DNA of 64,000 nucleotides. It comes from a virus. The notes under the pieces are model-generated. The model was not told the origin of the DNA. It did not search any database and saw nothing but the letters and a program-made list of their open reading frames with translations. The DNA is taken from positions 32,001-96,000 of IMG/VR virus record IMGVR_UViG_3300045988_010396; one strand, written 5' to 3'. This document shows positions 1 to 64,000 of the stretch, piece after piece (positions within the stretch are counted from its first letter, which is position 1; every line of letters starts with the position of its first letter). The position numbers and the translations under genes were made by a program.

Positions 1-278
1 ACTTTCTTTATTATTGTTACCATCTCTTAGTTTCTTTACATGCTTATACCCATCCTTAATGGCTTTATACCTAGGGTATGTACATGATAGTTTTCCGATG
101 CTAGGTATATTGAAGTTAGTCCTCAACTTGTTGAACTCCTCCTCACTAAGGTCATCTTTAAGTGGTAGTTCTGATATTGTGCATCTTATATACTCCCAAT
201 AAGACTCATATGCCTCCTTGACTACTTCTCCGGGTAGTTCAAGCTTATTAGCCACATGGTCTATAGCATCTTGATAGT

Positions 279-665
279 TCATTGAAAATCAAATAATAAC
301 ATCAACTTGAATGAGCCATTTTCCTCAATAACTCTAGGTATATATCTTGGATTGAGCTTACCATCTATTATAATGTTATTCTTTCTCAATTTACCCATTA
401 TGACCTGGAAGTGAGGAAGAGTTATATTGCACTCTTCTCTAACTTTCCTCTTAGTATCTTCACTCATAACGAGTCTGTCAAGAATATCATTATCAGAGAC
501 CACCTTACTTAGTTCATATCTCTGCTTGACAAAGGAAGTGGCTACTTCCATTTCCCTTTCAGTAAGATGGTGAAATGGCTGTAAGAACATAAACCACATC
601 TTAAAGAAAGAGTAGTCAAGCTTACATGGTATTCTCACCACATTGTCCACTCCCTTCTTGACCAT
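279..665 (-). CDS. hypothetical protein
   Basis: 128-aa ORF on the minus-strand arm; no recognisable motif. Confidence 0.4.
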   Translation of the reverse strand: MVKKGVDNVVRIPCKLDYSFFKMWFMFLQPFHHLTEREMEVATSFVKQRYELSKVVSDNDILDRLVMSEDTKRKVREECNITLPHFQVIMGKLRKNNIIIDGKLNPRYIPRVIEENGSFKLMLLFDFQ

Positions 666-667
666 AG

Positions 668-973
668 TTACTCTCCTTTATCAGTGTTTTCTTCTGCTTG
701 TTCTGGAGTAGCCATCAGATTTTCTATCTCAATAGCACACTGTACCTTAAAATTATGAGACAAGTAAGCATTATCCTTATCAATAACAGCAAACAGATAA
801 TCAAGTCTCTTATATAGGTTAGCCAGATTAGCTTCATTCAGTGCCATCCTTAACTGCTGGTTCTGTGTATTAAGCTGCTGAGCCTGTGCACTAAGCTGGT
901 GACATACATTCTCCAACTCCTCATAACTAAGTTTATTCTTAGCTTCTCCCATTTCTCTAACTTCTTTTCCCAT
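668..973 (-). CDS. hypothetical coiled-coil protein
   Basis: 101-aa ORF, Q/E/L-rich heptad-like sequence. Confidence 0.4.
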   Translation of the reverse strand: MGKEVREMGEAKNKLSYEELENVCHQLSAQAQQLNTQNQQLRMALNEANLANLYKRLDYLFAVIDKDNAYLSHNFKVQCAIEIENLMATPEQAEENTDKGE

Positions 974-974
974 A

Positions 975-1187
975 TTATTTATTTAAGAATTTATCTCCAT
1001 ATTTTGCAATATATAACTTCTCCCACTCCTCTATAGTATTTTCCTCAATATCAGTGTCTCCACAGTGGTCACAATAGTCCATACCATCAAGGGACATTAT
1101 TCTAAGAGATAAACAACTTTTACAGTATTTAACTGGGACAGAGTTATAATCAAGTGCCTTGGACTCATCTCTAAGTAAGTGTTCCAT
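975..1187 (-). CDS. small zinc-ribbon protein
   Basis: 70 aa with CKSC...CDHC Cys pairs. Confidence 0.4.
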   Translation of the reverse strand: MEHLLRDESKALDYNSVPVKYCKSCLSLRIMSLDGMDYCDHCGDTDIEENTIEEWEKLYIAKYGDKFLNK

Positions 1188-1362
1188 ATAACTATGATTT
1201 ATAATAAACTAAATATATCTGTCCACCAAGAGTAAACATATTTACTATAGCCTCTCTTGGTATACCAAGTTCATTTGCCTGGCTTATTATACCCCTAATT
1301 GTCTGACCTACTATACAAGTCATTACTTTATTCTTCTCACCCATGTTCTAACTATTTTATAG

Positions 1363-1436
1363 TTTCGGGAGTAGGACTCGAACCTACAACCTCCAGCTTA
1401 TGAGGCTGGTTAGCTACCATTGCTAGCATCCCGAGA
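1363..1436 (-). tRNA. tRNA-Met (CAT)
   Basis: reverse complement has GGTTCGAGTCC T-arm, a 7-bp acceptor stem and anticodon loop CTCATAA. Confidence 0.8.
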
Positions 1437-1612
1437 TATTGCCAAGATTTGGTATGGTACTTGGCATTGTAAGGTTAACCTTATACTTACACCCCCAATC
1501 ACCTACACCTATTAAGCTGTTGTTTATACAGGTCAGCTCCTGTTGAGGTTTACCTAGTAGCATTGGGTGTTACTCTATCACTGTAGGTAAGACAGTTTTT
1601 AGTAACTTGTAG

Positions 1613-1686
1613 AGCCTCCCCTCAGAATCGAACTGAGACTCCCTGTTTACAAGGCAGGTTTGCTAAACCATTAACACTAAGGAGGC
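1613..1686 (-). tRNA. tRNA-Thr (TGT)
   Basis: acceptor GCCTCCT/GGGAGGC, T-loop TTCGATT, anticodon loop CTTGTAA. Confidence 0.7.
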
Positions 1687-1690
1687 ATAG

Positions 1691-1772
1691 TACCCCTGAC
1701 AGGAGTTGAACCTGCAATCCCCAAGGGCGTTGGTGTTTAAGACCAATGTGTATTCCATTCCACCACAGGGGC
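1691..1772 (-). tRNA. tRNA-Leu (TAA), type II
   Basis: 82 nt, acceptor GCCCCTG/CAGGGGT, anticodon loop CTTAAAC, 15-nt variable arm. Confidence 0.75.
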
Positions 1773-1779
1773 ATTATAC

Positions 1780-2232
1780 TTAGTAAGGTCTCAAATCACA
1801 TAACTCAAAGAGGTACTTGTATTTCAGTATATTATGTATGAATGTCTCACACTCAGACCTAATTCCTGCATATAGAGTTCCTTCTGGAATATTCTCATAG
1901 AACTTAGTAGTTCCTGCTTTGACCTCATTGATGAAGTCAATAGCATTAAGAGCATCACTAGGAGCACCTTTAATCACATTAGGTTGCATATGTCCAAGCA
2001 ATCCCTGATATTCCTCTGCCAATCCATCCTGATAGTCTGAGATAATACCTAGGAACTCATCTAGGTAAACATGAATATTCTTCTTAGGAGCTGCCCAATG
2101 CAGATTCTTACACTTAGTCTTCCAACCCTCCAGAAGGTTAATGAAGCTAATGAAGAATTGACTAGGGTTCTCATCTTGAGAAGGCTTGAACATCTCATCC
2201 ATTAGCTGATTATCTAGAAAAACACTATCCAT
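1780..2232 (-). CDS. hypothetical protein embedded in the tRNA array
   Basis: 150-aa ORF between two tRNA-Leu genes. Confidence 0.45.
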   Translation of the reverse strand: MDSVFLDNQLMDEMFKPSQDENPSQFFISFINLLEGWKTKCKNLHWAAPKKNIHVYLDEFLGIISDYQDGLAEEYQGLLGHMQPNVIKGAPSDALNAIDFINEVKAGTTKFYENIPEGTLYAGIRSECETFIHNILKYKYLFELCDLRPY

Positions 2233-2318
2233 TTCTCTAATTCTTTATTTGATACTGCAAAGTTAAGCTAAATATTTAACCTATGCAAGTAAATTACATT
2301 ATTTAACTAAATTATCTG

Positions 2319-2401
2319 TACCCTCCAAGGGACTTGAACCCTTATGTACTTAGTACACTAGTTTCTAAGACTAGCCTGTATACCCATTCCAGCAGGAGGG
2401 T
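2319..2401 (-). tRNA. tRNA-Leu (TAG), type II
   Basis: anticodon stem CTAGT/ACTAG, loop CTTAGAA, long variable arm, T-arm GGGTTCAAGTCCC. Confidence 0.75.
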
Positions 2402-2411
2402 GTAAGCTCTC

Positions 2412-2858
2412 TTATAGAGAGCTATATTCTTTTGTAGCATCAAAGCTAGGGCAAGCTTTTGAGCTAAAGTCTCTGTGCCCATGTATAGATGCTTGAGGGT
2501 ACTTAGTCTTTAACTCCTTAAGTAACTTAACTAATGACTGCTTCTGCTGAGCAGTCCTAGTATCTTTAGGTGTCTTGCCATCAGAAGCACATCCTCCTAT
2601 ATAGCATACTCCAATAGAGTTAGCATTATGGCCAGCACAGTGTGCACCTATAATAGACTCATCTCTACCTGTATGTATAGAACCATCTCTATATATTACA
2701 TAATGATAGCCTATATCAGAGAAGCCCCTTTGAAGGTGCCACTGTCTTATAGTATCTACACTATAGTCTTTACCTTCTGGTGTGGCACTACAATGTACTA
2801 TTATTTCATTTATTTTTCTTGCCATACATATATTATAAAACTTATCATGTTCCCCCAC
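2412..2858 (-). CDS. N-acetylmuramoyl-L-alanine amidase (Amidase_2/PGRP fold), probable endolysin
   Basis: IVHCSAT...DIGYHYVI..DG.I..GR...AH...NSIGV..IGG pattern typical of T7-lysozyme-like amidases. Confidence 0.8.
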   Translation of the reverse strand: MGEHDKFYNICMARKINEIIVHCSATPEGKDYSVDTIRQWHLQRGFSDIGYHYVIYRDGSIHTGRDESIIGAHCAGHNANSIGVCYIGGCASDGKTPKDTRTAQQKQSLVKLLKELKTKYPQASIHGHRDFSSKACPSFDATKEYSSL

Positions 2859-2922
2859 TAGGAGTCGAACCTAGCTCTCAGGATTAAAAGTCCAGAGTAT
2901 CCACCATCAATGCTTTGGGGGA
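2850..2922 (-). tRNA. tRNA-Lys (TTT)
   Basis: acceptor TCCCCCA/TGGGGGA, anticodon loop CTTTTAA, T-loop TTCGACT. Confidence 0.75.
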
Positions 2923-2994
2923 GTGAAGCAGGGTCTTTTTAAGAGGTTTCATCTTATTCCTAGGAAAGATTTTTACCCTGCACACCCTCTAGTG

Positions 2995-3068
2995 CGCCTC
3001 CACAAGGACTTGAACCTTGAGTCCCCTGCTTAAGGGGCAGGTGCTTTAACCAATTCAGCTATAGAGGC
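2995..3068 (-). tRNA. tRNA-Lys (CTT)
   Basis: acceptor GCCTCTA/TGGAGGC, anticodon stem CCTGC/GCAGG, loop CCCTTAA. Confidence 0.75.
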
Positions 3069-3074
3069 TTATAG

Positions 3075-3149
3075 ACTTGTAGGTGGGATTTGAACCCACG
3101 AATCACCAGTTTTGCAGACTGTGCCCTTAGACCACTCAGGTACTCCAAG
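3075..3149 (-). tRNA. tRNA-Cys (GCA)
   Basis: T-arm GTGGGTTCAAATCCCAC, anticodon loop CTGCAAA; one acceptor mismatch. Confidence 0.65.
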
Positions 3150-3153
3150 ATAG

Positions 3154-3231
3154 TACTGGCAGAGGGACTTGAACCCCCATGTGACCAATTACCCTTTCTA
3201 GACTGTATAAGAGTCAGGGGATATGCCAGTA
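3154..3231 (-). ncRNA. atypical tRNA-like element (anticodon unassigned)
   Basis: acceptor ACTGGCA/TGCCAGT and T-arm GGGGGTTCAAGTCCCTC are clear, but no canonical D-arm or anticodon arm; internal hairpin GACT-CTTATAC-AGTC. Confidence 0.4.
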
Positions 3232-3238
3232 TGTTGGG

Positions 3239-3311
3239 GTGTCTGATGGGAGTTGAACCCACACTACTTGGAGCCACAATCCAAGGCTCTGACCAATTAA
3301 GCTACAGACAC
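3239..3311 (-). tRNA. tRNA-His (GTG)
   Basis: extra 5' G(-1), discriminator C, anticodon stem TTGGA/TCCAA, loop TTGTGGC. Confidence 0.8.
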
Positions 3312-3313
3312 AG

Positions 3314-3385
3314 TTCTGATGAGTGGACTCGAACCACTAGCTACTGCCTTATGAGAGCAGCTTTCTACCATTGAAATACATCAGA
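3314..3385 (-). tRNA. tRNA with CAT anticodon (second copy; Met/fMet or Ile-lysidine type)
   Basis: acceptor TCTGATG/CATCAGA, anticodon loop CTCATAA. Confidence 0.75.
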
Positions 3386-3391
3386 ATATGT

Positions 3392-3465
3392 AGGTACAAT
3401 AGGACTTGAACCTATAACCTCTTGAATATCAGTCAAGTACTCTAACCAATTGAGTTATGTACCTA
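3392..3465 (-). tRNA. tRNA-Ile (GAT)
   Basis: acceptor AGGTACA/TGTACCT, anticodon stem CTTGA/TCAAG, loop CTGATAT. Confidence 0.8.
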
Positions 3466-3469
3466 TATG

Positions 3470-3542
3470 TGGGAAAGATAAGAATCGAACTTATATCCAA
3501 GGATTTTCAGTCCTCTGCATAGACCATCTTTGCTACTTTCCC
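3470..3542 (-). tRNA. tRNA-Phe (GAA)
   Basis: acceptor GGGAAAG/CTTTCCC, discriminator A, anticodon loop CTGAAAA. Confidence 0.75.
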
Positions 3543-3545
3543 ATT

Positions 3546-3619
3546 GCAGATAGAGTAAGACTCGAACTTACATCTAAGGGTTAACAGCCCCTTGTTCTAA
3601 CCTTTGAACTAAAGACCCA
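3546..3619 (-). tRNA. tRNA-Asn (GTT)-like; acceptor strands do not pair in my reading (possible pseudo-tRNA)
   Basis: D-arm, anticodon arm (loop CTGTTAA) and T-arm resemble E. coli tRNA-Asn, but 5' GGGTCTT does not pair with 3' TCTATCT. Confidence 0.4.
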
Positions 3620-3627
3620 TTATTTGT

Positions 3628-3699
3628 TGCTCCTACAAGACTCGAACTTGTGACCTTTGGTATGTAAAACCACTGTTCTTAACCACTGAACTAAGGAGC
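3628..3699 (-). tRNA. tRNA-Val (TAC)
   Basis: acceptor GCTCCTT/TAGGAGC, D-arm GTTC..GAAC, anticodon loop TTTACAT. Confidence 0.7.
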
Positions 3700-3783
3700 A
3701 TTGATAGGGTAGTTTCTTTAACCTCTAACTACCAAAAGAGGGTTCTAGCAAAAGCTCAACATTATGAAACACGGAAACTAATG

Positions 3784-3856
3784 TGGAGAATGAGAGACTC
3801 GAACCCTCTAATATAGCTTGCAAAGCTATCAGTTTAGCCAGTTAGCTTAATTCCCC
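3784..3856 (-). tRNA. tRNA-Ala (TGC)
   Basis: anticodon stem ATAGC/GCTAT, loop TTTGCAA, discriminator A. Confidence 0.75.
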
Positions 3857-3861
3857 ATTAG

Positions 3862-3934
3862 TATGGGTACTTGGACTCGAACCAAGGACAACTACATCCC
3901 AAATGTAGCATTCTACCTACTGAATTACACCCAT
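3862..3934 (-). tRNA. tRNA-Pro (TGG)
   Basis: anticodon stem CTACA/TGTAG, loop TTTGGGA, T-arm CTTGGTTCGAGTCCAAG. Confidence 0.8.
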
Positions 3935-3940
3935 ATATTG

Positions 3941-4023
3941 CGGAGAGATGAGGTCCCGACCCCCAAGCATTACTGCCCCCATTGTTTTCAAGACAAGTCC
4001 CAGTCCCACTGAGTTATCTCTCC
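3941..4023 (-). tRNA. tRNA-Ser (TGA), type II
   Basis: acceptor GGAGAGA/TCTCTCC, discriminator G, anticodon loop CTTGAAA, long variable arm. Confidence 0.7.
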
Positions 4024-4075
4024 ATTTGCCTACCTACCACTGTAGGATAGGACTTTGGTTTTGTTATAAGTGTGC

Positions 4076-4146
4076 AGACTATGAGGGAATTGAACCCTAA
4101 CCTTCACATTGACAGTGTGATATGCAAACCACTACACTACATAGTC
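4076..4146 (-). tRNA. tRNA-Asp (GTC)
   Basis: acceptor GACTATG/CATAGTC, anticodon stem TCACA/TGTGA, loop CTGTCAA. Confidence 0.7.
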
Positions 4147-4158
4147 TATATAATTTAG

Positions 4159-4230
4159 TACCCCCTGATAGAATCGAACTATCATTCTAAGTTTAGAAGA
4201 CTCATGTATTATCCATTATACTAAGAGGGC
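4159..4230 (-). tRNA. tRNA-Arg (TCT)
   Basis: D-arm GTAT..ATAC, anticodon loop CTTCTAA, T-arm GATAGTTCGATTCTATC. Confidence 0.7.
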
Positions 4231-4238
4231 ATCTCTAG

Positions 4239-4310
4239 TTGGGACTAGAGGTCTCGAACCTCTGCTATAAGAGCCAAAATCTCATGTGACTGCCACTACA
4301 CCAAGTCCCA
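4239..4310 (-). tRNA. tRNA-Gln (TTG)
   Basis: acceptor TGGGACT/AGTCCCA, anticodon loop TTTTGGC, T-arm AGAGGTTCGAGACCTCT. Confidence 0.7.
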
Positions 4311-5057
4311 CTCTGAATTACTCTGCAAAGGTAAGCAAATTTTTTGAATCTACCAAATTTTACTGTAAGAAATTTAATTATTAGAGTCCAGAAAGGTATT
4401 AAGATTACTCTTTTCTATATAATACCTTGTTACCTCTTTGTATTTTAATTAATAATGTGTTCTCAGTATCTACCTCATTAAATCCACCATCAAATATAGG
4501 GTCATAAGCCCAAGATACCATTACTCCATTAAAATACCTATATGTAAGAATATCGCCTCTCTGCAAAGTTATTTTCATAGCCCCATTAATTTATTAGCCC
4601 AACTTTCTGTATAGAAATGATAGTACCCTTCCTTATGATTGTCACAACAATGGATATAACCATTTAACCAAGCATAAAGTATTGAAGGAATACCTAAATT
4701 ATTAGGTATAATATATCCCTAGCCTGTGTTGCCAAGCTTGTTTCATATTAGTTCTGCACTTCGTTGGACCCGTTCTTGGTTATACCCCTAAAGCATATTT
4801 ACCTGTACCTTTTCTCAGTAGTATTGGTTATGCTAATCCAACTTATAACAAAACACTTTGTACCAGTATCGGGGACACCTCATTCCTATATATTGGAACT
4901 ACTACCCAACTTCTGCTCCATTACTTGATTACCTCATGGAGGATAGAGACATACTACCTATCTCTCTGGCAGGTGCAAAGGTAAGTATAAAATCTGATAT
5001 AACCAAATATTTTAAGAAAGTTTAACTATACACTATGGTCTAGGTTAAAAAATTTTA

Positions 5058-5074
5058 ATTTTTTTTTTTTTTTT
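5058..5074. repeat. T17 homopolymer tract in an ORF-free region
   Basis: 17 uninterrupted T, followed by a G-rich hairpin (GAGGGGGGT...ACCTCCCCT). Confidence 0.9.
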
Positions 5075-5410
5075 AATTTTTGTGGTACTTTATTGGTATG
5101 AGGGGGGTATAATATACTCACACCTCCCCTGCCTCTGGCTTGTTGGGGCTTGTCCCCGTGGGTTGAAATGATACATACTAACACTAGCCAAGATATTGTT
5201 AACTTATATTTATAACAAAAATGAGAGAAGAATTAGACATGCTCTTTCTGTTGGAGCATTTCAGTCTTGAAGATTTAGTAAAGGCTGAAGAAGAGTGTAT
5301 TGCTGCTATTAAAGCTTATCTCAAAAATGTGAAACATCACATGGATTATATAGCTATGCATCTATAATAAGATAAATAAAAGATTAGGGTGAGGGGGACT
5401 AACTCTCACC

Positions 5411-5620
5411 TTGCCTTTGATAACATTCCTATATGATATGAAGAAGAACATTCTCATTGCGGTATTGGCACTAGTGGTGCTAGTACTTACAGGTGTTACT
5501 CTCTACCAAAGTGAGAGACTGAGTGCTGCCAAGGCTTATATCAATGACCTTGAGGCAGACTATCCTGACTACATTGATACCACTTCTGGAGGTGATGCAT
5601 ACTCAGAGTGGTATAACTAA
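5411..5620 (+). CDS. small membrane protein (paralog of 7276..7467)
   Basis: N-terminal TM helix; C-terminal AKAYINDLE.D.P.YIDTTSGGDAYS.WY shared with ORF 7276. Confidence 0.5.
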   Translation: MPLITFLYDMKKNILIAVLALVVLVLTGVTLYQSERLSAAKAYINDLEADYPDYIDTTSGGDAYSEWYN

Positions 5621-5687
5621 CTCCTTCCTTACTTTTGACATTATTAACTTTGAACCTTATGGTGCTTAGGTCAACCATTATTCAGTT

Positions 5688-5969
5688 ATGAATCTGTTTT
5701 CTAATCTTAGGGTGTATGGTGGTAAGTGGTCTGAGAAGTCATCCAGACACTTCACTCAGGAAGAGCGGGCTCTTGTAGAGAAGGCTCAGGTAGTTGAGAG
5801 TCAGTATGGCTCATCATGCTGCTTCTTTATGAAGAACGGCACTACCATGTATGTTCCTATGTCTCAGGATGCTAAGTCTGAGGTAGGTGACATGGTAGAC
5901 CTGTCTTCTGCTGAGATTGTCACTCTGGAGAAGCAGGGTGAGCATGACATTCAGCGCATCAGAGGATAA
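5688..5969 (+). CDS. hypothetical 93-aa protein (paralog of 6347..6628)
   Basis: about 75% aa identity to ORF 6347 (MNLFS.LRVYGGKW.EK.SR.FTQEE.ALV.KAQVV.SQYG.SCCFFM.NGTTMYVPMS.DAKS.VGD). Confidence 0.55.
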   Translation: MNLFSNLRVYGGKWSEKSSRHFTQEERALVEKAQVVESQYGSSCCFFMKNGTTMYVPMSQDAKSEVGDMVDLSSAEIVTLEKQGEHDIQRIRG

Positions 5970-6346
5970 TAGTCCTCATAGTCATCAGACCTCATAGGAG
6001 AGTGGGAGTAATCCTGCTCTCCTTTATTTTTGAATGAATAATAAACAACAACATATGATTAACAAGCTATTATATCATCCAGACAGTGACTAACTAGGAA
6101 ACAACAACATATGATTATATAGCAGAGGCACTAACTCCTCCCTTGATACTGGCTATACTATTTATTAGCTGACAGTAGAAGTAATAGTAGTAACTAACAA
6201 CAGCAAGATATGATATATTCAAGTATATCTTTAGAGCAAGGTCACTAACTCCCCCCTTGCCCTTGCCTTGCATAGCTAATGCTAATAGTAGTAGCTGTGC
6301 ATGTGCACAAATAACATTTATCACATAACATTTAACATTTAGCACT

Positions 6347-6628
6347 ATGAACTTGTTTTCTAGTCTGAGAGTGTATGGAGGCAAATGGGCTGAAAAGGCT
6401 TCCAGAAAGTTCACACAAGAAGAGCTGGCTCTTGTAACTAAGGCCCAGGTGGTGGATTCCCAGTATGGTAACTCTTGCTGTTTCTTCATGGCAAATGGTA
6501 CAACTATGTATGTACCAATGAGCACTGATGCAAAGAGTGGGGTGGGTGACATCATCAACCTCAATGAGGCAGAGATAGTTACCTTAGAGAAGCAGGGTGA
6601 AAATGACATCCAGAGAATCCGAGGATAA
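6347..6628 (+). CDS. hypothetical 93-aa protein (paralog of 5688..5969)
   Basis: diverged duplicate, about 70% nt identity with many synonymous changes. Confidence 0.55.
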   Translation: MNLFSSLRVYGGKWAEKASRKFTQEELALVTKAQVVDSQYGNSCCFFMANGTTMYVPMSTDAKSGVGDIINLNEAEIVTLEKQGENDIQRIRG

Positions 6629-6896
6629 TCTGTAGTAAAGAGTGTGTACCACACATAGTGGTGCATAACTCTTTTTACTGTCTTTGCAGCAACAACAAAG
6701 TGGAGTGACTTATATAGTTACTCTACTTTGCTTGTCATTTTTCAAGTCAGTTATTCATTAAAAAGAGTTAAAAATGACACTAGGAGAATGGGTAGGAGTA
6801 ATCCTATGTATTGCACTTGTAATAGGTGCAATATGGGATATATGTACAGGATATAGCTCCAAAAATTAACACACAATACACACAAAATTTAAGAAA

Positions 6897-7283
6897 ATGA
6901 AAAAATATGCTGTACAAAGAATTGATAATGGTCAAGTAATTGATTATGTTGATTCGCCAGAACAAGCTTCATACTGGCTACAAATGAGTAATCCAAAGTT
7001 TGAATTGGTAGCTACTAATACCTCTAGTATCATAGTTACTTATACAGAACTTGAAGGACCTAACGGATATGGACACCAAGAAGAATCTTTTGCTACTTAC
7101 GGAGGAATTGTAAGATGTATCATTAATCTATATAAATGGGCAAACCAAGAAGCTTCTGTGTGGGGGCCTAATCCAATGGATATTAAAGGCTACCTTAAAA
7201 AATGCAATGTTATAGTAAATGGGCGAGACAAGACTGAGTGGTTTTTAGCTCAAGTAGATAAATTAAAGATAATGTATGTGTAA
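6897..7283 (+). CDS. hypothetical protein
   Basis: 128-aa ORF between the paralog genes. Confidence 0.45.
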   Translation: MKKYAVQRIDNGQVIDYVDSPEQASYWLQMSNPKFELVATNTSSIIVTYTELEGPNGYGHQEESFATYGGIVRCIINLYKWANQEASVWGPNPMDIKGYLKKCNVIVNGRDKTEWFLAQVDKLKIMYV

Positions 7284-7467
7284 GAATATAACCATTGTAG
7301 TACTCCTACTAATAGTAGGAGTACTTATAGGTATTTGTATCTACCAAAATGATACTATCAGTAGAGCTAAGGCATATATCAATGACTTGGAGAATGACTT
7401 CCCTGAGTATATTGATACTACCTCAGGTGGTGATGCTTATAGTGACTGGTATGAAAGAGTGAACTAA
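7276..7467 (+). CDS. small membrane protein (paralog of 5411..5620)
   Basis: TM helix plus the conserved C-terminal motif. Confidence 0.5.
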   Translation: MCKNITIVVLLLIVGVLIGICIYQNDTISRAKAYINDLENDFPEYIDTTSGGDAYSDWYERVN

Positions 7468-8107
7468 AGCACTAATATTAAGAGTAATATACCTCAAGAT
7501 AGATAGGGACAAATAGGACTCACCTAAACGAAAATCCGCTGTTGAGTGAAAGATTGATGTGAAGGTCAGACAAGTAAACTCATGGAGTTGAAAGCAGCAC
7601 CGAGGGACTGGGAATCGAGTAGACAAGACACAGTGCATTAGTAGAAAGGGGACTTGACAGTAAAGGTACTAAAACCTGGTAAGTGTAACGAGTTGAGGTT
7701 TCTATTAGGAGATGATACCAATGGGTGTTGAATAGCATATATTTAGTATCCCTAATAATATTATAATGTATCTATTAAACTCCGTATATCTTAAAAAGTA
7801 CTGGAGGTTACTGACTTTAATAATAACAGTGCTTAAGGGGATTAGCATATATTGGTTAATGCAATAGTTATTCTATGCAAATAGGCTCAAATCCTATATC
7901 ACCTACTAATAAAATAACCACAAAATATACAACAATGAAAAGAAAGAGATTAAAAGGGGCATTTGTATGTTCCGTGACAGATTCTAGGCTCACTATAAGA
8001 GTCTGTAAAACTAAGAGGTACTTCATCATGTTCTGGGGTGAGCTTTATGAGATTAAATTCTCTGAAGTCAAGATGTATGAGGCACACAACATTAAGGTAA
8101 TAGTGAG

Positions 8108-8434
8108 ATGAGAAAATATGTTGTCTATGACACCACAGGCAATCCTGTTGGTGTGTCATTCAAAACTATTAGAGAGGCTGAAGAGTATAAAGCCATCAAC
8201 AGGAGATTTGATTGGGTTGTGAAGCTGGTAGACATAAACATATGGAGGGAGAGCACTCCTAAACAAAGGAATGCTCTTACCTTCTGTGAGAAGGTCTTGG
8301 ATATTCAATTTGAAGGCAACAGGCATGATTTCTATGAAGTGTCTGACTTCTTGTCTGAGTATCTGGAAGAGGCTAAACAAACAGCAATAGAATTATCATG
8401 TATGTATTCATCTTATATGTGGAACAATGATTAA
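8108..8434 (+). CDS. hypothetical protein
   Basis: 108-aa ORF. Confidence 0.4.
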   Translation: MRKYVVYDTTGNPVGVSFKTIREAEEYKAINRRFDWVVKLVDINIWRESTPKQRNALTFCEKVLDIQFEGNRHDFYEVSDFLSEYLEEAKQTAIELSCMYSSYMWNND

Positions 8435-8639
8435 AGTAAGTAAATGCGTGTTACTGTACGCAACAATCATATGCAGCATTCTGTTTATAACAGGTGGTGA
8501 CGCAATAATGTCAGTAGGTATTAAATACTTTCTGATATTTGGGTTAGTTTGTGTTGCTCTAATTTATCTATCTTATAAATTAATATCCAAGAAGGAGTTT
8601 GATTCCTTCACGGGATTTAACATTATAGATAAATTGTAG
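8427..8639 (+). CDS. small membrane protein
   Basis: two hydrophobic helices. Confidence 0.35.
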   Translation: MIKVSKCVLLYATIICSILFITGGDAIMSVGIKYFLIFGLVCVALIYLSYKLISKKEFDSFTGFNIIDKL

Positions 8640-8713
8640 TTGTAGATTGGGCTTTTCTGGTTCGTGAGAATAGGAAAAGACTTTTATAGTAAACAATTAA
8701 AAACAGATTAAAT

Positions 8714-9007
8714 ATGAGAATTATAGTAGTTTTTATATTTGCTTGCATTAGTCTTATAGCCAGTGCACAGCAATTCAAGCGTGAGGGTAATACCTTTGTG
8801 CAGGATACCACAAAAACTTTCAGAAAGTCTGAGGGTAAGGAGACCAAATACACCTACAAGGATAAGAATAATAAGGTATATCCTATATTCATTACCTCTT
8901 CTGGAGCTGTGTATATAAACAAAATATCAGCAAAGACAGGTAAGGAATACAGAATGTACCTTCCCAAGGGTATCAAGGAAGCTATTGCCAAGGAGATAAA
9001 GCAATGA
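8714..9007 (+). CDS. small secreted Lys-rich protein
   Basis: N-terminal signal-peptide-like segment MRIIVVFIFACISLIASAQ. Confidence 0.4.
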   Translation: MRIIVVFIFACISLIASAQQFKREGNTFVQDTTKTFRKSEGKETKYTYKDKNNKVYPIFITSSGAVYINKISAKTGKEYRMYLPKGIKEAIAKEIKQ

Positions 9008-9099
9008 TTATAACAATATTTGCTTGGCTATTTGTAATAGTTTGGGTATTAAAAATGAAAGACCAATGATAATACTTGGAATTTTAGAGATGATATTCT

Positions 9100-9396
9100 A
9101 TGGTTTTGGTACATTCTTGTTTTGTATCTTGCTATGGCATGTCTTTTTTAACGATAAATAAGATGTCTGAGCTTCTTGTTACAATCCTTAACAAACTAGG
9201 TTTGGGTAAAGGATGTAGAGTATACAACATATCTAACATGAAAAGATACATGTATGATGTGTTTGGAGACTCTATAAAGGTAGATATAATATCTCCTATA
9301 TCTGTCAGTCTTGAAGCAGGTAGTAATAAAATCATTATCACTTATGAGATAGTGAACAGTACGATAAAGAGTCTGACTATTAAAGAGGTGTTATAA
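9100..9396 (+). CDS. hypothetical protein
   Basis: 98-aa ORF. Confidence 0.3.
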   Translation: MVLVHSCFVSCYGMSFLTINKMSELLVTILNKLGLGKGCRVYNISNMKRYMYDVFGDSIKVDIISPISVSLEAGSNKIIITYEIVNSTIKSLTIKEVL

Positions 9397-9403
9397 ATGG
9401 CTC

Positions 9404-9489
9404 ACTCCCTTAGCTCAGTTGGTTCCGCAAGGCTTGAGAGCATCGGACTTTTAATCCGAGGGTCATGGGTTCGAGTCCCATAGGGAGTA
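9404..9489 (+). tRNA. tRNA-Lys (TTT)-like with a roughly 13-nt insertion in the D-loop
   Basis: acceptor ACTCCCT/AGGGAGT, anticodon stem TCGGA/TCCGA, loop CTTTTAA, T-arm ATGGGTTCGAGTCCCAT; D-arm GCTC...GAGC encloses extra CCGCAAGGCTTGA. Confidence 0.55.
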
Positions 9490-9506
9490 CTATTCATTTC
9501 ATTCAA

Positions 9507-9826
9507 GGGGCTGTATTTGGTCTTGACTGGTGGCTACTTGGTATGAGGACATGCAGAGACTGATGGAGAGACATCAAAACTTTAGGTGGCAACAGAATTT
9601 CTGCACCTGTAGCTCTTGCTGCTTAAGCAATCTACTGAGTTAGTCACTGACTTGGAAACAGAATAGTGACAAGACAAGATTTCTTGCATAGATAAATGCA
9701 AGTGGTGGACTATGTTGACAATCCAGTCAACCCCAGCAGAGAACCAACTGCATAATAAAGTGGTAAGCATGTGTAATCCTTATATTGAGAGCTATTAGGA
9801 CAGGGGTTCGACTCCCCTCAGCTCCA
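9507..9826 (+). ncRNA. ssrA: tmRNA (SsrA-like)
   Basis: 5' GGGGCTGTATTTGG...GACTGG and 3' GGACAGGGGTTCGACTCCCCTCAGCTCCA closely match the E. coli ssrA ends; acceptor GGGGCTG/CAGCTCC; internal tag frame GGC AAC AGA ATT TCT GCA CCT GTA GCT CTT GCT GCT TAA = ...NRISAPVALAA*. Confidence 0.8.
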
Positions 9827-9902
9827 GAGGCACGTTGTTAGATACTTCCACGTAGTGTGCCTTGGGTTAAAAGCTAGATTCTAACAAAAAAAAAAAGATT
9901 AT

Positions 9903-10205
9903 ATGTTAATAACAGAAAGAGCAAAAAGGAAAATAAATACTTTATTAGATAGTACTAATGATTGTATAAACTATCCTAAAACTAATAAAGATGGTTATGG
10001 GGATATTCAAGAGATTGTGGAGGGTAAAAAGCTCCACATGTTAGCTCATAGAGTATCTTATCAGTTATATACAGGAGAAGACATATCACCTGATGATATA
10101 ATATGTCATAGATGTGATAATCCTGCTTGTATTAATCCTAGACATTTGTTCAGAGGCACTCACTCAGATAATATTAAAGATAAGGTTTGTACCCATTATT
10201 CATAA
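9903..10205 (+). CDS. HNH homing endonuclease
   Basis: [13 protein letters not shown]...[15 protein letters not shown]...HSDN (HNH_3-type). Confidence 0.7.
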
Positions 10206-10501
10206 GCGGTCGTAGCATAATTAGCGGTGACGCGGTAGTGGAATCCAATTACGACTATATTGTTTTCAAGAACTGGTGGTCATCAGGAAGATACTTTACA
10301 TGGACTAGAAGCAATGATATGTGGTGTGTTGGATGCTTCTACGGCACGGGCAAGGAGCTAATCGCTAAAGCCTACAAGGACAGCAAGGTGAGTGGTAGAG
10401 AGTATGAGAGAATAGTCAAATATGTAGAGCGGATTAAGAGAGACAGCAAGCCATCTTTGTGGCGGAGAATACTGTTTAATCTTAGCAAGCTCTGCAAATA
10501 G
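10187..10501 (+). CDS. hypothetical protein (possibly frameshifted C-terminal domain of the preceding HNH endonuclease)
   Basis: overlaps the HNH ORF in another frame. Confidence 0.3.
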
Positions 10502-10523
10502 TATAAAATTAAACTACATCAGA

Positions 10524-10805
10524 ATGGCAAAGATTGTAAACAATGACAAGGGGTTCAAGGTAATCAGCTTGTCAACAGAGGATGCAGCATCTCTGGGCTT
10601 TGGTATAGATGGCTCAGGTACATGTATATGTATGCATTGTAATAAGGGGTGCCGTAGTGGAGACATCTATTACATTGCAGTGCTTCATGACACTATGTGC
10701 AAGAAGTGCTATGAGAGGTGGATTAAGTCTGCTACAAGGTATGCAGAAGATATACCCATTGAAAATAGGAACTTCAACCACTATAAGGAGTGGCTGTGTC
10801 TGTGA
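10524..10805 (+). CDS. small Cys-rich zinc-binding protein
   Basis: CICMHC...C and CKKC motifs. Confidence 0.4.
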   Translation: MAKIVNNDKGFKVISLSTEDAASLGFGIDGSGTCICMHCNKGCRSGDIYYIAVLHDTMCKKCYERWIKSATRYAEDIPIENRNFNHYKEWLCL

Positions 10806-10943
10806 TTATTCTTATATTGTAGTGTACTATGTATTTCAAAGAAGATGAACCAATAAGAGTGCTTATGACAACACCTCTTCCTGACCCCTACTTATAAGGG
10901 CAGTTATTGGTACTAAAGTTAAATTTATGTTAAAGGTAGGTCA

Positions 10944-10980
10944 TTTGTTTGGTAATATCAAACTTTTGACTTACCTTTGC
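10944..10980 (+). promoter_or_regulatory. candidate Bacteroidetes-type sigma-A promoter upstream of the Ro60 gene
   Basis: TTTG, about 20 nt, then TACCTTTG (-33 TTTG / -7 TAnnTTTG consensus) roughly 26 nt upstream of the ATG at 11006. Confidence 0.4.
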
Positions 10981-11005
10981 GGTGTTCAATTAAACAACAG
11001 AGATT

Positions 11006-12429
11006 ATGTGTTCAAAAGTTAATCCTAACCTAAAGCCTGTACCTAAGTTTGAAAACACTCAACTGGCAGGTGGTTATGGTGCATTAGCTGCCAGGCAGTC
11101 CAATGTAGCATTGCTTAGAAGAGCAGTGCTGGCTAATCTCCTTTGAGAGGATGTAGCATATATGGATGGTGAGAGAGTAGCCAATGAAATACAGAGGTTA
11201 ATACCTCTGTGCCCTGCTGAGGATGTATATAATATAGCTCTTGAAGCTAGGTTAATGCAGAAACTGAGGCATACTCCATTGTTTATAGCAGTGGAAATGT
11301 GCAAGTATCCTGAACATAAGTTATTTGTTAAGGACTTGCTACCAAAGATAGTTACAAGAGCTGATATGCTCACTGACTTCTTGGCTATATATATATATAT
11401 TGGAAGGATGGCAAGCATCCTATCTGTAACCAAGCTAAGAAGGGTCTTGCTCTAGCCTTCCACAACTTCAATGAGTATAAGTTGGCTAAGTATGACAGAG
11501 ATGCTGCTATCAAGCTCAGGGATGTGATGTTCTTGGTACATGCAAAGCCTAGAAACCAGTATGAGCAGGAGTTGTTCAATAAGGTAGCTGAGAGAACTCT
11601 CACACCACCTGAGACATGGGAAGTCATGTTAAGTAGAGGTGATGACAAGAAGGCTACTTGGACTAAGCTCATTACAGAGGGTAAGATTGGAGGTCTGGCT
11701 ATGTTGAGAAACATAGCTAATATGCAGAAGGCCAATGTGGATAGAAGGACTATCCAAGATGGCCTTAAGACACTGAGAAGCTCAATGCTATTACCTCTTG
11801 ACTTCTGGAAGGCTGCTAGAATGAACCCAGCATTTGAGAGAGACATTGAGGATGCTATGATAGAGGCATATAAGAACTTACCTAAACTTCCTGGCAAGAC
11901 ACTATTTATAGTGGATGTATCAGGTTCTATGGGTTTTTTAACCTCTGGTAGCTCTCAGTTCAACAGGATGGACCAAGCTTGTGCTATGGCTATCTTGGCA
12001 GCTAATCAGTGTGAGGACTATGAGCTTGTAGCTACAGCAGGTAATGATGATTCTAAAATAAGTGCCTCAGAGTGGATTGAATATCCAAAGAGAGGTTTTG
12101 CTCTTGCTCCACAGATAATGGATACCAGGCATAGGATTAGTGGTGGAGGTATATTCACCAGGCAGTGCCTAGAGTGGTGTAAGGATAAGTTCAAAGACAA
12201 GAAGTTTGATAGAATTATCATATTCTCAGACTCTCAAGACTGTGACTATCCTGAGAAGAGAGTACCTAAACCATTTGGTACATATAACTATATTGTAGAT
12301 GTATCTGCTCATACAAGAGGAGTGAACTACAAGGGTGTATGGACTGCTGAGGTTTCAGGCTGGTCAGAACATTTCTTGACTTATATTGCAGCTCTTGAGG
12401 GATTGCAGAATAAGTTTGAGGAGCAATAA
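11006..12429 (+). pseudogene. rsr: Ro60 / TROVE-domain plus vWA RNA-binding protein (Rsr-like), interrupted
   Basis: N-terminus ...QLAGGYGAL.. (Ro60 NAGGY motif) runs into an in-frame TGA at 11144-11146; continues in the same frame to 11455; after the (TA)7 tract at 11386-11400 the homologous reading moves to frame 1 (...FHNFNEYKLAKYDRD..VMFLVHAKP like Ro60 ALAVTKYKQRNGW..LLRLSHLKP); AMLRNIANMQKA and vWA MIDAS FIVDVSGSMG match human Ro60 ALLRNLGKMTA / LLAVDVSASM. Confidence 0.8.
11386..11400. repeat. (TA)7 dinucleotide tract at the frame junction inside the Ro60 gene
   Basis: tatatatatatatat; losing one TA unit would join the upstream (frame 2) and downstream (frame 1) TROVE segments. Confidence 0.9.
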
Positions 12430-12580
12430 ATAAAAAGAGCCTATAAGTGAAAGTCAGAGTTACTTCAATATTGGGATATTTTGACACTCTGACAAAGTGT
12501 TCTATAGGCTTTTAAGCTCTTCTATAGTTAGAAAGAGTTTCGAGACCCGATTGCCTTTGATGCATCTCGGGTCTTGCGAT

Positions 12581-12717
12581 GGAGGAGTTAGCTCAGAGGT
12601 TAGAGCAGTTAAACAAGACACTCTACATACTGTTCTCTAGTAATAGTAGTGATTTGTAGAGATACTTCAAGCACTTTCATTGCACAGGTCATAGGTTCGA
12701 GTCCTATACTCCTCCCA
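12581..12717 (+). ncRNA. tRNA-like RNA with about 85-nt insertion in place of the anticodon arm; candidate YrlA/Y-RNA-like tRNA mimic (copy 1)
   Basis: acceptor GGAGGAG/CTCCTCC plus CA, D-arm GCTCAGAGGTTAGAGC, T-arm ATAGGTTCGAGTCCTAT; insertion contains AGTAGTG...ATACTTCAAGC. Confidence 0.6.
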
Positions 12718-12740
12718 ACTTTGTTGGATTTTGTGTGTTT

Positions 12741-12777
12741 TACCTCACTGGTATGTGAATATAGGTGAGGTTTTTAC
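12741..12777 (+). terminator. Rho-independent terminator after Y-RNA-like copy 1
   Basis: ACCTCAC...GTGAGGT hairpin followed by TTTTT. Confidence 0.55.
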
Positions 12778-12780
12778 AAG

Positions 12781-12918
12781 GCGGAGTAGCTAAATGGTTA
12801 AAGCAACACCCTTACAGAATTTATCTGGTAAAGCAGTAGTGGGTTGTCAGGGTTACTTCAAGGTTATAGCATTAGTTTTGGGTGCTAAAGAATGTAAGTT
12901 CGAGTCTTACCTCCGCCA
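12781..12918 (+). ncRNA. tRNA-like RNA with inserted module; candidate YrlA/Y-RNA-like (copy 2)
   Basis: acceptor GGCGGAG/CTCCGCC, D-arm GCTAAATGGTTAAAGC, T-arm GTAAGTTCGAGTCTTAC; anticodon-stem-like CACCC...GGGTG encloses about 66 nt containing GCAGTAGTGGGTTGTCAGGGTTACTTCAAGG. Confidence 0.6.
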
Positions 12919-13127
12919 CTTATTTACCTACCTCACCTAGCATAGTTATACAGGATAAGACCCATTATGATGGAGCACCGATGAAACTATCCTAGCCACG
13001 CTGGTATTGCTATTCAGTGAGTGAGAAAATGAATAGCCTCGAAGCATAGTGGAGATAACGTCAAGGAGTACCATCCTTAGCAGCTATGTAAAATTGGTTG
13101 ACAATCTGGAAAGACAGATAATAAAAT

Positions 13128-13257
13128 GGGGGAGTAGCTAAATTGGTTACTATACTCTTGCTGTTATTCTCTGGAAGCAGTAGTGTTAGCAAAGAGTTAC
13201 TTCAAGCATTCATCTGGTAAATGAAAGTATATTGGTTCGAGTCCAATCTCCCCCGCA
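13128..13257 (+). ncRNA. tRNA-like RNA with inserted module; candidate YrlA/Y-RNA-like (copy 3)
   Basis: acceptor GGGGGAG/CTCCCCC, T-arm ATTGGTTCGAGTCCAAT; insertion GGAAGCAGTAGTGTTAGCAAAGAGTTACTTCAAGC. Confidence 0.55.
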
Positions 13258-13457
13258 AAATAGAGGTTAGTGAATGTTACAGTTACTTCAATTATGATTA
13301 GTATATTGGTTTAACATTCAATCAAGAAAGGAGTAGATTTATTCACAACTTTTTTAACTCAACCCAACTGTGGCAGAGTTGTTCTACCTCTATTAAGAGG
13401 GCTATGGTAGTAATACTATAGTCCTCTTTCTTTTTGAAATTGTGTTAGCTACATATA

Positions 13458-13874
13458 TTGTATTACTTAAAAAAAAAAAGTATGGCAAAAACAAATGAAA
13501 GTGTCGGGAGAGTCGAGGACTTGAAGGCACAAGTGAAGGACCTTCTAGGCTTAGATGCCATGATGGATGAGAGTGTGACTAAGGAAATGAAGGACGAACT
13601 TATCGCTCAGGCTAAGAACAAAGGTGATAAGCACATCGAAGAGGTGATGGACACCATTGAGAAGGCACTTGAGAAGGTTAAGGACCCTGAGTTCAAGGCT
13701 ATCATCGCCTCTATCATATGGACTAAGTGTCCTATAGGTATGCAGAAGTCCTGCATTGAGTTTCACAACAAGCTGTTGTGTGTTGCGATGGCTGCTCATA
13801 TGGATAAGCAGACTAAGGGTAATTCCCTTGCAGGTCTTGCACTGCTGTCAACTGTACTTGGAGATAAGAGATAA
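13458..13874 (+). CDS. hypothetical protein
   Basis: 138-aa ORF, K/E-rich. Confidence 0.4.
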   Translation: MYYLKKKSMAKTNESVGRVEDLKAQVKDLLGLDAMMDESVTKEMKDELIAQAKNKGDKHIEEVMDTIEKALEKVKDPEFKAIIASIIWTKCPIGMQKSCIEFHNKLLCVAMAAHMDKQTKGNSLAGLALLSTVLGDKR

Positions 13875-13880
13875 ACTGAA

Positions 13881-14252
13881 ATGAGTGAAATCAAGGTGAG
13901 TGTCAGTATTACACTACAAGGTGGTGTAATGCTGACCCAAGCTGAGGCTGAACAGCTTGAGAAGAACAAAGTAGGCACTGGTTATGACCTGACTAGAGTC
14001 AAGGTTAAGGACAAGGAGGGTAATGCTGATGTCCTCAACGTGAGAACTAGGAAGTCCAGAACTGCCACACAGACCATAAGCATGTACAAAGAGGCTTATG
14101 AGTACATGACAAGTAAGGATAGCTGTCCTACCAGTATCAAGCAGTATGTATGGGCTAAGATGAAGCCAGTACAGAGATTGGAGGTACATCTTAACTTGGT
14201 ATGTAAGCACCTCGGGGGCATCTCCTACACCTATAAGGTATTTGATGATTGA
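13881..14252 (+). CDS. hypothetical protein
   Basis: 123-aa ORF. Confidence 0.4.
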   Translation: MSEIKVSVSITLQGGVMLTQAEAEQLEKNKVGTGYDLTRVKVKDKEGNADVLNVRTRKSRTATQTISMYKEAYEYMTSKDSCPTSIKQYVWAKMKPVQRLEVHLNLVCKHLGGISYTYKVFDD

Positions 14253-14408
14253 GTAATAACAACATCACTTATACTGTAGAAGTATGAGGTTTCTTGTGGT
14301 ATTAGTGTCCTTATTGGGAGTCATACTCCTGATAAGGACATTTAATAGGTATGGCCCTAATCTTGACTTGGCACAGTCAGGCAGGAAGTACGTTAAACTA
14401 TTTGAGAT

Positions 14409-15128
14409 ATGATAGAATTTGGACTTAAGAGAGTTACAAATGGTAAGAAATCAAGGTTTCTTAAGAAGTTTCCTCGTAAGAGAATACTCCATAGGGGGGA
14501 TGAGAAAGCTGCCTCTTGGTTTAGAAACAACTGGATAGATGATAACTACATATACTTTAAGGGTAACTTGGATAGATTCCTTAAGTCCAATGTAGGAAGA
14601 CCAGTTGATAAGGTATTTTCAGAATTCCTTGACAGGTGTAATAAATCTGCCAGTGTATATAATCTGAGGAAGTGGTTCTATGACATGTTTAAGGAAAAGT
14701 CAGAGATTGGCTGGTCAGGTGGTTTCTATATCACCAATGGCATATTGAACTACAAGAAGAGAACCAAGAAACCTAAGTACAAGTCTTACATCAGCATGTG
14801 TGACTATAACAGGCAGTTAATACCTGATATAGGTGCTCTGTGCAGACAATGTGAGTCAAGTCATCTCAAGCAACCTGTTGGAGAGTTCAGGCTTGCCTAT
14901 AAGGGCCAGAAGAGGGTTTACTTAGTGGAGAGGGAGATATGGTTATCAGACCTAAAGCTACAGTCTCACTATAGGTTATGCTCTATTTATGGAGTGGGCA
15001 AGGGAGTATCCAAGAGTATATTGGATTATCAAGACAAGATGTACAAGGCTACCTATGTATTATGTGACAATCTGGGTTGGTCTGAACTACCTGAGTTTGT
15101 ATTTATTACCAAGATTGAAGAGAAATGA
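14409..15128 (+). CDS. hypothetical protein
   Basis: 239-aa ORF. Confidence 0.45.
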   Translation: MIEFGLKRVTNGKKSRFLKKFPRKRILHRGDEKAASWFRNNWIDDNYIYFKGNLDRFLKSNVGRPVDKVFSEFLDRCNKSASVYNLRKWFYDMFKEKSEIGWSGGFYITNGILNYKKRTKKPKYKSYISMCDYNRQLIPDIGALCRQCESSHLKQPVGEFRLAYKGQKRVYLVEREIWLSDLKLQSHYRLCSIYGVGKGVSKSILDYQDKMYKATYVLCDNLGWSELPEFVFITKIEEK

Positions 15129-15307
15129 AGAAAGGTCTTATACTAGTAGCATTAGTATTATTGTTCATAGTGTTTATGGCTATACTGACAGGTTGTCTTA
15201 GCCTAATATCAGCACCTAACACTATAGAGAACATATTGGGAGTGGTGATACTAGCTGCCACTATGATAACAACGATAAATCTAATCAAGAGTCAAATTCA
15301 AAAATAA
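15125..15307 (+). CDS. small membrane protein
   Basis: 60 aa, two TM helices; start overlaps the previous stop. Confidence 0.35.
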   Translation: MKKGLILVALVLLFIVFMAILTGCLSLISAPNTIENILGVVILAATMITTINLIKSQIQK

Positions 15308-15345
15308 GCTGTAAGTGTTTAACAAATTTAATAATTGAAAGAAAA

Positions 15346-16131
15346 GTGAAAAGTAAATTGATTTTGGGACTTCTGTTCTCGTTTATGATGTTCTCCATGA
15401 CATCCTGTATGGAGAAGGTAGATGCTGGTTGTGAGGGCATCAAGGTGAATCTGTATGGTAGCGATAAGGGAGTAGATGATGCTTCCCTAGTAACTGGTAT
15501 TGTATGGTACAACCCCTGGACCACTACAGTATATGAGTACCCCACCTATGTACAGACCATTGACTATGAGCCATTCACTATCAATGCTAAGGATGGTTCT
15601 GAGTTCACTGTAGACCCTACTGTGTCATTGAAGATTATTGATGGCAAATCACCTGCTGTCTTCAAGAAGTACAGAAAAGAATTGAATGAGGTAATCAAGG
15701 GTACTCTGTATAACTATGTGAAGGATGCCTTTAGAATCCAGTTGAACAAGTTCACCACTGATGACATTGTGAGCAAGAGGGATAGCATTGAGAGTGCTAT
15801 TGAGAGATATTTGACTCAAGCACTTGCCAAAGAGAACTTCCAATTGGAACAGCTCACTTCTGGATTGAAGTACCCCCAAACCATTGTAGAGTCTGTGAAT
15901 GCTAAGAATAAGGCTATACAGCAGGCCATGCAGGTAGAGAATGAGGTCAAGGTAGCAGAGGCCCAAGCCAAGAAGCTCATTGTAGCTGCTGAGGCAGAGA
16001 AGAAAGCCAATGAATTAAGACAACAGGCTCTTACTCCAGCTATTCTTGAGAAGATGTGGATTGAGAAATGGGATGGTAAGCTTCCTGTGTATGGTCAAGT
16101 GCCTACTATATTCAAGGATATTAGTAAGTAA
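15346..16131 (+). CDS. lipoprotein with SPFH/band-7-like domain
   Basis: signal peptide plus Cys (lipobox-like ...MTSCMEK); C-terminal AEAQAKKLIVAAEAEKKANELRQQAL coiled coil after a beta-rich core, as in HflK/C and stomatin. Confidence 0.45.
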   Translation: MKSKLILGLLFSFMMFSMTSCMEKVDAGCEGIKVNLYGSDKGVDDASLVTGIVWYNPWTTTVYEYPTYVQTIDYEPFTINAKDGSEFTVDPTVSLKIIDGKSPAVFKKYRKELNEVIKGTLYNYVKDAFRIQLNKFTTDDIVSKRDSIESAIERYLTQALAKENFQLEQLTSGLKYPQTIVESVNAKNKAIQQAMQVENEVKVAEAQAKKLIVAAEAEKKANELRQQALTPAILEKMWIEKWDGKLPVYGQVPTIFKDISK

Positions 16132-16134
16132 GCT

Positions 16135-16455
16135 ATGGGATGGATTATATTAGGTATTATGTTCCTTGCAGTGACTGTATGGTCACTCAAGGGCACTACC
16201 ATTGTTGAGTACTGCTATAAGGACAAAGTGGATGAACACCATGTTCCTGTGTGGGCACTGCTTATAGCTTTTGTACTTTACTGTGTTCCTTTTATAGGCA
16301 TATTGGTATTCATAGCATATCATGTATGGTTCATTGTATTTGCCTGTACAAAACCACATAATGGGTATGAGTACTATATTATGGAACTGTCAAACAAGAA
16401 CATACTGCATAGGATTCTTGGTGCAATAGTACGTGTGCTTAATAAAACAATCTAG
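16135..16455 (+). CDS. membrane protein
   Basis: 3 predicted TM helices. Confidence 0.4.
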   Translation: MGWIILGIMFLAVTVWSLKGTTIVEYCYKDKVDEHHVPVWALLIAFVLYCVPFIGILVFIAYHVWFIVFACTKPHNGYEYYIMELSNKNILHRILGAIVRVLNKTI

Positions 16456-16927
16456 TATGAAACAAAAGATATTTAACTATATACTACTGTCTTGGATGGT
16501 AATCCTTACAGGATATATTGCCTTAGAGAGTGGGAAAGCCCCTCCTGATGCTGAGTTTGAGCTAAAACTCAATGATAGGGAGATTATGAAAGACTTGGAA
16601 GCTAATGTTACCAATATGCTTGCGGTGTGTGAATACTATGGAGTAAAACATCCTAGGGTAGTCACAGCTCAAGCTATATTGGAGTCAGGTAACTTTGAGT
16701 CCAAATTATTTAAGGAGTATAATAATCCCTTTGGTCTTTACAATAGTAAGAAGAAGGATTACTTCAAGTTCAAGCATTGGACAGATGCTGTAGCAGCCTA
16801 TATCTCTATGGTGGAGTATAGGTATGTTGGAGGTGATTATTATAGATTCCTTGAGGAGCTTCCCTATGCCCAAGACAATAGATATATAGATAAAGTTAGA
16901 ATAATAGAAAGTAATTTGCCCCCGTAG
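16433..16927 (+). CDS. peptidoglycan hydrolase, glucosaminidase (FlgJ-like family) with N-terminal membrane anchor
   Basis: AQAILESGNFESKLFKEYNNPFGLY matches the Glucosaminidase-domain AQAALESGWG...NN.FGIK motif. Confidence 0.6.
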   Translation: MCLIKQSSMKQKIFNYILLSWMVILTGYIALESGKAPPDAEFELKLNDREIMKDLEANVTNMLAVCEYYGVKHPRVVTAQAILESGNFESKLFKEYNNPFGLYNSKKKDYFKFKHWTDAVAAYISMVEYRYVGGDYYRFLEELPYAQDNRYIDKVRIIESNLPP

Positions 16928-16929
16928 AT

Positions 16930-18114
16930 ATGAATAGAGAAGATGCAAGAGAAGAGATATTAAGATTGACCAATAAGGCAATACTCTTGGAACTCCCAAC
17001 TGGCTATGGTAAGTCATTGATGGGTATGGACTTATGCTTGAGAGATAATCCTCAAAGAATTCTTATAGTAGTACCTAGAGTTGTTCTTATACAGAACTGG
17101 AAGAATGAGTTCAAGAAGTGGGGAAATGATGAATATCTGGATAGGGTTACATTCAGTACCTATGCTGGATTACATAAAGTTCCTAATATCCGAAGGCACT
17201 TTAACTGTGTCATACTGGATGAGGCTCATCATGTGACCCCTAGAGTCCAAGACTTGCTCACCTATATAACATATGACAAGATAATCATGTTGTCAGCTAC
17301 AGTCAAGAGAGACCTCAAGTATGACTTGAAGGATATGTTTCCTGACTTGTATTGTTATAAGGTGAACATGAAGGAAGCCATAGAGAATGAAGTCCTTCCT
17401 GACCCTATGGTCTATCTGTTACCTCTTACTCTTGATAGCAGATATAATTCAGAAAAGATAGTAAAGCATAGTAGTGGCAGAACCTCAGTAACTTGCTCCT
17501 ATAAGGATAGATGGAACTATATAAGGGACAAGAATATCAAATTGACTATTGAGTGTACTCAGCTCCAGAAGAGTATTGAATTAGACAATGAGATAAGTTT
17601 CTGGAAAGATAAGTACATGAGAACTAGGAATGAGATATTCAAGAACAAGTGGTTACATCTTGCAGGTCAGAGGTTGAAATGGTTATCAAACCTAAAGAAC
17701 CCCATTATGCTTAATCTGTTAGCTCTATTCAAGAATGAAAGAGTATTGACTTTCTGTAACTCCATAGACCAGACTATTGAACTGGGAAGGAACTGTATCA
17801 ACAGTAAGAACAAGGATGCTGTCAAGGTGCTTGAATCCTTTAATAAGGGAGAAATAAGGCACATCACCGCTTGTAATATGCTCAATGAGGGCATGAACTT
17901 GTCTAACTGTAGGATAGGTATATATGCCAATCTCAACAGTTCTGAGATAATCATCAAACAGAGACTAGGTAGAATACTTAGACATGAGAAACCAGTGATA
18001 GTGATACCTTTCTATAAGGGTACTAGGGAAGAGGAGTTAGTTGCTAAGATGCTTGAGGATTATAATCCTCAGTTAATTCATACAATAGAAAACATAACTG
18101 ATATAAAGATATGA
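16930..18114 (+). CDS. SF2 DEAH-box helicase
   Basis: motif I LPTGYGKS, motif II ILDEAHH, motif VI QRLGRILR. Confidence 0.8.
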   Translation: MNREDAREEILRLTNKAILLELPTGYGKSLMGMDLCLRDNPQRILIVVPRVVLIQNWKNEFKKWGNDEYLDRVTFSTYAGLHKVPNIRRHFNCVILDEAHHVTPRVQDLLTYITYDKIIMLSATVKRDLKYDLKDMFPDLYCYKVNMKEAIENEVLPDPMVYLLPLTLDSRYNSEKIVKHSSGRTSVTCSYKDRWNYIRDKNIKLTIECTQLQKSIELDNEISFWKDKYMRTRNEIFKNKWLHLAGQRLKWLSNLKNPIMLNLLALFKNERVLTFCNSIDQTIELGRNCINSKNKDAVKVLESFNKGEIRHITACNMLNEGMNLSNCRIGIYANLNSSEIIIKQRLGRILRHEKPVIVIPFYKGTREEELVAKMLEDYNPQLIHTIENITDIKI

Positions 18115-18512
18115 GAAATAAAGTTTTGATTCAGAAGTCCAGCTTCCATGTGGATGAGGCAAACAAGGTGGTTGTATGCACACTTGAGTGTGATATGCAG
18201 CTTGATAAGCATCCTGCTTGGAATTCTATTGATTGTAGAATGTTCAAGAATATCCCCTACGCAAACTGGTATGGCAAGTTCACTGTCAAAGCTAAAGCAA
18301 GGTGCAATGCCACAGACACATTCAGTGTTGAGACTGGCAAGAGAATTGCTGAGAGCAGGGCTAAAGCCAAGATGTTCAACGTCTCCAGCAGAATATATAA
18401 GCTTTGTTCAGATGCTCTGACAAAGTTGGCAAAGGAATGTAGTAACTCATCTGTAGCTTGTGAGCAGGCCATGATGATTGAGAATGACCATGTTCTTGAG
18501 TTAACTAGATAA
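18111..18512 (+). CDS. hypothetical protein
   Basis: 133-aa ORF, start overlaps the previous stop. Confidence 0.4.
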   Translation: MRNKVLIQKSSFHVDEANKVVVCTLECDMQLDKHPAWNSIDCRMFKNIPYANWYGKFTVKAKARCNATDTFSVETGKRIAESRAKAKMFNVSSRIYKLCSDALTKLAKECSNSSVACEQAMMIENDHVLELTR

Positions 18513-18515
18513 GGT

Positions 18516-19112
18516 ATGACAATAAGCATAAATGAGTCTGTTTGTAAGAAGAATAAGTTGAGCTTGGCAGAGCTTCTATCTATTCTCCTTATTAAGACTG
18601 GTGCTGACATACCTAAGTTATTCAAAAGTCTTGAAGAGAAGGAAATCATAGTCAAGGATGTATTTGGTGGTTATATGATAACTCAGAGATGGGATGATGT
18701 AGCCTCCACTATACTCCTTGATTCTGACAAGGACAGTCAGCCATCAGAGAGACTTGAGAACTTAGCTGTACAACTGGCTGAAATATTCCCCAAAGGGAAA
18801 AAGGCAGGCACTTGCCATTATTTCAGAGGTAATAAGAAAGATACTATACTCCGATTGAAGAAGTTTTTCAAGAGGTATGGTAATAAGTTCACAGATGAAC
18901 AGATACTAGAGGCTGCTAGAAGCTATGTAGCTTCCTTCAATGGTAACTATCACTATATGAGAGTATTGAAGTACTTTATATGGAAAGATGCCAAGAAGGA
19001 GGATGCAGATGGTAATCTGTATGTGGATGAAACATCTGACTTAGCGACCCTGATTGAAAATGCAGGTGCTATTGATTCCATTAAAGAGGATTGGACTACT
19101 AGCTTGAATTGA
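18516..19112 (+). CDS. hypothetical protein
   Basis: 198-aa ORF. Confidence 0.4.
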   Translation: MTISINESVCKKNKLSLAELLSILLIKTGADIPKLFKSLEEKEIIVKDVFGGYMITQRWDDVASTILLDSDKDSQPSERLENLAVQLAEIFPKGKKAGTCHYFRGNKKDTILRLKKFFKRYGNKFTDEQILEAARSYVASFNGNYHYMRVLKYFIWKDAKKEDADGNLYVDETSDLATLIENAGAIDSIKEDWTTSLN

Positions 19113-19113
19113 T

Positions 19114-20337
19114 ATGGATGTATTTGACAGGTCAATAGAGAAGCTCAAAGTCAGGAGACAAAGGATATTGGATGGGCAGATTAACTGTATTCCATTGCCT
19201 TTCCCTAGATTGAGAACCTGGTTGCCAGGTATTGAGAAAAGAAGATATACTATAGTTACTGCAAACCAGAAGATAGGTAAGTCAAAGCTAAGTGACTATC
19301 TGTATGTCTATGAGCCTTTCTTCTATATGATAGAACATCCTGACCAATTAAGGTTCAAGGTGCTTTACTTCACTCTTGAAATGGGAAAGGAAGAGAAGTT
19401 CTATGAGTTTCTCTGCCACCTGTTATATAGGTTGGATAACATAAGGATAAGTCCTACCAACCTTAAGAGTACAAATGCTGACAATCCTTGTCCTGAGCAT
19501 ATACTTGAACTCATTGAGAGTGAGAGGTATCAGGAGTATATAAGGAAGTTCAAGGAGACTGTCATCTATATAGATGATATAAGGAATCCTACTGGTATCT
19601 ATAAGAGAATCAGGGGGTTTATGCTTGAGAGAGGTCAGTTCCACTACAAGAAAGGTACTATTAAGGATGAGAATGGCCTTCCTATGGAGGTAGATGTCAT
19701 TGATTACTTTGAGCACACTGATGAAGATGAGTATATAGAGGTAATCCTTGATAACTATTCCAATCTTATGCAAGAGCAAGGTATGGATAAGAGAGCTACC
19801 ATTGAGAAGATGAGTAAGTATGCCATTGAACTCAGGGATAAGTTTGATATTCATTTCTGTGCTATCCAGCATCAGGCTCAAGCTCAGGAAGGTATTGAGA
19901 ATCAAAAGCTCAATAAGCTATATCCATCATCAGATGGTTTGGCTGACTGTAAGACCACCACTAGAGATGCCAATCTGGTATTAGGTCTGTTCAGTCCGTT
20001 CAAGTATGGACTTACAGAATATGAGAAGTACGACATAACCAGATTCAAGAACAACATCAGGTTCTTGATAGTCATTGAAGATAGGGACAATGGTGCTGGT
20101 GGCCAGGTATGCCCACTACTCTTTGATGGTGAGGTAAGTAACTTCTGTGAATTACCTCTTCCTGACAATAAGAGGGAGATTGAGTCAGCACTACAGTATG
20201 TAGAGCAAGTCATAAGAAAGAGGGCTACTCTAGTATTTATGATGTTCACAAGAGAGTTCTCAAGAGAAAAAAGAAAAGTAGTTAAAGGCTTGCACAGATG
20301 GTTCAATAGAAGTATCTTTGCAAGCAGAAACAAGTAA
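19114..20337 (+). CDS. DnaB-like replicative helicase (RecA-fold C-terminal domain)
   Basis: Walker A TANQKIGKS (H1) and YFTLEMGKEE (DnaB H1a FSLEM motif). Confidence 0.65.
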   Translation: MDVFDRSIEKLKVRRQRILDGQINCIPLPFPRLRTWLPGIEKRRYTIVTANQKIGKSKLSDYLYVYEPFFYMIEHPDQLRFKVLYFTLEMGKEEKFYEFLCHLLYRLDNIRISPTNLKSTNADNPCPEHILELIESERYQEYIRKFKETVIYIDDIRNPTGIYKRIRGFMLERGQFHYKKGTIKDENGLPMEVDVIDYFEHTDEDEYIEVILDNYSNLMQEQGMDKRATIEKMSKYAIELRDKFDIHFCAIQHQAQAQEGIENQKLNKLYPSSDGLADCKTTTRDANLVLGLFSPFKYGLTEYEKYDITRFKNNIRFLIVIEDRDNGAGGQVCPLLFDGEVSNFCELPLPDNKREIESALQYVEQVIRKRATLVFMMFTREFSREKRKVVKGLHRWFNRSIFASRNK

Positions 20338-20343
20338 AAGCAA

Positions 20344-20874
20344 ATGGCAAAAGCATTGATTTTAGCTAAGACTGGGTTTGGTAAATCCAGTTCACTGGTT
20401 GGTGTACCCTCTGCTGGTATATTAGGCTTGGACCCTAAGGAGACTTATCTCCTTAGCTGTGTTAATAAGCCTCTGCCTATCAAGGGTGCATCTAAGATTT
20501 ATGTGCCTATACCTATGCAGGGTATTACTCCTGCTAACTTAGGTTCAGTCATAGGTAAGGGCAACAGGATTATCACCAAGGATGCCAAGATTGTAGCTGC
20601 TGCTATAGAGTTGCTAATCAATTCACCCTTCAAGAACATAGTAGTTGATGATATGAACTATCTATCGCAGGACTACTATATGAAGAATGCCATGAAAGGT
20701 GGTTGGGACACTCCTAAGCAGATAGGTTACAATATGGGTCTTATCTTTGACCAGATTGACAATGTGCCTGAGGATAAGAACATTATCTGTATGGCTCACT
20801 TTGAGACCTACAAGGATAAGAATGGTGACTCCATCTCTTACAAGTACAAATCAACTGGTAACATGGTAGCATAA
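20344..20874 (+). CDS. small P-loop protein
   Basis: N-terminal AKTGFGKSS Walker-A-like motif. Confidence 0.35.
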   Translation: MAKALILAKTGFGKSSSLVGVPSAGILGLDPKETYLLSCVNKPLPIKGASKIYVPIPMQGITPANLGSVIGKGNRIITKDAKIVAAAIELLINSPFKNIVVDDMNYLSQDYYMKNAMKGGWDTPKQIGYNMGLIFDQIDNVPEDKNIICMAHFETYKDKNGDSISYKYKSTGNMVA

Positions 20875-21084
20875 CATCTGCCATTATCTATCTAATTGCT
20901 GGAACACCCTAAAGACAACTGAACTACAAAGTAATTGGTAACAATAAGCTTGAATGTTTGAAAATCAGTTGTATTCTTAGTGATGGAGAAATGGGCAATC
21001 AGCAGCCAAGGGACTCTACGAGTTCAAGGTTCATCGACTATCCCCTGTTGTGGGGGAGTACATTTATAAAGTAATCAATTATAT

Positions 21085-21699
21085 TTGGAAATGGTAGACA
21101 ATAGAGAAGTACACATTTATGCATTAAGACATCCTGATACCTTAGAAATAAGGTATGTCGGTAAAACAGTGAGAAAATTAAGTAGAAGGTTAGGGAATCA
21201 TATTGCAAATGCTAAAGGTAACCAGCACAATAAGCATTTAAGTAATTGGATTCTTAATATCTTGAAGGAAAATAAGAAACCTGTAATAGAACTCTTGGAA
21301 ACTTGTCAAAGTAATAACTGGCAAGAAAGAGAGCAATATTGGATTTCTCAATTTCCTAATCTGATAAATCTCACTGCTGGAGGAGATGGATGTGTAGGTT
21401 TTATTCATGATTCTAAAGCTATAGAAAAGATTAGACAATCTAAATTTGGTACTAAACATTCTGTAGAATTTAAGGAAGCTATGAGTAAAAGGCTTAAAGG
21501 TGTGCCTCTTAGTGAAGAACATAAAAGTAAAATAGGTTTAGCTAATAAGGGAAGGAAGGCTTCGGAAACTGCAAGAAAGAGGCTATCAGAATCCCACAAA
21601 GGTATTACTCAGAGTGAGGAATCCAAAAGAAAAAGAAGTGAATCTATTAAACTTTGGTGGACTAAGAGAAAGTCTATTGAAGATATAGTCAAATCTTAA
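21085..21699 (+). CDS. GIY-YIG homing endonuclease
   Basis: HIYAL...IRYVGKT...R...N (GIY-YIG) with C-terminal K/R-rich NUMOD-like repeats. Confidence 0.75.
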   Translation: MEMVDNREVHIYALRHPDTLEIRYVGKTVRKLSRRLGNHIANAKGNQHNKHLSNWILNILKENKKPVIELLETCQSNNWQEREQYWISQFPNLINLTAGGDGCVGFIHDSKAIEKIRQSKFGTKHSVEFKEAMSKRLKGVPLSEEHKSKIGLANKGRKASETARKRLSESHKGITQSEESKRKRSESIKLWWTKRKSIEDIVKS

Positions 21700-21972
21700 T
21701 GGAAACATTAAGGAGGTATAGTAGAGTGATTAACTATAATAGTTATACCTCATTAAATGGGATGAATACATCACACCTGAAGGTAAGTTTGAGACTGTAC
21801 TCTTTGGAAAGATGTCATGGGATGATACAGCTAAGGTAGCTGTAAGGCAGTTTGTAACCAATAATGATGGTGAATATCCTGCCAAAAGTCCTGTTGGTAT
21901 GTTTGAATCCCTGTATATTCCTAATGACTTGGGTATAGTAGCTCAGAAGATGCAGGAGTATTATGAGGGAGA

Positions 21973-22263
21973 ATGACCAGAGAGGAAGTAATCAGGTTAA
22001 GCTATGCATATGCAGCTAGCAATGGCAACCTGAATAGTAATGATACAAGTGTATTGCTACTATCATATTGCTTGGAAAATGGGAAACCTTATACAGAAAG
22101 TGCAAGGTTTGTGATGTGCTTGAGCAGAAGACCTGTGCTTCTTGCTTATTGTATATCCTATGCTCTTATGTGGTATGAGAAAAAATATGCCATATGTAAG
22201 CTGTATTCAGCACCCGACACTAGGGCATTTGGTAATGGGAGAAGAATAATCTTAATATATTAA
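21973..22263 (+). CDS. hypothetical protein
   Basis: 96-aa ORF. Confidence 0.3.
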   Translation: MTREEVIRLSYAYAASNGNLNSNDTSVLLLSYCLENGKPYTESARFVMCLSRRPVLLAYCISYALMWYEKKYAICKLYSAPDTRAFGNGRRIILIY

Positions 22264-22268
22264 GTAAA

Positions 22269-22739
22269 ATGAAAGAGTTAAGCAAATTTGAGATTGCAGC
22301 CATCAGAAGGACTGCACAGAATGTGAATGCAATGGTCACTAAGAAGACCAAGTTGAAAGAGAAGATTGATGCACTTCAAGCTGAATATGACCAGCTTGAA
22401 GAGGCACAGGAGCAGTTTGAAGTGCCCATCAGAAAGATGACTGGTGGTTATGGTACTGAGGACCTCATAGTGAAGGTGATTGAGGACACTGGTAAGCTGG
22501 ATAAGGATGGTAAGCCTGTCAAGCTGGCTAAGTATGTCTTGAAGTACCCCGACACTATCCTTCCTCCTGCTATGGATGGTGGTGATGGTGTAGTGGATGA
22601 CACTGAGAAGGCTCCTGAGGTTGAAGTGCCTGCAGAGGATGCAGTAGCTATTGCTGCCTCAGTAGAATCTCCTCTTGCTCCTGCTATGGAGGACAAAGAG
22701 CAGGGTACAGGCCCCAGTGACCTTCCCTTTATGAACTAA
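22269..22739 (+). CDS. acidic hypothetical protein
   Basis: 156 aa, D/E/P/A-rich C-terminus. Confidence 0.4.
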   Translation: MKELSKFEIAAIRRTAQNVNAMVTKKTKLKEKIDALQAEYDQLEEAQEQFEVPIRKMTGGYGTEDLIVKVIEDTGKLDKDGKPVKLAKYVLKYPDTILPPAMDGGDGVVDDTEKAPEVEVPAEDAVAIAASVESPLAPAMEDKEQGTGPSDLPFMN

Positions 22740-22760
22740 TCAAACAAGAAGTAAGCAAGT

Positions 22761-23705
22761 ATGAAAGAACATAATGCAGTATTTATGGCATTTGCACAGG
22801 GCAGTGAGTCTAGGGAAGTTGTAAGAAAGCTGTACGTTGGTATAGCTCCTGTCTTTGTGTTGGCTGTCAACCCTAGTAAGGAAGAGACAGAGAAGCTCTA
22901 TAACACAGAGCTTGATGAAGCTCCTAACTATCTGAGTGAGGCTGAGATTGGCCCAGAAGGTAATAAGTCTAAAGTGCCTCAGGCAAGAATAGACTTTGTA
23001 GTTAAGTCAGACCCTAAAAATTGTAATGGAATTGAGATGCTCACCAGAGTAACTTTCTTCCTCAACAAGGCTTATAGGTATAACAAGGATAACACCAAGG
23101 TTGAGGTAATCAATAAGTATGGTGAGACTACTTGGTTGCCTATCAATGCTGCTAAAGGTACTGAACCTATTCCTGACAACATGAAGTGGTATGACACTTC
23201 CGATATGAGACCTGCCTATATCGGTGAGTCAGAACTTACTGACTTCATCAAGAAGTACCTGAACATTCCAAACAAGTCATTTACTAACCCTAAGACCAAG
23301 GAGGTTAAGTTTATTCCTAACTTAGCTGATGCTGAGGCTAGACTTGACAAGATTGAGAACTACTTCAAGGGTGACTTCACTGAGTTGAAGAACATCATCA
23401 AGTTGCAGCCCAACAACAGGGTTAAGGGCATGTTTGGTGTAAGAACTACTGATGATAATAAGCAGTACCAGGCTGTTTATACTCAGAAGTTCCTGAAACT
23501 CAATGTCACAGACTACAGTAAACTTGATGAGGAGATGCAGAACAGAAAGGCTGCTGGAGCATATCCTACAACTGAGTTCAGCATTGAACCTCTGCATGAG
23601 TACAATGTAGCTGCAACTGATTTCAATTCACCTGAGAATGACCCATTGGGTGCAGGTTCAGCACCTACAAGTACTCCTTGGGATGCTTGGGGTGGTAACA
23701 AATAA
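22761..23705 (+). CDS. hypothetical protein
   Basis: 314-aa ORF. Confidence 0.45.
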   Translation: MKEHNAVFMAFAQGSESREVVRKLYVGIAPVFVLAVNPSKEETEKLYNTELDEAPNYLSEAEIGPEGNKSKVPQARIDFVVKSDPKNCNGIEMLTRVTFFLNKAYRYNKDNTKVEVINKYGETTWLPINAAKGTEPIPDNMKWYDTSDMRPAYIGESELTDFIKKYLNIPNKSFTNPKTKEVKFIPNLADAEARLDKIENYFKGDFTELKNIIKLQPNNRVKGMFGVRTTDDNKQYQAVYTQKFLKLNVTDYSKLDEEMQNRKAAGAYPTTEFSIEPLHEYNVAATDFNSPENDPLGAGSAPTSTPWDAWGGNK

Positions 23706-23737
23706 TGACTGATTAACTCTATAAAACTATTAGACTG

Positions 23738-24739
23738 ATGGCATTTGGTAACGGAGAGCATAGCATTACCCTAGAAGATGTCCTAGCAAGAACTACGGAA
23801 TTTGGCATACTATACCATTATTTCAATGTAAGTGAGCTGCCCACTGTAATACATTCACCTTTAAGGCATGACAGCAGACCTTCATTTGGTCTATATACAT
23901 TGGATGGTAAGAGGGTACATTACACTGACTTAGCCACTAAGGATAGAGGTGGATTGTTTGATTTGCTTATGAAGTATTGGGGGGAGAGCTACAAAGATAT
24001 GCTTAATCATCTTTGGAAGGATTTACCCAGTTTCTCCAATGCCAATGTCCAGTTTAATAGTATGAAGAGTGAGAGGTCTTACCAGTACCAGTCTCTCAAG
24101 TCAAGGAGCATAGACCTTCAATGTAAGGTCAGAGAGTGGAGGGATTATGATATAGAATACTGGGCTTCTTATGGTATATCACTAGAGTGGCTCAAGTATG
24201 CTGACATATATCCCATATCACATAAGATTGTAATTAGGGAGGGCCAAAGATATGTGTTTGGAGCTGATAAATATGCCTATGCCTATATAGAAAGGAAAGA
24301 GGGTAAAGTGACCCTCAAGATATACCAACCTTACAATAAAGGTGGGTACAAGTGGAGCAACAGACATGACAGGAGTGTCATATCACTTTGGACTAAAGTA
24401 CCTGAGTATGGAGATAGAATCTGCATATGTTCATCCATGAAGGATGCCTTGTGCTTATGGGCTAACACAGGAATACCTGCGTTAGCTATTCAAGGGGAGG
24501 GCTATGGTATGAGTGATACTGCTATTGGTGAACTCAAAAGGAGATATAGTCATATCTATATACTACTGGACAATGATGAAGCTGGACTGCAAGATGCGGT
24601 AAAACTGTCAGAGTCTACTGGATTCACCAATATAGTATTACCAAAAGTGAATGATGCTAAAGACATCAGTGATTTATACAAATCCCTTCAAGACCCTAAT
24701 AGGTTTAGAGGTATTATTATGCCCTTATTTAAGAATTAA
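23738..24739 (+). CDS. DNA primase (DnaG-like, Toprim)
   Basis: N-terminal SPLRHDSRPSF (degenerate zinc-binding CPFH..PSF) and Toprim YILLDNDEAG. Confidence 0.7.
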   Translation: MAFGNGEHSITLEDVLARTTEFGILYHYFNVSELPTVIHSPLRHDSRPSFGLYTLDGKRVHYTDLATKDRGGLFDLLMKYWGESYKDMLNHLWKDLPSFSNANVQFNSMKSERSYQYQSLKSRSIDLQCKVREWRDYDIEYWASYGISLEWLKYADIYPISHKIVIREGQRYVFGADKYAYAYIERKEGKVTLKIYQPYNKGGYKWSNRHDRSVISLWTKVPEYGDRICICSSMKDALCLWANTGIPALAIQGEGYGMSDTAIGELKRRYSHIYILLDNDEAGLQDAVKLSESTGFTNIVLPKVNDAKDISDLYKSLQDPNRFRGIIMPLFKN

Positions 24740-24790
24740 GGTTTTTCAAGATAACATTAACAAAAGTTTTAACATTTAACATTTCAAATT

Positions 24791-25468
24791 ATGGAGACAC
24801 GTAAAGTAACCATCATCAATTCAAAGACCCAGAGCCAGAAAGTAATTCAGGACTCTAAGGCTACAACTCTCGGTGAACTCAAGCAGGAAATGAGGGAGAG
24901 AGGTATTGACTACACAGGTATGACTTTCTTTGAAGGTCACATGAGAGCTGAACTCAAGGATGATGCAGCTCCCCTGCCTGCTAACATACCCTATAAGGGT
25001 CAGGTAGTCAATGACTTGACATTCATGTTGACTGCACCTGAGAAGAAGGTTAAGTCAGGTGCTATGTCAAGAGCAGAAGCCTATGCAGAAATCAAGAAGA
25101 AGGGCTTGCAGGGTGCTTGTGTTAGTATGTTCGGTAAGAATTTCACACAGTGTTCCACTGCTGACCTTATCTCTTTGATTGAGAAGAACTCTGCTAAGGC
25201 AGCTCCTGCACCCAAAGCTGAGAAGCCTATAGAGGCAGCAGCTCCTGCAAAGAAGGAGGAAGCTTCTATAGCACCTGAAACTCCTGCTACTGGCTGTAAC
25301 TGTTCAAAGGCTATTGCCATTCTCGCAGAAGCACTATATGATAATGATACCATTGAGGGGGAGACCTATGACGCAATCATGGCTACTCTCAAGGGTGGTT
25401 CTTACAGTGCACCTGAGAAGATGAGCAAGAAGGAGATTGATACTATGTTTGACTTTGTGGAAAGATAA
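24791..25468 (+). CDS. hypothetical protein with Ala/Pro/Lys-rich linker
   Basis: 225-aa ORF. Confidence 0.4.
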   Translation: METRKVTIINSKTQSQKVIQDSKATTLGELKQEMRERGIDYTGMTFFEGHMRAELKDDAAPLPANIPYKGQVVNDLTFMLTAPEKKVKSGAMSRAEAYAEIKKKGLQGACVSMFGKNFTQCSTADLISLIEKNSAKAAPAPKAEKPIEAAAPAKKEEASIAPETPATGCNCSKAIAILAEALYDNDTIEGETYDAIMATLKGGSYSAPEKMSKKEIDTMFDFVER

Positions 25469-25487
25469 GGTCAGATTGGATAACACA

Positions 25488-25529
25488 GTGAAGGGTGAGT
25501 AGTATACTTGCCTTTCACTTTTTTTTTTA
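25488..25529 (+). terminator. Rho-independent terminator
   Basis: AGTGAAGGG...CCTTTCACT hairpin followed by T10. Confidence 0.6.
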
Positions 25530-26853
25530 TACAAGTATGAATGAAGAAATGACTAACAAGGCAAGGGAGTTATATGATAATATCATGTACTTTCCTAATA
25601 AGGTTCTTAGTATATTCAATGACTTCTTTGGAGAGCAGAGAATAGATATGCAGGGGTTCTGGAGCTTTGAAGAGTTCCTATATTCAATATCTGAGAACAG
25701 GCTCAGTTTTTTCTTCTCTAACAGAGGTGCTGTACTTAGTAGCCCAGAGTTCCAAAGTACCAGTAAAGAGAATAAAGCTATTATAGAAGATATGCTTGAT
25801 AATGGTGCTTTGGATAATACTGTACTCAGTGATGAGGCACTTGCCACATATTTCCTGCCTATAATGACTACTGCTGTATTGCAGCATGTTCCACGAGGGT
25901 TCATTCTTGTGCATTTCCCTCATGTAAGGGTTACTAATGAGCATGATAAATTTGTGGATATAAGTCACCTATGGGTTAAAGTACATATAAAGGCAAATGG
26001 CGCAGGCACAGGTTACTTTGGTGTGAATAGGAGTGAGTATGAACTCTCTCATATGAAAGCAGACTATATGCATAGTCATGTTCCTGGTATTCCATTCGGT
26101 GGGTTTACTAGTTTTATGTCTCCTTGTTTAGGCAGTGGACCCATCAGAAATACAGTAGCTACTCTTGCAATGGGATATGATGAAGCTATGTGGCAGTTGT
26201 TCTGTCTTGAACTGGACAAGTATGTTAGAGTTGAGAGTCTCTCTGGAGTACCTCATAGGTATCTGGAGAGGATAGGCAATGGTAGGGGCATGACTAATGG
26301 AGAAACCCATTTCTCCATGAAATCTAATACATTCAATGACTATAGTAACATATTCTCTAAGGAGGATATGAAAGACTTTGTAGAGCACCTGATAAGAGGC
26401 AAGAAGCTTAAATTTAACTTTATAAGAGGAAGCTATGGTTTTGCAATGTCCTATCTTGACTATAGAATACTCATCAGTAATGAGTTCATCGAGTGGTATA
26501 ATCTGAGATATAACTTAGGAAAATCTACTTCAAGTTATGATAACTTTATCAGTAAAGGAATACTGAAAGAATGTATCATCAACAATGGTAAGATACAATA
26601 TTTTAGGAACAATACTGATAATGGTAGAAACTATTATAGATATGAAGGAGCTAATGTATGTACATTCAAGGGTAAACCCATCAATATACATATAGTAGAC
26701 AGTTCCTGTGATACTCTTAACAAGACAGTGTTGGTCAATGCAGGTATTGCTGAGGAAATAGCAAAGGCAGTACTTACAATAGTAAATTACAAGTATGGAA
26801 GAGAAGAAAGAGGAGAAGAAGCTGGAATTGGTACACCAGCAATCTATCTATAA
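25495..26853 (+). CDS. hypothetical protein (true start probably the ATG at about 25537, MNEEMTNK...)
   Basis: 452-aa ORF; the listed upstream start lies inside the terminator T-run. Confidence 0.45.
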   Translation: MSSILAFHFFFYTSMNEEMTNKARELYDNIMYFPNKVLSIFNDFFGEQRIDMQGFWSFEEFLYSISENRLSFFFSNRGAVLSSPEFQSTSKENKAIIEDMLDNGALDNTVLSDEALATYFLPIMTTAVLQHVPRGFILVHFPHVRVTNEHDKFVDISHLWVKVHIKANGAGTGYFGVNRSEYELSHMKADYMHSHVPGIPFGGFTSFMSPCLGSGPIRNTVATLAMGYDEAMWQLFCLELDKYVRVESLSGVPHRYLERIGNGRGMTNGETHFSMKSNTFNDYSNIFSKEDMKDFVEHLIRGKKLKFNFIRGSYGFAMSYLDYRILISNEFIEWYNLRYNLGKSTSSYDNFISKGILKECIINNGKIQYFRNNTDNGRNYYRYEGANVCTFKGKPINIHIVDSSCDTLNKTVLVNAGIAEEIAKAVLTIVNYKYGREERGEEAGIGTPAIYL

Positions 26854-27985
26854 GATGATAATCCCTCAGGAAGTTGAGAAGAAGATAAGACTTCTGTGCA
26901 GGGAGATACATAGTGTGGAATGGTCTGGAGTGCTATTCTACAAGGTAAGTGGTTCATTTGAGGATAAGTCACTGACAATTACTTGTGTAGACTTATTTCA
27001 GATGGATGAAGGTACTGGAGGATATACTGAATATGATATGTCTCCAGATGTCTCAGGTTATATGGTAGACCATCCTGAGCTGCTTGATGCTGATATATAT
27101 CAAGGACTTATCCATAGTCATAACAACATGGCGACGTTTTTCAGTGGTACTGATACAGCCACTCTACAGTCAGAGGGTAGTGACATGAACCACTTTGTGT
27201 CACTGATTGTAAACAATGCTGGTAAATATACAGCAGGGGTGACTAGAAAGGCTAAGCTCAAACAGACAGTCAATGAGGAGTTCACATATCCCACATGGAG
27301 GGATGAGAGTGTATCTGGCAATAGAACCTTTATAGTAGAAAAGGAGTACATCCAATGGTTCAATCTTGACATTGAAATTGAAGGAGTCTGCAATGACTTT
27401 GAAACTGAGATGCTTGAAAGGATTAAGGAGATTAGGACTAATAAAGCCAGCTCTAGGAAAAGTGCTATCAATGTTAGAAGCCCTTATATTAGCTCAAATT
27501 ATGGAGGACCAATAGGTTCCTATGGTAGCCCCAGAGGATATACAATACCTGCTGATCCAGCCAACACTACTCCTATCAAGAAAGAGGTTAAGCAATCTAC
27601 ACTCTTTGGTGATAGTGATGAGGAGTTTATGGACTATGAGAAGTTCAAGCTCAGTGATGAGATAGTGGACTGGGTGGTCAAGCAGACCATCACTTGTAGT
27701 GTAATCATTCCTAACTCTAGTAATATTGACATAGAGAAGTGGGCTAGGTCTATGGATTCTCTGTATAAAAAGAGATTCACAGACAAGAAGGAGTTTGAAG
27801 CCTTTGCATCAAACTTTGTGGACTTTGTGGTTACCTATACAGAAGACCCAGAGGCTGCTGCCTTCTTGGATTCTACAGAGATGGCTGCTGTATTGGCTTA
27901 TCAAGTAAAAGAGAGACTAAGCTCCCTGCCTAAGAATGAGTGGCTGGATGCTTGGATTAAATTGTATGATGATTATATACTATAA
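26795..27985 (+). CDS. JAB/MPN (JAMM) metalloprotease-domain protein
   Basis: E...HSHNNMATFFSGTD = H-x-H-x7-S-x2-D JAMM motif. Confidence 0.7.
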   Translation: MEEKKEEKKLELVHQQSIYKMIIPQEVEKKIRLLCREIHSVEWSGVLFYKVSGSFEDKSLTITCVDLFQMDEGTGGYTEYDMSPDVSGYMVDHPELLDADIYQGLIHSHNNMATFFSGTDTATLQSEGSDMNHFVSLIVNNAGKYTAGVTRKAKLKQTVNEEFTYPTWRDESVSGNRTFIVEKEYIQWFNLDIEIEGVCNDFETEMLERIKEIRTNKASSRKSAINVRSPYISSNYGGPIGSYGSPRGYTIPADPANTTPIKKEVKQSTLFGDSDEEFMDYEKFKLSDEIVDWVVKQTITCSVIIPNSSNIDIEKWARSMDSLYKKRFTDKKEFEAFASNFVDFVVTYTEDPEAAAFLDSTEMAAVLAYQVKERLSSLPKNEWLDAWIKLYDDYIL

Positions 27986-27987
27986 GT

Positions 27988-28899
27988 ATGGAAGATATGG
28001 TAAGTGAAGCAAGTGCTCAAGCTCTTAACCAATTAGAGCAGGCTCGTCAAGAGCTTGAAAGAGCTATTACGGATTATGAGATACCTGAGGAAGCTCAATT
28101 GAGTCCAGAAGAGGAAGCAATGTTGTCAGTAGCAATGGATAGTACACATCGTGAAATACCAGTAAACTCACAGACAATCACTATAGATGAGACTACAAGC
28201 AGGTTCAGTGGAGCTATATGGTATGAGGAGATACAGAAACAGACTGTCACTTTGGCAGGTGTTGGAGGTATTGGCAGCTATGTAGGCTTTTTGTTAAGTA
28301 GATTGAAGCCAAATAGACTTATCATATATGACCCTGACAGAGTTGAGACTGTCAATATGTCAGGTCAGTTGTATGGTCAGACAGATGTAGGTCGTTATAA
28401 GTGTGCAGCTCTTGCCGATATGGTCATGAACTACGCTAACTATTGCAATATAGTGGCATTGGGCCAAAGGTTTGAGGATAACTCTGAGGCTACTGACATT
28501 ATGATATGTGGCTTTGATAATATGGCAGCAAGAAGGACATTCTATGAGAAGTGGAAGCAGAGAGTATTGTCCTATCCTGCTGGTAGTGATAATAGAAAGA
28601 AGTGTCTATTCATAGATGGAAGATTGGCAGCAGAAGAGTTCCAAGTATTGTCTATTCAAGGGGATGATGAGAGGGCTATGGCAGCATATGAAGACAAGTG
28701 GCTGTTCAGTGATGTAGAAGCTGAGGAGACTATATGCTCCTATAAGCAGACTACATTTATGGCTAACATGATTGCATCAGTAATGGTCAATGTCTTTGTA
28801 AACTTCATAGCTAACCAATGTGGTCCTATCATAGATAGGGATGTGCCTTTCTTCATATCCTATGATGCAAGTACAATGTTTACTAAAGTTGAAATGTAA
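27988..28899 (+). CDS. E1-like ThiF/MoeB-family adenylyltransferase
   Basis: Rossmann motif VTLAGVGGIGSYVG and C-terminal Cys residues; immediately downstream of the JAB gene. Confidence 0.7.
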   Translation: MEDMVSEASAQALNQLEQARQELERAITDYEIPEEAQLSPEEEAMLSVAMDSTHREIPVNSQTITIDETTSRFSGAIWYEEIQKQTVTLAGVGGIGSYVGFLLSRLKPNRLIIYDPDRVETVNMSGQLYGQTDVGRYKCAALADMVMNYANYCNIVALGQRFEDNSEATDIMICGFDNMAARRTFYEKWKQRVLSYPAGSDNRKKCLFIDGRLAAEEFQVLSIQGDDERAMAAYEDKWLFSDVEAEETICSYKQTTFMANMIASVMVNVFVNFIANQCGPIIDRDVPFFISYDASTMFTKVEM

Positions 28900-29696
28900 T
28901 GCAAAGAGTAAGTGATAGAATGGGTCATACTATTGAATATATGTATAACTCAACAGGAGCTGTAAGTGGCAGCGGAGTTTCAGCTGCATATGTTAATTAC
29001 TCCTCGCACACAGTGTTTCCACTATTCTTTAGGGTTTCTTTACAAGGGGATAAGATTGAGCTTCCCATACTTGCCAAGGAGTGCGTGCAAGGTGACCTTC
29101 TTGCAAGATTAGAGGCTAGGTCAAACCCTCTCAGAAGAAGGGACATCATTATGCCCCTCTCTACTCTAGAGTTTAACCATGCTCCTTATAGAACAGCAGA
29201 TGCCTTAATCAGGAATCTGGTGGAGTTCAACTCCAGTAGGGGGGACATGTATCTGAGGGCCAAGACCAACAAAGGAGAGACATACTATGGATGTAATGGT
29301 ACTATATTCAACAAGGATATGGTTCCACTTATCTTCAATGTCATAGAATGTGAGATTGTGGGTAATACTCTTGCCTATAAGAGAGTCAAGAGTTATATAC
29401 ATCCATCAGTATTCTATTCTGATGGTATTGTGGAGAAGTGTATAGCCAACAAGATTATCCCATTTGTCATGCAGAATGGTGTAGATGTGAGACCCTATGA
29501 CTCAAGGATAGTCAATGACATCAGCTATGTAAATATAGGAGGAGTAAGGAAGACTATACCTGAGCTGTCAGTTGCCAATGTAGCTGACAGGTTCTTCTGT
29601 AAGCCCATTCTTCCTAGTGTGGCATATAGTGATGACAACATCAATGATATGCTTAACAGAAACATTGATGATATATTCAATATCATTGGGGTATGA
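28899..29696 (+). CDS. hypothetical protein
   Basis: 265-aa ORF translationally coupled to the E1-like gene. Confidence 0.45.
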   Translation: MQRVSDRMGHTIEYMYNSTGAVSGSGVSAAYVNYSSHTVFPLFFRVSLQGDKIELPILAKECVQGDLLARLEARSNPLRRRDIIMPLSTLEFNHAPYRTADALIRNLVEFNSSRGDMYLRAKTNKGETYYGCNGTIFNKDMVPLIFNVIECEIVGNTLAYKRVKSYIHPSVFYSDGIVEKCIANKIIPFVMQNGVDVRPYDSRIVNDISYVNIGGVRKTIPELSVANVADRFFCKPILPSVAYSDDNINDMLNRNIDDIFNIIGV

Positions 29697-30397
29697 CACT
29701 TGAGGAATACTTTGGTGATTGGCTTAGAGTGATTGACAGAGCAGAGTTAGATAAGGTATTGATACTCCTTAACAGGATGTATAAGGTAAAACCTATATGT
29801 CCTGCACAGGAGAATGTATTCAAGGCATTCAACTTGTGTAAGTACCATGACTGTAAGGTGGTATTCATAGGTCAAGACCCATATCCTCAGAAGGGTGTGG
29901 CTACTGGCATATTGTTTGGAAATGATGCAAGTACTAGAGAAGATGACTGGTCTCCATCGTTAAAAATTGTTAGAGATTCAGTTATAGACTTGCGTAGACC
30001 ACATAATTTGATTACCTTTGACCCCACTTTAGAATCATGGGCTAAACAAGGAATCCTTATGATTAACTCTGCTTTGACAGTAGAGATGAATAAGGTAGGC
30101 TCACACACTATGTTGTGGAGGACCTTCATCTCAAAGCTACTAAAGAAGATGTCTGAGTATGATGCTGGTATGATATATGTGCTGTTTGGTGGCACTGCCC
30201 GTACCTTCAAGCCATATATAGGAAAGTATAATGATGCGATAGAGATAGAGCATCCTGCATACTTTGCAAGAATCAACCAAGACATGCCCTCAGATATATT
30301 CTATAAGATTAACAGACTATTAAAAGATAGGTGTAACTACCAGATTAACTGGTATAAAGAAGAAAAATATGAACAAATTGAAACTGAAAAAGAGTAG
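29693..30397 (+). CDS. ung: uracil-DNA glycosylase (family 1)
   Basis: VVFIGQDPYP...GVATGILFGN water-activating and uracil-pocket motifs. Confidence 0.8.
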   Translation: MTLEEYFGDWLRVIDRAELDKVLILLNRMYKVKPICPAQENVFKAFNLCKYHDCKVVFIGQDPYPQKGVATGILFGNDASTREDDWSPSLKIVRDSVIDLRRPHNLITFDPTLESWAKQGILMINSALTVEMNKVGSHTMLWRTFISKLLKKMSEYDAGMIYVLFGGTARTFKPYIGKYNDAIEIEHPAYFARINQDMPSDIFYKINRLLKDRCNYQINWYKEEKYEQIETEKE

Positions 30398-30902
30398 TAA
30401 AGAGGTCAAGATGGGTGAGCAACTCATCAAAGTTGTGAATTTATGTGGTATTCCTATACCTATAGCACAGGTTGAGATTAACAAAACTACTCTTCCTGAC
30501 CTTATCAAACATGGTATAATAGTGGCAGGAGGCTCTGATAGTGACATTGACATCACTATTGAAGGTGCAATACAGCATCTGGCTAATAGGATTGGATGGA
30601 ACAAAGAGAACCTTGAGAAGTACCTCAGCAACCTCTATAAGATTAGCCCTGCTGCTGCCTTTGAGATTGTACTGAAGGAGGTGGCTATCCTGCTTGATGA
30701 GAAGTATCCTGACCACATCAACAACAGCAATGAGATTTGGGTAATCAATAAGGTCAGCGGAGGAGTTCAGAAACTCAAGGACCTGAGTAAAATCAAGAGT
30801 TTCCAGCACTTTGCAGCTTTCAGAAGTCTTGAGGATGCTCTTGTAGCCAGGAGAGTAATGGCCCCTGTATTGAAGAATTTGTATGGAAAACAAAAGAATT
30901 AA
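30369..30902 (+). CDS. hypothetical protein
   Basis: 177-aa ORF. Confidence 0.4.
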   Translation: MNKLKLKKSSKEVKMGEQLIKVVNLCGIPIPIAQVEINKTTLPDLIKHGIIVAGGSDSDIDITIEGAIQHLANRIGWNKENLEKYLSNLYKISPAAAFEIVLKEVAILLDEKYPDHINNSNEIWVINKVSGGVQKLKDLSKIKSFQHFAAFRSLEDALVARRVMAPVLKNLYGKQKN

Positions 30903-31335
30903 AGGTGCTACACCTTTAGTTGTTGAAGACATTAAGTTCAAATCCAAAATTGAAGCAAGTGTGTATAAGCACTTGCTTCAAGCTGGATTTGACCCAGTGT
31001 ATGAGGGTATGAAGTTCACTATATGGAGTGGCTTCAAGCCTACAGTCCCATTCTATACAAGTATAGGGCGGAGCAATGGACTTAATATGAAGAAAACTAT
31101 AGACATCACTTATACCCCAGACTTCACATTCATGTATAATGGTAAGCTGATTATCATAGAGGTTAAGGGGCTTCAGAATGATGTCTTTCCATATAAGTTC
31201 AAGATGTTCAGAGGTATGCTTGAGAGAGAACCTTATGTAGGCAATACCCTACTATTTGAAATATTCAACATCAAGCAACTAAAGGAGTGTATAGAAATCA
31301 TAAAATCTTATGACTCCAATACAGAGACTAAATAG
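30883..31335 (+). CDS. PD-(D/E)XK nuclease-fold protein
   Basis: TPDF...KLIIIEVKG (D...E-V-K). Confidence 0.4.
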   Translation: MENKRIKGATPLVVEDIKFKSKIEASVYKHLLQAGFDPVYEGMKFTIWSGFKPTVPFYTSIGRSNGLNMKKTIDITYTPDFTFMYNGKLIIIEVKGLQNDVFPYKFKMFRGMLEREPYVGNTLLFEIFNIKQLKECIEIIKSYDSNTETK

Positions 31336-31579
31336 CTTGGTAAAATCATTCCCAGAGAGAGATAGGGGATTGGCGCAGAAGATGTTGGATGAAAGGAAGT
31401 TTGAAGACTTATGGGAACTTGTAAAGTCCTCTATCTATATGGTGAGGAAGTACAAGGACAAGTATGAAGCTGACCTTACTGATATGACTGTGTTCAAGTC
31501 TGAACTATCCTCCTATATGGACCAGTTAGGTCTGGAGGATGATGAGGAAGAATTGATTGACACTTATGAAGAGTATTAG
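31310..31579 (+). CDS. acidic hypothetical protein
   Basis: 89-aa ORF. Confidence 0.35.
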   Translation: MTPIQRLNSLVKSFPERDRGLAQKMLDERKFEDLWELVKSSIYMVRKYKDKYEADLTDMTVFKSELSSYMDQLGLEDDEEELIDTYEEY

Positions 31580-31588
31580 AGAACTAGC

Positions 31589-32191
31589 ATGGAGTGTAGT
31601 ATTTGGATTTATCAAAAATTCTTAGTATCTTTGCACTTTGCAACTAAAGTTTTTGAAGATATGGAAGAAATTTGGAAAGACATTCCTGGATATGAGGGAT
31701 TGTACCAAGTTAGTAGTCTTGGAAGGTTCAAAGCTCTGAGTAGAGTAAGAAAGGGAATTTATGGAAATAGAATCTACAAGGAAAAGTTATTATCTCCTAA
31801 AGTGAATTTTGATAGGTACTACTATGTAACCTTAACTAAGGAAGGTAAGAAAACTAGTTATAGAGCACATAGACTAGTAGCTTTAGCTTTTCTTGGAGAT
31901 AGCAATCTAGTCATAGACCACATTGACGGTAATCCCTTGAATAATGAGGTTACTAATCTAAGATATGTATCTCAAGCTGAGAATGTTTCTAATCCTAATA
32001 CTATATGTAAGCAGTATAAGCCTGTTATACAGTTGTCTATGGATGATACTGTTATAGCTGAGTATCCTTCAGTTATGAGTGCTGCACTAGCAGTGGGAGC
32101 TTATAAATATGGGACTCATATAGGGCAGTGCTGTAATGGAAAGAGGACTACTGCATATAATTATAAATGGAAATGGAAAGAAAAAGTATAA
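31589..32191 (+). CDS. HNH homing endonuclease (NUMOD4 plus HNH_3)
   Basis: WKDIPGYEGLYQVSSLGRFKAL then AHRLVALAFLG...DHIDGNPLNN...N. Confidence 0.75.
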   Translation: MECSIWIYQKFLVSLHFATKVFEDMEEIWKDIPGYEGLYQVSSLGRFKALSRVRKGIYGNRIYKEKLLSPKVNFDRYYYVTLTKEGKKTSYRAHRLVALAFLGDSNLVIDHIDGNPLNNEVTNLRYVSQAENVSNPNTICKQYKPVIQLSMDDTVIAEYPSVMSAALAVGAYKYGTHIGQCCNGKRTTAYNYKWKWKEKV

Positions 32192-33216
32192 AAGACATCT
32201 CATGGCAAGTTTCAGAGCCAACCTATAGGGCTGATAGTGCTATAAGCTATTCAACCCTAAGTAGATTTGAAAGGGAAGGGTGGAGAAAGCTTGGCTCACT
32301 CTTTGATAAGATTGAAACACCCTCACTCACATTTGGAAGTGCTGTTGATACTAAGCTGACTGATGGGGATGAGGCATTCAATGAGAGGTTCATTGTATGT
32401 GACTTCCCACCATTGTCAGATACATTGATAAGCATTACAAAGTTCCTCCACAAGAACTTCCATGAGAGCCATAGGAAACTCAGCATGATAGATGATGCTG
32501 AGATTAGTAGGGCTGCATTGATGTTCAACTATTATGCTAATCCCAAGTATGAGAACTTTAGGGTAAAGAGTATTAAGGAGAGCTGTAGTGAATACTATTC
32601 ACTTCTTACATTAGCAGGAGACAGGACTGTACTATCACAGAATGACTATGCTGACGTAATGGCTTGTGTGGAAGAGTTAAAGACCAATTCAGCAACCAAG
32701 TATTTCTTTAGCTCAAATCCTTTTGAGACTCAGATTGAGAAGGTGTTCCAGTTGAAGTTCAGAGCAGAGTTTCAAGGCATACCTGTCAGATGTATGTTTG
32801 ACGAGATTATTGTAGACCATGAGAAGAAGATAATATACCCTATAGACTTAAAGACTACAGGTCACCCTGAGGAAGAGTTTGAGGAGTCTTTCTCTCAATG
32901 GAGATATGATATTCAAGCCAAGCTATATACCTATATATTACAGGAGTGTATCAAGAATGATGAGTACTTCAAAGACTTCAAGATACAGCCCTATCAGTTT
33001 GTAGTTATAAACAGAAGGACTGTAGCTCCTATTGTATGGGTGTTTGAAGGGAACTTTGGACAAGTAGACCTTAAAGATGACAAAGGTAATATATTGAGGG
33101 ATTGGAGGAAGATACTCAGTGAACTTCATTATTACCTGAGATACTCTGGCAAATATAGTATAAGGGCAATGGAAAATAACTGTGTATTAAAGATAAATAA
33201 TTTGACAATATGTTGA
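32167..33216 (+). CDS. RecB-family PD-(D/E)XK exonuclease (lambda Exo / Cas4-like fold)
   Basis: FDEIIVD...IDLKT...QWRYDIQAKLY (D, D-x-K, QxxxY). Confidence 0.6.
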   Translation: MEMERKSIKDISWQVSEPTYRADSAISYSTLSRFEREGWRKLGSLFDKIETPSLTFGSAVDTKLTDGDEAFNERFIVCDFPPLSDTLISITKFLHKNFHESHRKLSMIDDAEISRAALMFNYYANPKYENFRVKSIKESCSEYYSLLTLAGDRTVLSQNDYADVMACVEELKTNSATKYFFSSNPFETQIEKVFQLKFRAEFQGIPVRCMFDEIIVDHEKKIIYPIDLKTTGHPEEEFEESFSQWRYDIQAKLYTYILQECIKNDEYFKDFKIQPYQFVVINRRTVAPIVWVFEGNFGQVDLKDDKGNILRDWRKILSELHYYLRYSGKYSIRAMENNCVLKINNLTIC

Positions 33217-34970
33217 AAGTAGTTAAGAGAGACAGAAGTATTGAGGACTTTAATGCCCAAAAGGTAGTCAGTGCAGTCCAGAAGGCATTTGCATCAGCGG
33301 GATGTGTTTTTTCTGAGTATCTGAACACAATGATACCTGCCTTGTTTGAAGAGGGGGATATTATTGGTGTAGAGGATATACAGGATAGAGTAGAGCAACT
33401 GCTGATGAATGACAAGCACTTCAAGGCTGCTAAGTCATATATCCTATATAGGGAGAAGCACAAGCAAGCCAGGTTTATTAGAGAAAGGATTGATTATATG
33501 TCCAACTATGCAGATTCTGATGATAATGCTGCTAGTTCTTCAGAGACTGACCCTAATGCTAATGTAACCCAGAAGAATGTTGCCAATCTTGATGGGGAAG
33601 TTTATAAGACAGAGAATAGGATTATTCAGAGGCAAAGGATGAAGGATGAACTTAATATCCTTTATCCAGAGGTAGCAAAGCAGTATGAAGTGGATATTGA
33701 GAACCATATATTCTACCCTCACGATGAAGCTAGTGTACCTACTTTGAAGTTCTATTGTCAGGCAGATACTCTTTATCCACTTATGACAGAAGGTGTAGGT
33801 AATATAGATGGTGTGACACCAACTCCTCCTAATGATTTACAATCATTTAGTGGACAAATAACTAATCTTACCTTCTTGCTTTCTTCTCAGTGTAAAGGTG
33901 CAGTAGCCTTTGGAGAATATTTCATTGCTCTGAACTATTACATCATTGCAGAGTTTGGGGATAAATGGTATGAGAAGCTTGATTGTGTTGTAACGTCTCC
34001 TCATTGTAGGATTCAAAGAACAGTCAGAGATTTCATAGAGAAAGCCTTCAAGCAGTTTATCTATGGCATTAATCAACCTGCTGGTAATAGGTCATATCAG
34101 AGTCCATTTACAAATGTATCTTATTATGACCATACATACTTTAGTTCATTGTTTGGAGAATTTTGTTATCCTGATGGAACTAAGCCTGAGTGGGCTGCAA
34201 TTAATGTTCTTCAGAAGATGTTTATGAAGTTCTTCAATAAACTTAGAACCAAGCAGATTTTGACCTTCCCTGTTGAAACACTGGCAATGGTACATGATGA
34301 CAAGGATATTATAGACAGAGAATATAAGGATTTCTGCGCAGAAATGTATGCAGAAGGACACTCATTCTTTACTTATATTTCAGATAGTGCTGATAGTCTT
34401 GCATCATGCTGTAGATTGAGAAATGAACTTGCAGAGAATACTTTCAATCCTACATCAGGTCTTACTGGTGTTATGACTGGTAGCTGCAATGTTATCACTC
34501 TTAATATCAATAGGATTATACAGGATTGTGATAAGGCTTATGGGTTGAAGAGAAATGGTGGTTGGAAAGAGAATACCTCATTTATTAAGGATTACTTAGT
34601 AGATATTCTTCATAGAGTCTATAAGTATCATATTGCTTATAAGACTATGCTCTATGAACAAGAAGAGAAAGGTATGTTTGCAGCTTGCAATGGTGGATAT
34701 ATCAGGGTGTCAAAGCTATACAGTACCGTAGGTATCAATGGCTTGAATGAGGCTGCTAAGTTCTTAGGTCTTGAAGTATCTAACAACAAGGACTATATAG
34801 AGTTCTTGCAGTTGGTTCTTGGCACTATTAAGGAACAGAACAAGTTACACTCTATCCATGACAAGAAGAGACCTTTCCTGTTTAATTCTGAGGTAGTTCC
34901 TGCTGAGTCTCTCGGTGGTAAGAATTATAGATGGGATAAAGAGGATGGATTAGAACCAATGTCCATCTAA
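33210..34970 (+). CDS. nrdD: anaerobic ribonucleoside-triphosphate reductase NrdD, N-terminal 586 aa (ATP-cone plus catalytic barrel)
   Basis: ATP-cone VVKRDRSIEDFNAQKVVSAVQKAF; length and order consistent with class III RNR; lacks the Gly-radical C-terminus. Confidence 0.8.
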   Translation: MLKVVKRDRSIEDFNAQKVVSAVQKAFASAGCVFSEYLNTMIPALFEEGDIIGVEDIQDRVEQLLMNDKHFKAAKSYILYREKHKQARFIRERIDYMSNYADSDDNAASSSETDPNANVTQKNVANLDGEVYKTENRIIQRQRMKDELNILYPEVAKQYEVDIENHIFYPHDEASVPTLKFYCQADTLYPLMTEGVGNIDGVTPTPPNDLQSFSGQITNLTFLLSSQCKGAVAFGEYFIALNYYIIAEFGDKWYEKLDCVVTSPHCRIQRTVRDFIEKAFKQFIYGINQPAGNRSYQSPFTNVSYYDHTYFSSLFGEFCYPDGTKPEWAAINVLQKMFMKFFNKLRTKQILTFPVETLAMVHDDKDIIDREYKDFCAEMYAEGHSFFTYISDSADSLASCCRLRNELAENTFNPTSGLTGVMTGSCNVITLNINRIIQDCDKAYGLKRNGGWKENTSFIKDYLVDILHRVYKYHIAYKTMLYEQEEKGMFAACNGGYIRVSKLYSTVGINGLNEAAKFLGLEVSNNKDYIEFLQLVLGTIKEQNKLHSIHDKKRPFLFNSEVVPAESLGGKNYRWDKEDGLEPMSI

Positions 34971-35743
34971 AACCTCTTTTAATTGACTCAGAAGTCCCTA
35001 TGGGATTATGAGGGGCAAGCAAGGGAAACCTGTGCAGCCTGACAGACTAAACAAAGAGGACTTTAATATACAATCTGTGAAGATAGAATATTAAAGTATG
35101 CAATAGTCGGAACTCTATGGTAACATAGAGAGGTTAATAGAAATATTAACCCATTTATTAGAAATATGGTTATAATCTTGCATAATTGGGATAAAAGTTT
35201 TAACTTTGCTCCCAAAATGATTAAGTATGGAGACTAAATTATGTAAGATTTGTGGTAGAGAATTACCATTGGAGATGTTTGATGAAGGAAGACATCAATG
35301 TAAGGATTGTAGAAGAGCTTATAGGAAGCAAAGGAGATTGGAACATCCTGAGATTCACAGGGCACAAGCTACAAGAAGGCAGGATAGGCAAGGAGAATGG
35401 CTTAATAGCATAAAAACTCCCTGTATTGTCTGTGGAGAAGCAGAACCTGTTTGTATTGACTTTCATCATATCAATCCAGTAGATAAGGAATTTACCATAG
35501 GTAAGTATAGAAGTAGGAGCAAGGAGTGGCTTCTGCAAGAAGTAAGTAAGTGTGTTTGCTTATGTGCTAATTGTCATAGGAAAGTACATGCTGGTTTGAT
35601 AAACTTAAATAACTATATTGCTAATGAATCACCTCTCTGCACAACGGGAGAGGGTGTAACAGAATGATTGGGTCCCTGAAGATGAAAATCTTTACAACTC
35701 ATATTTCTTTGATGCCCATAATGATACTTCAGTACTAGATAAG
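34971..35743 (+). mobile_element. intervening element in nrdD: candidate group I intron carrying an HNH endonuclease ORF
   Basis: GACAGACTAAAC at 35041-35052 resembles the group I P7(3')-J7/3 element (Tetrahymena CAGACUAAAU, T4 td GUGCUAAAU); HNH ORF inside; nrdD halves flank it. Confidence 0.5.
35227..35667 (+). CDS. HNH endonuclease (intron/insertion-encoded)
   Basis: CKICGR...CKDCRR...HHINPVDKE...CANCH.KVH. Confidence 0.75.
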   Translation: METKLCKICGRELPLEMFDEGRHQCKDCRRAYRKQRRLEHPEIHRAQATRRQDRQGEWLNSIKTPCIVCGEAEPVCIDFHHINPVDKEFTIGKYRSRSKEWLLQEVSKCVCLCANCHRKVHAGLINLNNYIANESPLCTTGEGVTE

Positions 35744-36079
35744 ATGATTCTGCATGGAAGGCAGACAGCACAATATTGTGACGGAGGCTCAGCTTGTCAT
35801 ATCAATCTTGAAGACCATCTGAGCAAAGAGCAGTATCTCAAGCTGATAGACTTTGCTGTAGCTAATGGAACAAACTACTTCACATTTAATATCCCTAATA
35901 GTAAGTGTGATGATTGTGGTTACATTACTAAGCATCCTATCACTGAGTGTCCTAAGTGTCATAGTAAGAACATTACTCAATATACAAGGGTTATAGGATA
36001 TTTAAGACCTATTAAGTCCTTTGGTAAGGATAGACAAATAGAGGCTAACAAGAGAGTATATAGTAATAATATAGAATAA
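35744..36079 (+). CDS. nrdD: NrdD C-terminal segment (Zn ribbon plus glycyl-radical domain)
   Basis: CDDCGY...CPKCHS followed by TRVIGYL (RVCGY glycyl-radical motif). Confidence 0.75.
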   Translation: MILHGRQTAQYCDGGSACHINLEDHLSKEQYLKLIDFAVANGTNYFTFNIPNSKCDDCGYITKHPITECPKCHSKNITQYTRVIGYLRPIKSFGKDRQIEANKRVYSNNIE

Positions 36080-36242
36080 TGGAAGATTATGAAATAATTG
36101 ATTGGCCTGATGTTCAAGCATATATGGAGTTAGAAGGGTTTGAAGAGAATAGTACTCTAATAACCCCTAATGACAGTATGGGAATAGGGTCTTCTACATA
36201 TCTTGTAGATAAAGAATGGTATGATTCGGTAAGAGCTGTGAT

Positions 36243-36701
36243 ATGATTAAATATGTAGATACTTTAATTGGGTTTGCAGAAATTCCTAATGAAATTTCTC
36301 TATGTATTAATATAAGTAATTGCCCCTGTCATTGCGAAGGATGTCACTCATCTTACTTAGCACAAGATATAGGAGAACCTCTTGATTTACAACATTTGAC
36401 TAACCTTATTGATACTAATAAGGGTATAACATGTGTATGTATAATGGGAGGTGATGCTAATCCAAGTGAAGTAGATGATATTGCACAAGACATTAAGGAA
36501 TACTATCCAGAATTGAAAGTTGGATGGTATAGTGGAAGGCAAGAGTTAAGTAATGACATTGACCTATTCAACTTTGACTATATAAAACTTGGACCATATA
36601 AGGAAGAGTTTGGTCCACTTAACAGTAGGACTACTAATCAAAGACTATATCAAATAAAGAATCATAAAATGTTAGATATAACATCTAGATTTTGGAAATA
36701 G
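36243..36701 (+). CDS. nrdG: anaerobic RNR activating enzyme NrdG (radical SAM)
   Basis: CPCHCEGC = C-x3-C-x2-C cluster motif; follows nrdD. Confidence 0.7.
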   Translation: MIKYVDTLIGFAEIPNEISLCINISNCPCHCEGCHSSYLAQDIGEPLDLQHLTNLIDTNKGITCVCIMGGDANPSEVDDIAQDIKEYYPELKVGWYSGRQELSNDIDLFNFDYIKLGPYKEEFGPLNSRTTNQRLYQIKNHKMLDITSRFWK

Positions 36702-36816
36702 ATGATAAACATTAAGATTAAGGAATATGGAGAAGAAGATACAGTAACAAGAATAATTACTGTAACTCTTTTCTATATTCCTATTTTTAGTTATAAGAAA
36801 ACTTCAACAAATAGAG

Positions 36817-37428
36817 TTGCAGTTAATCAGTTTAACAAACCAAAAGAAAGAGTTAGAATTAAAGGATTTAACAATGAAACTGAAAATTAAAGTAAAAGAG
36901 ATAGTAAAAGGTCTCTATACAGAGGCTAAAGATGAAAAGGGTAACTTGGTTCCTTTCATAAATCCTATTGGTGACTGCATTGACCTTAGAGCAGCAGCAG
37001 ACTATAAGTTTGAGGCCCCTCAAGCAGGTATTCTTCATCAGAAGGATGGAGTTAAGACAAGGGATGTAGAGTTTGATGAGAAGCTTGTTAAGCTTGGAAT
37101 TGCAATGCAATTGCCAAAGGGATTTAGTGCTAAGATTAAGCAGAGAAGCTCTACTACTAAGAAGCTTAGGCTTGTAATGGCTTCCTCTGGCTTTATTGAT
37201 ACAGTGTATTGCGGAGATAATGATGAGTGGGGGTTCTATTGTTATTCAGTAGATAAAACCACTATTCATAAGGGAGAGAGGGTTTGTCAATTTGAAATTG
37301 TGCCTAATCAGTTTGCAACTGTGTGGCAAAAGCTTAAGTGGCTCTTCTCTAGTAAGATAGAGTTTGAGTGGGTTGATAAGCTTGGTAATGCAGACAGAGG
37401 TGGCCATGGGTCTACTGGCACTAATTAA
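36817..37428 (+). CDS. dut: dUTPase
   Basis: motifs I GDCIDLRA, II QRSS, III GFIDTVYCGD, IV RVCQFEI, V RGGHGSTG. Confidence 0.8.
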   Translation: MQLISLTNQKKELELKDLTMKLKIKVKEIVKGLYTEAKDEKGNLVPFINPIGDCIDLRAAADYKFEAPQAGILHQKDGVKTRDVEFDEKLVKLGIAMQLPKGFSAKIKQRSSTTKKLRLVMASSGFIDTVYCGDNDEWGFYCYSVDKTTIHKGERVCQFEIVPNQFATVWQKLKWLFSSKIEFEWVDKLGNADRGGHGSTGTN

Positions 37429-37442
37429 AACAAGTATAGAAC

Positions 37443-37943
37443 ATGGAATTTGTATTGAAAATAGTGTTTGTGTTGCTCCTAGCAGGCATTGCTGTCATAG
37501 TAGCACATTTCGTTGATTCTGCTAGGAAGAAAGTTTCTCACAGCAGTATGTCTTTCAGAGAGACTATGGACTTATGTGAGCTTCCTATAGTAACATTTAT
37601 GAATAATGGAAGGAAATTGAATTTTCTCTTGGACACTGGTGCAAGTAAATCTGTTATTCATAGTGGTGCTCTAGAAGGACTTACATATAAAAGTATCAAT
37701 AAATCTGGTGATGTATATGGTATGGATGGAAAAAGGAAGGATGCCTCTTTTATCAATATGTCTATAGGATATAGAGGTAAAGATTATAATGAGGAGTTCC
37801 AATCTATTGATATGAGTGTCCCATTCAGTAACCTAAAGGCCGACTTTGGTGTTAATCTGCATGGTATTCTATCTAGTACCTTCTTTCAGAAGTATAAGTA
37901 TGTACTGAACTTTGATGAACTGGTAGCCTATTCTATGGTATGA
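37443..37943 (+). CDS. membrane-anchored retropepsin-like aspartic protease
   Basis: N-terminal TM helix then LLDTGASKSVI (hydrophobic-hydrophobic-D-T/S-G-A). Confidence 0.5.
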   Translation: MEFVLKIVFVLLLAGIAVIVAHFVDSARKKVSHSSMSFRETMDLCELPIVTFMNNGRKLNFLLDTGASKSVIHSGALEGLTYKSINKSGDVYGMDGKRKDASFINMSIGYRGKDYNEEFQSIDMSVPFSNLKADFGVNLHGILSSTFFQKYKYVLNFDELVAYSMV

Positions 37944-38209
37944 AAGACTTGATTAAACTAAGGTCAAGAGACTGTGAGGAGAACTACTTGAAGGGGCTAA
38001 AGAAATCTGATGGCTCAGAGTCAAAGACTTATGTACTCAAAGTATCTACTCCATATCTTAGAAGTGGTGAAGTGGAAGGAGGCAGAAAGTTCATTGACCC
38101 CTCGGGAGGACCTATGATTGTAGTAGGTGGTTATCTTGAGGAGGCAGAAGCAGTAGTCAAATCAATAGACTTTACTGTAGGTTATGGTTACACTGTAACA
38201 TTTGAATAA
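37940..38209 (+). CDS. hypothetical protein
   Basis: 89-aa ORF. Confidence 0.35.
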   Translation: MKDLIKLRSRDCEENYLKGLKKSDGSESKTYVLKVSTPYLRSGEVEGGRKFIDPSGGPMIVVGGYLEEAEAVVKSIDFTVGYGYTVTFE

Positions 38210-40584
38210 TGGATGAGTGGTTTGAAGAAGGAAAGCATGAAGCTATCAAGTACTATGGCAAGCAGATATACTTTGTATCTGGAATCACAAACTTATTTAG
38301 TGATGCAGAGATAGGATGTCCTTATAAGAATATATCAGTAAGGGAGTCGTTAGAGCTTCTTAGCACATTAAAGGTTGTAGGGTTGGATAGTGAGACTAGA
38401 GGTACAGAGATATGGCAAGGTCAGTTGCTGCTGCTTCAATTAGGTAATAAGCACTTTGAGGTAGTCATTGACTGTACTACTGTAGATGTCAAACTATACA
38501 AGGAGTTCCTTGAGAGTGACAGGCTTTTCATAATTCATAATGCCAAGTTTGACCTAAGATGGTTGTATAAGGAAGGTATTGTAATCAGAAATGTATATGA
38601 TACCTTCCTTGCAGAGAAGATATTGTTCCTGGGATTTCCACCAGGAATAGTATCACTTAGCTTGCAAGCTTGTTGTGACAGGTATCTAAATGTCTATCTT
38701 GACAAGACAGTTAGGGGTAAGATTAACTATGGTATCACTGATGAGGTAATAATCTATTCAGCCAATGATGTTGTGTTCCTTGAGGATGTCATGGAAGCAC
38801 AGTTAAAGCAGATAGAGGCTAGGGGTCAGAGAGTTGCCTTGGAGATAGAAAATAGGTTTGTGAAGGTATTGGCTTATATTGAGTTCTGTGGTATAAGGCT
38901 TGACATTGAAAGATGGAAAGCCAAGATGGTTAAGGATGCTGAAAGGCTGAGAGAAGCAGAGCAGAAACTCAATGACTGGGTTGTAGAGTATGTGATGTCT
39001 AAAGGTGACAGAGATGCTATAGCCTATGATGTTCAGACTAAGAGAGGAAGAGTAAAGAGGGCTGAGGGTACTGTAGGCAAGTATGTTGCTATAGACCCAC
39101 AGCAGAGTCTCTTTGAGGAAAACAAGCCAAGATGTATCATTAACTGGAACAGCAACAAGCAGGTTATACCATTGTTTGAGGAGTTAGGGTTCAATGTATG
39201 GACTAAAGACAAGAAGACTGGAAAGATGAAGAAGTCAGTGGACTCAAAGCTGCTTAAACAACAGTTGGATAAGAGTCCTCTGGCTAAGTTATATCTTGAT
39301 TACTCTAGTGAGTTTAAGGTAGTTACTTCATTTGGTCAGAACTTCTTGGATGCAGTCAATCCTGTTACTGGGAGAATACACCCTACATTCAATCAGATGA
39401 TGGACACTGGCAGATTGAGTTGTGGTAAAGGAGGGAAGAAAGGTGGAGGTAAAACTAAGGATGATGACTTTGCTGAGGAAGAGCAGACTGAACAGGATGC
39501 TGATGTTATTATAGCAGTAGATAAGAGTGTGAATATTCAGCAGCTACCTTCTGATGCAGAGACTAGAGCTTGCTTCATACCTGATAAAGACCATATGTTG
39601 GTTGATTGTGATTATGGAGACCAAGAAGGTCATGTTTTTACTGAGCTAAGCCAGGATAAAGCATGGATTGATTTCTATAATGACCCTAATGAGAGAGATG
39701 GTCACTCCTTTGTAGCTAAGATGATATTCTCTGATGAGCTAAAAGATATATCAGAGAAGGAAGTAAAGAAGAAGAGGAAAGACTTGAGGGATGCTGCCAA
39801 GCCAGCTAGGTTCACATTTAATTATAATGGGACAGCCAATGCTTTAGCAGCTAACACAGGTAAGTCTCTTGAGTTCTGTGAATTATGTTTTAAGAAGTAT
39901 TTCTCGGCATTCAAAGGCATAGCCAGCTACTTTAGAGTGAGTAAGGCTAATATGTGGAAAAGAGGTTACATCCTAATCTCAAAGTACACGGGATTGAGAG
40001 CTTACATCTATGACTATCCTATACTGAAAGGCATAGAGAGAAGAATCAATGGAATGGGTCAGGAGTTCTGGGATTCCTACAGGAAAGCCAAAGACTCTGG
40101 TCAGGTCATTGATGATGTCCCTGCTGCGGTTCTTCAACAGATGGCAAGGAAGTTTGCCAATGGAGAGCCTATGGAGGCTATTGCTATAAGATATGAGTAT
40201 AAAGTCAAGAAGGGTAAGAAAATTGAGACAAAATATATAGACATTAACAGGGAGACTGTATTGATTAAGCTCTGGAAGCATCTGGCAAAGAGAAGGTCAT
40301 CATCTGAGAATCAGTCCTGTAATTATCCAAGTCAGGGTACAGCAGCAGCTATGACTAAGATTGCTGGTATAATGTACTTTGATTACTTGGTAGAGTCAGG
40401 ATTGATATTCAAAGTATTGATGCCTAATGATGTTCATGATGAGTATCTGATAGAGCCACCCACTGATATAGCTGAACAGGAAGCTAAGAAACTCAGTGAA
40501 TGTATGGAAGCATCAGCAGCTATGTTCTGTCAGTCAGTCAAGATTAAGGCAGTTCCCGAAATTGCAACTCATTGGGTTCATTAA
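38209..40584 (+). CDS. DNA polymerase, family A (with 3'-5' exonuclease domain)
   Basis: Exo motifs (LDSETRG, HNAKFDLRWL); pol motif A DCDYGDQEGHVFTELS, motif B RDAAKPARFTFNYNG, motif C VHDEYL. Confidence 0.9.
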   Translation: MDEWFEEGKHEAIKYYGKQIYFVSGITNLFSDAEIGCPYKNISVRESLELLSTLKVVGLDSETRGTEIWQGQLLLLQLGNKHFEVVIDCTTVDVKLYKEFLESDRLFIIHNAKFDLRWLYKEGIVIRNVYDTFLAEKILFLGFPPGIVSLSLQACCDRYLNVYLDKTVRGKINYGITDEVIIYSANDVVFLEDVMEAQLKQIEARGQRVALEIENRFVKVLAYIEFCGIRLDIERWKAKMVKDAERLREAEQKLNDWVVEYVMSKGDRDAIAYDVQTKRGRVKRAEGTVGKYVAIDPQQSLFEENKPRCIINWNSNKQVIPLFEELGFNVWTKDKKTGKMKKSVDSKLLKQQLDKSPLAKLYLDYSSEFKVVTSFGQNFLDAVNPVTGRIHPTFNQMMDTGRLSCGKGGKKGGGKTKDDDFAEEEQTEQDADVIIAVDKSVNIQQLPSDAETRACFIPDKDHMLVDCDYGDQEGHVFTELSQDKAWIDFYNDPNERDGHSFVAKMIFSDELKDISEKEVKKKRKDLRDAAKPARFTFNYNGTANALAANTGKSLEFCELCFKKYFSAFKGIASYFRVSKANMWKRGYILISKYTGLRAYIYDYPILKGIERRINGMGQEFWDSYRKAKDSGQVIDDVPAAVLQQMARKFANGEPMEAIAIRYEYKVKKGKKIETKYIDINRETVLIKLWKHLAKRRSSSENQSCNYPSQGTAAAMTKIAGIMYFDYLVESGLIFKVLMPNDVHDEYLIEPPTDIAEQEAKKLSECMEASAAMFCQSVKIKAVPEIATHWVH

Positions 40585-40587
40585 GGT

Positions 40588-40911
40588 ATGGAAGCTTGGA
40601 GAATAGCTATCCCCATAGTAGTGCTTATACTAGCCACTATAGGTGCATGGTACACAGTAATACTAAGACGGAAAGAGATAAGAAGCATGATGTATGTAAA
40701 TCCTAAGAATGACTGTCGATACTTACCACTCTATAGGTGCAGGATGAAATGTCCTGCATCTGATGAGTGGTTTGATGCGCTAATCTATCAGGATTGTAAT
40801 ACTAAGCAATTGTATATCATGGATATGAAAGACTTCCATGACAAGTTTATTAAACTAATAGAGTATAATAATGGAAACAACAGTAAACAAGGAGTATCAG
40901 AAACTGATTGA
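40588..40911 (+). CDS. small membrane protein
   Basis: N-terminal TM helix. Confidence 0.35.
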   Translation: MEAWRIAIPIVVLILATIGAWYTVILRRKEIRSMMYVNPKNDCRYLPLYRCRMKCPASDEWFDALIYQDCNTKQLYIMDMKDFHDKFIKLIEYNNGNNSKQGVSETD

Positions 40912-41296
40912 TACTATCAAGTCAGTAAGGGATATGGCTAGTCTTAGCCCTGAAATGTGTGCTAGACTCAAGACAGTAGAACAGGGCCTTATAAACTTAG
41001 GCTCAAGTCCAGTACTATCTGATAAAGTACAGCCCTTTATGGACATAACCATTAATATGGCTAAGACTTATGCAGCTAAGAACCATGACTATGGTAACTC
41101 ATTTGAGCAGTCCTGTGATAAGTTTGGTATTATAGCATCGGTAGTAAGACTAGGAGACAAGATGAATAGAATTGAGTCTTTGACTACCAAAGAAGCTGAG
41201 ATAAAAGAGGAGTCTATTAAAGATACTCTTCTGGACCTTGCTAATTATGCTATTATGACTGTAATGTGGTTAAATCAGCAACCTAAAGAGGAATAA
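40871..41296 (+). CDS. MazG-like / all-alpha NTP pyrophosphohydrolase-fold protein (tentative)
   Basis: NHDYGNSF...RLGDKMNRIESL resembles phage MazG/DUF1599-type proteins. Confidence 0.3.
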   Translation: METTVNKEYQKLIDTIKSVRDMASLSPEMCARLKTVEQGLINLGSSPVLSDKVQPFMDITINMAKTYAAKNHDYGNSFEQSCDKFGIIASVVRLGDKMNRIESLTTKEAEIKEESIKDTLLDLANYAIMTVMWLNQQPKEE

Positions 41297-41298
41297 AC

Positions 41299-41727
41299 AT
41301 GGTAATAGCAGTGGACTTTGATGGAACTTGTGTTACACATGAGTTCCCTAAAGTAGGTAAAGATATAGGAGCAGTTCCTGTCTTGAAGAAGTTAGTAGAG
41401 AAAGGGCATAAGATTATTCTTTACACTATGAGAAGTCATCCTGATAAAAATAATCAAGGCAAAACTCTTAGTGGAGAGACTATATCTAATGATACTTTAC
41501 AAGATGCAATTGATTGGTTCAAAGAGAATGGGATACCTTTATGGGGAATAAATGAGAACCCCAAACAAAAGGAATGGACATCATCTCCTAAAATATATGC
41601 ACATCTTTACATAGATGATGCAGCTTTAGGAGTACCACTTAAATTTGATAGAAATATAAGTGACAGAGCCTTTGTAGATTGGGAAGAAGTAGAGCAGTTT
41701 TTAATTACAAATGGTGTTATATGGTAG
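41299..41727 (+). CDS. HAD-superfamily phosphatase
   Basis: N-terminal VDFDGT (DxDGT) motif. Confidence 0.6.
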   Translation: MVIAVDFDGTCVTHEFPKVGKDIGAVPVLKKLVEKGHKIILYTMRSHPDKNNQGKTLSGETISNDTLQDAIDWFKENGIPLWGINENPKQKEWTSSPKIYAHLYIDDAALGVPLKFDRNISDRAFVDWEEVEQFLITNGVIW

Positions 41728-41981
41728 ATAATAAATGTGGAACAGCAACTGAAGAATTGAAGCTCTGGATTATTGAGTTTGATATTATTGTTTCTAATAA
41801 TAAAGGATGTGCTGTAGTAAAAGCTAATAATCCTCATCAAGCGGAAATTCTGTTGAGAACAGAAGGTATAAGTAATGGTAATCCTGGGAAGTATTGTATT
41901 ACACGTATTGCAGAGATTATACCTTCTCCAGAAGCTATGCTAATATGTGAACAATGGGCACATCCTGTGGATGATTATTGA
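41679..41981 (+). CDS. hypothetical protein (possible partner of the HicA-like gene)
   Basis: 100-aa ORF ending 4 nt before the HicA-like gene. Confidence 0.3.
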   Translation: MGRSRAVFNYKWCYMVDNKCGTATEELKLWIIEFDIIVSNNKGCAVVKANNPHQAEILLRTEGISNGNPGKYCITRIAEIIPSPEAMLICEQWAHPVDDY

Positions 41982-41984
41982 TTT

Positions 41985-42191
41985 ATGAGGCAATATACAC
42001 AGAGAGAGTTTATCCAGATATGTGTAGCCAATGGTTTCTATTATAGCAGACATAATGGAGGCCATGCTATCTATGTCAATGATAAGGGAGGACACATAAG
42101 CATCCCACTAAACCTTGAGTGTGTTATTGCTAGGAGGCTCATTAAAGAGAACAATCTTGAAGTTGATATTAAGAAACTGAAAAAGGAGTAA
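41985..42191 (+). CDS. HicA-like (YcfA family) mRNA-interferase toxin homolog
   Basis: 68 aa; ...GFYYSRHNGGHAIYVN..GGHISIPLN pattern of HicA (G..RxxGSH......G...TIP.H). Confidence 0.5.
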   Translation: MRQYTQREFIQICVANGFYYSRHNGGHAIYVNDKGGHISIPLNLECVIARRLIKENNLEVDIKKLKKE

Positions 42192-42195
42192 GAAG

Positions 42196-42537
42196 ATGGA
42201 CAATTATCCAATGGGAGCTAATACTCCTAATGCACCCTGGAATCAGGTTGACAGTCCTGAAAGGGAAATTGAGGTCACAGTGAGTGTTACCCTTAGTAAA
42301 ACTGTAAGGATTAGTGTATCTGACTATGAGATTACTGACTCTGGAAAGGATGAAGATGGTGAATACTTTGAGAATATAGACTACTCAAACTGTGACCTTA
42401 AAGGTGCAGTTGAAGAGCAGATTGTATTGCCTCAGGAGGCTTGGGATTATATAGCCCCTAAATCAAGGAGGGAGGTCAATGCCATCTTTGACTTAAAGGG
42501 CTGGAATGTTGATGACTTTGAAGTTGTAAAGGAATGA
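42196..42537 (+). CDS. acidic hypothetical protein
   Basis: 113-aa ORF. Confidence 0.35.
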   Translation: MDNYPMGANTPNAPWNQVDSPEREIEVTVSVTLSKTVRISVSDYEITDSGKDEDGEYFENIDYSNCDLKGAVEEQIVLPQEAWDYIAPKSRREVNAIFDLKGWNVDDFEVVKE

Positions 42538-43334
42538 TAGATAACTTTGAATTAACCAAGAGTCTCTTCTATTTCAATGAAGCAAATGATATGTTCTTCC
42601 ACTTACAGATTGTTCAAAGAGCCAAAGACCATAAGGGCGAGAACAAGAAGGTAAAGGAAGGTGCAATTAAAACTTACTTCATTAAAAGTAGAGAACACCT
42701 TGATAGGGTAAAAGAGGAAGTCATATTCCTCTGTGAACACTATAGTGCAAGAGCCTACATCAATGTGTCTGGGAAGGACTTCTCAGCTTTACAGAACCTG
42801 ATGCTTGCTAAGTTGGCAGAGTATAATCTGAATGGTACTGTCAGAGACCCTAGGAGAATACTTAATAGCGCAGCAGGTGAGTTAAAGTCAAGAAGTCCTA
42901 AATGGGTAGTTGATGTAGATGATGTATCTATGCTTGATAACATAAGAAAGAAGGTGTGTGAACTCTATTATAAGGCACATGGGGAGAAAGGGCAAGCTAT
43001 ACCCATCGAGGATATTACAGATAGGATGATACCTGCTATAGTGGCAGAATTCCCTACCAAGAGTGGTGTTCATCTTATAGCCAGACCTTTCAACTTAAAG
43101 GAGTTCCATGATATATTCCCAAATGTAGATGTTCATAAGAACTCTATGGGTACTGTATTGTATATTCCTGATAGCCTAAAGCATAGGTATGTATGTAGTG
43201 AGTGTGGCAGTCCCAATGTTCAGGTACCAGCATGGGTCAATGCTAATACCAATGAGTATATAGATGACATAACTGATGATACTGAATGTTGGTGTGAGGA
43301 TTGTAGGAAACATACTAAACTTAAGGAAGTATGA
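42534..43334 (+). CDS. hypothetical protein with C-terminal zinc ribbon
   Basis: CSECGS...CWCEDC. Confidence 0.4.
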   Translation: MIDNFELTKSLFYFNEANDMFFHLQIVQRAKDHKGENKKVKEGAIKTYFIKSREHLDRVKEEVIFLCEHYSARAYINVSGKDFSALQNLMLAKLAEYNLNGTVRDPRRILNSAAGELKSRSPKWVVDVDDVSMLDNIRKKVCELYYKAHGEKGQAIPIEDITDRMIPAIVAEFPTKSGVHLIARPFNLKEFHDIFPNVDVHKNSMGTVLYIPDSLKHRYVCSECGSPNVQVPAWVNANTNEYIDDITDDTECWCEDCRKHTKLKEV

Positions 43335-43537
43335 GATGCGCAGTGATTGATGAGTTTGTAGTAATTTGAATTTATATTATATGACATTTATAATTCACCA
43401 TAAAGATGGTCATAGAGAGACTTATAGTAATACTTATGATGAAGATGATGAGTATGAAAGAGATGCTGCATGGGATGATGTAAGAATGACATTTCCTGAT
43501 GCTGATTATATAGAAGCTTTCTAGTATATTTATAAAT

Positions 43538-43720
43538 ATGAGTGGTATTAGAGTAAGTATTAAGACAAAAGCTAAAGAGACTCTGAAATTATCAAATCAT
43601 CTAAGAACATATCTTTTTCAAGAGGAGTATGATGAATTAAGTAATTGTACTCCTTCTGAAAAGAAAGTACTTAAAGATGCTTTGTCAGTTCTAAATTCCA
43701 TAATAGTTAAAAGTAAATGA
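43538..43720 (+). CDS. hypothetical small protein
   Basis: 60-aa ORF. Confidence 0.3.
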   Translation: MSGIRVSIKTKAKETLKLSNHLRTYLFQEEYDELSNCTPSEKKVLKDALSVLNSIIVKSK

Positions 43721-43721
43721 T

Positions 43722-44141
43722 ATGCCAAAGATAATTTTATGTAGAGGTATTCAAGGTAGTGGTAAGACTACATGGGCTAAACAATGGGTACTTGAAGACC
43801 CAGAACATAGAGTAAGATTTAACAATGATGATATCAGAAATATGTTAGGTAAGTATTGGGTACCTAGTAGAGAGCCTATAGTTACAATTATGAAAAACAG
43901 CTTTATACAAGGGGCTGCTATTTTCCATCATGACGTTGTAATAGACAATATGAATCTTAATAGTACAGAAGTTGAGTACTGGAAAAGGACAGCCAAGGTG
44001 TTTAATTATGACCTTGAAATCAAGAATTTCTTTACTCCTCTTCAAGAGTGTATAGATAGAGATTCTAAGAGACCTAATCCTATAGGGGAAAAGGTTATAA
44101 GAAATACGTATGAAAGGTATAAAGATATTCTTGAAGCATAA
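43722..44141 (+). CDS. polynucleotide 5'-kinase (T4 Pnk kinase-domain-like P-loop kinase)
   Basis: KIILCRGIQGSGKTTWAKQW...NNDDIR...DRDSKRPNPIGEKVIRNTYERY parallels T4 Pnk KIILTIGCPGSGKSTWA...NRDDYR...KRNSKRGTKAVP..VLRSMY. Confidence 0.6.
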   Translation: MPKIILCRGIQGSGKTTWAKQWVLEDPEHRVRFNNDDIRNMLGKYWVPSREPIVTIMKNSFIQGAAIFHHDVVIDNMNLNSTEVEYWKRTAKVFNYDLEIKNFFTPLQECIDRDSKRPNPIGEKVIRNTYERYKDILEA

Positions 44142-44147
44142 TATAAT

Positions 44148-44405
44148 ATGAAAATATTAAAATTTTACTCTCCTTGTTGTGGACAATGTAAGGTTGTAGC
44201 AAAGGAGTTTAAGAACCATCCTATTGATGCTCCTATTGAGGACATTAATGTGATGGAGAATCCTGAAGTAGCTGACAAGTATAATGTTAAAGGTCTTCCT
44301 ACTATTCTACTTCTTAATGATAAAGAGGAAGTAGTAGAGACTTGGCGTGGCATTGTAAAGTCAGAGGTTATTAACAGTATGATTAAGGAATATGAAGCTA
44401 ATTAA
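44148..44405 (+). CDS. thioredoxin/glutaredoxin-like redox protein
   Basis: YSPCCGQCK (CxxC) in an 85-aa Trx-fold-sized protein. Confidence 0.6.
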   Translation: MKILKFYSPCCGQCKVVAKEFKNHPIDAPIEDINVMENPEVADKYNVKGLPTILLLNDKEEVVETWRGIVKSEVINSMIKEYEAN

Positions 44406-45321
44406 GCCAAGTTTTGAAATATGGGAACAGCCTGCTGGTCTTGAAGGAGTTTATAAACAGATTGAGAGAGTAGGTAGAGTATGTTATAAGTCTGAGGATA
44501 AGATAACAGAAGATTCTGCCAAGCCATTTGTAGATAGGATGATTAAGTCTGGTCATGGTGCTATGTTGGAGCATGGCACAGTGTATTTATATATCAGAAG
44601 GAAGGGTAATGAATCCTTAGAGGCGGATAGGTATCTTATGAATCCTTATTCAAAAGTGGTATTTAGCCAATCTCCTAATTCAAGGGATATGGAAATCTAT
44701 ATTACTACTAATCTCAGAGTGTTAGTAGAGAATGGTTGGCTTGATGACTTAAAGTACATCTGTGAACCTACAGAGTACCATGAGAGAAGAGTTACTGTAC
44801 ACTTTGTATGTGATAGAGGTGTATCACATGAGTTTGTAAGGCATAGAGTAATGTCTTTTGCTCAGGAAAGTACAAGGTATTGTAACTATTCTAAGGATAA
44901 GTTTGGCAGTGAGCTTACCTTTATTATTCCTTGTTGGATGGACATGCACGATACTGATGAAGGAAGAGAGGTAACTCGTAATTGGAATTTTGATATTTTA
45001 GATGGATGTTCTATTATAGCAGAAGAAGGTGAGTTTGATGATGCTAGAGATGCTTTTCTAACCTCTCTTAATGTGGCAGAGCATTGCTACCTAGAATTAT
45101 TACAAAAAGGCTGGACTACTCAACAAGCAAGAGCTGTTTTACCAAACTCCTTAAAGACAGAATTGGTAGTCACAGGATTTATTAAAGACTGGAAACACTT
45201 CTTTTCATTGAGAAGTGGGATTGCTAAAACAGGTAAACCACACCCACAGGCTCAAGAGTTAGCTGAGCCTCTCATGGATGAATTTGTCAAGAGAGGTATA
45301 ATGGAAACACTTATTAAATGA
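44392..45321 (+). CDS. thyX: flavin-dependent thymidylate synthase ThyX
   Basis: ThyX signature RHRVMSFAQES (RHR-x7-S). Confidence 0.85.
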   Translation: MKLIKPSFEIWEQPAGLEGVYKQIERVGRVCYKSEDKITEDSAKPFVDRMIKSGHGAMLEHGTVYLYIRRKGNESLEADRYLMNPYSKVVFSQSPNSRDMEIYITTNLRVLVENGWLDDLKYICEPTEYHERRVTVHFVCDRGVSHEFVRHRVMSFAQESTRYCNYSKDKFGSELTFIIPCWMDMHDTDEGREVTRNWNFDILDGCSIIAEEGEFDDARDAFLTSLNVAEHCYLELLQKGWTTQQARAVLPNSLKTELVVTGFIKDWKHFFSLRSGIAKTGKPHPQAQELAEPLMDEFVKRGIMETLIK

Positions 45322-45347
45322 GTTTATAACTAATAAATATTTTTAAT

Positions 45348-45968
45348 ATGAGAACGGGTATTAAAGTAGGAGATGTGCTTAGTGAGGCCAGTCATTATAT
45401 AGTGACTGGTCTTAATTTTGGTAGTAGTATCAGATGCAAGCACTTTGAGAGTGGTGAGGAAGTCAATATAGGCAAGTCCTATATAGACAACTACATTAAG
45501 TCTGGAGATAACTATGACCAAGAGGTTAAGGTAACTAAGGAAGACAAGAAGGATGGTACTCTTGGTATTAGAAGTATCTGGGAGAACATCCACTCTGGCC
45601 AGGTATTCACTGTGTGCTTTAAGAAGCAGGATAAACCTAAGAGTAAGAGAAAGTTACAGGAAGATATTGATGCTATTGTAGAGCAGTTCTCAAATAGTAT
45701 TGATGCAGTTAAGAACAGTAAGAAAGGTGTTGCAAATGCAGCAAAGAATCTTGTTACTGAGCTGGTCAATAACCCTGTACTTCCTTATGAAGAAGGAGAT
45801 GAGAGAGTACTTAGAGGCTACAAGATTCAGTTTGAATCAAGAGATGGCAGGTATGATTGTGTGGATATGGATATTATCAAGACTGACAAAGAGTCAGGTA
45901 TTAGACCAGTCAATATTCTGACCATTAAGTGGCTCATTTATAATGGTGTTAAATACATAGTGGAATGA
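45348..45968 (+). CDS. hypothetical protein
   Basis: 206-aa ORF. Confidence 0.4.
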   Translation: MRTGIKVGDVLSEASHYIVTGLNFGSSIRCKHFESGEEVNIGKSYIDNYIKSGDNYDQEVKVTKEDKKDGTLGIRSIWENIHSGQVFTVCFKKQDKPKSKRKLQEDIDAIVEQFSNSIDAVKNSKKGVANAAKNLVTELVNNPVLPYEEGDERVLRGYKIQFESRDGRYDCVDMDIIKTDKESGIRPVNILTIKWLIYNGVKYIVE

Positions 45969-46543
45969 ATGCGTCAGTAACTAAAGAAGACTTGATTGGT
46001 CAGATTACCAACTTCCCACTATGGATAGTGAAAGCTATGGTGTCAAACCAAGTGAGGCAAGGTAATCCAGCCAATGTCAAGGTATTCCAAGAGAAGGTAG
46101 ATGCCTCCTTTGTTGAAGGTGGATTCAGTTGGAATAAGTCAGCAGAAGGTCAGTTCTTCTGGAGTAAGGTAATCAATGGTAAACAATTTCCTAAAGAGAT
46201 TACTCCTCTTGATAAATCCATTGAGCCTGCTGATGAGAGTCCAAAAGAGGCTGTTGTTGAAGCAGTTAAGAAGATACCTGCTTATAAGGTGGGTGATATA
46301 GTTAAGGTAAAGAATGGTAAGAATATTATCACTAGGATAGTTATTGGGTATTTCCCAGAGCTGCCTAATCCTTATATAACTATGACTGTGGATGGCTTTA
46401 ACATTTTTAAGGAAGGTAAAGCTACTGAGTGTAATCTTAGAATAGTAGCACTTAAAGAGCCAGAGTATGTATACCTGACTCTTAAAGACATATCTGAGGG
46501 TAAAGGTGTGGGTGTAGACCCTGACCTTATCAGAATAGTATAA
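45965..46543 (+). CDS. hypothetical protein
   Basis: 192-aa ORF, start overlaps the previous stop. Confidence 0.4.
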   Translation: MNASVTKEDLIGQITNFPLWIVKAMVSNQVRQGNPANVKVFQEKVDASFVEGGFSWNKSAEGQFFWSKVINGKQFPKEITPLDKSIEPADESPKEAVVEAVKKIPAYKVGDIVKVKNGKNIITRIVIGYFPELPNPYITMTVDGFNIFKEGKATECNLRIVALKEPEYVYLTLKDISEGKGVGVDPDLIRIV

Positions 46544-46683
46544 TAGAGCAAGGGTGGGGTGTAGTAATACATCCTACCTTATTGTTATATTATTAAAGGT
46601 GTTAGAGGTGAAGTAAAAACATCCTTAATACCTTGCACAACTACAATTAAATTACTACTTTTGCACAAACTAATTAAAGAAAT

Positions 46684-49600
46684 ATGAGTAAGACAACTTG
46701 TTATAATCCACTCAAAGGAGTAGATGATGTTATAGCAGCTCAAGTACCCTCATGGAATAGTCACTATGTGGCTAACCTTAGAGGCATGTATGAGGAGGCT
46801 AAGGGCAAGTCTACTACAGATGTGAATGAGTTACTGGCATTTAGAAGAAGCTTAAATGATAAAGATGCCAAGGCTCTTACAGAAGCCATCACAAACCCAA
46901 TAGCAGCATATGACCAGTTAAAAGAAGCTTTCTCTACTCAAGAGAGAGTTGATAGAGTTAATATGATAGCTAATACATTCTCAGATGTTGTTGATGCTAT
47001 ACAAGAAAGCAATCCTAGTCTTAGCAGAGAGGACATTATTATGGGCTATACAGACCAGAATGGTAAGTTCCAAGGTGGTCCAGCATTCATATATAGTGAG
47101 GTGTATAAAACCCTCAAAGCCGAGATGGATGAATATGCCGAGAATGGCTATGAGGAAGAGGTAGAGAAGTATAGACGGGTATTTAAGAACTGGGGAGCTT
47201 TAGTGACTTATACTAATACTACTCTTAGAGATACAGAGGGTCTTAAGATAGGCACTAAGCTAACCTTTGCTGATTCTTCTACCATTGCTGACTATGATGA
47301 GAATACTGCTGTAGAGTCATTTGTAGCTGAGGAAGCTCCTAGAGAATCATGGCAGGAAGTGTCAGAGTCTGTAAGTCCTTTTGGGAGTACTTCTATACTA
47401 GTAAGAAGGCTGCTAGGGAGACTATCTGGGTATACTTCTAAGAATGAAGAAGATTATGATGACCTTGGTCATCTTAGGAGATTACCTGCCGTACAAGTGC
47501 ACCAAGCACTTATGGAAACCCTTAGAGGTATGCAGAGCGAAAGTGATATGGTGGCTATTCTGAAACAGAATATGAATAGTAAGCCCTACATTAGTTCTAT
47601 ACTTGAGGAGTTTGCTAAAGACCCTATACTCAGAACTCAGTTCTTTGTAGATTTTAGTAAGGTCTTTCAGTTATACTCAATGCAGAATGAGACAAGAAAG
47701 GGAGGTATTACCACATATAAGAATAGTGTACTCAATATTCTCTCAAGAAAGAGTGCCTATAGGAGGTATTCAGTGGCACTGGCGACTAGGACTCTCAAGG
47801 CTGATAATGCAGTCTTTAGATATGAAGATGAGGGTACTTTGGTAAATGAAGCTAGAGCAAAGCAGCTAGCTGACTTTATAGAGAAGTATTTAGGTACTGA
47901 CCAAGACATCTTCAGTAAGTTCAATGAGCAGGGCTTCTCTAATCAGGATAGGATAGACTTCTATAAAGCTGTACTACCTGTACTTGGTATTAACCTTACT
48001 GAATCTGGCTATGATGTTCTTGTAAAGGACAATAAGAGAGTTATGTCTCTTAATAGAACTCTTAAAGACCTTCCAGCTATTCTTAGAAAAGCTAAAGATG
48101 GTATGAAGTTCCAAGACCTAATTGACTTAAGAATTGGCCAAGGAGCTAGTGAGGGGTATCTAAAGGAGAAGATAGGTAAGATATTTCAAGTTACAGAGAG
48201 CTTAGATAACAGTAAGAAGGTATTAAGCAGAGTAAGGTTCCAAGACAACACTTATTACAGTGATATACAATCATCTTATCTTGGTAGATTCAGAGATACT
48301 ATAGATGCTCTAGCTAGGAAAGGCAACAAAGCAAAGCTACAGTCTTATCTAGAGGAGCATTTCTTGAGAAATGATTTCTTTAGAAACTCTGATGGCAAGA
48401 TATATAATAAGTGGCTTCAAGACCTTTACTACAGCAACCTTCAAGACCAGAAGAGCTTTGCTAATATGTTCACTTACAAGAAGTTCTTAGGTGATGATAA
48501 TCAGAAATTTGAGGATTTCACAGGCAAGAAGCAGGCTATAACCTTGATAAATGAGTACTTTGCAGAGTCTAAGGATTATGCTTGGTACCCAGTATTTATA
48601 TTAGGAGATAGTGGTGCTTCAAAGTGGATTAGGGCTAAGAGATACTCATCTGACCAGATAATAACAGGTCTCTATAATGTATATCTTCAAGAGAAGATAT
48701 TTCAGAGGGAGATTAAAGAACTCAAGGAGGGACTTAAAAGAGAAGGCAAATCTCTTGGAAGTCTTGCTAAGATTGATGAGACTAAGTTTGGTTTACTGCC
48801 ATTCCTAAATGAGAAGAAGTACAGTGACATGATAGACATGACAAATATTGAACAGTCTGTCAAAGCTGCTATTAAAGCTCATCTAAGAGATGCCTTCAAT
48901 GAGTATATGATTAAGTTGGATAGGGCAGGTGTTCTAGGTAAGACCCAGAAAGGTGACTATAAGTACTTGAGTATGCTAACTAAGTACATAACCAAGGATA
49001 AGCAGAAGTTGACTGGTGATGATGCAGTCAGAGCTAACCTTATGGATTACTTCTACAATAGTAAGTTTGCTACTGTAATGCAGATGCAACTTATGACTGT
49101 AAATCCTATATTCTATAAAAATGGAGATAGCACAGATGTTCAGAAAAGATATAAAGAAATTCATGCCTCAGGCAATAGAGTAAGTGTAGAGGCTGTAAAT
49201 CCTTTCACAGGTGAAAGATTCAGTGATAGAGACTATCAGACTACTGTATATTTTGATGATGTTGAAGTGAACCCAGAAGATACTAATCCTGAGTTTATGG
49301 AGGTCATAGCCAAAGTATATGGTAAAGATAGTGAAGTCTATAAGACCTATAGGGATAAGACATCTTTCACTGATGGCCAAGGTTATAGAACTCTTAAATC
49401 TTATAGAGCTGTGATGGGTATGGCTGGAAAGTGGAATAAGAAATGTGAAGATGCTTACAATGAGATTGAAAGTATTAGAGCAGATATTAGGTCACAAGGT
49501 GGAGAGATAACTGATGAGCAAGCCCAAAGAATAACTAGCTTAATGGTTACATTCCAACCTATCAAGCCATTCACCTATACACTTGAAAGATGGAAACTTG

Positions 49601-52600
49601 GCAATAGTGTATTCCAGATACCTGTGCAAATGAAGTATGCTGAAACAGTTATGATACCTGAACTGATGCAGAAGGGCAGTAAGTTAAGAGATATGCTTGA
49701 GTGGGCTGAACAGAAGAATGTAGATGTGGTTGCGGCTACTACTGCTGTAAAAGTAGGTTCATTTGGTGCTGTAAATGTGAAGGATGCTACTAATAAGGAT
49801 GAACTGAATGCTTCTTTAGATAATGCTATCATTCACAATCTGAGCTATGATGACTATGTTATTCAGAATAACATTCCTGAGCATATCCAAGGCTCACAGC
49901 TGTTCGCTACTCAAAGCAGAAAGCTGATATTTGCTGGTTTACAGCAGGTTGATGCTAATGGAAACACTATGTACTATGACCATTATACTGATGGTAACAG
50001 AGTTAATCTTGGTAATGGTATGGTCAGGCTCAATGCTTATAACCTCAACAGGTTCTATATAAGTCTTATAGCAGCTAACATGCTTGAGGACTTTGAAGAG
50101 TTTTCTTCTACTATAAAGGACCCCGAGAAAGTTAGACAAGCCCTAGTTCAGATGACTGTTAATAACAGCAGGGAGACTAGGGATAACCTTAGAGGCTATG
50201 GCAAAGGCATGGAGCATGACTTCCTTCTAGCATTATTTGAAGGGGGTATTGAACATGATACAGCAGCATTGTTGCTGAGTATGTTCAAGAAGCAAGTCAA
50301 CAAGCAAAAGATAAATGGAGGAAGTGCAGTTCAGGTATCAGCATTTGGTATAACTGGCTATACTGAGGACGATAATCTTAGGTTTGTCAAAGACCCTAAT
50401 AATGATGCTAATATCCTATATGCTGAGTGTGAGATACCTTGGGACTTAAGCTATACTGATAGCAATGGCAATAAGGTTGAGTTACAATTCAGTGATTGGT
50501 GTAATGCTGATGGTACATTAAAGATGGGTAAGAATGGAGTTTCTCTACTAGAGACTAAATTCCCAGGAATCACCTCTTTTATAGCATATAGAATACCTAC
50601 AGAGGATAAGTACTCCATGTTGAACTTAAGAGTAAAGAGATTTACTCAGAAGGTCAATGGTGGTGGTACTATTAAAGTTCCTGCTCAAGGTACTACTATT
50701 GCTGGATTTGACTTTGATATTGACAAGCTCTACTTTATGAGAAGGGAATATAAGGTCAAGAAGAGTGATAAAGCTGGAGAGTTAGGAAGTCAAATAATCA
50801 AAGCACTGTTTGGTGAGTCTGAGCATACAGATATAGCTGACGTGTTTGATGTACATGACTTTGAGGAATTTGATTATTCTAAGCCTGCATGGGATAAAAG
50901 TCAGAGCAGAGTGGCTAGGAACAATATGCTAATCACTCTTATGCAGAAGAGACTTGAAGACCCTCAGACTATAAAGGATAGAACCACTCCTGGTGGATTT
51001 ACTCATGCAAGTGCTGCTGCTAAGTATATCAGAACTCTTATGGGTATAGATAATCTGAATTATGATTATTCTGACCCTTGGACTATGGTAGTATATAATC
51101 AGCAGAACCAAGTAGCAGGTAAGCTAATTGGTATATTTGCTAATCAGAATACCAATAATGCTATTGCTTCATTGATGAAGGAGTTCAGCTTGGTGCAACC
51201 TATAGCATTTGGTAATCATCCTAATGGACTAAGTAATCTTCTTAATCCTAACACCCTGACTAAGGAGTTATTGGCAGCATCTGTGGATGCTGTTAAAGAC
51301 CCTGTGCTTAACTTCCTGAACTTAAATACTATCACAGCAGACAGTGCAGGTATGTTATGTAGATTGGGATACAGCTTTGAGGAGATTGGTCTGTTAATGA
51401 ACCAACCTATAATAAGAGAACTCTGTGAGTACTGTATGGACAACAATATGTCTGATATAGATACTGCAATAGATAATCTGTTACAGGATTATGGTGCAAG
51501 AGGTAATTATGCTGATATGTCATTCTCAGAACTGACCGTAGATGTACTGGCTAAGAATATAACTGACTTCAGGGACAACCCAGACATTATGCACAATAGT
51601 AACTATGTGTTCAATCAAGCCCAGGTGTTAGAACTATTCAGAAGTATCTATGCCACAGCTAAAGAGGTAGGAGCTTTTGTTACTAATACTAAGTTTACTG
51701 CATCGAATGCTGTTAAGTCTACTTTCGGTGGTATGTATGCTCAGCAAGACAGAGTGATTAGATATGTGAATAACCTTAAGTCCTCAAAGAATCCTAGATT
51801 GAGTATTGTAGTGAGTGACTATGTTGATAGTCCAATTACATTAGGTCTTGATATGAGTAATATTGAGGAATATATGGCACAGATACTCAACAATCCTTTT
51901 GGATATGAGCAAGTGATGTATGATGCTAATGTTCAAGCTGTAAAGGAACTTGGCAAGTACTATCCTTATGGCAAGCCAACGTATACTAAAATTAGGAACT
52001 TCATGACTGATTTGACTAAATCAGGGCTTGATGAGACTACTATAGACCAGATACATGAGTATATGCTAAGGTATATGATTGGTCTGGATGAACAAAGTAA
52101 GTTCAATCCTGAATATCCTATTAACCTTGATAATGGAGAGACAGTAAGGGCAGAAGACTATTATACTAAATATGTCCCTTTGAAGGTAAGTAACCTTTTA
52201 AGGACAAATAAAGAGTTAAAGAGTCTACCTATCTTTAGTCTACTCACATTTGAGGAAGGCAATGATGGTAATGTGCAAATGAAGATAGCTGATAGTGGTG
52301 CTTTAACACCTACCCAGAAAGATGAAGTAAGGGATAGCTGGGAGGTACTATTAACTAATCCTGAGTTATCTCAGGTAGCTAAAGACCTTTATATGTACTC
52401 TTACTACCAGTCAGGATTTGGGTTTGGAGTTATAGGGTTCAATCACTTAGCTCCGTTAGAGTTGAAGCTGCAATTAGACCTCAATGGCGAGACTAGTTAT
52501 ACTAGTTTCTTGGATAATGTGTTGGATGACAACATACCTGTTGACGAGGTTAGGTTTGCTCAAATGTTCTTAAGCACTCATAGGGATAACAACAGGCTAG

Positions 52601-53163
52601 TATATGAGCCTAAATCCAAGCAATATACTTACATTAAGAATTATGTGTATCAGAATGGTATGCCAGTAGATAGTTTCATATTAGATGTAACTACTGACAA
52701 GAATAAGGTTAAGCCTTTCATACTAAGGTCTACCAAAGAGGAGGTACACTATAGACCTGCTATATTGGTTGATGGACTCTTGTATGTTGCCAATGGTAGT
52801 ACATTTAATAGAAGCACTTCTGGAGCTATGGAGTATAGGCTTGTTAAAGGCAAGAACAATAAAAAGGTAAGTTTATCTGATATAGGAGTTCAAGATGACA
52901 AGTCAAGTACTGTTATAGATGGTGAACCTATTGTTGATATTGACACTATGTCTGTTGATAATCTAGTGGATGAATTAGTTAAGAGTCAAGTTAAGACTGG
53001 TACTTTGATGGCTGAGGAAGCAGAAGAAGCTTCTAGAGGTATAAGAAGCAACATCTTACAGACTACTAAGGAAGATGCAAGAGAACAATTGATTGGGGCT
53101 TTACTCGAGGAGTATAGAAAACTTGGTGTATCATGTAAGTTAAATGGTGAAAAGATTTGTTAA
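46684..53163 (+). CDS. giant virion protein (2159 aa); candidate crAss-like virion-packaged RNA polymerase
   Basis: uninterrupted 6.5-kb ORF; TIAGFDFDID segment (nt about 50701-50730) resembles the RNAP metal-binding DxDGD motif; size class matches crAss-like vRNAP. Confidence 0.45.
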   Translation: MSKTTCYNPLKGVDDVIAAQVPSWNSHYVANLRGMYEEAKGKSTTDVNELLAFRRSLNDKDAKALTEAITNPIAAYDQLKEAFSTQERVDRVNMIANTFSDVVDAIQESNPSLSREDIIMGYTDQNGKFQGGPAFIYSEVYKTLKAEMDEYAENGYEEEVEKYRRVFKNWGALVTYTNTTLRDTEGLKIGTKLTFADSSTIADYDENTAVESFVAEEAPRESWQEVSESVSPFGSTSILVRRLLGRLSGYTSKNEEDYDDLGHLRRLPAVQVHQALMETLRGMQSESDMVAILKQNMNSKPYISSILEEFAKDPILRTQFFVDFSKVFQLYSMQNETRKGGITTYKNSVLNILSRKSAYRRYSVALATRTLKADNAVFRYEDEGTLVNEARAKQLADFIEKYLGTDQDIFSKFNEQGFSNQDRIDFYKAVLPVLGINLTESGYDVLVKDNKRVMSLNRTLKDLPAILRKAKDGMKFQDLIDLRIGQGASEGYLKEKIGKIFQVTESLDNSKKVLSRVRFQDNTYYSDIQSSYLGRFRDTIDALARKGNKAKLQSYLEEHFLRNDFFRNSDGKIYNKWLQDLYYSNLQDQKSFANMFTYKKFLGDDNQKFEDFTGKKQAITLINEYFAESKDYAWYPVFILGDSGASKWIRAKRYSSDQIITGLYNVYLQEKIFQREIKELKEGLKREGKSLGSLAKIDETKFGLLPFLNEKKYSDMIDMTNIEQSVKAAIKAHLRDAFNEYMIKLDRAGVLGKTQKGDYKYLSMLTKYITKDKQKLTGDDAVRANLMDYFYNSKFATVMQMQLMTVNPIFYKNGDSTDVQKRYKEIHASGNRVSVEAVNPFTGERFSDRDYQTTVYFDDVEVNPEDTNPEFMEVIAKVYGKDSEVYKTYRDKTSFTDGQGYRTLKSYRAVMGMAGKWNKKCEDAYNEIESIRADIRSQGGEITDEQAQRITSLMVTFQPIKPFTYTLERWKLGNSVFQIPVQMKYAETVMIPELMQKGSKLRDMLEWAEQKNVDVVAATTAVKVGSFGAVNVKDATNKDELNASLDNAIIHNLSYDDYVIQNNIPEHIQGSQLFATQSRKLIFAGLQQVDANGNTMYYDHYTDGNRVNLGNGMVRLNAYNLNRFYISLIAANMLEDFEEFSSTIKDPEKVRQALVQMTVNNSRETRDNLRGYGKGMEHDFLLALFEGGIEHDTAALLLSMFKKQVNKQKINGGSAVQVSAFGITGYTEDDNLRFVKDPNNDANILYAECEIPWDLSYTDSNGNKVELQFSDWCNADGTLKMGKNGVSLLETKFPGITSFIAYRIPTEDKYSMLNLRVKRFTQKVNGGGTIKVPAQGTTIAGFDFDIDKLYFMRREYKVKKSDKAGELGSQIIKALFGESEHTDIADVFDVHDFEEFDYSKPAWDKSQSRVARNNMLITLMQKRLEDPQTIKDRTTPGGFTHASAAAKYIRTLMGIDNLNYDYSDPWTMVVYNQQNQVAGKLIGIFANQNTNNAIASLMKEFSLVQPIAFGNHPNGLSNLLNPNTLTKELLAASVDAVKDPVLNFLNLNTITADSAGMLCRLGYSFEEIGLLMNQPIIRELCEYCMDNNMSDIDTAIDNLLQDYGARGNYADMSFSELTVDVLAKNITDFRDNPDIMHNSNYVFNQAQVLELFRSIYATAKEVGAFVTNTKFTASNAVKSTFGGMYAQQDRVIRYVNNLKSSKNPRLSIVVSDYVDSPITLGLDMSNIEEYMAQILNNPFGYEQVMYDANVQAVKELGKYYPYGKPTYTKIRNFMTDLTKSGLDETTIDQIHEYMLRYMIGLDEQSKFNPEYPINLDNGETVRAEDYYTKYVPLKVSNLLRTNKELKSLPIFSLLTFEEGNDGNVQMKIADSGALTPTQKDEVRDSWEVLLTNPELSQVAKDLYMYSYYQSGFGFGVIGFNHLAPLELKLQLDLNGETSYTSFLDNVLDDNIPVDEVRFAQMFLSTHRDNNRLVYEPKSKQYTYIKNYVYQNGMPVDSFILDVTTDKNKVKPFILRSTKEEVHYRPAILVDGLLYVANGSTFNRSTSGAMEYRLVKGKNNKKVSLSDIGVQDDKSSTVIDGEPIVDIDTMSVDNLVDELVKSQVKTGTLMAEEAEEASRGIRSNILQTTKEDAREQLIGALLEEYRKLGVSCKLNGEKIC

Positions 53164-56100
53164 GTATGGGAGAAAGTTGTGTATTTAAGCCAGCTGTCAG
53201 AAACAAAGAAGGTAAGGAAGTGAATAGTAGGTTGTTTGACGACCTACTTCACTTCTCTTCAAATGACAGAGAGTTTGCTAAAAAATATTATTTTATAGGT
53301 ACTAGTGATGAGTTCCTAAGAGCCAATGCTAGGCATGTAGAGTATGATGAGAATGGAGAGATTACATTCAAGTCACTTAAGAACCTAGTATCACTGGATA
53401 TACCTTCTGAGAAGATTATCAATCAGTTAAACAAAGACATAGGCTCTGGAGAGCATGAGTATGGAGAGGCAGTATCACTAATGACCAGCTTCAACAATAA
53501 TAGCCCATATAACGATGAGTATATGGCTACTATAAGTACAGTTGAAGGCGGTAAAGCAAATTTACAGGTTACTAGAAAGACTACAGCTAATCAGACAGCT
53601 CTTGAAGAGACATTGACTAATAAGGGTTTGTTTGATAGAATAAAGCAAGCTGTTGAAAGATTAGGAGGAAGCATATCCTTTATAGATGAGGACTACAGTA
53701 AGTATGATACTGTTAATGCCAGAAAAGCAGAGTCTGGCCTATACAATGTAATATTCCTCTCAAAGAAAGGCAATCTTACTGCTGATATGGCAGAGGAGGC
53801 AGGTCACTTTGCTGTGGGGGCACTTGGCAATAATCCCTTAGTAAAGAGATTGGAATCATTATGCACACCAGAAGTACAAGAAAGTATATTAAAAGACCAC
53901 TATAGAGATGTACAAGGAAGAAAGAATCCTAGAAGAGAAACTGCTGGATATTTAGTTGGTCAATATATAATGAATGAAGTAGACCAAGAGTCTACACTTG
54001 GCAGACTTGCAGGTAGGATAGTAAACTTAGCAAAAAGAATGTTCTACAGACTTACTCTTGATGATGTAAGTAGAATGAGAGAAGAAGCTAAGGCTATAGC
54101 TAAGAATATAGCCAGAGGATTTATGTCTGGGGATAATGCTGGCAGTATTGAGAATGCTTTAGAGAATAAGGAAATCCTGTACTCATCTGTAGACTCTGTA
54201 CAAGTTAGTGCCTTCAAGGATGTTATTCAGCAGCTAGACTTACTAGCTTCTGAAATGTCAGCAGTAGATAAGACATTATATAGGAAGTGGAAGGATATTG
54301 AGGCTAACACTGCTATAGGCAGATTGTTTGAGAACCCGTCATTCTTTGCTGATATGGCTGCTATAGATGGTTTGTCTGTAGCATTAACACAATTGGCAGA
54401 TAGTGTTCCTGAAATGATTGATATGCTAGACTCTGTTAATTACAATTCTGATGAAGTTCCTGCTAATGCCAAGAAGCTAAGACAAGTAAAGCTATTTGTT
54501 CAAGAGTCTATTGCTATCATGGGCATCATAGATAATATGCTTGCCAGTGGTGAGGTACAACTGAAAGAAAATGTAAGAGATGCTTTGAATAGGGCATATA
54601 AGAACTTAAGCTCTCTTATTAAAGGAGCAGACAGACTAGAGGTAAATCTACTAAAGAAAGAAAAAAAGTTATATCTGTCTTTCTTAAAGGATATATATGG
54701 GGGTGAGTATGTTGAAAGAGCAGCCAGGGTTGTCTTTAACTTTAATAAGAGAGGGCTTGAAAGGGTGGCTGAAAGCAGGGAGTATCTATCAAAAGCTATT
54801 GAATCTCTTGATAGAGATGACAACTTTATGAATAGATATATAGCATCTATGGCTAATAGCAGTGATATAATCAATCAGTTAGCCTATAAAGCTAAAGCTT
54901 CTGCCAACAAGTTTGCTGATGATAATACCATTAAAGCATGGAATGATATAAGGGCTTTGGAACAGAGAGTCAAGAAGGCTAAGGTTGATACGAGGAAGTT
55001 GTTGGAAGTATCTGCTCGGGATGGTAAGTTAACTGGTAACTACATATCCAAGTATAATTGGGGTGATTGGGAGAATGACTGGTATGAGTTTAAGAACAAA
55101 TGCAAGGAAAATTTCCTTAGTGACCCATCTATTGAGGGTAAGACTCAGATAGAAAGGGAATACTTATGGGATGTCTACTTTAGACCTTTAGCTAAAGACT
55201 GGCATAAGTCTCACTCTACATATGACCAAACTACTCAAAGACCTATGCCTAATGATGGCTATAGAAACCATAACTATGATAGATTAACAGATACTGAGAA
55301 GGCAGCTCTAGATGATATATTGGAGTTGAAGGGGAGCCTTGATGACCTTCTAATCTATCAGTCTTATAATGGTGAAATGGTTGAGGCAGCTCATACTCAT
55401 CTATATAGAATGCCTCAGTTCAGGGGAAGTACCCAGAATAGAATTGAAAACTTAAAGATGACTAACCCTCTTGGTAGAGCTGTAAGTGGTGCTATAAGAC
55501 AGAATCTAATCAATACTTTCACTATTACTAGTGAGGATAGGGATTATGGTAGTGCGATGACACATAATACTATAGATGAGGATGTATTCTCAGATAGGCT
55601 TGATTTTGAGAAGGAGAAAGTAAAGAGAGTCCCTCTATATGGTATAAATAAGCTGAAAGATATGTCAGAGTTAAGTACTGATATATTTAATGGTTTATTA
55701 CAATATGCAGCTATGGCTAATACTTATGTAGCTACATCTAGTGTTGTAGATATACTGGAGACAGGTGTGGATGTACTAGCTAATAGAAGAGTAAAAGGTC
55801 TAAAGAGGGAAGTAGAGAGGAAAAATAAGTCAAACGTATTTGAAAGATATTGTGATTTCCTTGATGCTCAGGTATATAACTTATATGCAAACAGTAAGTT
55901 AAAGTTTGGTCAGATAGCTCTTACTAAGGTGATAGGCTTCTTAGGAAGCTTGGCATCTAAGGTGTTCTTGGGTGGTAACGTGGCTGGTGGTATGGTCAAT
56001 GTTATGACTGGCTTTAATGAAATCACTAAGGAAGCTATAGCAGGAGAAGTATATACACTGGCTGACCTTACTAAAGCTAATGCTTTATACTTTAAGCATC

Positions 56101-57275
56101 TACCAGAGAACTGGTTGGAGGCAGGTATGGGTGTGAAGAATAATAAAGTATCACTCTTTATGAAGAAGTTCAATGTTCAGAACAACCTAGATACTGAAGT
56201 TAGAAACTGGAGTACAAGAGAGAGCAGGCTAACTAGACTTAACCCATTTGGTAATAATCTAATGTTGCCCTATAAGAGTGGGGACCACTATATGCAGGCT
56301 ATGTCCTACTTGGCAGCAGCTAACCACTATAAGTTCTTGGATACTAATGGTGAGACTATATCATTATGGGATGCTCTAGAAGTGAAGAACATAGATGATA
56401 GTAATCCCAAAGCTGGTAAGACGTTAGAGCTTAAAGAAGGAGTACTATACATAGACCCTAAAACTAATCAAACTAGAGAATGGAATCTTGATGATGAAGT
56501 TAAATTCCAGAACCTATGTAGAGAAACCAACAATAGAATGCATGGTATCTACAATAGAATGGATAAGACAGCCTTCCATAATACTTGGTATGGTCAAGCT
56601 GCTTTAGCCATGAGAGGCTATGCACTTGGTCTATTGTATAGAAGATTCTCTTCTAATCAATATAGTGTGTCTTTAGGTAGAGAGTCCGAGGGAAGCTTAG
56701 TTACAGCATCAAAGGTATTTATTAACATGTTTGGAGGTACTAAGAACTTTATTCCATCCCTTAGGGCATTGGTATGCCCATTTGGTGATAGTGTAAAGAA
56801 CTCATTACTTGAGATGGGCTTCTCAGTGGAGCAGTATAGGAATATGAGAAGAAACTGGGCTGACTTTGCTTTTATAGGTATGTTATGGATACTCAAGGCA
56901 CTTACAGCTAAATCTGGGGATGATGACGACGATGATGACGATGATACAACATCTGGACTCATATACTACTTTGCAAGTAGGTTATACAAGGAGCAAAATG
57001 CCTACAATACTCCTTGGGGTATATGGGATGAGCAAAAGAGTGTGTTAGATTGGATGCCCAGTGGTGTATCAGTGGTAGGTCAAATACTTGATATAAGTAG
57101 GCTTATGATTACTCAAGAGGAGTATAAGACTGGTTCAGCTACCCATGAGAAAGGAGATAAGAAATGGGAATATAAGATTGGCTCATATATACCTTACTAC
57201 AGAAGTACAAGGGTATTAGAGCATCCTTATGAATCAGCTAAGTCATATGAATATGGTAGAGCTACTTATAAGTAA
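53157..57275 (+). CDS. large virion/ejection protein (1372 aa) with D9 tract
   Basis: overlaps the previous stop (ATG..TAA coupling); (GAY)9 encoding DDDDDDDDD at 56919-56945. Confidence 0.4.
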   Translation: MLSMGESCVFKPAVRNKEGKEVNSRLFDDLLHFSSNDREFAKKYYFIGTSDEFLRANARHVEYDENGEITFKSLKNLVSLDIPSEKIINQLNKDIGSGEHEYGEAVSLMTSFNNNSPYNDEYMATISTVEGGKANLQVTRKTTANQTALEETLTNKGLFDRIKQAVERLGGSISFIDEDYSKYDTVNARKAESGLYNVIFLSKKGNLTADMAEEAGHFAVGALGNNPLVKRLESLCTPEVQESILKDHYRDVQGRKNPRRETAGYLVGQYIMNEVDQESTLGRLAGRIVNLAKRMFYRLTLDDVSRMREEAKAIAKNIARGFMSGDNAGSIENALENKEILYSSVDSVQVSAFKDVIQQLDLLASEMSAVDKTLYRKWKDIEANTAIGRLFENPSFFADMAAIDGLSVALTQLADSVPEMIDMLDSVNYNSDEVPANAKKLRQVKLFVQESIAIMGIIDNMLASGEVQLKENVRDALNRAYKNLSSLIKGADRLEVNLLKKEKKLYLSFLKDIYGGEYVERAARVVFNFNKRGLERVAESREYLSKAIESLDRDDNFMNRYIASMANSSDIINQLAYKAKASANKFADDNTIKAWNDIRALEQRVKKAKVDTRKLLEVSARDGKLTGNYISKYNWGDWENDWYEFKNKCKENFLSDPSIEGKTQIEREYLWDVYFRPLAKDWHKSHSTYDQTTQRPMPNDGYRNHNYDRLTDTEKAALDDILELKGSLDDLLIYQSYNGEMVEAAHTHLYRMPQFRGSTQNRIENLKMTNPLGRAVSGAIRQNLINTFTITSEDRDYGSAMTHNTIDEDVFSDRLDFEKEKVKRVPLYGINKLKDMSELSTDIFNGLLQYAAMANTYVATSSVVDILETGVDVLANRRVKGLKREVERKNKSNVFERYCDFLDAQVYNLYANSKLKFGQIALTKVIGFLGSLASKVFLGGNVAGGMVNVMTGFNEITKEAIAGEVYTLADLTKANALYFKHLPENWLEAGMGVKNNKVSLFMKKFNVQNNLDTEVRNWSTRESRLTRLNPFGNNLMLPYKSGDHYMQAMSYLAAANHYKFLDTNGETISLWDALEVKNIDDSNPKAGKTLELKEGVLYIDPKTNQTREWNLDDEVKFQNLCRETNNRMHGIYNRMDKTAFHNTWYGQAALAMRGYALGLLYRRFSSNQYSVSLGRESEGSLVTASKVFINMFGGTKNFIPSLRALVCPFGDSVKNSLLEMGFSVEQYRNMRRNWADFAFIGMLWILKALTAKSGDDDDDDDDDTTSGLIYYFASRLYKEQNAYNTPWGIWDEQKSVLDWMPSGVSVVGQILDISRLMITQEEYKTGSATHEKGDKKWEYKIGSYIPYYRSTRVLEHPYESAKSYEYGRATYK

Positions 57276-57293
57276 TTCCTATAAAAACAATAA

Positions 57294-57331
57294 AGGCAAG
57301 AGAGGTTATCCTCCCTTGCCTTTTTTTTTTA
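57294..57331. terminator. bidirectional Rho-independent terminator between convergent giant genes
   Basis: GGCAAGAGAGG-TTAT-CCTCCCTTGCC hairpin followed by T10 (A10 on the other strand). Confidence 0.8.
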
Positions 57332-60300
57332 TCCTAAGCAGTCAAGCTCATGTTGCTTCTCCTGTTCAGTCCAACTATTGAAAAACTCTTCAATGTTTAT
57401 TGTTTCTCTATACTTAGTTCTAAGTGCTTCTTGCTGTTCGGAGGATAAACTACTAAAGCTTATGCCTGTTGGGTTACTTTCTACCTTTATGGGCTTAGCT
57501 CCAGGTTTCTTAACTATAGGCTTTCTCTTAGTTTTAACCTTACCTATAGTAAGCTCACCATCCCTCTTTACTTGAGGCTCTGGCTTAGCTTCTGCGCTTT
57601 CAACCTTACTCTCTGTAGGAGTAATCTCTCCTACTAGTGCTTTCTCAGATGCAGATAACTTGTCATACTGTATTGATATAGGAGATTCAGGTATCTGTCC
57701 TACTTCTCCTAGAACAGGATTAGCCTGCTTGTACTCTTTATCATTTAATAGTAACTGATTACCTTTGGCTACTGAGTAAGTATTATTGCTGTTAGGTGCA
57801 GGATATTCTACATGTATAGGTATGATATTTAATGATTTAACCTTAATCCCATATTTACCTTCCAAGAACTGCTTATATAAAGATAGCTGTCTTGAGTACT
57901 TAGCCGCTTTTTCTTCACTTATATTCTTGGCTCTGTGGGTCTTCATATCAAAGATATAGAAGTTGCCCTCCCTATCATAAGCCAGTAAGTCAAGTGTTCC
58001 AGCAACTGCTATCTCATGTACCCCTCCATTACTGTCAGTAACCTGTAGAGTACCTGTAGCTACTATATCTCTAGGTATAACTGTAAGACCTTGAGCAACA
58101 AGATAATTCTTGAATTTCTGTAACTGTTCAGCAAATCTACTAAGAGCCTCTTTTGAAGCATTGGGGTAAACCATCTCCACTGACTTACCATCACTTAACC
58201 AACCTACTGGACTAGGGGTGATATACCCATTAAAGAAATCCCTTACAAATTCATCAACACCAGTACCTATATTAGTAGATGGTGTAACCCAGGGGCTGTT
58301 AGGGTCAAATCTCTCGCCAGCCTGCTCATCAGCTTGTATGATTGAAGTAACTCTGACATATGTTTTACCTGTTCTTGTGTTGACATAAGTAAGACCATCT
58401 TCTGATAGTTGTACTACCCTAGAGTCTGCCATTATCTTTTCACTGACTTCTTGAGCTTTCTCCATAGCAGTAGTAACTTTATTTCTAACTTCTGTGCCTT
58501 GTTCAGTAAGGCCAGTATCAGTATCCACCTTCTCTCCTGATTGAGTAACAGCTGTTCCTGTATCTTGACTACTGGTAGAAGTAGAATTATCTGCATTAAC
58601 TACTACAGAAGTAGGATTAGCAGGTACAGGCTCTCTTAGAGCTACTGGGCTTGATACCTCAACTCCACTAATATCTCTCTCAAGTCTGTCAATTCCTACT
58701 CTCAAGATGTTGTCATATATAAGGTTAGTTACATTCTCCTCCTTATAATGCTTAGTATTAGGAGTATAGTAGCTGGGGTCTTTATCAACTTGCCAATTTA
58801 CACCCTGCCTAAAAGAACCACTAGGCATAAGCAGATTAGACAGTATTACCGCCATATTCTTAGCAGTTACCTCTTTCTCTGTTACACTGTTCACTATTCT
58901 TCCTAAGTTCTCATCACCTAAGTATAGGTCTAGTCCTAGACTTCCATCTACATTAGCAGGTCTTATAGAGTATTCAGCACTTGTTGAGTATATATGTCTC
59001 CTCAACTTATTATTTATATTCTCTATTATGGATATAGCCTTACTTTCACCAGTGAAACTAGTACCATCAGAAGTTAATTCTGTTAGGTCATTATTCTTAA
59101 CCAGACTATTAAGTACTCTTATAAAGTCTCTAGTTCTGCTGTTAAAATAAACTATATCAGTAGCACTGCCTGTTGATAGCACCTCTGCAAGTGATTTTCC
59201 ATTTCTAGGGCTGGTAGTCTCATCCAGAGTCTTAGTCAAGACTGGTATCTCAGATACAGACTCATCTCCCTTCATAGTGGGCAACCTATAGTATAATGTA
59301 GGTTTGCCATTCTTATCCTTTTTAGCAAAGAGTCTGCTTGCAACCTTTCTAACATATTTGTTATATGCTGCATTCCTTCTTATAGGGTCTTGGGTTGCAT
59401 CCTCAATTATAGCTTTGTCTTCTGGAGAAAGGTCTTCACTTATAAGTGAAGCAAAGTCCCTGTCAGTTTCTCTTGATGTACTTATATTGAGAGGAGGGCT
59501 AGCCACTATTACACTTGAGGTTACTTTTTTGTTGCCTGCTGATATAATCTTATTAGGTTGCTCAATAGCAAGTTGTCTTATCTGCCCTGCTCTGCTATCT
59601 AGTTCAGTTCTTGGTAGTACCCCAATAGGCTGGTATCTCTTATTGCCAATCACTATAGGACCATCACCATCCTCAACTATAGCTAACACTGGCAGATGCT
59701 GCTCATCAGTATAAGCAGTAGAACCATTCTTCATACTCTCCTTGACTCCTGTAGTTACATCATCAAGAGCAGCATAGAATACTACTGACCTATTTCCTGA
59801 CTTTCTGCTAAGCTTACCACTTCTAAGATACTCATCAACTCTCCATTCTCTAAACTTTCTACTTAGGAAGCTACTAAGATTACTGTTTATTCTAGCTAAT
59901 GATATAGTGGGCTTCTGTTGTGGAACTTCTGTAGGTGAGGTAGTCTTTTCAGCTTCTTTCTTCCCCACTTTAATAGTATGACTTGCCTGTTGTAGTAGAG
60001 AACCAGACCTCTCATTTATATCACCCCCCTGAGTAGCACTACCTAACAGCCTTACTGCTTCTTTAGCTATAGCTTCCTGTAGCTCTTCTGTAGAGTTATA
60101 GTGCTTACTTCCTAGTTTGTTTATTGCACTTATAGCTGCTTGCTTTGCATCCTCATCATATATAGCACTGGCATTCCTGACCACATTTATGGCTTGCTCT
60201 GCTGCTGTAAGTACCTCTCCATCATTATTATTGATGAAGTCATCTGATAATACAGTAACACCTTCACCCCCAGTTTCACTAGGTTGAGTAGGTGTAGTAA

Positions 60301-63300
60301 CAGTTTCAGGGGCTTTCTCAGCTTCCTTCGCAGCAGCTATCTGTCTACCAGACTCTTCAAGATTTGAAGTAGCATCATTAGATGCAAATATACCTGTTAG
60401 GGGTGCTGGCTTATCAGCAGCTACTGGCTTCTCTTCAGCCTCTTTTGTAATTTCCTCTTTTACTTCCTCATTCTTCTTGTAACTCTCCAAGGCTCTCTTA
60501 TATGAGTTCACCACAGCACCTATATTCTCCAGAGAGATTTTCATATTATCTTTTAACTTCTGGTTGAAAGCTTCAATCCAAGTTACTAAGTTTGACTTAC
60601 CACTGTCATCTGCTGATGTAAGAGCAGCCACAGCATCATCATAGTTACTTATATCTATACCCCTCCTAGACAAGAACTTAGTCATTGCAGCTACTAAGTC
60701 TTTATCTTGCTCTGAAATATCATTGAAAGCCTCATTCTTGATTAACTGGTTGTATATTCCCTCAGCAACCTCATCATCTTTCTTATATCTTTGGTATAGA
60801 GGATTGTCCTTTAGAGTCTGGTCAAGTACTGCTGCTTCATAATCATCAGCCTCATATAGAGCATTATCTACAGCTTCTGCAAATGCAGAGTAGTCTTGTA
60901 TCTCATTGAGCTTCTTATAGGACTTCTCAGCACCTTCAAGCCTCTTGATTAGTCTTAATCTATTCTCTATATTAGATAATATGTTTGGATTTTTAAGAGC
61001 TGCATTATACTGACCTAAGAATGTCATCTGAGCATCATTTATCCTAGCAGCATCCTCTACTTTGTTCATAAAGTCAGATGTAGCTGCTGTACCCTTCTCC
61101 ACTAGTCTTGCAATAACATCCTGCTGCTCTTGACTATACTTTCCCCTATTCTCTGGATTAAGCATTCTATACCTGTCAACAGGACTAAGTGACATAATAT
61201 CTGACTCACTCAATACAGGGGTAGCTCCTTCTTCAAGCCCCTTAGATAGTTTCTTGTAAGCTGCCATAGCTTTCTTCTTACTGTCCTGAAGGACCTTTAG
61301 CTGTTTATTGAGGGTGGATAGTTCACTCTTTTGCTTATCTGATAATATTGACTTATTCTTCTCTAAGTTACTTATCTTAGTTTGATAAGTCTCAATATCC
61401 TTATCAAATGCAGTGGGTTCTGATATAGAACCATACCTGGCTATATACTTCTTCTGCTCATCTGTTAATGTGGTTGCAACACCTCCACCATAACTAGAGA
61501 GTAACTCATTTTCAAGCTGAGTAGCTCTTTCTCTCCAGTCACCCATACTGAGCTTACCATATATAAGAGCCTCCTTAGTTTCTTGTGGAATGCTATTACC
61601 TAAGCTCTTCTCAAGGTCAGCAGTAGCCTCTTGAACTTTTTGCATAACATCGAGCATACTCTGGGCATCTTTCTTAATATCCTCAAGAGGTCTATCATCA
61701 TATTGGGCTATCTGCTGAGCCATTTTATCTCCCTCTTGAGCATTAAGTATATCTGTATATCTTTGAATATAAGCATCATATAATGGAGTGCCTTTCAATT
61801 GCTCAAGCATGAAGTAGTCCTGTACTTGCTTACCTAGTCTACTATTTCTATAGCTGAACTCATCACCCTCATCAGAAGCTTGTTGCATACTTCTAGCCCA
61901 TCCTAATGAACCTCTTAAAGAAGTAAGTCTTTCTCTGTTATTGCCTTGAGCTAGCCACTCATTAAGTGCTTTAGCTGACTCTCTTCTATCTTGATTCTCC
62001 TGCTTGTCGTTATAATAACTCTCTATGAATGGATTTCTCCAAAGGTTTCTAGCTATGGCACCTGCCTTACCTAAAGTACTCTTGCCTTCTAATGATGCCC
62101 TATCACCTTTAGACAGCCAGGCATTGACATTAGGAGTACCCATAGCTTGACCTAATGCACCATATATACCAGATTGAATAGCATCCTTGCTTATAGCTTT
62201 CCTACCTACTGCTGCAAATGCTGCACCTAAGTTATCAGACATGCTATCTACTATAGCATCATCTGCCACACCATCATATCTCTGTGCTATATAATTAGCT
62301 AAGTCATTCTCAGCAGCACCTCTAGAGAAAGCATCAGATACATCTTGGCTATACTCTTCAAGACCTTCGCCAATCATTTCCTTAGCCATATTCCAAGCCA
62401 TCTGCTTCTTTGTAAGTTCTCTAGCTACTACGTTACCAGCATCATCAAGAGAATATCTATTTCCTGCAAACAACTTTCCTACCTTACTTCTACTAAGTGC
62501 CTCTCTTGTTTTACCATTAAACATAGAAGCCTTTAGAGTCATATTAGCCGCTCCATTGATAAAGGAGTTAATAGTAAAGTTAGTTAGGGCTGCTTTATCT
62601 GCATTCTCTTCTGCTCTCTTTAGGGCATCCTCATACATTGGTTGAAACTCATCCCATACCTCTTGCCTTATTCTTTGTTCCGCAGCCTTATAGTCTCTGG
62701 AATAGGAAGTACCATCCTTGGTATCTTTAGTCAGTGGGGCAGTCTTCCACCACTCCTGCATTCTTTTCTGTACTTCTTCCTCCATTCTCTTGGCTTGCTC
62801 CTCTCCTATCATCTTCTTAGCATCCTCAAGATAGTCCTGCTTTGTATTAAGGGCATTCAAAGCACCCTCACCCTGACCTACCAATGCAGGGATTACATAA
62901 GCATTATATCTCCTCTGCCAAGCACTTATATTTTGAAGGGCCTTATTGACATTACTAGCGGTCTCTGCTGTAGCAGCCAGTTTGCTACCCATAGTAGCAT
63001 ACTTCATAGTATTGAAGACCCTATTACCTATAGCAGAAAGACCACAACCTTCAAGCATCGAAGCAACTGTAAAACCAGACTGCTGCATTAGTTCTGGAAT
63101 AGTATTTACACTAAAGATATTATCCCATAGGTTCTCCTGTTCCTCAGTAGTTCTTATAACCTCAAGCCTGTTGTATGCCTTCTCAGGGTCATTCTCTGTA
63201 AACAGAACTCCTTGCTTCATTACTTGGTCTCCATACCTAGTCCAAGAATTATCTAAGAACTGAGACCATAGGTTATCTAGATAACCCTCTTTCTGACTTC

Positions 63301-63976
63301 CACCAATTAATCTATCAAAACCTGTTAAGGCAGCAAGACCTCCAGTGATATTACCAACAAATGATATAGTACCACCAACTATATTAGCACCCATACCAGC
63401 CAGACCCTTCCATAGCTTATCTATTAGTGGTTGATTCTCAGATACTTCATCCTGTACTCTAGCAGCCATCTTCTTAGCTGCTGCCTCTGGGCCAAAAGCT
63501 TCTGACTCAGTTTGATAAGTGGACATAAGTTCTATCTTCTTATTACCATCCAGAGGAAAGTACTCAGTACCTTTGAATCTCTTATAGTATGGAGAAACCT
63601 CATCTAACATCTTGTCAAAGTCCCCCCACTGTCTTCTAGTACTTCCTATAAGATTACCATTATTAGCAACACCAGTATTGTACTCCTCCTCATGGGCCTG
63701 CTTAGTATTCTGATATACTTGCAGGTTCTCTATGTCATCATCTGGGGAAGAGAGGTATATACTATCTCTCTTCTCAGGTGACATACCTTTCAGAATGTTA
63801 TAGTCTTCTCTATTCCCAAACTTATTCTTAAAGGAGCTGTTTCTAAAGTATCTATCCTTTCTGTTATCATCCCAGTTAGTGTACCCTAGCTTATTAAGTT
63901 CCTCTATATTATCTTTCTCCCACTGTGCCCTATCTTGAGCTGTGAGACCTTTAACATTAAATACAAAGTCTGACAT
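57329..63976 (-). CDS. giant protein (2215 aa), probable virion/cargo protein
   Basis: uninterrupted 6.6-kb ORF on the minus strand; long coiled-coil-rich regions. Confidence 0.4.
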   Translation of the reverse strand: MSDFVFNVKGLTAQDRAQWEKDNIEELNKLGYTNWDDNRKDRYFRNSSFKNKFGNREDYNILKGMSPEKRDSIYLSSPDDDIENLQVYQNTKQAHEEEYNTGVANNGNLIGSTRRQWGDFDKMLDEVSPYYKRFKGTEYFPLDGNKKIELMSTYQTESEAFGPEAAAKKMAARVQDEVSENQPLIDKLWKGLAGMGANIVGGTISFVGNITGGLAALTGFDRLIGGSQKEGYLDNLWSQFLDNSWTRYGDQVMKQGVLFTENDPEKAYNRLEVIRTTEEQENLWDNIFSVNTIPELMQQSGFTVASMLEGCGLSAIGNRVFNTMKYATMGSKLAATAETASNVNKALQNISAWQRRYNAYVIPALVGQGEGALNALNTKQDYLEDAKKMIGEEQAKRMEEEVQKRMQEWWKTAPLTKDTKDGTSYSRDYKAAEQRIRQEVWDEFQPMYEDALKRAEENADKAALTNFTINSFINGAANMTLKASMFNGKTREALSRSKVGKLFAGNRYSLDDAGNVVARELTKKQMAWNMAKEMIGEGLEEYSQDVSDAFSRGAAENDLANYIAQRYDGVADDAIVDSMSDNLGAAFAAVGRKAISKDAIQSGIYGALGQAMGTPNVNAWLSKGDRASLEGKSTLGKAGAIARNLWRNPFIESYYNDKQENQDRRESAKALNEWLAQGNNRERLTSLRGSLGWARSMQQASDEGDEFSYRNSRLGKQVQDYFMLEQLKGTPLYDAYIQRYTDILNAQEGDKMAQQIAQYDDRPLEDIKKDAQSMLDVMQKVQEATADLEKSLGNSIPQETKEALIYGKLSMGDWRERATQLENELLSSYGGGVATTLTDEQKKYIARYGSISEPTAFDKDIETYQTKISNLEKNKSILSDKQKSELSTLNKQLKVLQDSKKKAMAAYKKLSKGLEEGATPVLSESDIMSLSPVDRYRMLNPENRGKYSQEQQDVIARLVEKGTAATSDFMNKVEDAARINDAQMTFLGQYNAALKNPNILSNIENRLRLIKRLEGAEKSYKKLNEIQDYSAFAEAVDNALYEADDYEAAVLDQTLKDNPLYQRYKKDDEVAEGIYNQLIKNEAFNDISEQDKDLVAAMTKFLSRRGIDISNYDDAVAALTSADDSGKSNLVTWIEAFNQKLKDNMKISLENIGAVVNSYKRALESYKKNEEVKEEITKEAEEKPVAADKPAPLTGIFASNDATSNLEESGRQIAAAKEAEKAPETVTTPTQPSETGGEGVTVLSDDFINNNDGEVLTAAEQAINVVRNASAIYDEDAKQAAISAINKLGSKHYNSTEELQEAIAKEAVRLLGSATQGGDINERSGSLLQQASHTIKVGKKEAEKTTSPTEVPQQKPTISLARINSNLSSFLSRKFREWRVDEYLRSGKLSRKSGNRSVVFYAALDDVTTGVKESMKNGSTAYTDEQHLPVLAIVEDGDGPIVIGNKRYQPIGVLPRTELDSRAGQIRQLAIEQPNKIISAGNKKVTSSVIVASPPLNISTSRETDRDFASLISEDLSPEDKAIIEDATQDPIRRNAAYNKYVRKVASRLFAKKDKNGKPTLYYRLPTMKGDESVSEIPVLTKTLDETTSPRNGKSLAEVLSTGSATDIVYFNSRTRDFIRVLNSLVKNNDLTELTSDGTSFTGESKAISIIENINNKLRRHIYSTSAEYSIRPANVDGSLGLDLYLGDENLGRIVNSVTEKEVTAKNMAVILSNLLMPSGSFRQGVNWQVDKDPSYYTPNTKHYKEENVTNLIYDNILRVGIDRLERDISGVEVSSPVALREPVPANPTSVVVNADNSTSTSSQDTGTAVTQSGEKVDTDTGLTEQGTEVRNKVTTAMEKAQEVSEKIMADSRVVQLSEDGLTYVNTRTGKTYVRVTSIIQADEQAGERFDPNSPWVTPSTNIGTGVDEFVRDFFNGYITPSPVGWLSDGKSVEMVYPNASKEALSRFAEQLQKFKNYLVAQGLTVIPRDIVATGTLQVTDSNGGVHEIAVAGTLDLLAYDREGNFYIFDMKTHRAKNISEEKAAKYSRQLSLYKQFLEGKYGIKVKSLNIIPIHVEYPAPNSNNTYSVAKGNQLLLNDKEYKQANPVLGEVGQIPESPISIQYDKLSASEKALVGEITPTESKVESAEAKPEPQVKRDGELTIGKVKTKRKPIVKKPGAKPIKVESNPTGISFSSLSSEQQEALRTKYRETINIEEFFNSWTEQEKQHELDCLG

Positions 63977-64000
63977 TATAATCCCTCATTTTGTTGTTGT

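What the first reader, a model, noticed from the sequence alone, without database searches (positions are those of the whole stretch)
12438..13330. Five copies of a GTTACTTCAA(G)-containing motif within 900 bp
The decamer (A/G)(G/A)TTACTTCAA occurs five times: about 12460 (GAGTTACTTCAAT), 12680 (GATACTTCAAGC), 12860 (GGTTACTTCAAGG), 13195 (GAGTTACTTCAAGC) and 13283 (CAGTTACTTCAAT). Three copies lie inside the tRNA-like insertions, paired upstream with an AGTAGTG/AGTGAA element. Two are free-standing hairpin candidates flanking the array, at about 12438-12520 and about 13265-13330. This could be the Ro60-binding helix, an RNA processing site, or the remnant of module duplication. The stems are reminiscent of the conserved stems of metazoan Y RNAs (GUAGUG...CACUAC).
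Basis: seen in the sequence. Interest (0 to 1): 0.55.

Follow-up and report, generated by a model that had tools for sequence, protein, structure and literature searches.

The report
Ro60-linked Y RNA modules in crAss-like phage
The repeated GTTACTTCAA is the unchanging core of five copies of one folded RNA module encoded just after a gut (crAss-like) phage's Ro60 gene; the module matches the Ro60-side half of bacterial Y RNAs (YrlA), but three copies sit inside otherwise normal tRNA-shaped RNAs, an arrangement I found described nowhere.

Summary
TACTTCAA occurs five times on the + strand within 824 nt; 300 simulated windows never gave more than three.

Each copy is the invariant junction (UUAC[U/A]UCA) of one structured module. 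The module runs: variable stem, bulged U, two fixed pairs (CU/AG), internal loop (..UGUU / UG..), a 7-9 bp helix, then the motif. Both helices covary strongly.

Two copies are free-standing RNAs (12435-12513 and 13259-13394). Three are inserted into tRNA-shaped scaffolds with open acceptor stems (12582-12715, 12780-12918, 13128-13255).

The module lies only beside Ro60 genes and on their strand. This holds in 47 related phage loci, in Xanthomonas, Caulobacter and gut phages, and in 47 of 80 bacterial Ro60 loci. There the motif aligns to the YrlA junction thought to contact Ro60.

The proposed AGUAGUG-GUUACU pairing is not.

Verdict: Y RNA-like partners of phage Ro60, in a new topology of a known kind. 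Binding itself is untested, and this window's Ro60 gene is disrupted.

The parts
11006..12429 (+). Ro60 (TROVE + vWA) gene, disrupted in this window. It has an in-frame TGA at 11145-11147 where relatives have TGG (Trp). It also has an 8-nt (TA)4 expansion at about 11386-11401 that shifts the frame.
   Evidence: Pfam TROVE (E 6e-10) and Ro60 vWA on the 315-aa C-terminal ORF. tblastn with crAss001 gp96 gives 75-80% identity in two frames with a stop in LL*ED. Eleven relatives have TGG at that codon and none of those with a detectable tract carries the (TA)4 expansion.
12435..12513 (+). Module A, a free-standing Y-like RNA. Terminal stem 12435-12444/12504-12513; bulged A 12445; fixed pairs AG 12446-7 with CU 12502-3. 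Internal loop UGAAA (12448-52) / AAAGUGUU (12494-501). Helix P_a 12453-59/12487-93. Motif UUACUUCAA 12460-68 opens a 27-nt loop.
   Evidence: Parse; model R1 gives 71 bits; RNAalifold and pair counts on 25 homologues; single-sequence fold z = -3.3.
12537..12580 (+). GC-rich hairpin between module A and the first tRNA-like RNA. It is not part of the module family. It occupies the place of a second free module present in relatives such as L003 2710-2797.
   Evidence: Fold -19.4 kcal/mol, z = -3.2. 90% match to the unrelated phage scaffold MT837866. L003 parse.
12582..12715 (+). tRNA-like chimera 1. The scaffold reads as Glu/UUC once the insert is removed. Embedded module core 12621-12672; motif variant AUACUUCAA 12662-12670.
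   Evidence: Rfam tRNA 43.4 bits with a 74-nt insert. R2 63.4 bits. Parse. ARAGORN calls tRNA-Glu(ttc) after in-silico deletion.
12743..12770 (+). Conserved spacer hairpin CCUCA-CUGGUAUGUGAAUAUAGG-UGAGG. Not part of the module. The same loop sequence recurs next to tRNA genes in related phages.
   Evidence: Fold z = -3.2. Exact loop motif found in 15 related loci.
12780..12918 (+). tRNA-like chimera 2. The scaffold reads as Pro/UGG once the insert is removed. Embedded core 12809-12863; motif 12853-12861. The outer fixed pair is broken here (A at 12823 where relatives have C).
   Evidence: R2 55.9 bits. Alignments A3 and A4. ARAGORN call at 12846-12919 and after deletion.
12919..13127 (+). Spacer of unknown role. 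It carries a sigma-70-like TTGACA-18-TAAAAT at 13098-13127, directly upstream of chimera 3.
   Evidence: No match in the phage collection. Folds not better than shuffles. Promoter-like site scores 11/12.
13128..13255 (+). tRNA-like chimera 3. The scaffold reads as Thr/GGU once the insert is removed. Embedded core 13155-13207. P_a 13155-62/13188-96. Fixed pairs CU 13169-70 with AG 13182-3; bulged U 13181. Inner stem CUG/CAG with GAAG loop 13171-80. Motif 13197-13205.
   Evidence: R2 65.6 bits. Parse. Rfam partial tRNA 27.9 bits. ARAGORN tRNA-Thr(ggt) after deletion.
13259..13394 (+). Module E, a long free-standing Y-like RNA. Terminal stem 13259-67/13386-94; bulged U, AG, UG. P_a UGUUACAG 13275-82 with CUGUGGCA 13368-75. 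Motif 13283-91. The P_a loop is about 85 nt (74 nt beyond the motif) and contains a conserved AAGAAAGGAGUAGAUUU.
   Evidence: Parse. Homologues covary: crAss001 uses UACAACAC/GUGUUGUA and AAAGAU/AUCUUU. R1 gives a weak 21.4 bits because of the long loop. The single-sequence MFE fold recovers the terminal stem but not P_a.
13395..13438 (+). Intrinsic terminator closing the RNA array.
   Evidence: 15-bp stem followed by a T-run. An equivalent hairpin plus T-run follows the crAss001 array.

Best explanation
The region 12435-13438 is an array of five non-coding RNAs that are the Y RNA-type partners of the phage's Ro60 protein. Each RNA carries the same Ro60-proximal module. The module consists of a stem with a bulged U next to two fixed pairs, a conserved internal loop (UG.. 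/ ..UGUU), a 7-9 bp helix, and then the invariant single-stranded UUAC(U/A)UCA. This is the counterpart of the basal, Ro60-side module of bacterial and phage YrlA RNAs.

Shown here: the module is real, and its helices are maintained by compensatory substitutions. The motif is invariant and unpaired in the consensus folds. The module occurs only beside Ro60 genes and on their strand, across very distant lineages.

Inferred: Ro60 binds the bulged helix, internal loop and motif, mainly through the conserved strand, as in known Y RNAs. The rest of each RNA then acts as the effector end. In two RNAs (A, E) that end is just a loop. In three RNAs the module is grafted into a complete, non-permuted tRNA-shaped scaffold, between the D arm and an anticodon-like hairpin. 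A Ro60 bound there would be tethered to something that looks like a tRNA with free acceptor ends.

The array is probably co-transcribed with the early Ro60 gene, cut out by tRNA-processing enzymes at the scaffolds, and ended by the terminator at 13395-13438 (inferred).
For: - **Structure, free modules.** RNAalifold finds the bulged terminal stem without guidance, with 9 of 12 pairs showing double changes and none broken. With P_a added, 94.8% of cells pair against 36-50% when slid, and the covariation score is 0.65 against <=0.105. On 72 distinct sequences, 94.6% pair and 18 of 19 pairs show double changes.
- **Structure, embedded cores.** RNAalifold finds P_a, the two fixed pairs, the bulged U and the inner stem, and leaves the motif unpaired. 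For whole chimeras, 25 pairs are 97.4% paired against 39-48.5% when slid.
- **Same module in permuted order.** The conserved positions are identical in the 35 embedded and 56 free unique copies.
- **Specificity.** The models hit only the five sites in the window. All 106 (R1) and 130 (R2) hits in related loci are on the Ro60 strand and downstream of its stop codon.
- **Link to Ro60 and YrlA.** The same architecture lies just upstream of Ro60 in Xanthomonas phage Olaya, Caulobacter phage CcrColossus and gut phage csAssE-Sib. In 80 bacterial/MAG Ro60 loci there are 79 modules on the Ro60 strand, against 2 on the opposite strand and 1 in shuffles. Olaya, CcrColossus and a Prevotella-MAG contig give sub-threshold Rfam YrlA matches in which UUACUU aligns to the consensus AUGCuu after helix 1.
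[quoted passage not shown] A Thermus phage Ro60 binds two phage-encoded Y-like RNAs and host PNPase (PMC12135203). The crAss001 TROVE gene is an early gene (PMC8375218).
- **tRNA scaffolds.** Deleting the insert in silico yields ARAGORN tRNA calls of Glu, Pro and Thr. Anticodon-loop sequence and length vary freely among close relatives.
Against: - No binding data exist; the Ro60 link rests on genomic association and on homology to YrlA.
- The literal YrlA motif GNCGAA(N)G is absent. No YrlA or Y_RNA match appears in the window even at E<=10.
- The Ro60 gene in this very window carries a stop codon and a frameshift, so in this genome the proposed partner may not be made. A sequencing error or use of a host Ro60 would each resolve this.
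- The related phage sequences are not independent samples, and the acceptor and T stems were used as search criteria for the chimeras.
- For module E, the single-sequence minimum-energy fold does not form P_a.
Confidence: 0.75

Rival explanations
1. The three tRNA-like elements are real tRNA genes (Glu-UUC, Pro-UGG, Thr-GGU) interrupted by an intron-like or mobile insert. The insert is removed after transcription, and the motif with its flanking helix marks the excision site.
For: In-silico removal of the insert gives clean ARAGORN tRNAs. In chimera 1 the two halves restore a perfect 5-bp anticodon stem with a U33/A37 loop (sequence). In chimera 2 a 10-nt near-repeat (GGTTAAAGCA / GGTTATAGCA) flanks the insert, as a target duplication would. 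Bacterial Ro60 operons often include the RtcB ligase (own knowledge; PMC7790460 describes the operon).
Against: The same module occurs free-standing, without any tRNA, in this array and in permuted form in YrlA RNAs of many lineages. It is therefore a functional RNA unit rather than a spacer to be discarded. Its helices are kept by compensatory changes. Anticodon loops change identity (GGU/GAU/CAU; UUC/UUU/GUG) and even length among close relatives. No group I intron signature was found, and 55-62 nt is too short for one. No bacterial splicing endonuclease for such sites is known (bioRxiv 10.1101/312249 discussion).
Confidence: 0.1
2. The module is a binding or processing platform for a factor other than Ro60. 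Candidates are a host RNase, a tRNA-modifying enzyme, or one of the small conserved proteins encoded just downstream. Its closeness to Ro60 would then reflect only shared early expression.
For: No direct evidence of Ro60 binding exists. The Ro60 gene is broken in this window while the RNAs are intact. In csAssE-Sib the motif abuts the 5' end of a tRNA, where RNase P would cut.
Against: The association with Ro60 holds across phages and bacteria whose neighbouring genes are otherwise unrelated. It is strictly strand-specific: 79 modules on the Ro60 strand against 2 opposite. The motif position matches the YrlA region proposed to contact Rsr (PMC4201824).
Confidence: 0.1
3. The repeats are a compositional artefact or decaying leftovers of a recent tandem duplication, with no function of their own.
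For: The copies are paralogues and the region is AT-rich. Two further exact copies exist elsewhere in the window.
Against: The clustering was never reached in 300 simulations. The motif is invariant in 91 unique modules while the adjoining helices differ by compensatory changes. It is conserved out to bacteria with Ro60 proteins ~36-40% identical.
Confidence: 0.01

Closest known systems
[quoted passage not shown] 2014, PMC4201824; structure in bioRxiv 10.1101/312249)
   Same: Encoded next to Ro60 and on the same strand, often in several copies. Modular design: a Ro60-side stem with one conserved strand, plus a tRNA-related domain. The junction sequence after the basal helix corresponds (UUACUU here, AUGCuu in the Rfam consensus). 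The extended module (stem, U bulge, GG/CC or AG/CU pairs, UG .. UGUU loop, helix, UACUUC) is shared with YrlA-type RNAs of Xanthomonas and Caulobacter phages and of many bacteria.
   Different: In YrlA the tRNA-like domain is circularly permuted: T arm, closed acceptor-like stem, D arm, with no anticodon loop and no free ends. It sits inside the loop of the Ro60-side stem. Here the order is inverted in three RNAs. The tRNA scaffold is un-permuted, with open acceptor ends and an anticodon-like hairpin, and the Ro60-side module is closed by a small loop and inserted between the D arm and anticodon arm. The array lies downstream of Ro60, not upstream. The literal GNCGAA(N)G motif is absent, and the Rfam model finds nothing. 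The nearest outgroup (Ro60 59% identical) still has classical YrlA upstream.
Minimal Y RNAs without a tRNA-like domain (Salmonella YrlB; Thermus phage phiLo Yrl1/Yrl2, PMC12135203)
   Same: Modules A and E are a stem, internal loop, stem and loop formed by pairing the RNA's two ends. They are encoded beside a phage Ro60, like Yrl1/2, which were shown to bind phage Ro60 and form complexes with host PNPase.
   Different: The phiLo RNAs were picked by a CGAA motif in a bulge. The RNAs here have UUACUUCA plus UG/UGUU instead. No sequence comparison with Yrl1/2 or YrlB was possible here.
Metazoan Y RNAs (Rfam RF00019)
   Same: Partner of Ro60. The binding site lies in a bulged helix formed by the RNA ends, with a variable effector loop.
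   Different: No detectable sequence or covariance-model similarity. The conserved GGUCCGA/bulged-C helix is absent. These are bacterial-type transcription units, not Pol III genes.
Other tRNA mimics and unusual tRNA genes (tmRNA, viral tRNA-like structures, permuted or intron-containing tRNA genes)
   Same: The scaffolds have a covarying 7-bp acceptor stem, a T arm with GGUUCGAGUCC, a D arm and a 5-bp/7-nt anticodon-like hairpin.
   Different: They carry a 55-62 nt structured insert at the D/anticodon junction or in the 5' strand of the anticodon stem. I found no description of an insert at that site. Anticodon loops are not conserved.

Membership tests
YrlA / bacterial Y RNA | Encoded within a few kb of a Ro60 (TROVE) gene, on the same strand | tested here: met
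   The array starts 6 nt after the Ro60 stop, on the same strand. The same holds in all 47 related loci.
YrlA / bacterial Y RNA | [quoted passage not shown] | tested here: met
   Met for modules A and E: the covarying terminal stem and P_a flank conserved U-AG-UG ... UUACUUCA. In the three chimeras the same stem is closed by a loop instead, so the feature is present only in permuted form.
YrlA / bacterial Y RNA | GNCGAA(N0-1)G motif near the 5' end | tested here: not met
   The literal motif is absent. The corresponding position holds (C/G)AG|UUACUUCA. The correspondence was shown only by alignment of a Xanthomonas phage homologue to the Rfam consensus.
YrlA / bacterial Y RNA | Circularly permuted tRNA-like domain (T arm, closed acceptor-like stem, D arm; no anticodon loop, no free 3' end) | tested here: not met
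   The chimeras have open acceptor stems and an anticodon-like hairpin in normal tRNA order. Modules A and E have no tRNA-like domain.
YrlA / bacterial Y RNA | Score at or above the Rfam RF02553 gathering threshold (69 bits) | tested here: not met
   No YrlA match at E<=10 in 12350-13500. Even clear YrlA-type RNAs of other phages and bacteria score only 26-50 bits or go undetected, so this test is weak.
YrlA / bacterial Y RNA | Physical binding to Ro60/Rsr | not testable with these tools
   Needs EMSA, RIP or a structure.
Metazoan Y RNA (RF00019) | Conserved bulged helix GGUCCGA / UUGACC and a match to the family model | tested here: not met
   No match at E<=10.
Canonical tRNA | Cloverleaf of 70-90 nt with a 7-nt anticodon loop and a match to the tRNA model | tested here: inconclusive
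   Chimera 1 matches at 43.4 bits only by skipping 74 nt. The other two match partially at 26-28 bits, below the 29-bit threshold. The acceptor and T arms covary. After in-silico deletion all three are called tRNAs. The scaffolds are tRNA-derived, but the intact RNAs are 128-139 nt.
Canonical tRNA | Anticodon conserved among orthologues (decoding constraint) | tested here: not met
   Within one scaffold lineage the loops read GGU, GAU or CAU. In others they read UUC, UUU or GUG, or are 8-9 nt long.
Group I intron in tRNA | Catalytic core recognisable by Rfam; insertion in the anticodon loop; more than 200 nt | tested here: not met
   No Intron_gpI match in the region, although the model does find one at 20774-21155. 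The insert is 55-62 nt and is not in the anticodon loop.

The most novel reading that the evidence does not exclude
In crAss001-like phages the Ro60-binding module has been grafted into complete tRNAs that are still processed to free 5' and CCA-3' ends, and perhaps charged. That would make a new class of 'tRNA-Y RNA chimera'. Such an RNA could carry phage Ro60, and any nuclease bound to it, onto tRNA-handling machinery: the ribosome, EF-Tu, synthetases, anticodon nucleases or tRNA-targeting defence systems. It could also act as a Ro60-guarded decoy. The chimeras would be a lineage-specific innovation derived from classical permuted YrlA.
Probability: 0.25. Interest if true: 0.8.

Novelty: new variant of a known kind. 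Interest (0 to 1): 0.62.

Why it matters
- **Unannotated RNAs in a prominent phage group.** crAss-like phages are described as ubiquitous and highly abundant in the human gut (PMC8375218). Their TROVE/Ro60 gene is an early gene of unknown role. The ~900-nt stretch behind it is unannotated in crAss001, and no paper in the searchable library links these phages to Y RNAs.
- **Testable RNA partners.** Finding five to seven structured Ro60-type RNAs there gives that protein RNA partners that can be tested directly. It suggests the phage deploys a Ro60 ribonucleoprotein early in infection.
- **A sharper definition of the Ro60-side module.** The work defines this module more broadly than the published GNCGAA motif: bulged U, two fixed pairs, UG/UGUU loop, helix, UACUUC. 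This definition finds Y RNA candidates in 47 of 80 bacterial Ro60 loci, whereas the current Rfam model reached threshold in none of the 20 such loci scanned (17 of them module-positive).
- **A movable module.** The tRNA-embedded form shows that the module can be combined with tRNA shapes in at least three topologies: permuted YrlA, tRNA flanked by module strands in csAssE-Sib, and module inside tRNA here. This bears on how Y RNAs arose from tRNAs.
- **Possible immunological interest.** From my own knowledge, unverified here: gut bacterial Ro60 orthologues have been discussed as triggers of anti-Ro60 autoimmunity, so abundant phage Ro60 RNPs may also be of interest.

Tried and rejected
- **Rfam, whole window at gathering threshold.** Only tRNA, tmRNA and one group I intron were found.
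- **Rfam, the region itself at E<=10.** Only tRNA-type matches; no YrlA or Y_RNA.
- **Single-sequence folding.** Unreliable. It misses P_a in module E and mis-pairs acceptor and D regions. Only comparative analysis resolved the fold.
92.6% pairable in embedded cores, but with no covariation, and incompatible with P_a and P_b. An H-type pseudoknot combining it with P_a was considered and rejected on geometry (inference): there is no linker to cross an 8-9 bp helix. It may be a relic of a tRNA D stem, because the Olaya YrlA 5' half aligns to the tRNA model at 28.2 bits using GUAG..UUAC as the D stem.
- **Complementarity between the small loop of the embedded stem and the motif (loops listed).** GUAA pairs with UUAC, and GAAG with CUUC. 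It cannot apply to free modules and was not pursued.
- **BLAST of the whole array against 50,697 phage records.** Only crAss001-type phages were found, and only for the last third of the array. BLAST of the 12900-13135 spacer found nothing.
- **The search for homologous proteins.** Listed only proteins >=77% identical, so it gave no distant Ro60 loci. Distant loci came from tblastn of the phage collection and a profile scan of genomes.
- **Rfam at gathering threshold on 20 bacterial Ro60 loci.** No YrlA found although 17 of the 20 loci carry modules, so 'no Rfam hit' says little.
- **Resemblance to human Y1 RNA recalled from memory.** GGUAGUGA, GUUAUCUCAAUU and UUGUUCUAC. It could not be checked, because a text search for those strings found nothing. 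It is not used as evidence.
- **Small ORF in the conserved AAGAAAGGAGUAGAUUU of module E.** Considered as a ribosome-binding site followed by an ORF. crAss001 has an 11-codon ORF there, but this window has no start codon, so the idea was rejected (sequences).
Full report
**1. Observation**

RRTTACTTCAA matches exactly at 12458, 12851, 13195 and 13281, and with one mismatch at 12660, all on the + strand. The 8-mer TACTTCAA occurs 15 times in the window, against 8.3 +/- 2.8 expected. Five same-strand copies fall within 824 nt, and in 300 second-order Markov simulations the largest same-strand cluster within 900 nt was three. The density elsewhere in the window is ordinary, so the cluster is not compositional.

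**2. Context**

The window is from a crAss-like phage.

- The ORF ending at 12429 has TROVE and Ro60-vWA domains. It is 75-80% identical to gp96, the 'TROVE domain-containing protein' of Bacteroides phage crAss001.
- In crAss001 the gene is followed by about 900 nt with no annotated feature. That stretch contains the same kinds of elements.
- The crAss001 TROVE gene is reported as an early gene (PMC8375218, PMC10136315).
- In this window the Ro60 gene is damaged. It has TGA where eleven relatives have TGG, plus an 8-nt (TA)4 expansion that shifts the frame.

**3. What the five copies are**

Forty-seven related loci were fetched through the Ro60 protein. In all of them TTAC[AT]TCAA clusters just downstream of Ro60 on its strand, and it is nearly absent from the remaining ~5 kb.

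Parsing these loci showed that every copy is the invariant part of one module. The module consists of:

- a variable stem ('stem b');
- a bulged nucleotide, nearly always U;
- two fixed pairs (5' CU with 3' AG, or CC with GG);
- an internal loop whose two sides are ..UGUU and UG+2-5 nt;
- a 7-9 bp helix (P_a, typically CUCU.../...AGAG);
- immediately 3' of the P_a strand, UUAC(U/A)UCA.

The module comes in two circularly permuted forms.

- **Free form.** In this window: module A at 12435-12513 and module E at 13259-13394.
- **Embedded form.** Stem b is closed by a 3-9 nt loop (GAAG, GUAA, GUAAAG and others), and P_a opens into a tRNA-shaped RNA. In this window: cores at 12621-12672, 12809-12863 and 13155-13207.

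A strong terminator at 13395-13428 closes the array.

**4. Evidence for the fold**

- **Free modules.** On 25 natural free modules aligned by MAFFT, RNAalifold predicted the bulged terminal stem unaided. Of its 12 pairs, 9 have compensatory double changes and none is broken. With P_a added, 94.8% of cells pair against 36-50% for slid controls, and the covariation score is 0.65 against at most 0.105.
- **Model-based alignment.** An alignment of 106 hits (72 distinct sequences) gives 94.6% paired, with 18 of 19 pairs showing double changes. This alignment is fitted to the model, so it leans towards the structure.
- **Embedded cores.** On 36 cores RNAalifold found P_a, the two fixed pairs, the bulged U and the inner stem, and left the motif unpaired.
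- **Whole chimeras.** The fold adds a 7-bp acceptor stem and a T arm. In total 25 pairs are 97.4% paired against 39-48.5% when slid. The acceptor and T stems were my detection criteria, so only P_a and stem b count as independent tests there.
- **Motif versus helices.** The motif is invariant across 91 unique modules while the helices differ.

**5. The tRNA scaffolds**

Rfam's tRNA model matches chimera 1 at 43.4 bits by skipping 74 nt. It matches the other two partially, just below threshold. Deleting the insert in silico turns each chimera into an ARAGORN tRNA: Glu-UUC, Pro-UGG and Thr-GGU.

The anticodon-like hairpin keeps a 5-bp stem and usually a 7-nt loop, but the loop sequence is free. 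It reads GGU, GAU or CAU in one scaffold lineage and UUC, UUU or GUG in another, and some loops are 8-9 nt. I read the scaffolds as tRNA-derived mimics rather than decoders, but charging cannot be excluded.

**6.

AGUAGU with GUUACU is pairable in 92.6% of embedded-core cells. However, it shows no compensatory change and loses its G-C pair in 15 of 36 cores. It does not hold in free modules, where the two upstream bases belong to the variable stem (inspection of A2). It also competes with helices that do covary. The 'AGUAGUG' is in fact the end of the inner stem, the bulged U, the AG of the fixed pairs, and the UG of the loop.

**7. Specificity**

Covariance models of the free module (R1) and the embedded core (R2) hit only the five sites in the 64-kb window. 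The scores are 71 and 21.4 bits for R1, and 65.6, 63.4 and 55.9 bits for R2. The next best hit is 16.4 bits at E 0.11. The window sequences, or near-identical ones, were in the training sets. The informative result is therefore the absence of other hits.

**8. Link to Ro60 and to YrlA**

tblastn found Ro60 homologues in 81 phage records.

- **Three unrelated phages.** In Xanthomonas phage Olaya, Caulobacter phage CcrColossus and gut phage csAssE-Sib (Ro60 24-37% identical), the stretch just upstream of Ro60 holds several RNAs with the same architecture. That architecture is stem, U, GG, (U/C)G, N2-5, an 8-bp helix, (U/A)UACUUC(G), a long loop, the helix partner..(G)UU, CC, stem.
- **Rfam YrlA matches.** Several of these RNAs match Rfam YrlA below threshold (50, 42, 40 bits). 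In the alignment GGGCAG|UUACUU lies on cggCga|AUGCuu. This is the region that overlaps the GNCGAA(N)G motif proposed to contact Rsr (PMC4201824).
- **Cross-lineage detection.** R1, built only from crAss-type sequences, detects the short free module of Olaya (21.9 bits, E 0.035).
- **Bacterial genomes.** A profile scan of bacterial genomes returned 80 Ro60 loci. A stringent parser found 79 modules on the Ro60 strand in 47 loci, against 2 on the opposite strand and 1 in shuffled sequences. These include chromosomal contigs of Bradyrhizobium and Acidobacteriota.
- **Limits of the current Rfam model.** At its gathering score Rfam's model found none in the 20 such loci I scanned.
- **Distribution of the embedded form.** It was found only where Ro60 is at least ~68% identical to crAss001's. 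The nearest outgroup (59%, a Prevotella-MAG contig) has four classical permuted YrlA RNAs upstream of Ro60. The embedded form therefore looks derived.

**9. How it most likely works**

Established for Y RNAs: Ro60 binds a bulged helix near the paired RNA ends, mainly through one conserved strand, and the other end of the RNA recruits an effector. In Deinococcus the effector is PNPase. A Thermus phage Ro60 binds two phage Y-like RNAs and host PNPase (PMC4201824; bioRxiv 10.1101/312249; PMC12135203).

By homology of position and by the exclusive association with Ro60, I infer two things. First, the bulged helix, the UG/UGUU loop and UUACUUCA form the Ro60 site. Second, the tRNA scaffold or the loop is the effector end.

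Co-transcription with Ro60, processing at the tRNA-like ends and termination at 13395-13438 are also inferences. None of the binding steps is shown.

**10. Rivals**

- **Interrupted tRNA genes with a removable insert (about 0.1).** The clean tRNAs after in-silico deletion favour this. Against it are the free-standing and permuted occurrences of the same module, the selection on its helices, and the unconstrained anticodons.
- **A partner other than Ro60 (about 0.1).** The strand-specific, cross-lineage association with Ro60 argues against this.
- **Artefact or decaying duplication (about 0.01).** Contradicted by the statistics and the covariation.

**11. Comparison and novelty**

The RNAs work like, and are related to, YrlA-type Y RNAs. 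They fail three of its defining tests: the literal GNCGAA motif, the permuted tRNA-like domain, and the Rfam threshold. I therefore file them as a new variant of a known kind, not as plain members. No paper in the searchable library connects Crassvirales with Y RNAs or Ro60 RNAs. Subscription-only literature was not searchable.

**12. Caveats**

- The phage loci are related, so counts of cells overstate the number of independent events. The support from paralogues within one genome and from distant lineages is what carries weight.
- The parser selects for pairing. Its false-positive rate was gauged only by the opposite strand and by shuffles.
- The Ro60 gene of this window may be a pseudogene or may contain sequence errors.

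Noticed in passing
window 11145-11147 and about 11386-11401: The Ro60 gene of this genome is disrupted twice. It has TGA where eleven relatives have TGG (Trp in LLWED), and an 8-nt (TA)4 expansion that shifts the frame. The downstream RNA array is intact. Either this is a recent pseudogene or these are sequence errors.
   Followed up: yes
window 58336-58352 (- strand): A 17-nt stretch, GTCAGAGTTACTTCAAT, is identical (not complementary) to helix strand plus motif of module A. It lies inside a 2215-aa ORF (reading ..TYVRVTSII..). By my rough estimate the chance of this is about 2e-4. It has no module structure around it (R2 16.4 bits, E 0.11). Unexplained.
   Followed up: partly
window 12743-12770; also L004, L005, L007, L010, L011, L020, L028, L030, L031, L033-35, L046-48: A hairpin whose loop TGGTATGTGAATATAGG is exactly conserved while the stem differs (CCUCA/UGAGG here, GCUGC/GCAGC in L005). 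It recurs between or beside tRNA genes in 15 related loci. It could be a promoter or a processing signal.
   Followed up: partly
window 12537-12580: A GC-rich 10-bp hairpin, 90% identical to a stretch of an unrelated, unannotated phage scaffold (MT837866). Here and in L047 it occupies the place where relatives such as L003 (2710-2797) carry a second free Y-like module.
   Followed up: partly
window 12919-13127: A 209-nt spacer with no match in the phage collection and no convincing fold. It ends in a near-consensus sigma-70-like TTGACA-18-TAAAAT at 13098-13127, directly before chimera 3. Relevance is doubtful for a Bacteroides phage.
   Followed up: partly
window 12823: In chimera 2 the first fixed pair of the module is broken: A here, C in L003, L004, L007 and L047. 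This copy may be slightly degenerate.
   Followed up: yes
L052 (phage csAssE-Sib) 2001-2099 and 2143-2274: The annotated tRNA-Tyr and tRNA-Lys upstream of its 'Ro sixty-related protein' are each flanked by the two strands of a Y-type module. The motif UUACUUC abuts the tRNA 5' end, so the leader and trailer would form the Ro60-side stem. This is a third topology, besides permuted YrlA and the embedded form.
   Followed up: partly
embedded cores, e.g. window 12642-12645 and 13174-13177 versus the motif: The small loop closing the embedded stem is usually complementary to part of the motif: GUAA/GUAG with UUAC, and GAAG/GGAG with CUUC. This could be a loop-to-strand tertiary contact, or chance.
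   Followed up: no
L050 2207-2277 (Xanthomonas phage Olaya): The 5' half of a YrlA-type RNA aligns to the tRNA model at 28.2 bits. Stem b serves as the acceptor strand and GUAG..UUAC as the D stem. This hints that the AGUAGUG...GUUACU complementarity is a relic of a tRNA D arm.
   Followed up: partly
window 1362-4310 (-), 9404-9829 (+), 9903-10205 (+), 20774-21155 (+): An array of about 18 tRNA genes on the - strand. An 86-87 nt tRNA with an abnormal anticodon loop (ARAGORN 'tRNA-???') sits directly before a phage-encoded tmRNA (tag ASGGLC*). An HNH endonuclease gene follows. A group I intron just reaches the Rfam threshold.
   Followed up: no

Follow-up and report, generated by a model that had tools for sequence, protein, structure and literature searches.

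The 64,000-nt stretch of viral DNA analyzed here (the window) derives from a crAss-like (Steigviridae-like) phage and carries the gene of the class III (anaerobic) ribonucleotide reductase, nrdD, in two separate ORFs. Is this a gene whose halves are translated apart and reassemble, or one gene interrupted by an intron? The preliminary description of the locus had raised both readings. Pfam confirmed its assignment of an ATP-cone plus catalytic part followed by a Zn ribbon plus glycyl-radical part: the ATP-cone and the N-part of NRDD lie on ORF 33210-34970 (E=7.5e-18 and 2.5e-49), the C-part of NRDD, including the Zn ribbon and YTRVIGYL, on ORF 35744-36079 (E=2e-24). RVIGY and CxxC..CxxC are both found in this NrdD. 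The 773 nt given earlier as the size of the intervening element are correct for the gap between the two ORFs; the element itself is shorter and spans 716 nt (Table 1). Downstream of nrdD its partner gene nrdG is intact, and IAS virus has an annotated 4Fe-4S protein at the corresponding place. Elsewhere in the window a Sak4-like/ATP_43b gene holds another group I intron.

Table 1. Coordinates of nrdD, the proposed intron and its predicted RNA elements in the window
Feature	Positions	Strand	Basis or remarks
nrdD exon 1	33210-34950	+	ATP-cone, catalytic barrel; codons 1-580 and base 1 of Tyr581; Pfam ATP-cone and NRDD, end set by DNA alignment to IAS virus and cr111_1, whose nrdD has no interruption
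P1 hairpin	34943-34968	+	MFE fold; 5' exon GGAUGGAU (34943-50) pairs with internal guide GUCCAUCU (34961-68)
Proposed group I intron, 716 nt	34951-35666	+	Segment missing in the IAS virus and cr111_1 alleles
P3 5' strand CCUCUUU	34973-34979	+	Pairs with 35053-35059; compensatory changes, RNAalifold
J3/4 and P4-P5-P6 domain	34980-35040	+	Covariation in P4, P5 and P6
P4	34987-90/35009-12	+	
P5	34993-98/35002-07	+	
P6	35013-16/35037-40	+	
P6a, GAAA loop	35019-24/35029-35	+	
J6/7, P7 5' strand, J7/3, P3 3' strand (35053-59)	35041-35059	+	P7 pairs with 35104-35109
P8 hairpin	35060-35097	+	Position kept in relatives
J8/7 (AUGCAA), P7 3' strand UAGUCG (35104-09), P9, P9.1	35098-35151	+	
P9, GUAA loop	35113-19/35124-30	+	
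P9.1, GAAA loop	35132-39/35144-51	+	
Peripheral hairpin (P9.2-like)	35186-35215	+	MFE and centroid folds; just 5' of the ORF
Putative intron-encoded HNH endonuclease ORF, 146 aa	35227-35667	+	phrog_2255 E=8e-30, phrog_3106 E=1e-23
3'-terminal hairpin and tail GUAACAGAAUG (35656-66)	35630-35666	+	Fold; within the HNH coding end
nrdD exon 2	35667-36079	+	Rest of Tyr581 to stop; Zn ribbon, glycyl-radical motif RVIGY; alignments
nrdG (activating enzyme)	36243-36701	+	Pfam Fer4_12, E=2.4e-5; outside the intron

Element boundaries and the joined nrdD frame

Compared with IAS virus and cr111_1, whose nrdD lacks the intron, the inserted segment begins directly after U34950 and closes with G35666, the omega-G. 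Since the bases at its two ends are not the same, the alignment allows no other placement. Exon 1 stops 20 nt upstream of the stop codon of its ORF and exon 2 starts 77 nt upstream of the first ATG in the downstream ORF. Exon joining, a check proposed at the outset, gave a continuous frame: connecting 34950 to 35667 (GAGGATGGAT|ATTGGGTCCC) yields an in-frame NrdD of 717 aa with 86% identity to IAS NrdD, and the junction peptide KEDG-Y-WVPEDENL is the counterpart of KKDGYWVPEDENL in IAS. The spliced product also aligned without a break to the Thermotoga maritima enzyme 4COI (E=6e-54).

Between 35660 and 35744 we found no ATG, GTG or TTG start codon. The stretch 35667-35743 nevertheless contains 26 conserved NrdD codons and differs from IAS at four positions, three of them synonymous; lacking a start of their own, these codons are therefore translatable only after splicing. 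This bears on the reading in which nrdD is split without splicing, with a free-standing HNH gene between fragments of 586 aa and 111 aa that reassemble non-covalently. Such an arrangement has a precedent in Aeromonas phage Aeh1, where nrdA is split by mobE. It would also fit the presence of a start and a stop codon in each of the two ORFs, the absence of an Rfam group I match at the element, and one nrdD gap described for the Jug phages that lacks splicing evidence (PMC12880540). However, the first start of the downstream ORF lies well inside conserved in-frame NrdD sequence, and a simple free-standing endonuclease leaves unexplained the U and G at the boundaries, the guide that matches both exons, the covarying core and the existence of relatives without any ORF. 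We rejected the simple split on the core, the guide pairing and the startless codons, and regard this disfavoured reading as very improbable.

The same reading frames decide against an intein. Inteins are frequent in nrdD, and Lak-B1 nrdD appears to hold one at an SCC|RLKN site. Here, however, an in-frame UAA (34968-70) lies 18 nt from the start of the insert, and the three coding parts (exon 1, HNH ORF, exon 2) each have a frame of their own. A group II intron was discarded as well, as the element contains no reverse transcriptase ORF and gave no match to Rfam group II introns. Taken together, the probability that the insert is an intein or a group II intron is practically negligible.

Predicted RNA fold and covariation

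The check for helices P1 to P9 turned up a complete group I architecture with P1, P10, the P3/P7 pseudoknot, P4-P6, P8, P9 and P9.1, and the fold z-score of the element is -5.9. In the MFE fold P1 comprises 8 bp and is closed by the splice-site wobble U34950.G34961. Its loop contains the P10 guide CCAAU (34956-60), to which AUUGG at the start of exon 2 (35667-71) is complementary. The core order P3-P4-P5-P6-P7-P3'-P8-P7'-P9 including the pseudoknot is present according to covariation, RNAalifold and hairpins predicted per sequence. The 12-mer GACAGACTAAAC (35041-35052), noticed earlier for its likeness to a P7/J7-3 segment, indeed corresponds to the P7 5' strand plus J7/3, and the helices concerned covary; taken by itself it is weak evidence, because about 15 matches to the motif with two mismatches occur in the window. 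The predicted guanosine-binding P7 is built from C35043, a bulged A35044 and GACUA (35045-49) opposite UAGUCG.

Covariation among some 30 diverged relatives, all taken from viral metagenomes, backs the group I helices; these relatives were found by pattern searches needing conserved core strings and are therefore a biased sample in which variation of P7 and J8/7 is limited by design. In a sequence-only alignment of 24 relatives, made with MAFFT on trimmed sequences, 95.6% of the cells in the core helices were paired, as compared to 37–50% with slid partners, and double changes were seen at 12 of 28 pairs. P3 shows compensatory changes at six of its seven pairs, and the distal pair of P7 switches between CG and GC in 10/22 sequences. 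RNAalifold independently recovered the same P3-P6 columns. For the P9/P9.1 region the respective values are 93.9% and 27–56%; 10 of the 15 pairs of P9 and P9.1 covary (8/8 for P9.1 alone), and L9 is a GNRA loop in every relative. The P8 hairpin keeps the same boundaries in all 31 distinct relatives with unrelated stem sequences, and likewise the P5 and P6a hairpins are constant in position and changed in sequence. The strings AGACUAAA and AUGCAAUAGUC, which resemble the conserved sequences R and S, do not vary within the family. The tail GUAACAGAAUG is kept at both nrdD insertion sites and in Lak phage, and its form GUAACAGAAU(U)G is conserved among the relatives. The peripheral hairpin by itself does not reach significance (z = -0.9) and falls into the region where the relatives have their ORFs inserted.

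Searches with curated models gave a different picture. Rfam, run over the whole window at the gathering threshold, reported no group I match for the nrdD element, and RF00028 found nothing in the gap with permissive filters even at E<=10, nor in four compact ORF-less relatives. The Intron_gpI search of the gap, suggested at first as a check, was thus negative despite the other evidence, and taken alone it would have wrongly spoken against an intron. As a positive control the intron of T4 nrdD (sunY) scored 105 bits on RF00028; the miss is therefore specific to the family of the element in codon 581. Recognition by RF00028 is in any case a detection aid and not a defining property of group I introns.

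One could also read the element as a decayed intron that now splices inefficiently, leaving nrdD a pseudogene or poorly expressed. P2 is absent, P4 has only four Watson-Crick pairs, P1 lacks pairs distal to the U.G wobble, no curated model matches, and splicing itself is predicted. However, these odd features are common to the whole family, ORF-less copies included, the core is 95–99% conserved over many phage backgrounds with changes that are compensatory rather than disruptive, and both exons as well as nrdG are intact. We consider decay highly unlikely.

The HNH ORF and the proposed splicing pathway

An HNH endonuclease ORF had been proposed in the gap, and its membership in PHROG HNH families bears this out. 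The predicted protein has an N-terminal CxxC...CxxC ribbon followed by DFHH...N...CANCHRKVH, and its stop codon UGA (35665-67) straddles the 3' splice site. Against Pfam there was no match at E<=0.01, HNH_2 remaining below threshold (E=0.026, 14.8 bits versus a cut-off of 21), and against PDB sequences we found only a McrA-like motif match of 17 residues (E=1.1). The product is presumably a homing endonuclease, with a predicted activity and target.

In sum, boundary bases, in-frame joining, P1 and P10 complementarity and core covariation uphold the proposal of a self-splicing group I intron with a homing endonuclease, and a mobile intron of this kind very probably interrupts nrdD in codon 581. 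Following the standard group I pathway, nrdD and the intron would be transcribed as a single pre-mRNA, in which the core P3-P9 would fold with its P3/P7 pseudoknot. Both exons would be positioned by the internal guide (34956-67): the upstream one in P1, where U34950.G34961 marks the splice site, and the downstream one in P10. A free guanosine bound by P7 would then attack after U34950, and the released 3'-OH of exon 1 would attack after omega-G35666. If the intron is catalytic in vivo in this way, exon ligation would complete Tyr581 as U|AU and leave NrdD with an unbroken reading frame, while on unspliced RNA translation would end at the UAA at 34968. The endonuclease would presumably cut or nick the intron-less nrdD of co-infecting phages near GGAT|ATTGG, and repair could copy the intron into that allele (homing).

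Relatives, known systems and meaning

Many related contigs have the intron; IAS virus and cr111_1 lack it. Copies that are 95–99% identical between phages are flanked by exons of merely 62–86% identity; one relative (L014) shows the converse. Histories of intron and exons are therefore decoupled, and the element is sporadically distributed. In Lak megaphages nrdD carries this intron too, at the identical codon, which implies horizontal movement. Some copies are only about 305 nt long and have no ORF. A second nrdD site (site B) lies 17 codons upstream of codon 581 (site A), and in the relatives inserted there the guide matches site B. At site A the pairings are GAUGGAU/GUCCAUC in P1 and AUUGG/CCAAU in P10; in relative L020 exon and guide have changed together to AUGGGU/GCCCAU. 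P1 pairings at site B are AGUGCCU/GGGCACU, AGUCCCU/GGGGACU and GUAUCCCU/GGGGAUAU, and the P10 pairing is GCUG/CAGU. A genome scan over 185,579 species returned a single match, also inside nrdD. By motif scan the window holds no further copy of the family, all motifs being combined only at the nrdD site.

There is roughly an even chance that these copies form an nrdD-specialised group I lineage, invisible to the standard Rfam model, which hops among unrelated gut phages: crAss-like Steigviridae, Prevotella Lak megaphages, other phage contigs (115–172 kb) and a Firmicute-binned contig. Such a lineage would have settled at both conserved nrdD sites, 17 codons from each other, through a change of its guide, keeping core and 3' tail and swapping its endonuclease cargo. 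If so, it would represent a natural case of intron retargeting and exchange among phages sharing Bacteroidota hosts.

Ribonucleotide reductase genes are a classic home of phage introns (PMC3653736). The intron of T4 nrdD (sunY) with I-TevII shares with the present one the host gene and the arrangement of a group I intron with a peripheral homing endonuclease ORF 3' of the catalytic core. It differs in insertion site (about codon 180 of 605 versus codon 581 of 717), in endonuclease (GIY-YIG versus HNH) and in core subtype, as only the T4 core matches RF00028. The two have no detectable sequence relationship and were therefore acquired independently, as had been supposed.

Group I introns bearing endonucleases have been described in core replication and structural genes of crAss-like phages, i.e. 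in the same phage order (Yutin et al. 2021, PMC7886860); the phage analyzed here is Beta-group/Steigviridae-like, and the passages of that paper considered here do not name nrdD as an intron host. In the Bacteroides 'Jug' jumbo phages, group I introns and HNH or other endonucleases break up nrdD, and metatranscriptome reads confirmed that it is spliced (PMC12880540). These are also phages of gut Bacteroidota, but of another lineage, and their introns were compared by description. I-TevIII from the nrdB intron of phage RB3 and enzymes of the I-HmuI type appear likewise to be small intron-encoded HNH proteins with a zinc-binding N-terminal part (in part from PMC1865063), a likeness by description only; the best matches of our ORF are PHROG 2255 and 3106.

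This insert is a selfish element of a well-known type that leaves the textbook picture unchanged, and its only unusual side is the occurrence of near-identical copies in very different gut phages. For annotation it means that nrdD, here and in many related crAss-like contigs, is one spliced gene rather than two fragments and a hypothetical protein, and that intron screens based on Rfam will overlook this intron family. That crAss-like phages and Lak megaphages share near-identical introns at one and the same codon marks DNA exchange between very different phages whose hosts are related gut Bacteroidota, and the adjacent sites A and B with their retargeted guides show a route by which such introns reach new sites.

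Boundaries of the insertion in nrdD

In the window, nrdD is encoded in two ORFs with an HNH ORF between them, a layout noted in the preliminary description and correct according to ORF and profile matches. Megablast puts the window among the Steigviridae crAss-like phages, with 89% identity to IAS virus and 80% to cr111_1, both of which carry a single uninterrupted nrdD (725 and 716 aa). DNA alignment with these two genes revealed one clean insertion of 716 nt in the context ...GATGGAT, insertion, ATTGGGT..., which is preceded by U and ends in G. Neither boundary can slide, since its two flanking bases are different. Joining position 34950 to 35667 restores a 2154-nt ORF for a continuous NrdD of 717 aa. 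The joined protein is 86% identical to IAS NrdD, its junction peptide KEDG-Y-WVPEDENL agrees with the IAS sequence KKDGYWVPEDENL, and residues 102-712 align unbroken to Thermotoga maritima NrdD (4COI, E=6e-54). The 26 codons at 35667-35743 are conserved, three of their four differences from IAS virus being synonymous. Since the earliest possible start codon of the downstream ORF comes after them, exon joining is the sole way for them to be translated.

The gap between nrdD and nrdG is a variable slot: the window has a 55-aa ORF without a family match, IAS virus no gene, cr111_1 a different 79-aa ORF, and two further intron-carrying loci (L010 and L021) an unrelated 86-aa ORF.

Features of the nrdD locus, the intron and other parts of the window
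Feature	Position	Strand	Basis
17-gene tRNA array and tmRNA	1362-4310	-	
17-gene tRNA array and tmRNA, second interval	9404-9829	+	
Sak4-like/ATP_43b ATPase gene	start 20344		
Second intron, classical group I type	20774-21155	+	RF00028
ORF of second intron, GIY-YIG and NUMOD3 endonuclease	21085-21699		
ORF, 586 aa: ATP-cone and NRDD profile positions 3-428	33210-34970	+	Pfam
Insertion in nrdD	34951-35666		DNA alignment
P3, then P4, P5, P6 and P6a downstream	34973-79/35053-59		
P7, crossing P3 to give a pseudoknot	C35043, bulged A35044, 35045-49/35104-09		
P8, then P9 (GUAA loop), P9.1 (GAAA loop), peripheral hairpin and ORF	35060-97		
Intron 3' end: 3' hairpin and tail GUAACAGAAUG			
HNH ORF, 146 aa	35227-35667	+	
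ORF, 111 aa: NRDD profile positions 462-560, Zn ribbon, YTRVIGYL	35744-36079	+	Pfam
ORF, 55 aa	36079-36246		
nrdG	36243-36701	+	

Group I fold, covariation and HNH ORF

P1 is formed by GGAUGGAU at the end of the 5' exon and GUCCAUCU (34961-68), the final pair being U34950.G34961. The neighbouring CCAAU (34956-60) complements exon 2 over its first five bases, as P10. The core motif GACAGACTAAAC, pointed out in the preliminary description, lies at 35041-35052. For the 287-nt core we obtained a folding z of -5.9, with P7 in the MFE and P3 in the centroid structure, as expected because the two form a pseudoknot. The family lacks P2 as well as P7.1 and P7.2, and its P4 has just 4 bp.

Prevotella Lak megaphages carry the whole element at the same nrdD codon (blastn, 94% coverage, 68% identity), and two IMG/VR pattern scans provided 42 loci with further relatives. 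For P3-P7, 24 distinct cores were aligned with MAFFT by sequence alone and examined for covariation. The proposed pairs of P3, P4, P5, P6 and P7 are formed in 95.6% of cells versus 37-50% when the partners are slid, and 12 of 28 show compensatory double changes (6 of 7 in P3; GC/AU exchanges in P4, GC/CG in P6, CG/GC at the distal P7 pair). RNAalifold recovered the same P3-P6a columns from the alignment alone. For P9 and P9.1 pairing reaches 93.9% and 10 of 15 pairs covary, L9 is GNRA in every relative, and P8 forms a hairpin with identical boundaries but unrelated stems in all 31 distinct sequences.

The 146-aa ORF matches the PHROG HNH endonuclease families phrog_2255 (E=8e-30) and phrog_3106 (E=1e-23). 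It has a CxxC...CxxC ribbon at its N terminus, and its HNH motif reads DFHH...N...CANCHRKVH; the match to Pfam HNH_2 stayed below threshold. The ORF stops with a UGA (35665-67) that straddles the 3' splice site; its final dozen codons also constitute the 3' hairpin and conserved tail. In the Lak-B1 copy (MK250020, ~3880) an in-frame TAG stands opposite CAA (Gln) at 35326-35328 of the window, which fits the amber-to-Gln recoding described for Lak phages.

The suggested Rfam Intron_gpI search was negative: RF00028 gave no match on the nrdD gap even at E<=10, and none on ORF-less relatives. Since this model misses the family but scores the T4 nrdD intron (105 bits) and a second intron of the window (51 bits), the family is a divergent group I subtype. 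We regard the covariance-model score as a detection aid and not as a defining property; all testable structural features that define group I introns are present. Structure, in-frame joining and HNH matches bear out the early reading of a group I intron with a homing endonuclease. The element is a genuine intron of this known kind, for which we infer splicing and endonuclease activity.

The second intron scores just over the 50-bit cut-off and interrupts the ATPase gene. A tmRNA is encoded in the window as well (Rfam score 83 bits; tag peptide ASGGLC* according to ARAGORN), and an unusual tRNA-like gene whose "anticodon" has two bases stands immediately before it.

Guide retargeting and mobility

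The most mechanism-specific evidence is retargeting of the guide sequence. One relative at the same site (L020) has GAUGGGU in the exon and GCCCAU in the guide, a compensated change with respect to GAUGGAU/GUCCAU in the window. Other relatives occupy a second nrdD site 17 codons upstream, between FN(T/S)E.(V/I)P and AES, with core and 3' tail unchanged. Their guides fit their own site (AGUGCCU/GGGCACU, UGUCCCU/GGGGACA, AGUCCCU/GGGGACU, GUAUCCCU/GGGGAUAU); all of them include the U.G pair, with GCUG/CAGU as P10. Some are ORF-less (~305 nt); in others the same 3' peripheral region is occupied by ORFs that are different and larger.

The sole match among 185,579 cellular genomes also lies at the second site, on a 21.8-kb Faecalibacillus sp. 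MAG contig (L046, CAVAGP010000036) that was binned with a Firmicute and may be phage or prophage. A third subgroup from IMG/VR (L027-L029, L031, L035-L044) has the same core in a different host gene (...NKDNFWLNSYW..LDG) and a tRNA T-arm-like sequence, GGTTCGAnTC, in the P9 region. One 8-kb contig (L030) contains two copies of the J8/7-P7' core 1.8 kb apart (positions 6065 and 7856).

Neither IAS virus nor cr111_1 has the intron, which is present in many ~97-kb contigs. Copies 95-99% identical to that of the window occur in loci with just 62-86% identity in the flanking 300-nt exon segments; for L020 identity is 62% and 69% in the exons, 96.7% in the core and 94.5% in the ORF. Conversely, the L014 exons are 99.7% and 98.3% identical to those of the window, and its 743-nt intron carries an HNH variant of 76% identity. 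A similar 743-nt intron was observed in L008 (exon flanks 88-95%; HNH ORF ~75% identical in both). These two loci point to replacement of the intron or its cargo within one phage lineage. This decoupling of intron and exons, and the presence of copies in Lak phages, show that the intron has spread horizontally; homing by the HNH enzyme would be the route.

The Lak-B1 nrdD (L003, ~980-4600) itself looks interrupted at least four times: by an in-frame insert that resembles an intein and sits at the active-site motif (CFDG...THN, between SSC and CRLKN), an insert with a 155-aa ORF (2216-2683), the studied intron, and a break directly after ...DRIIG in the glycyl-radical motif.

Relation to known nrdD introns

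Ribonucleotide reductase genes are the phage genes most often interrupted by introns; a 2013 survey found nrdD to be split more commonly than the others (PMC3653736). Group I introns of crAss-like phages are described mainly for core genes of the Delta and Zeta groups (PMC7886860). For Jug jumbo phages, group I introns and endonucleases are described as splitting nrdD, with RNA reads as evidence of splicing (PMC12880540). The T4 nrdD intron is 1033 nt long, encodes the GIY-YIG enzyme I-TevII and interrupts its gene near codon 180 of 605. Since the window intron differs from it in site, enzyme family and core subtype, the two acquisitions are independent, as had been proposed. Of modest interest are the points that this intron family is invisible to the standard model, uses two nrdD sites and is common to crAss-like and Lak phages.
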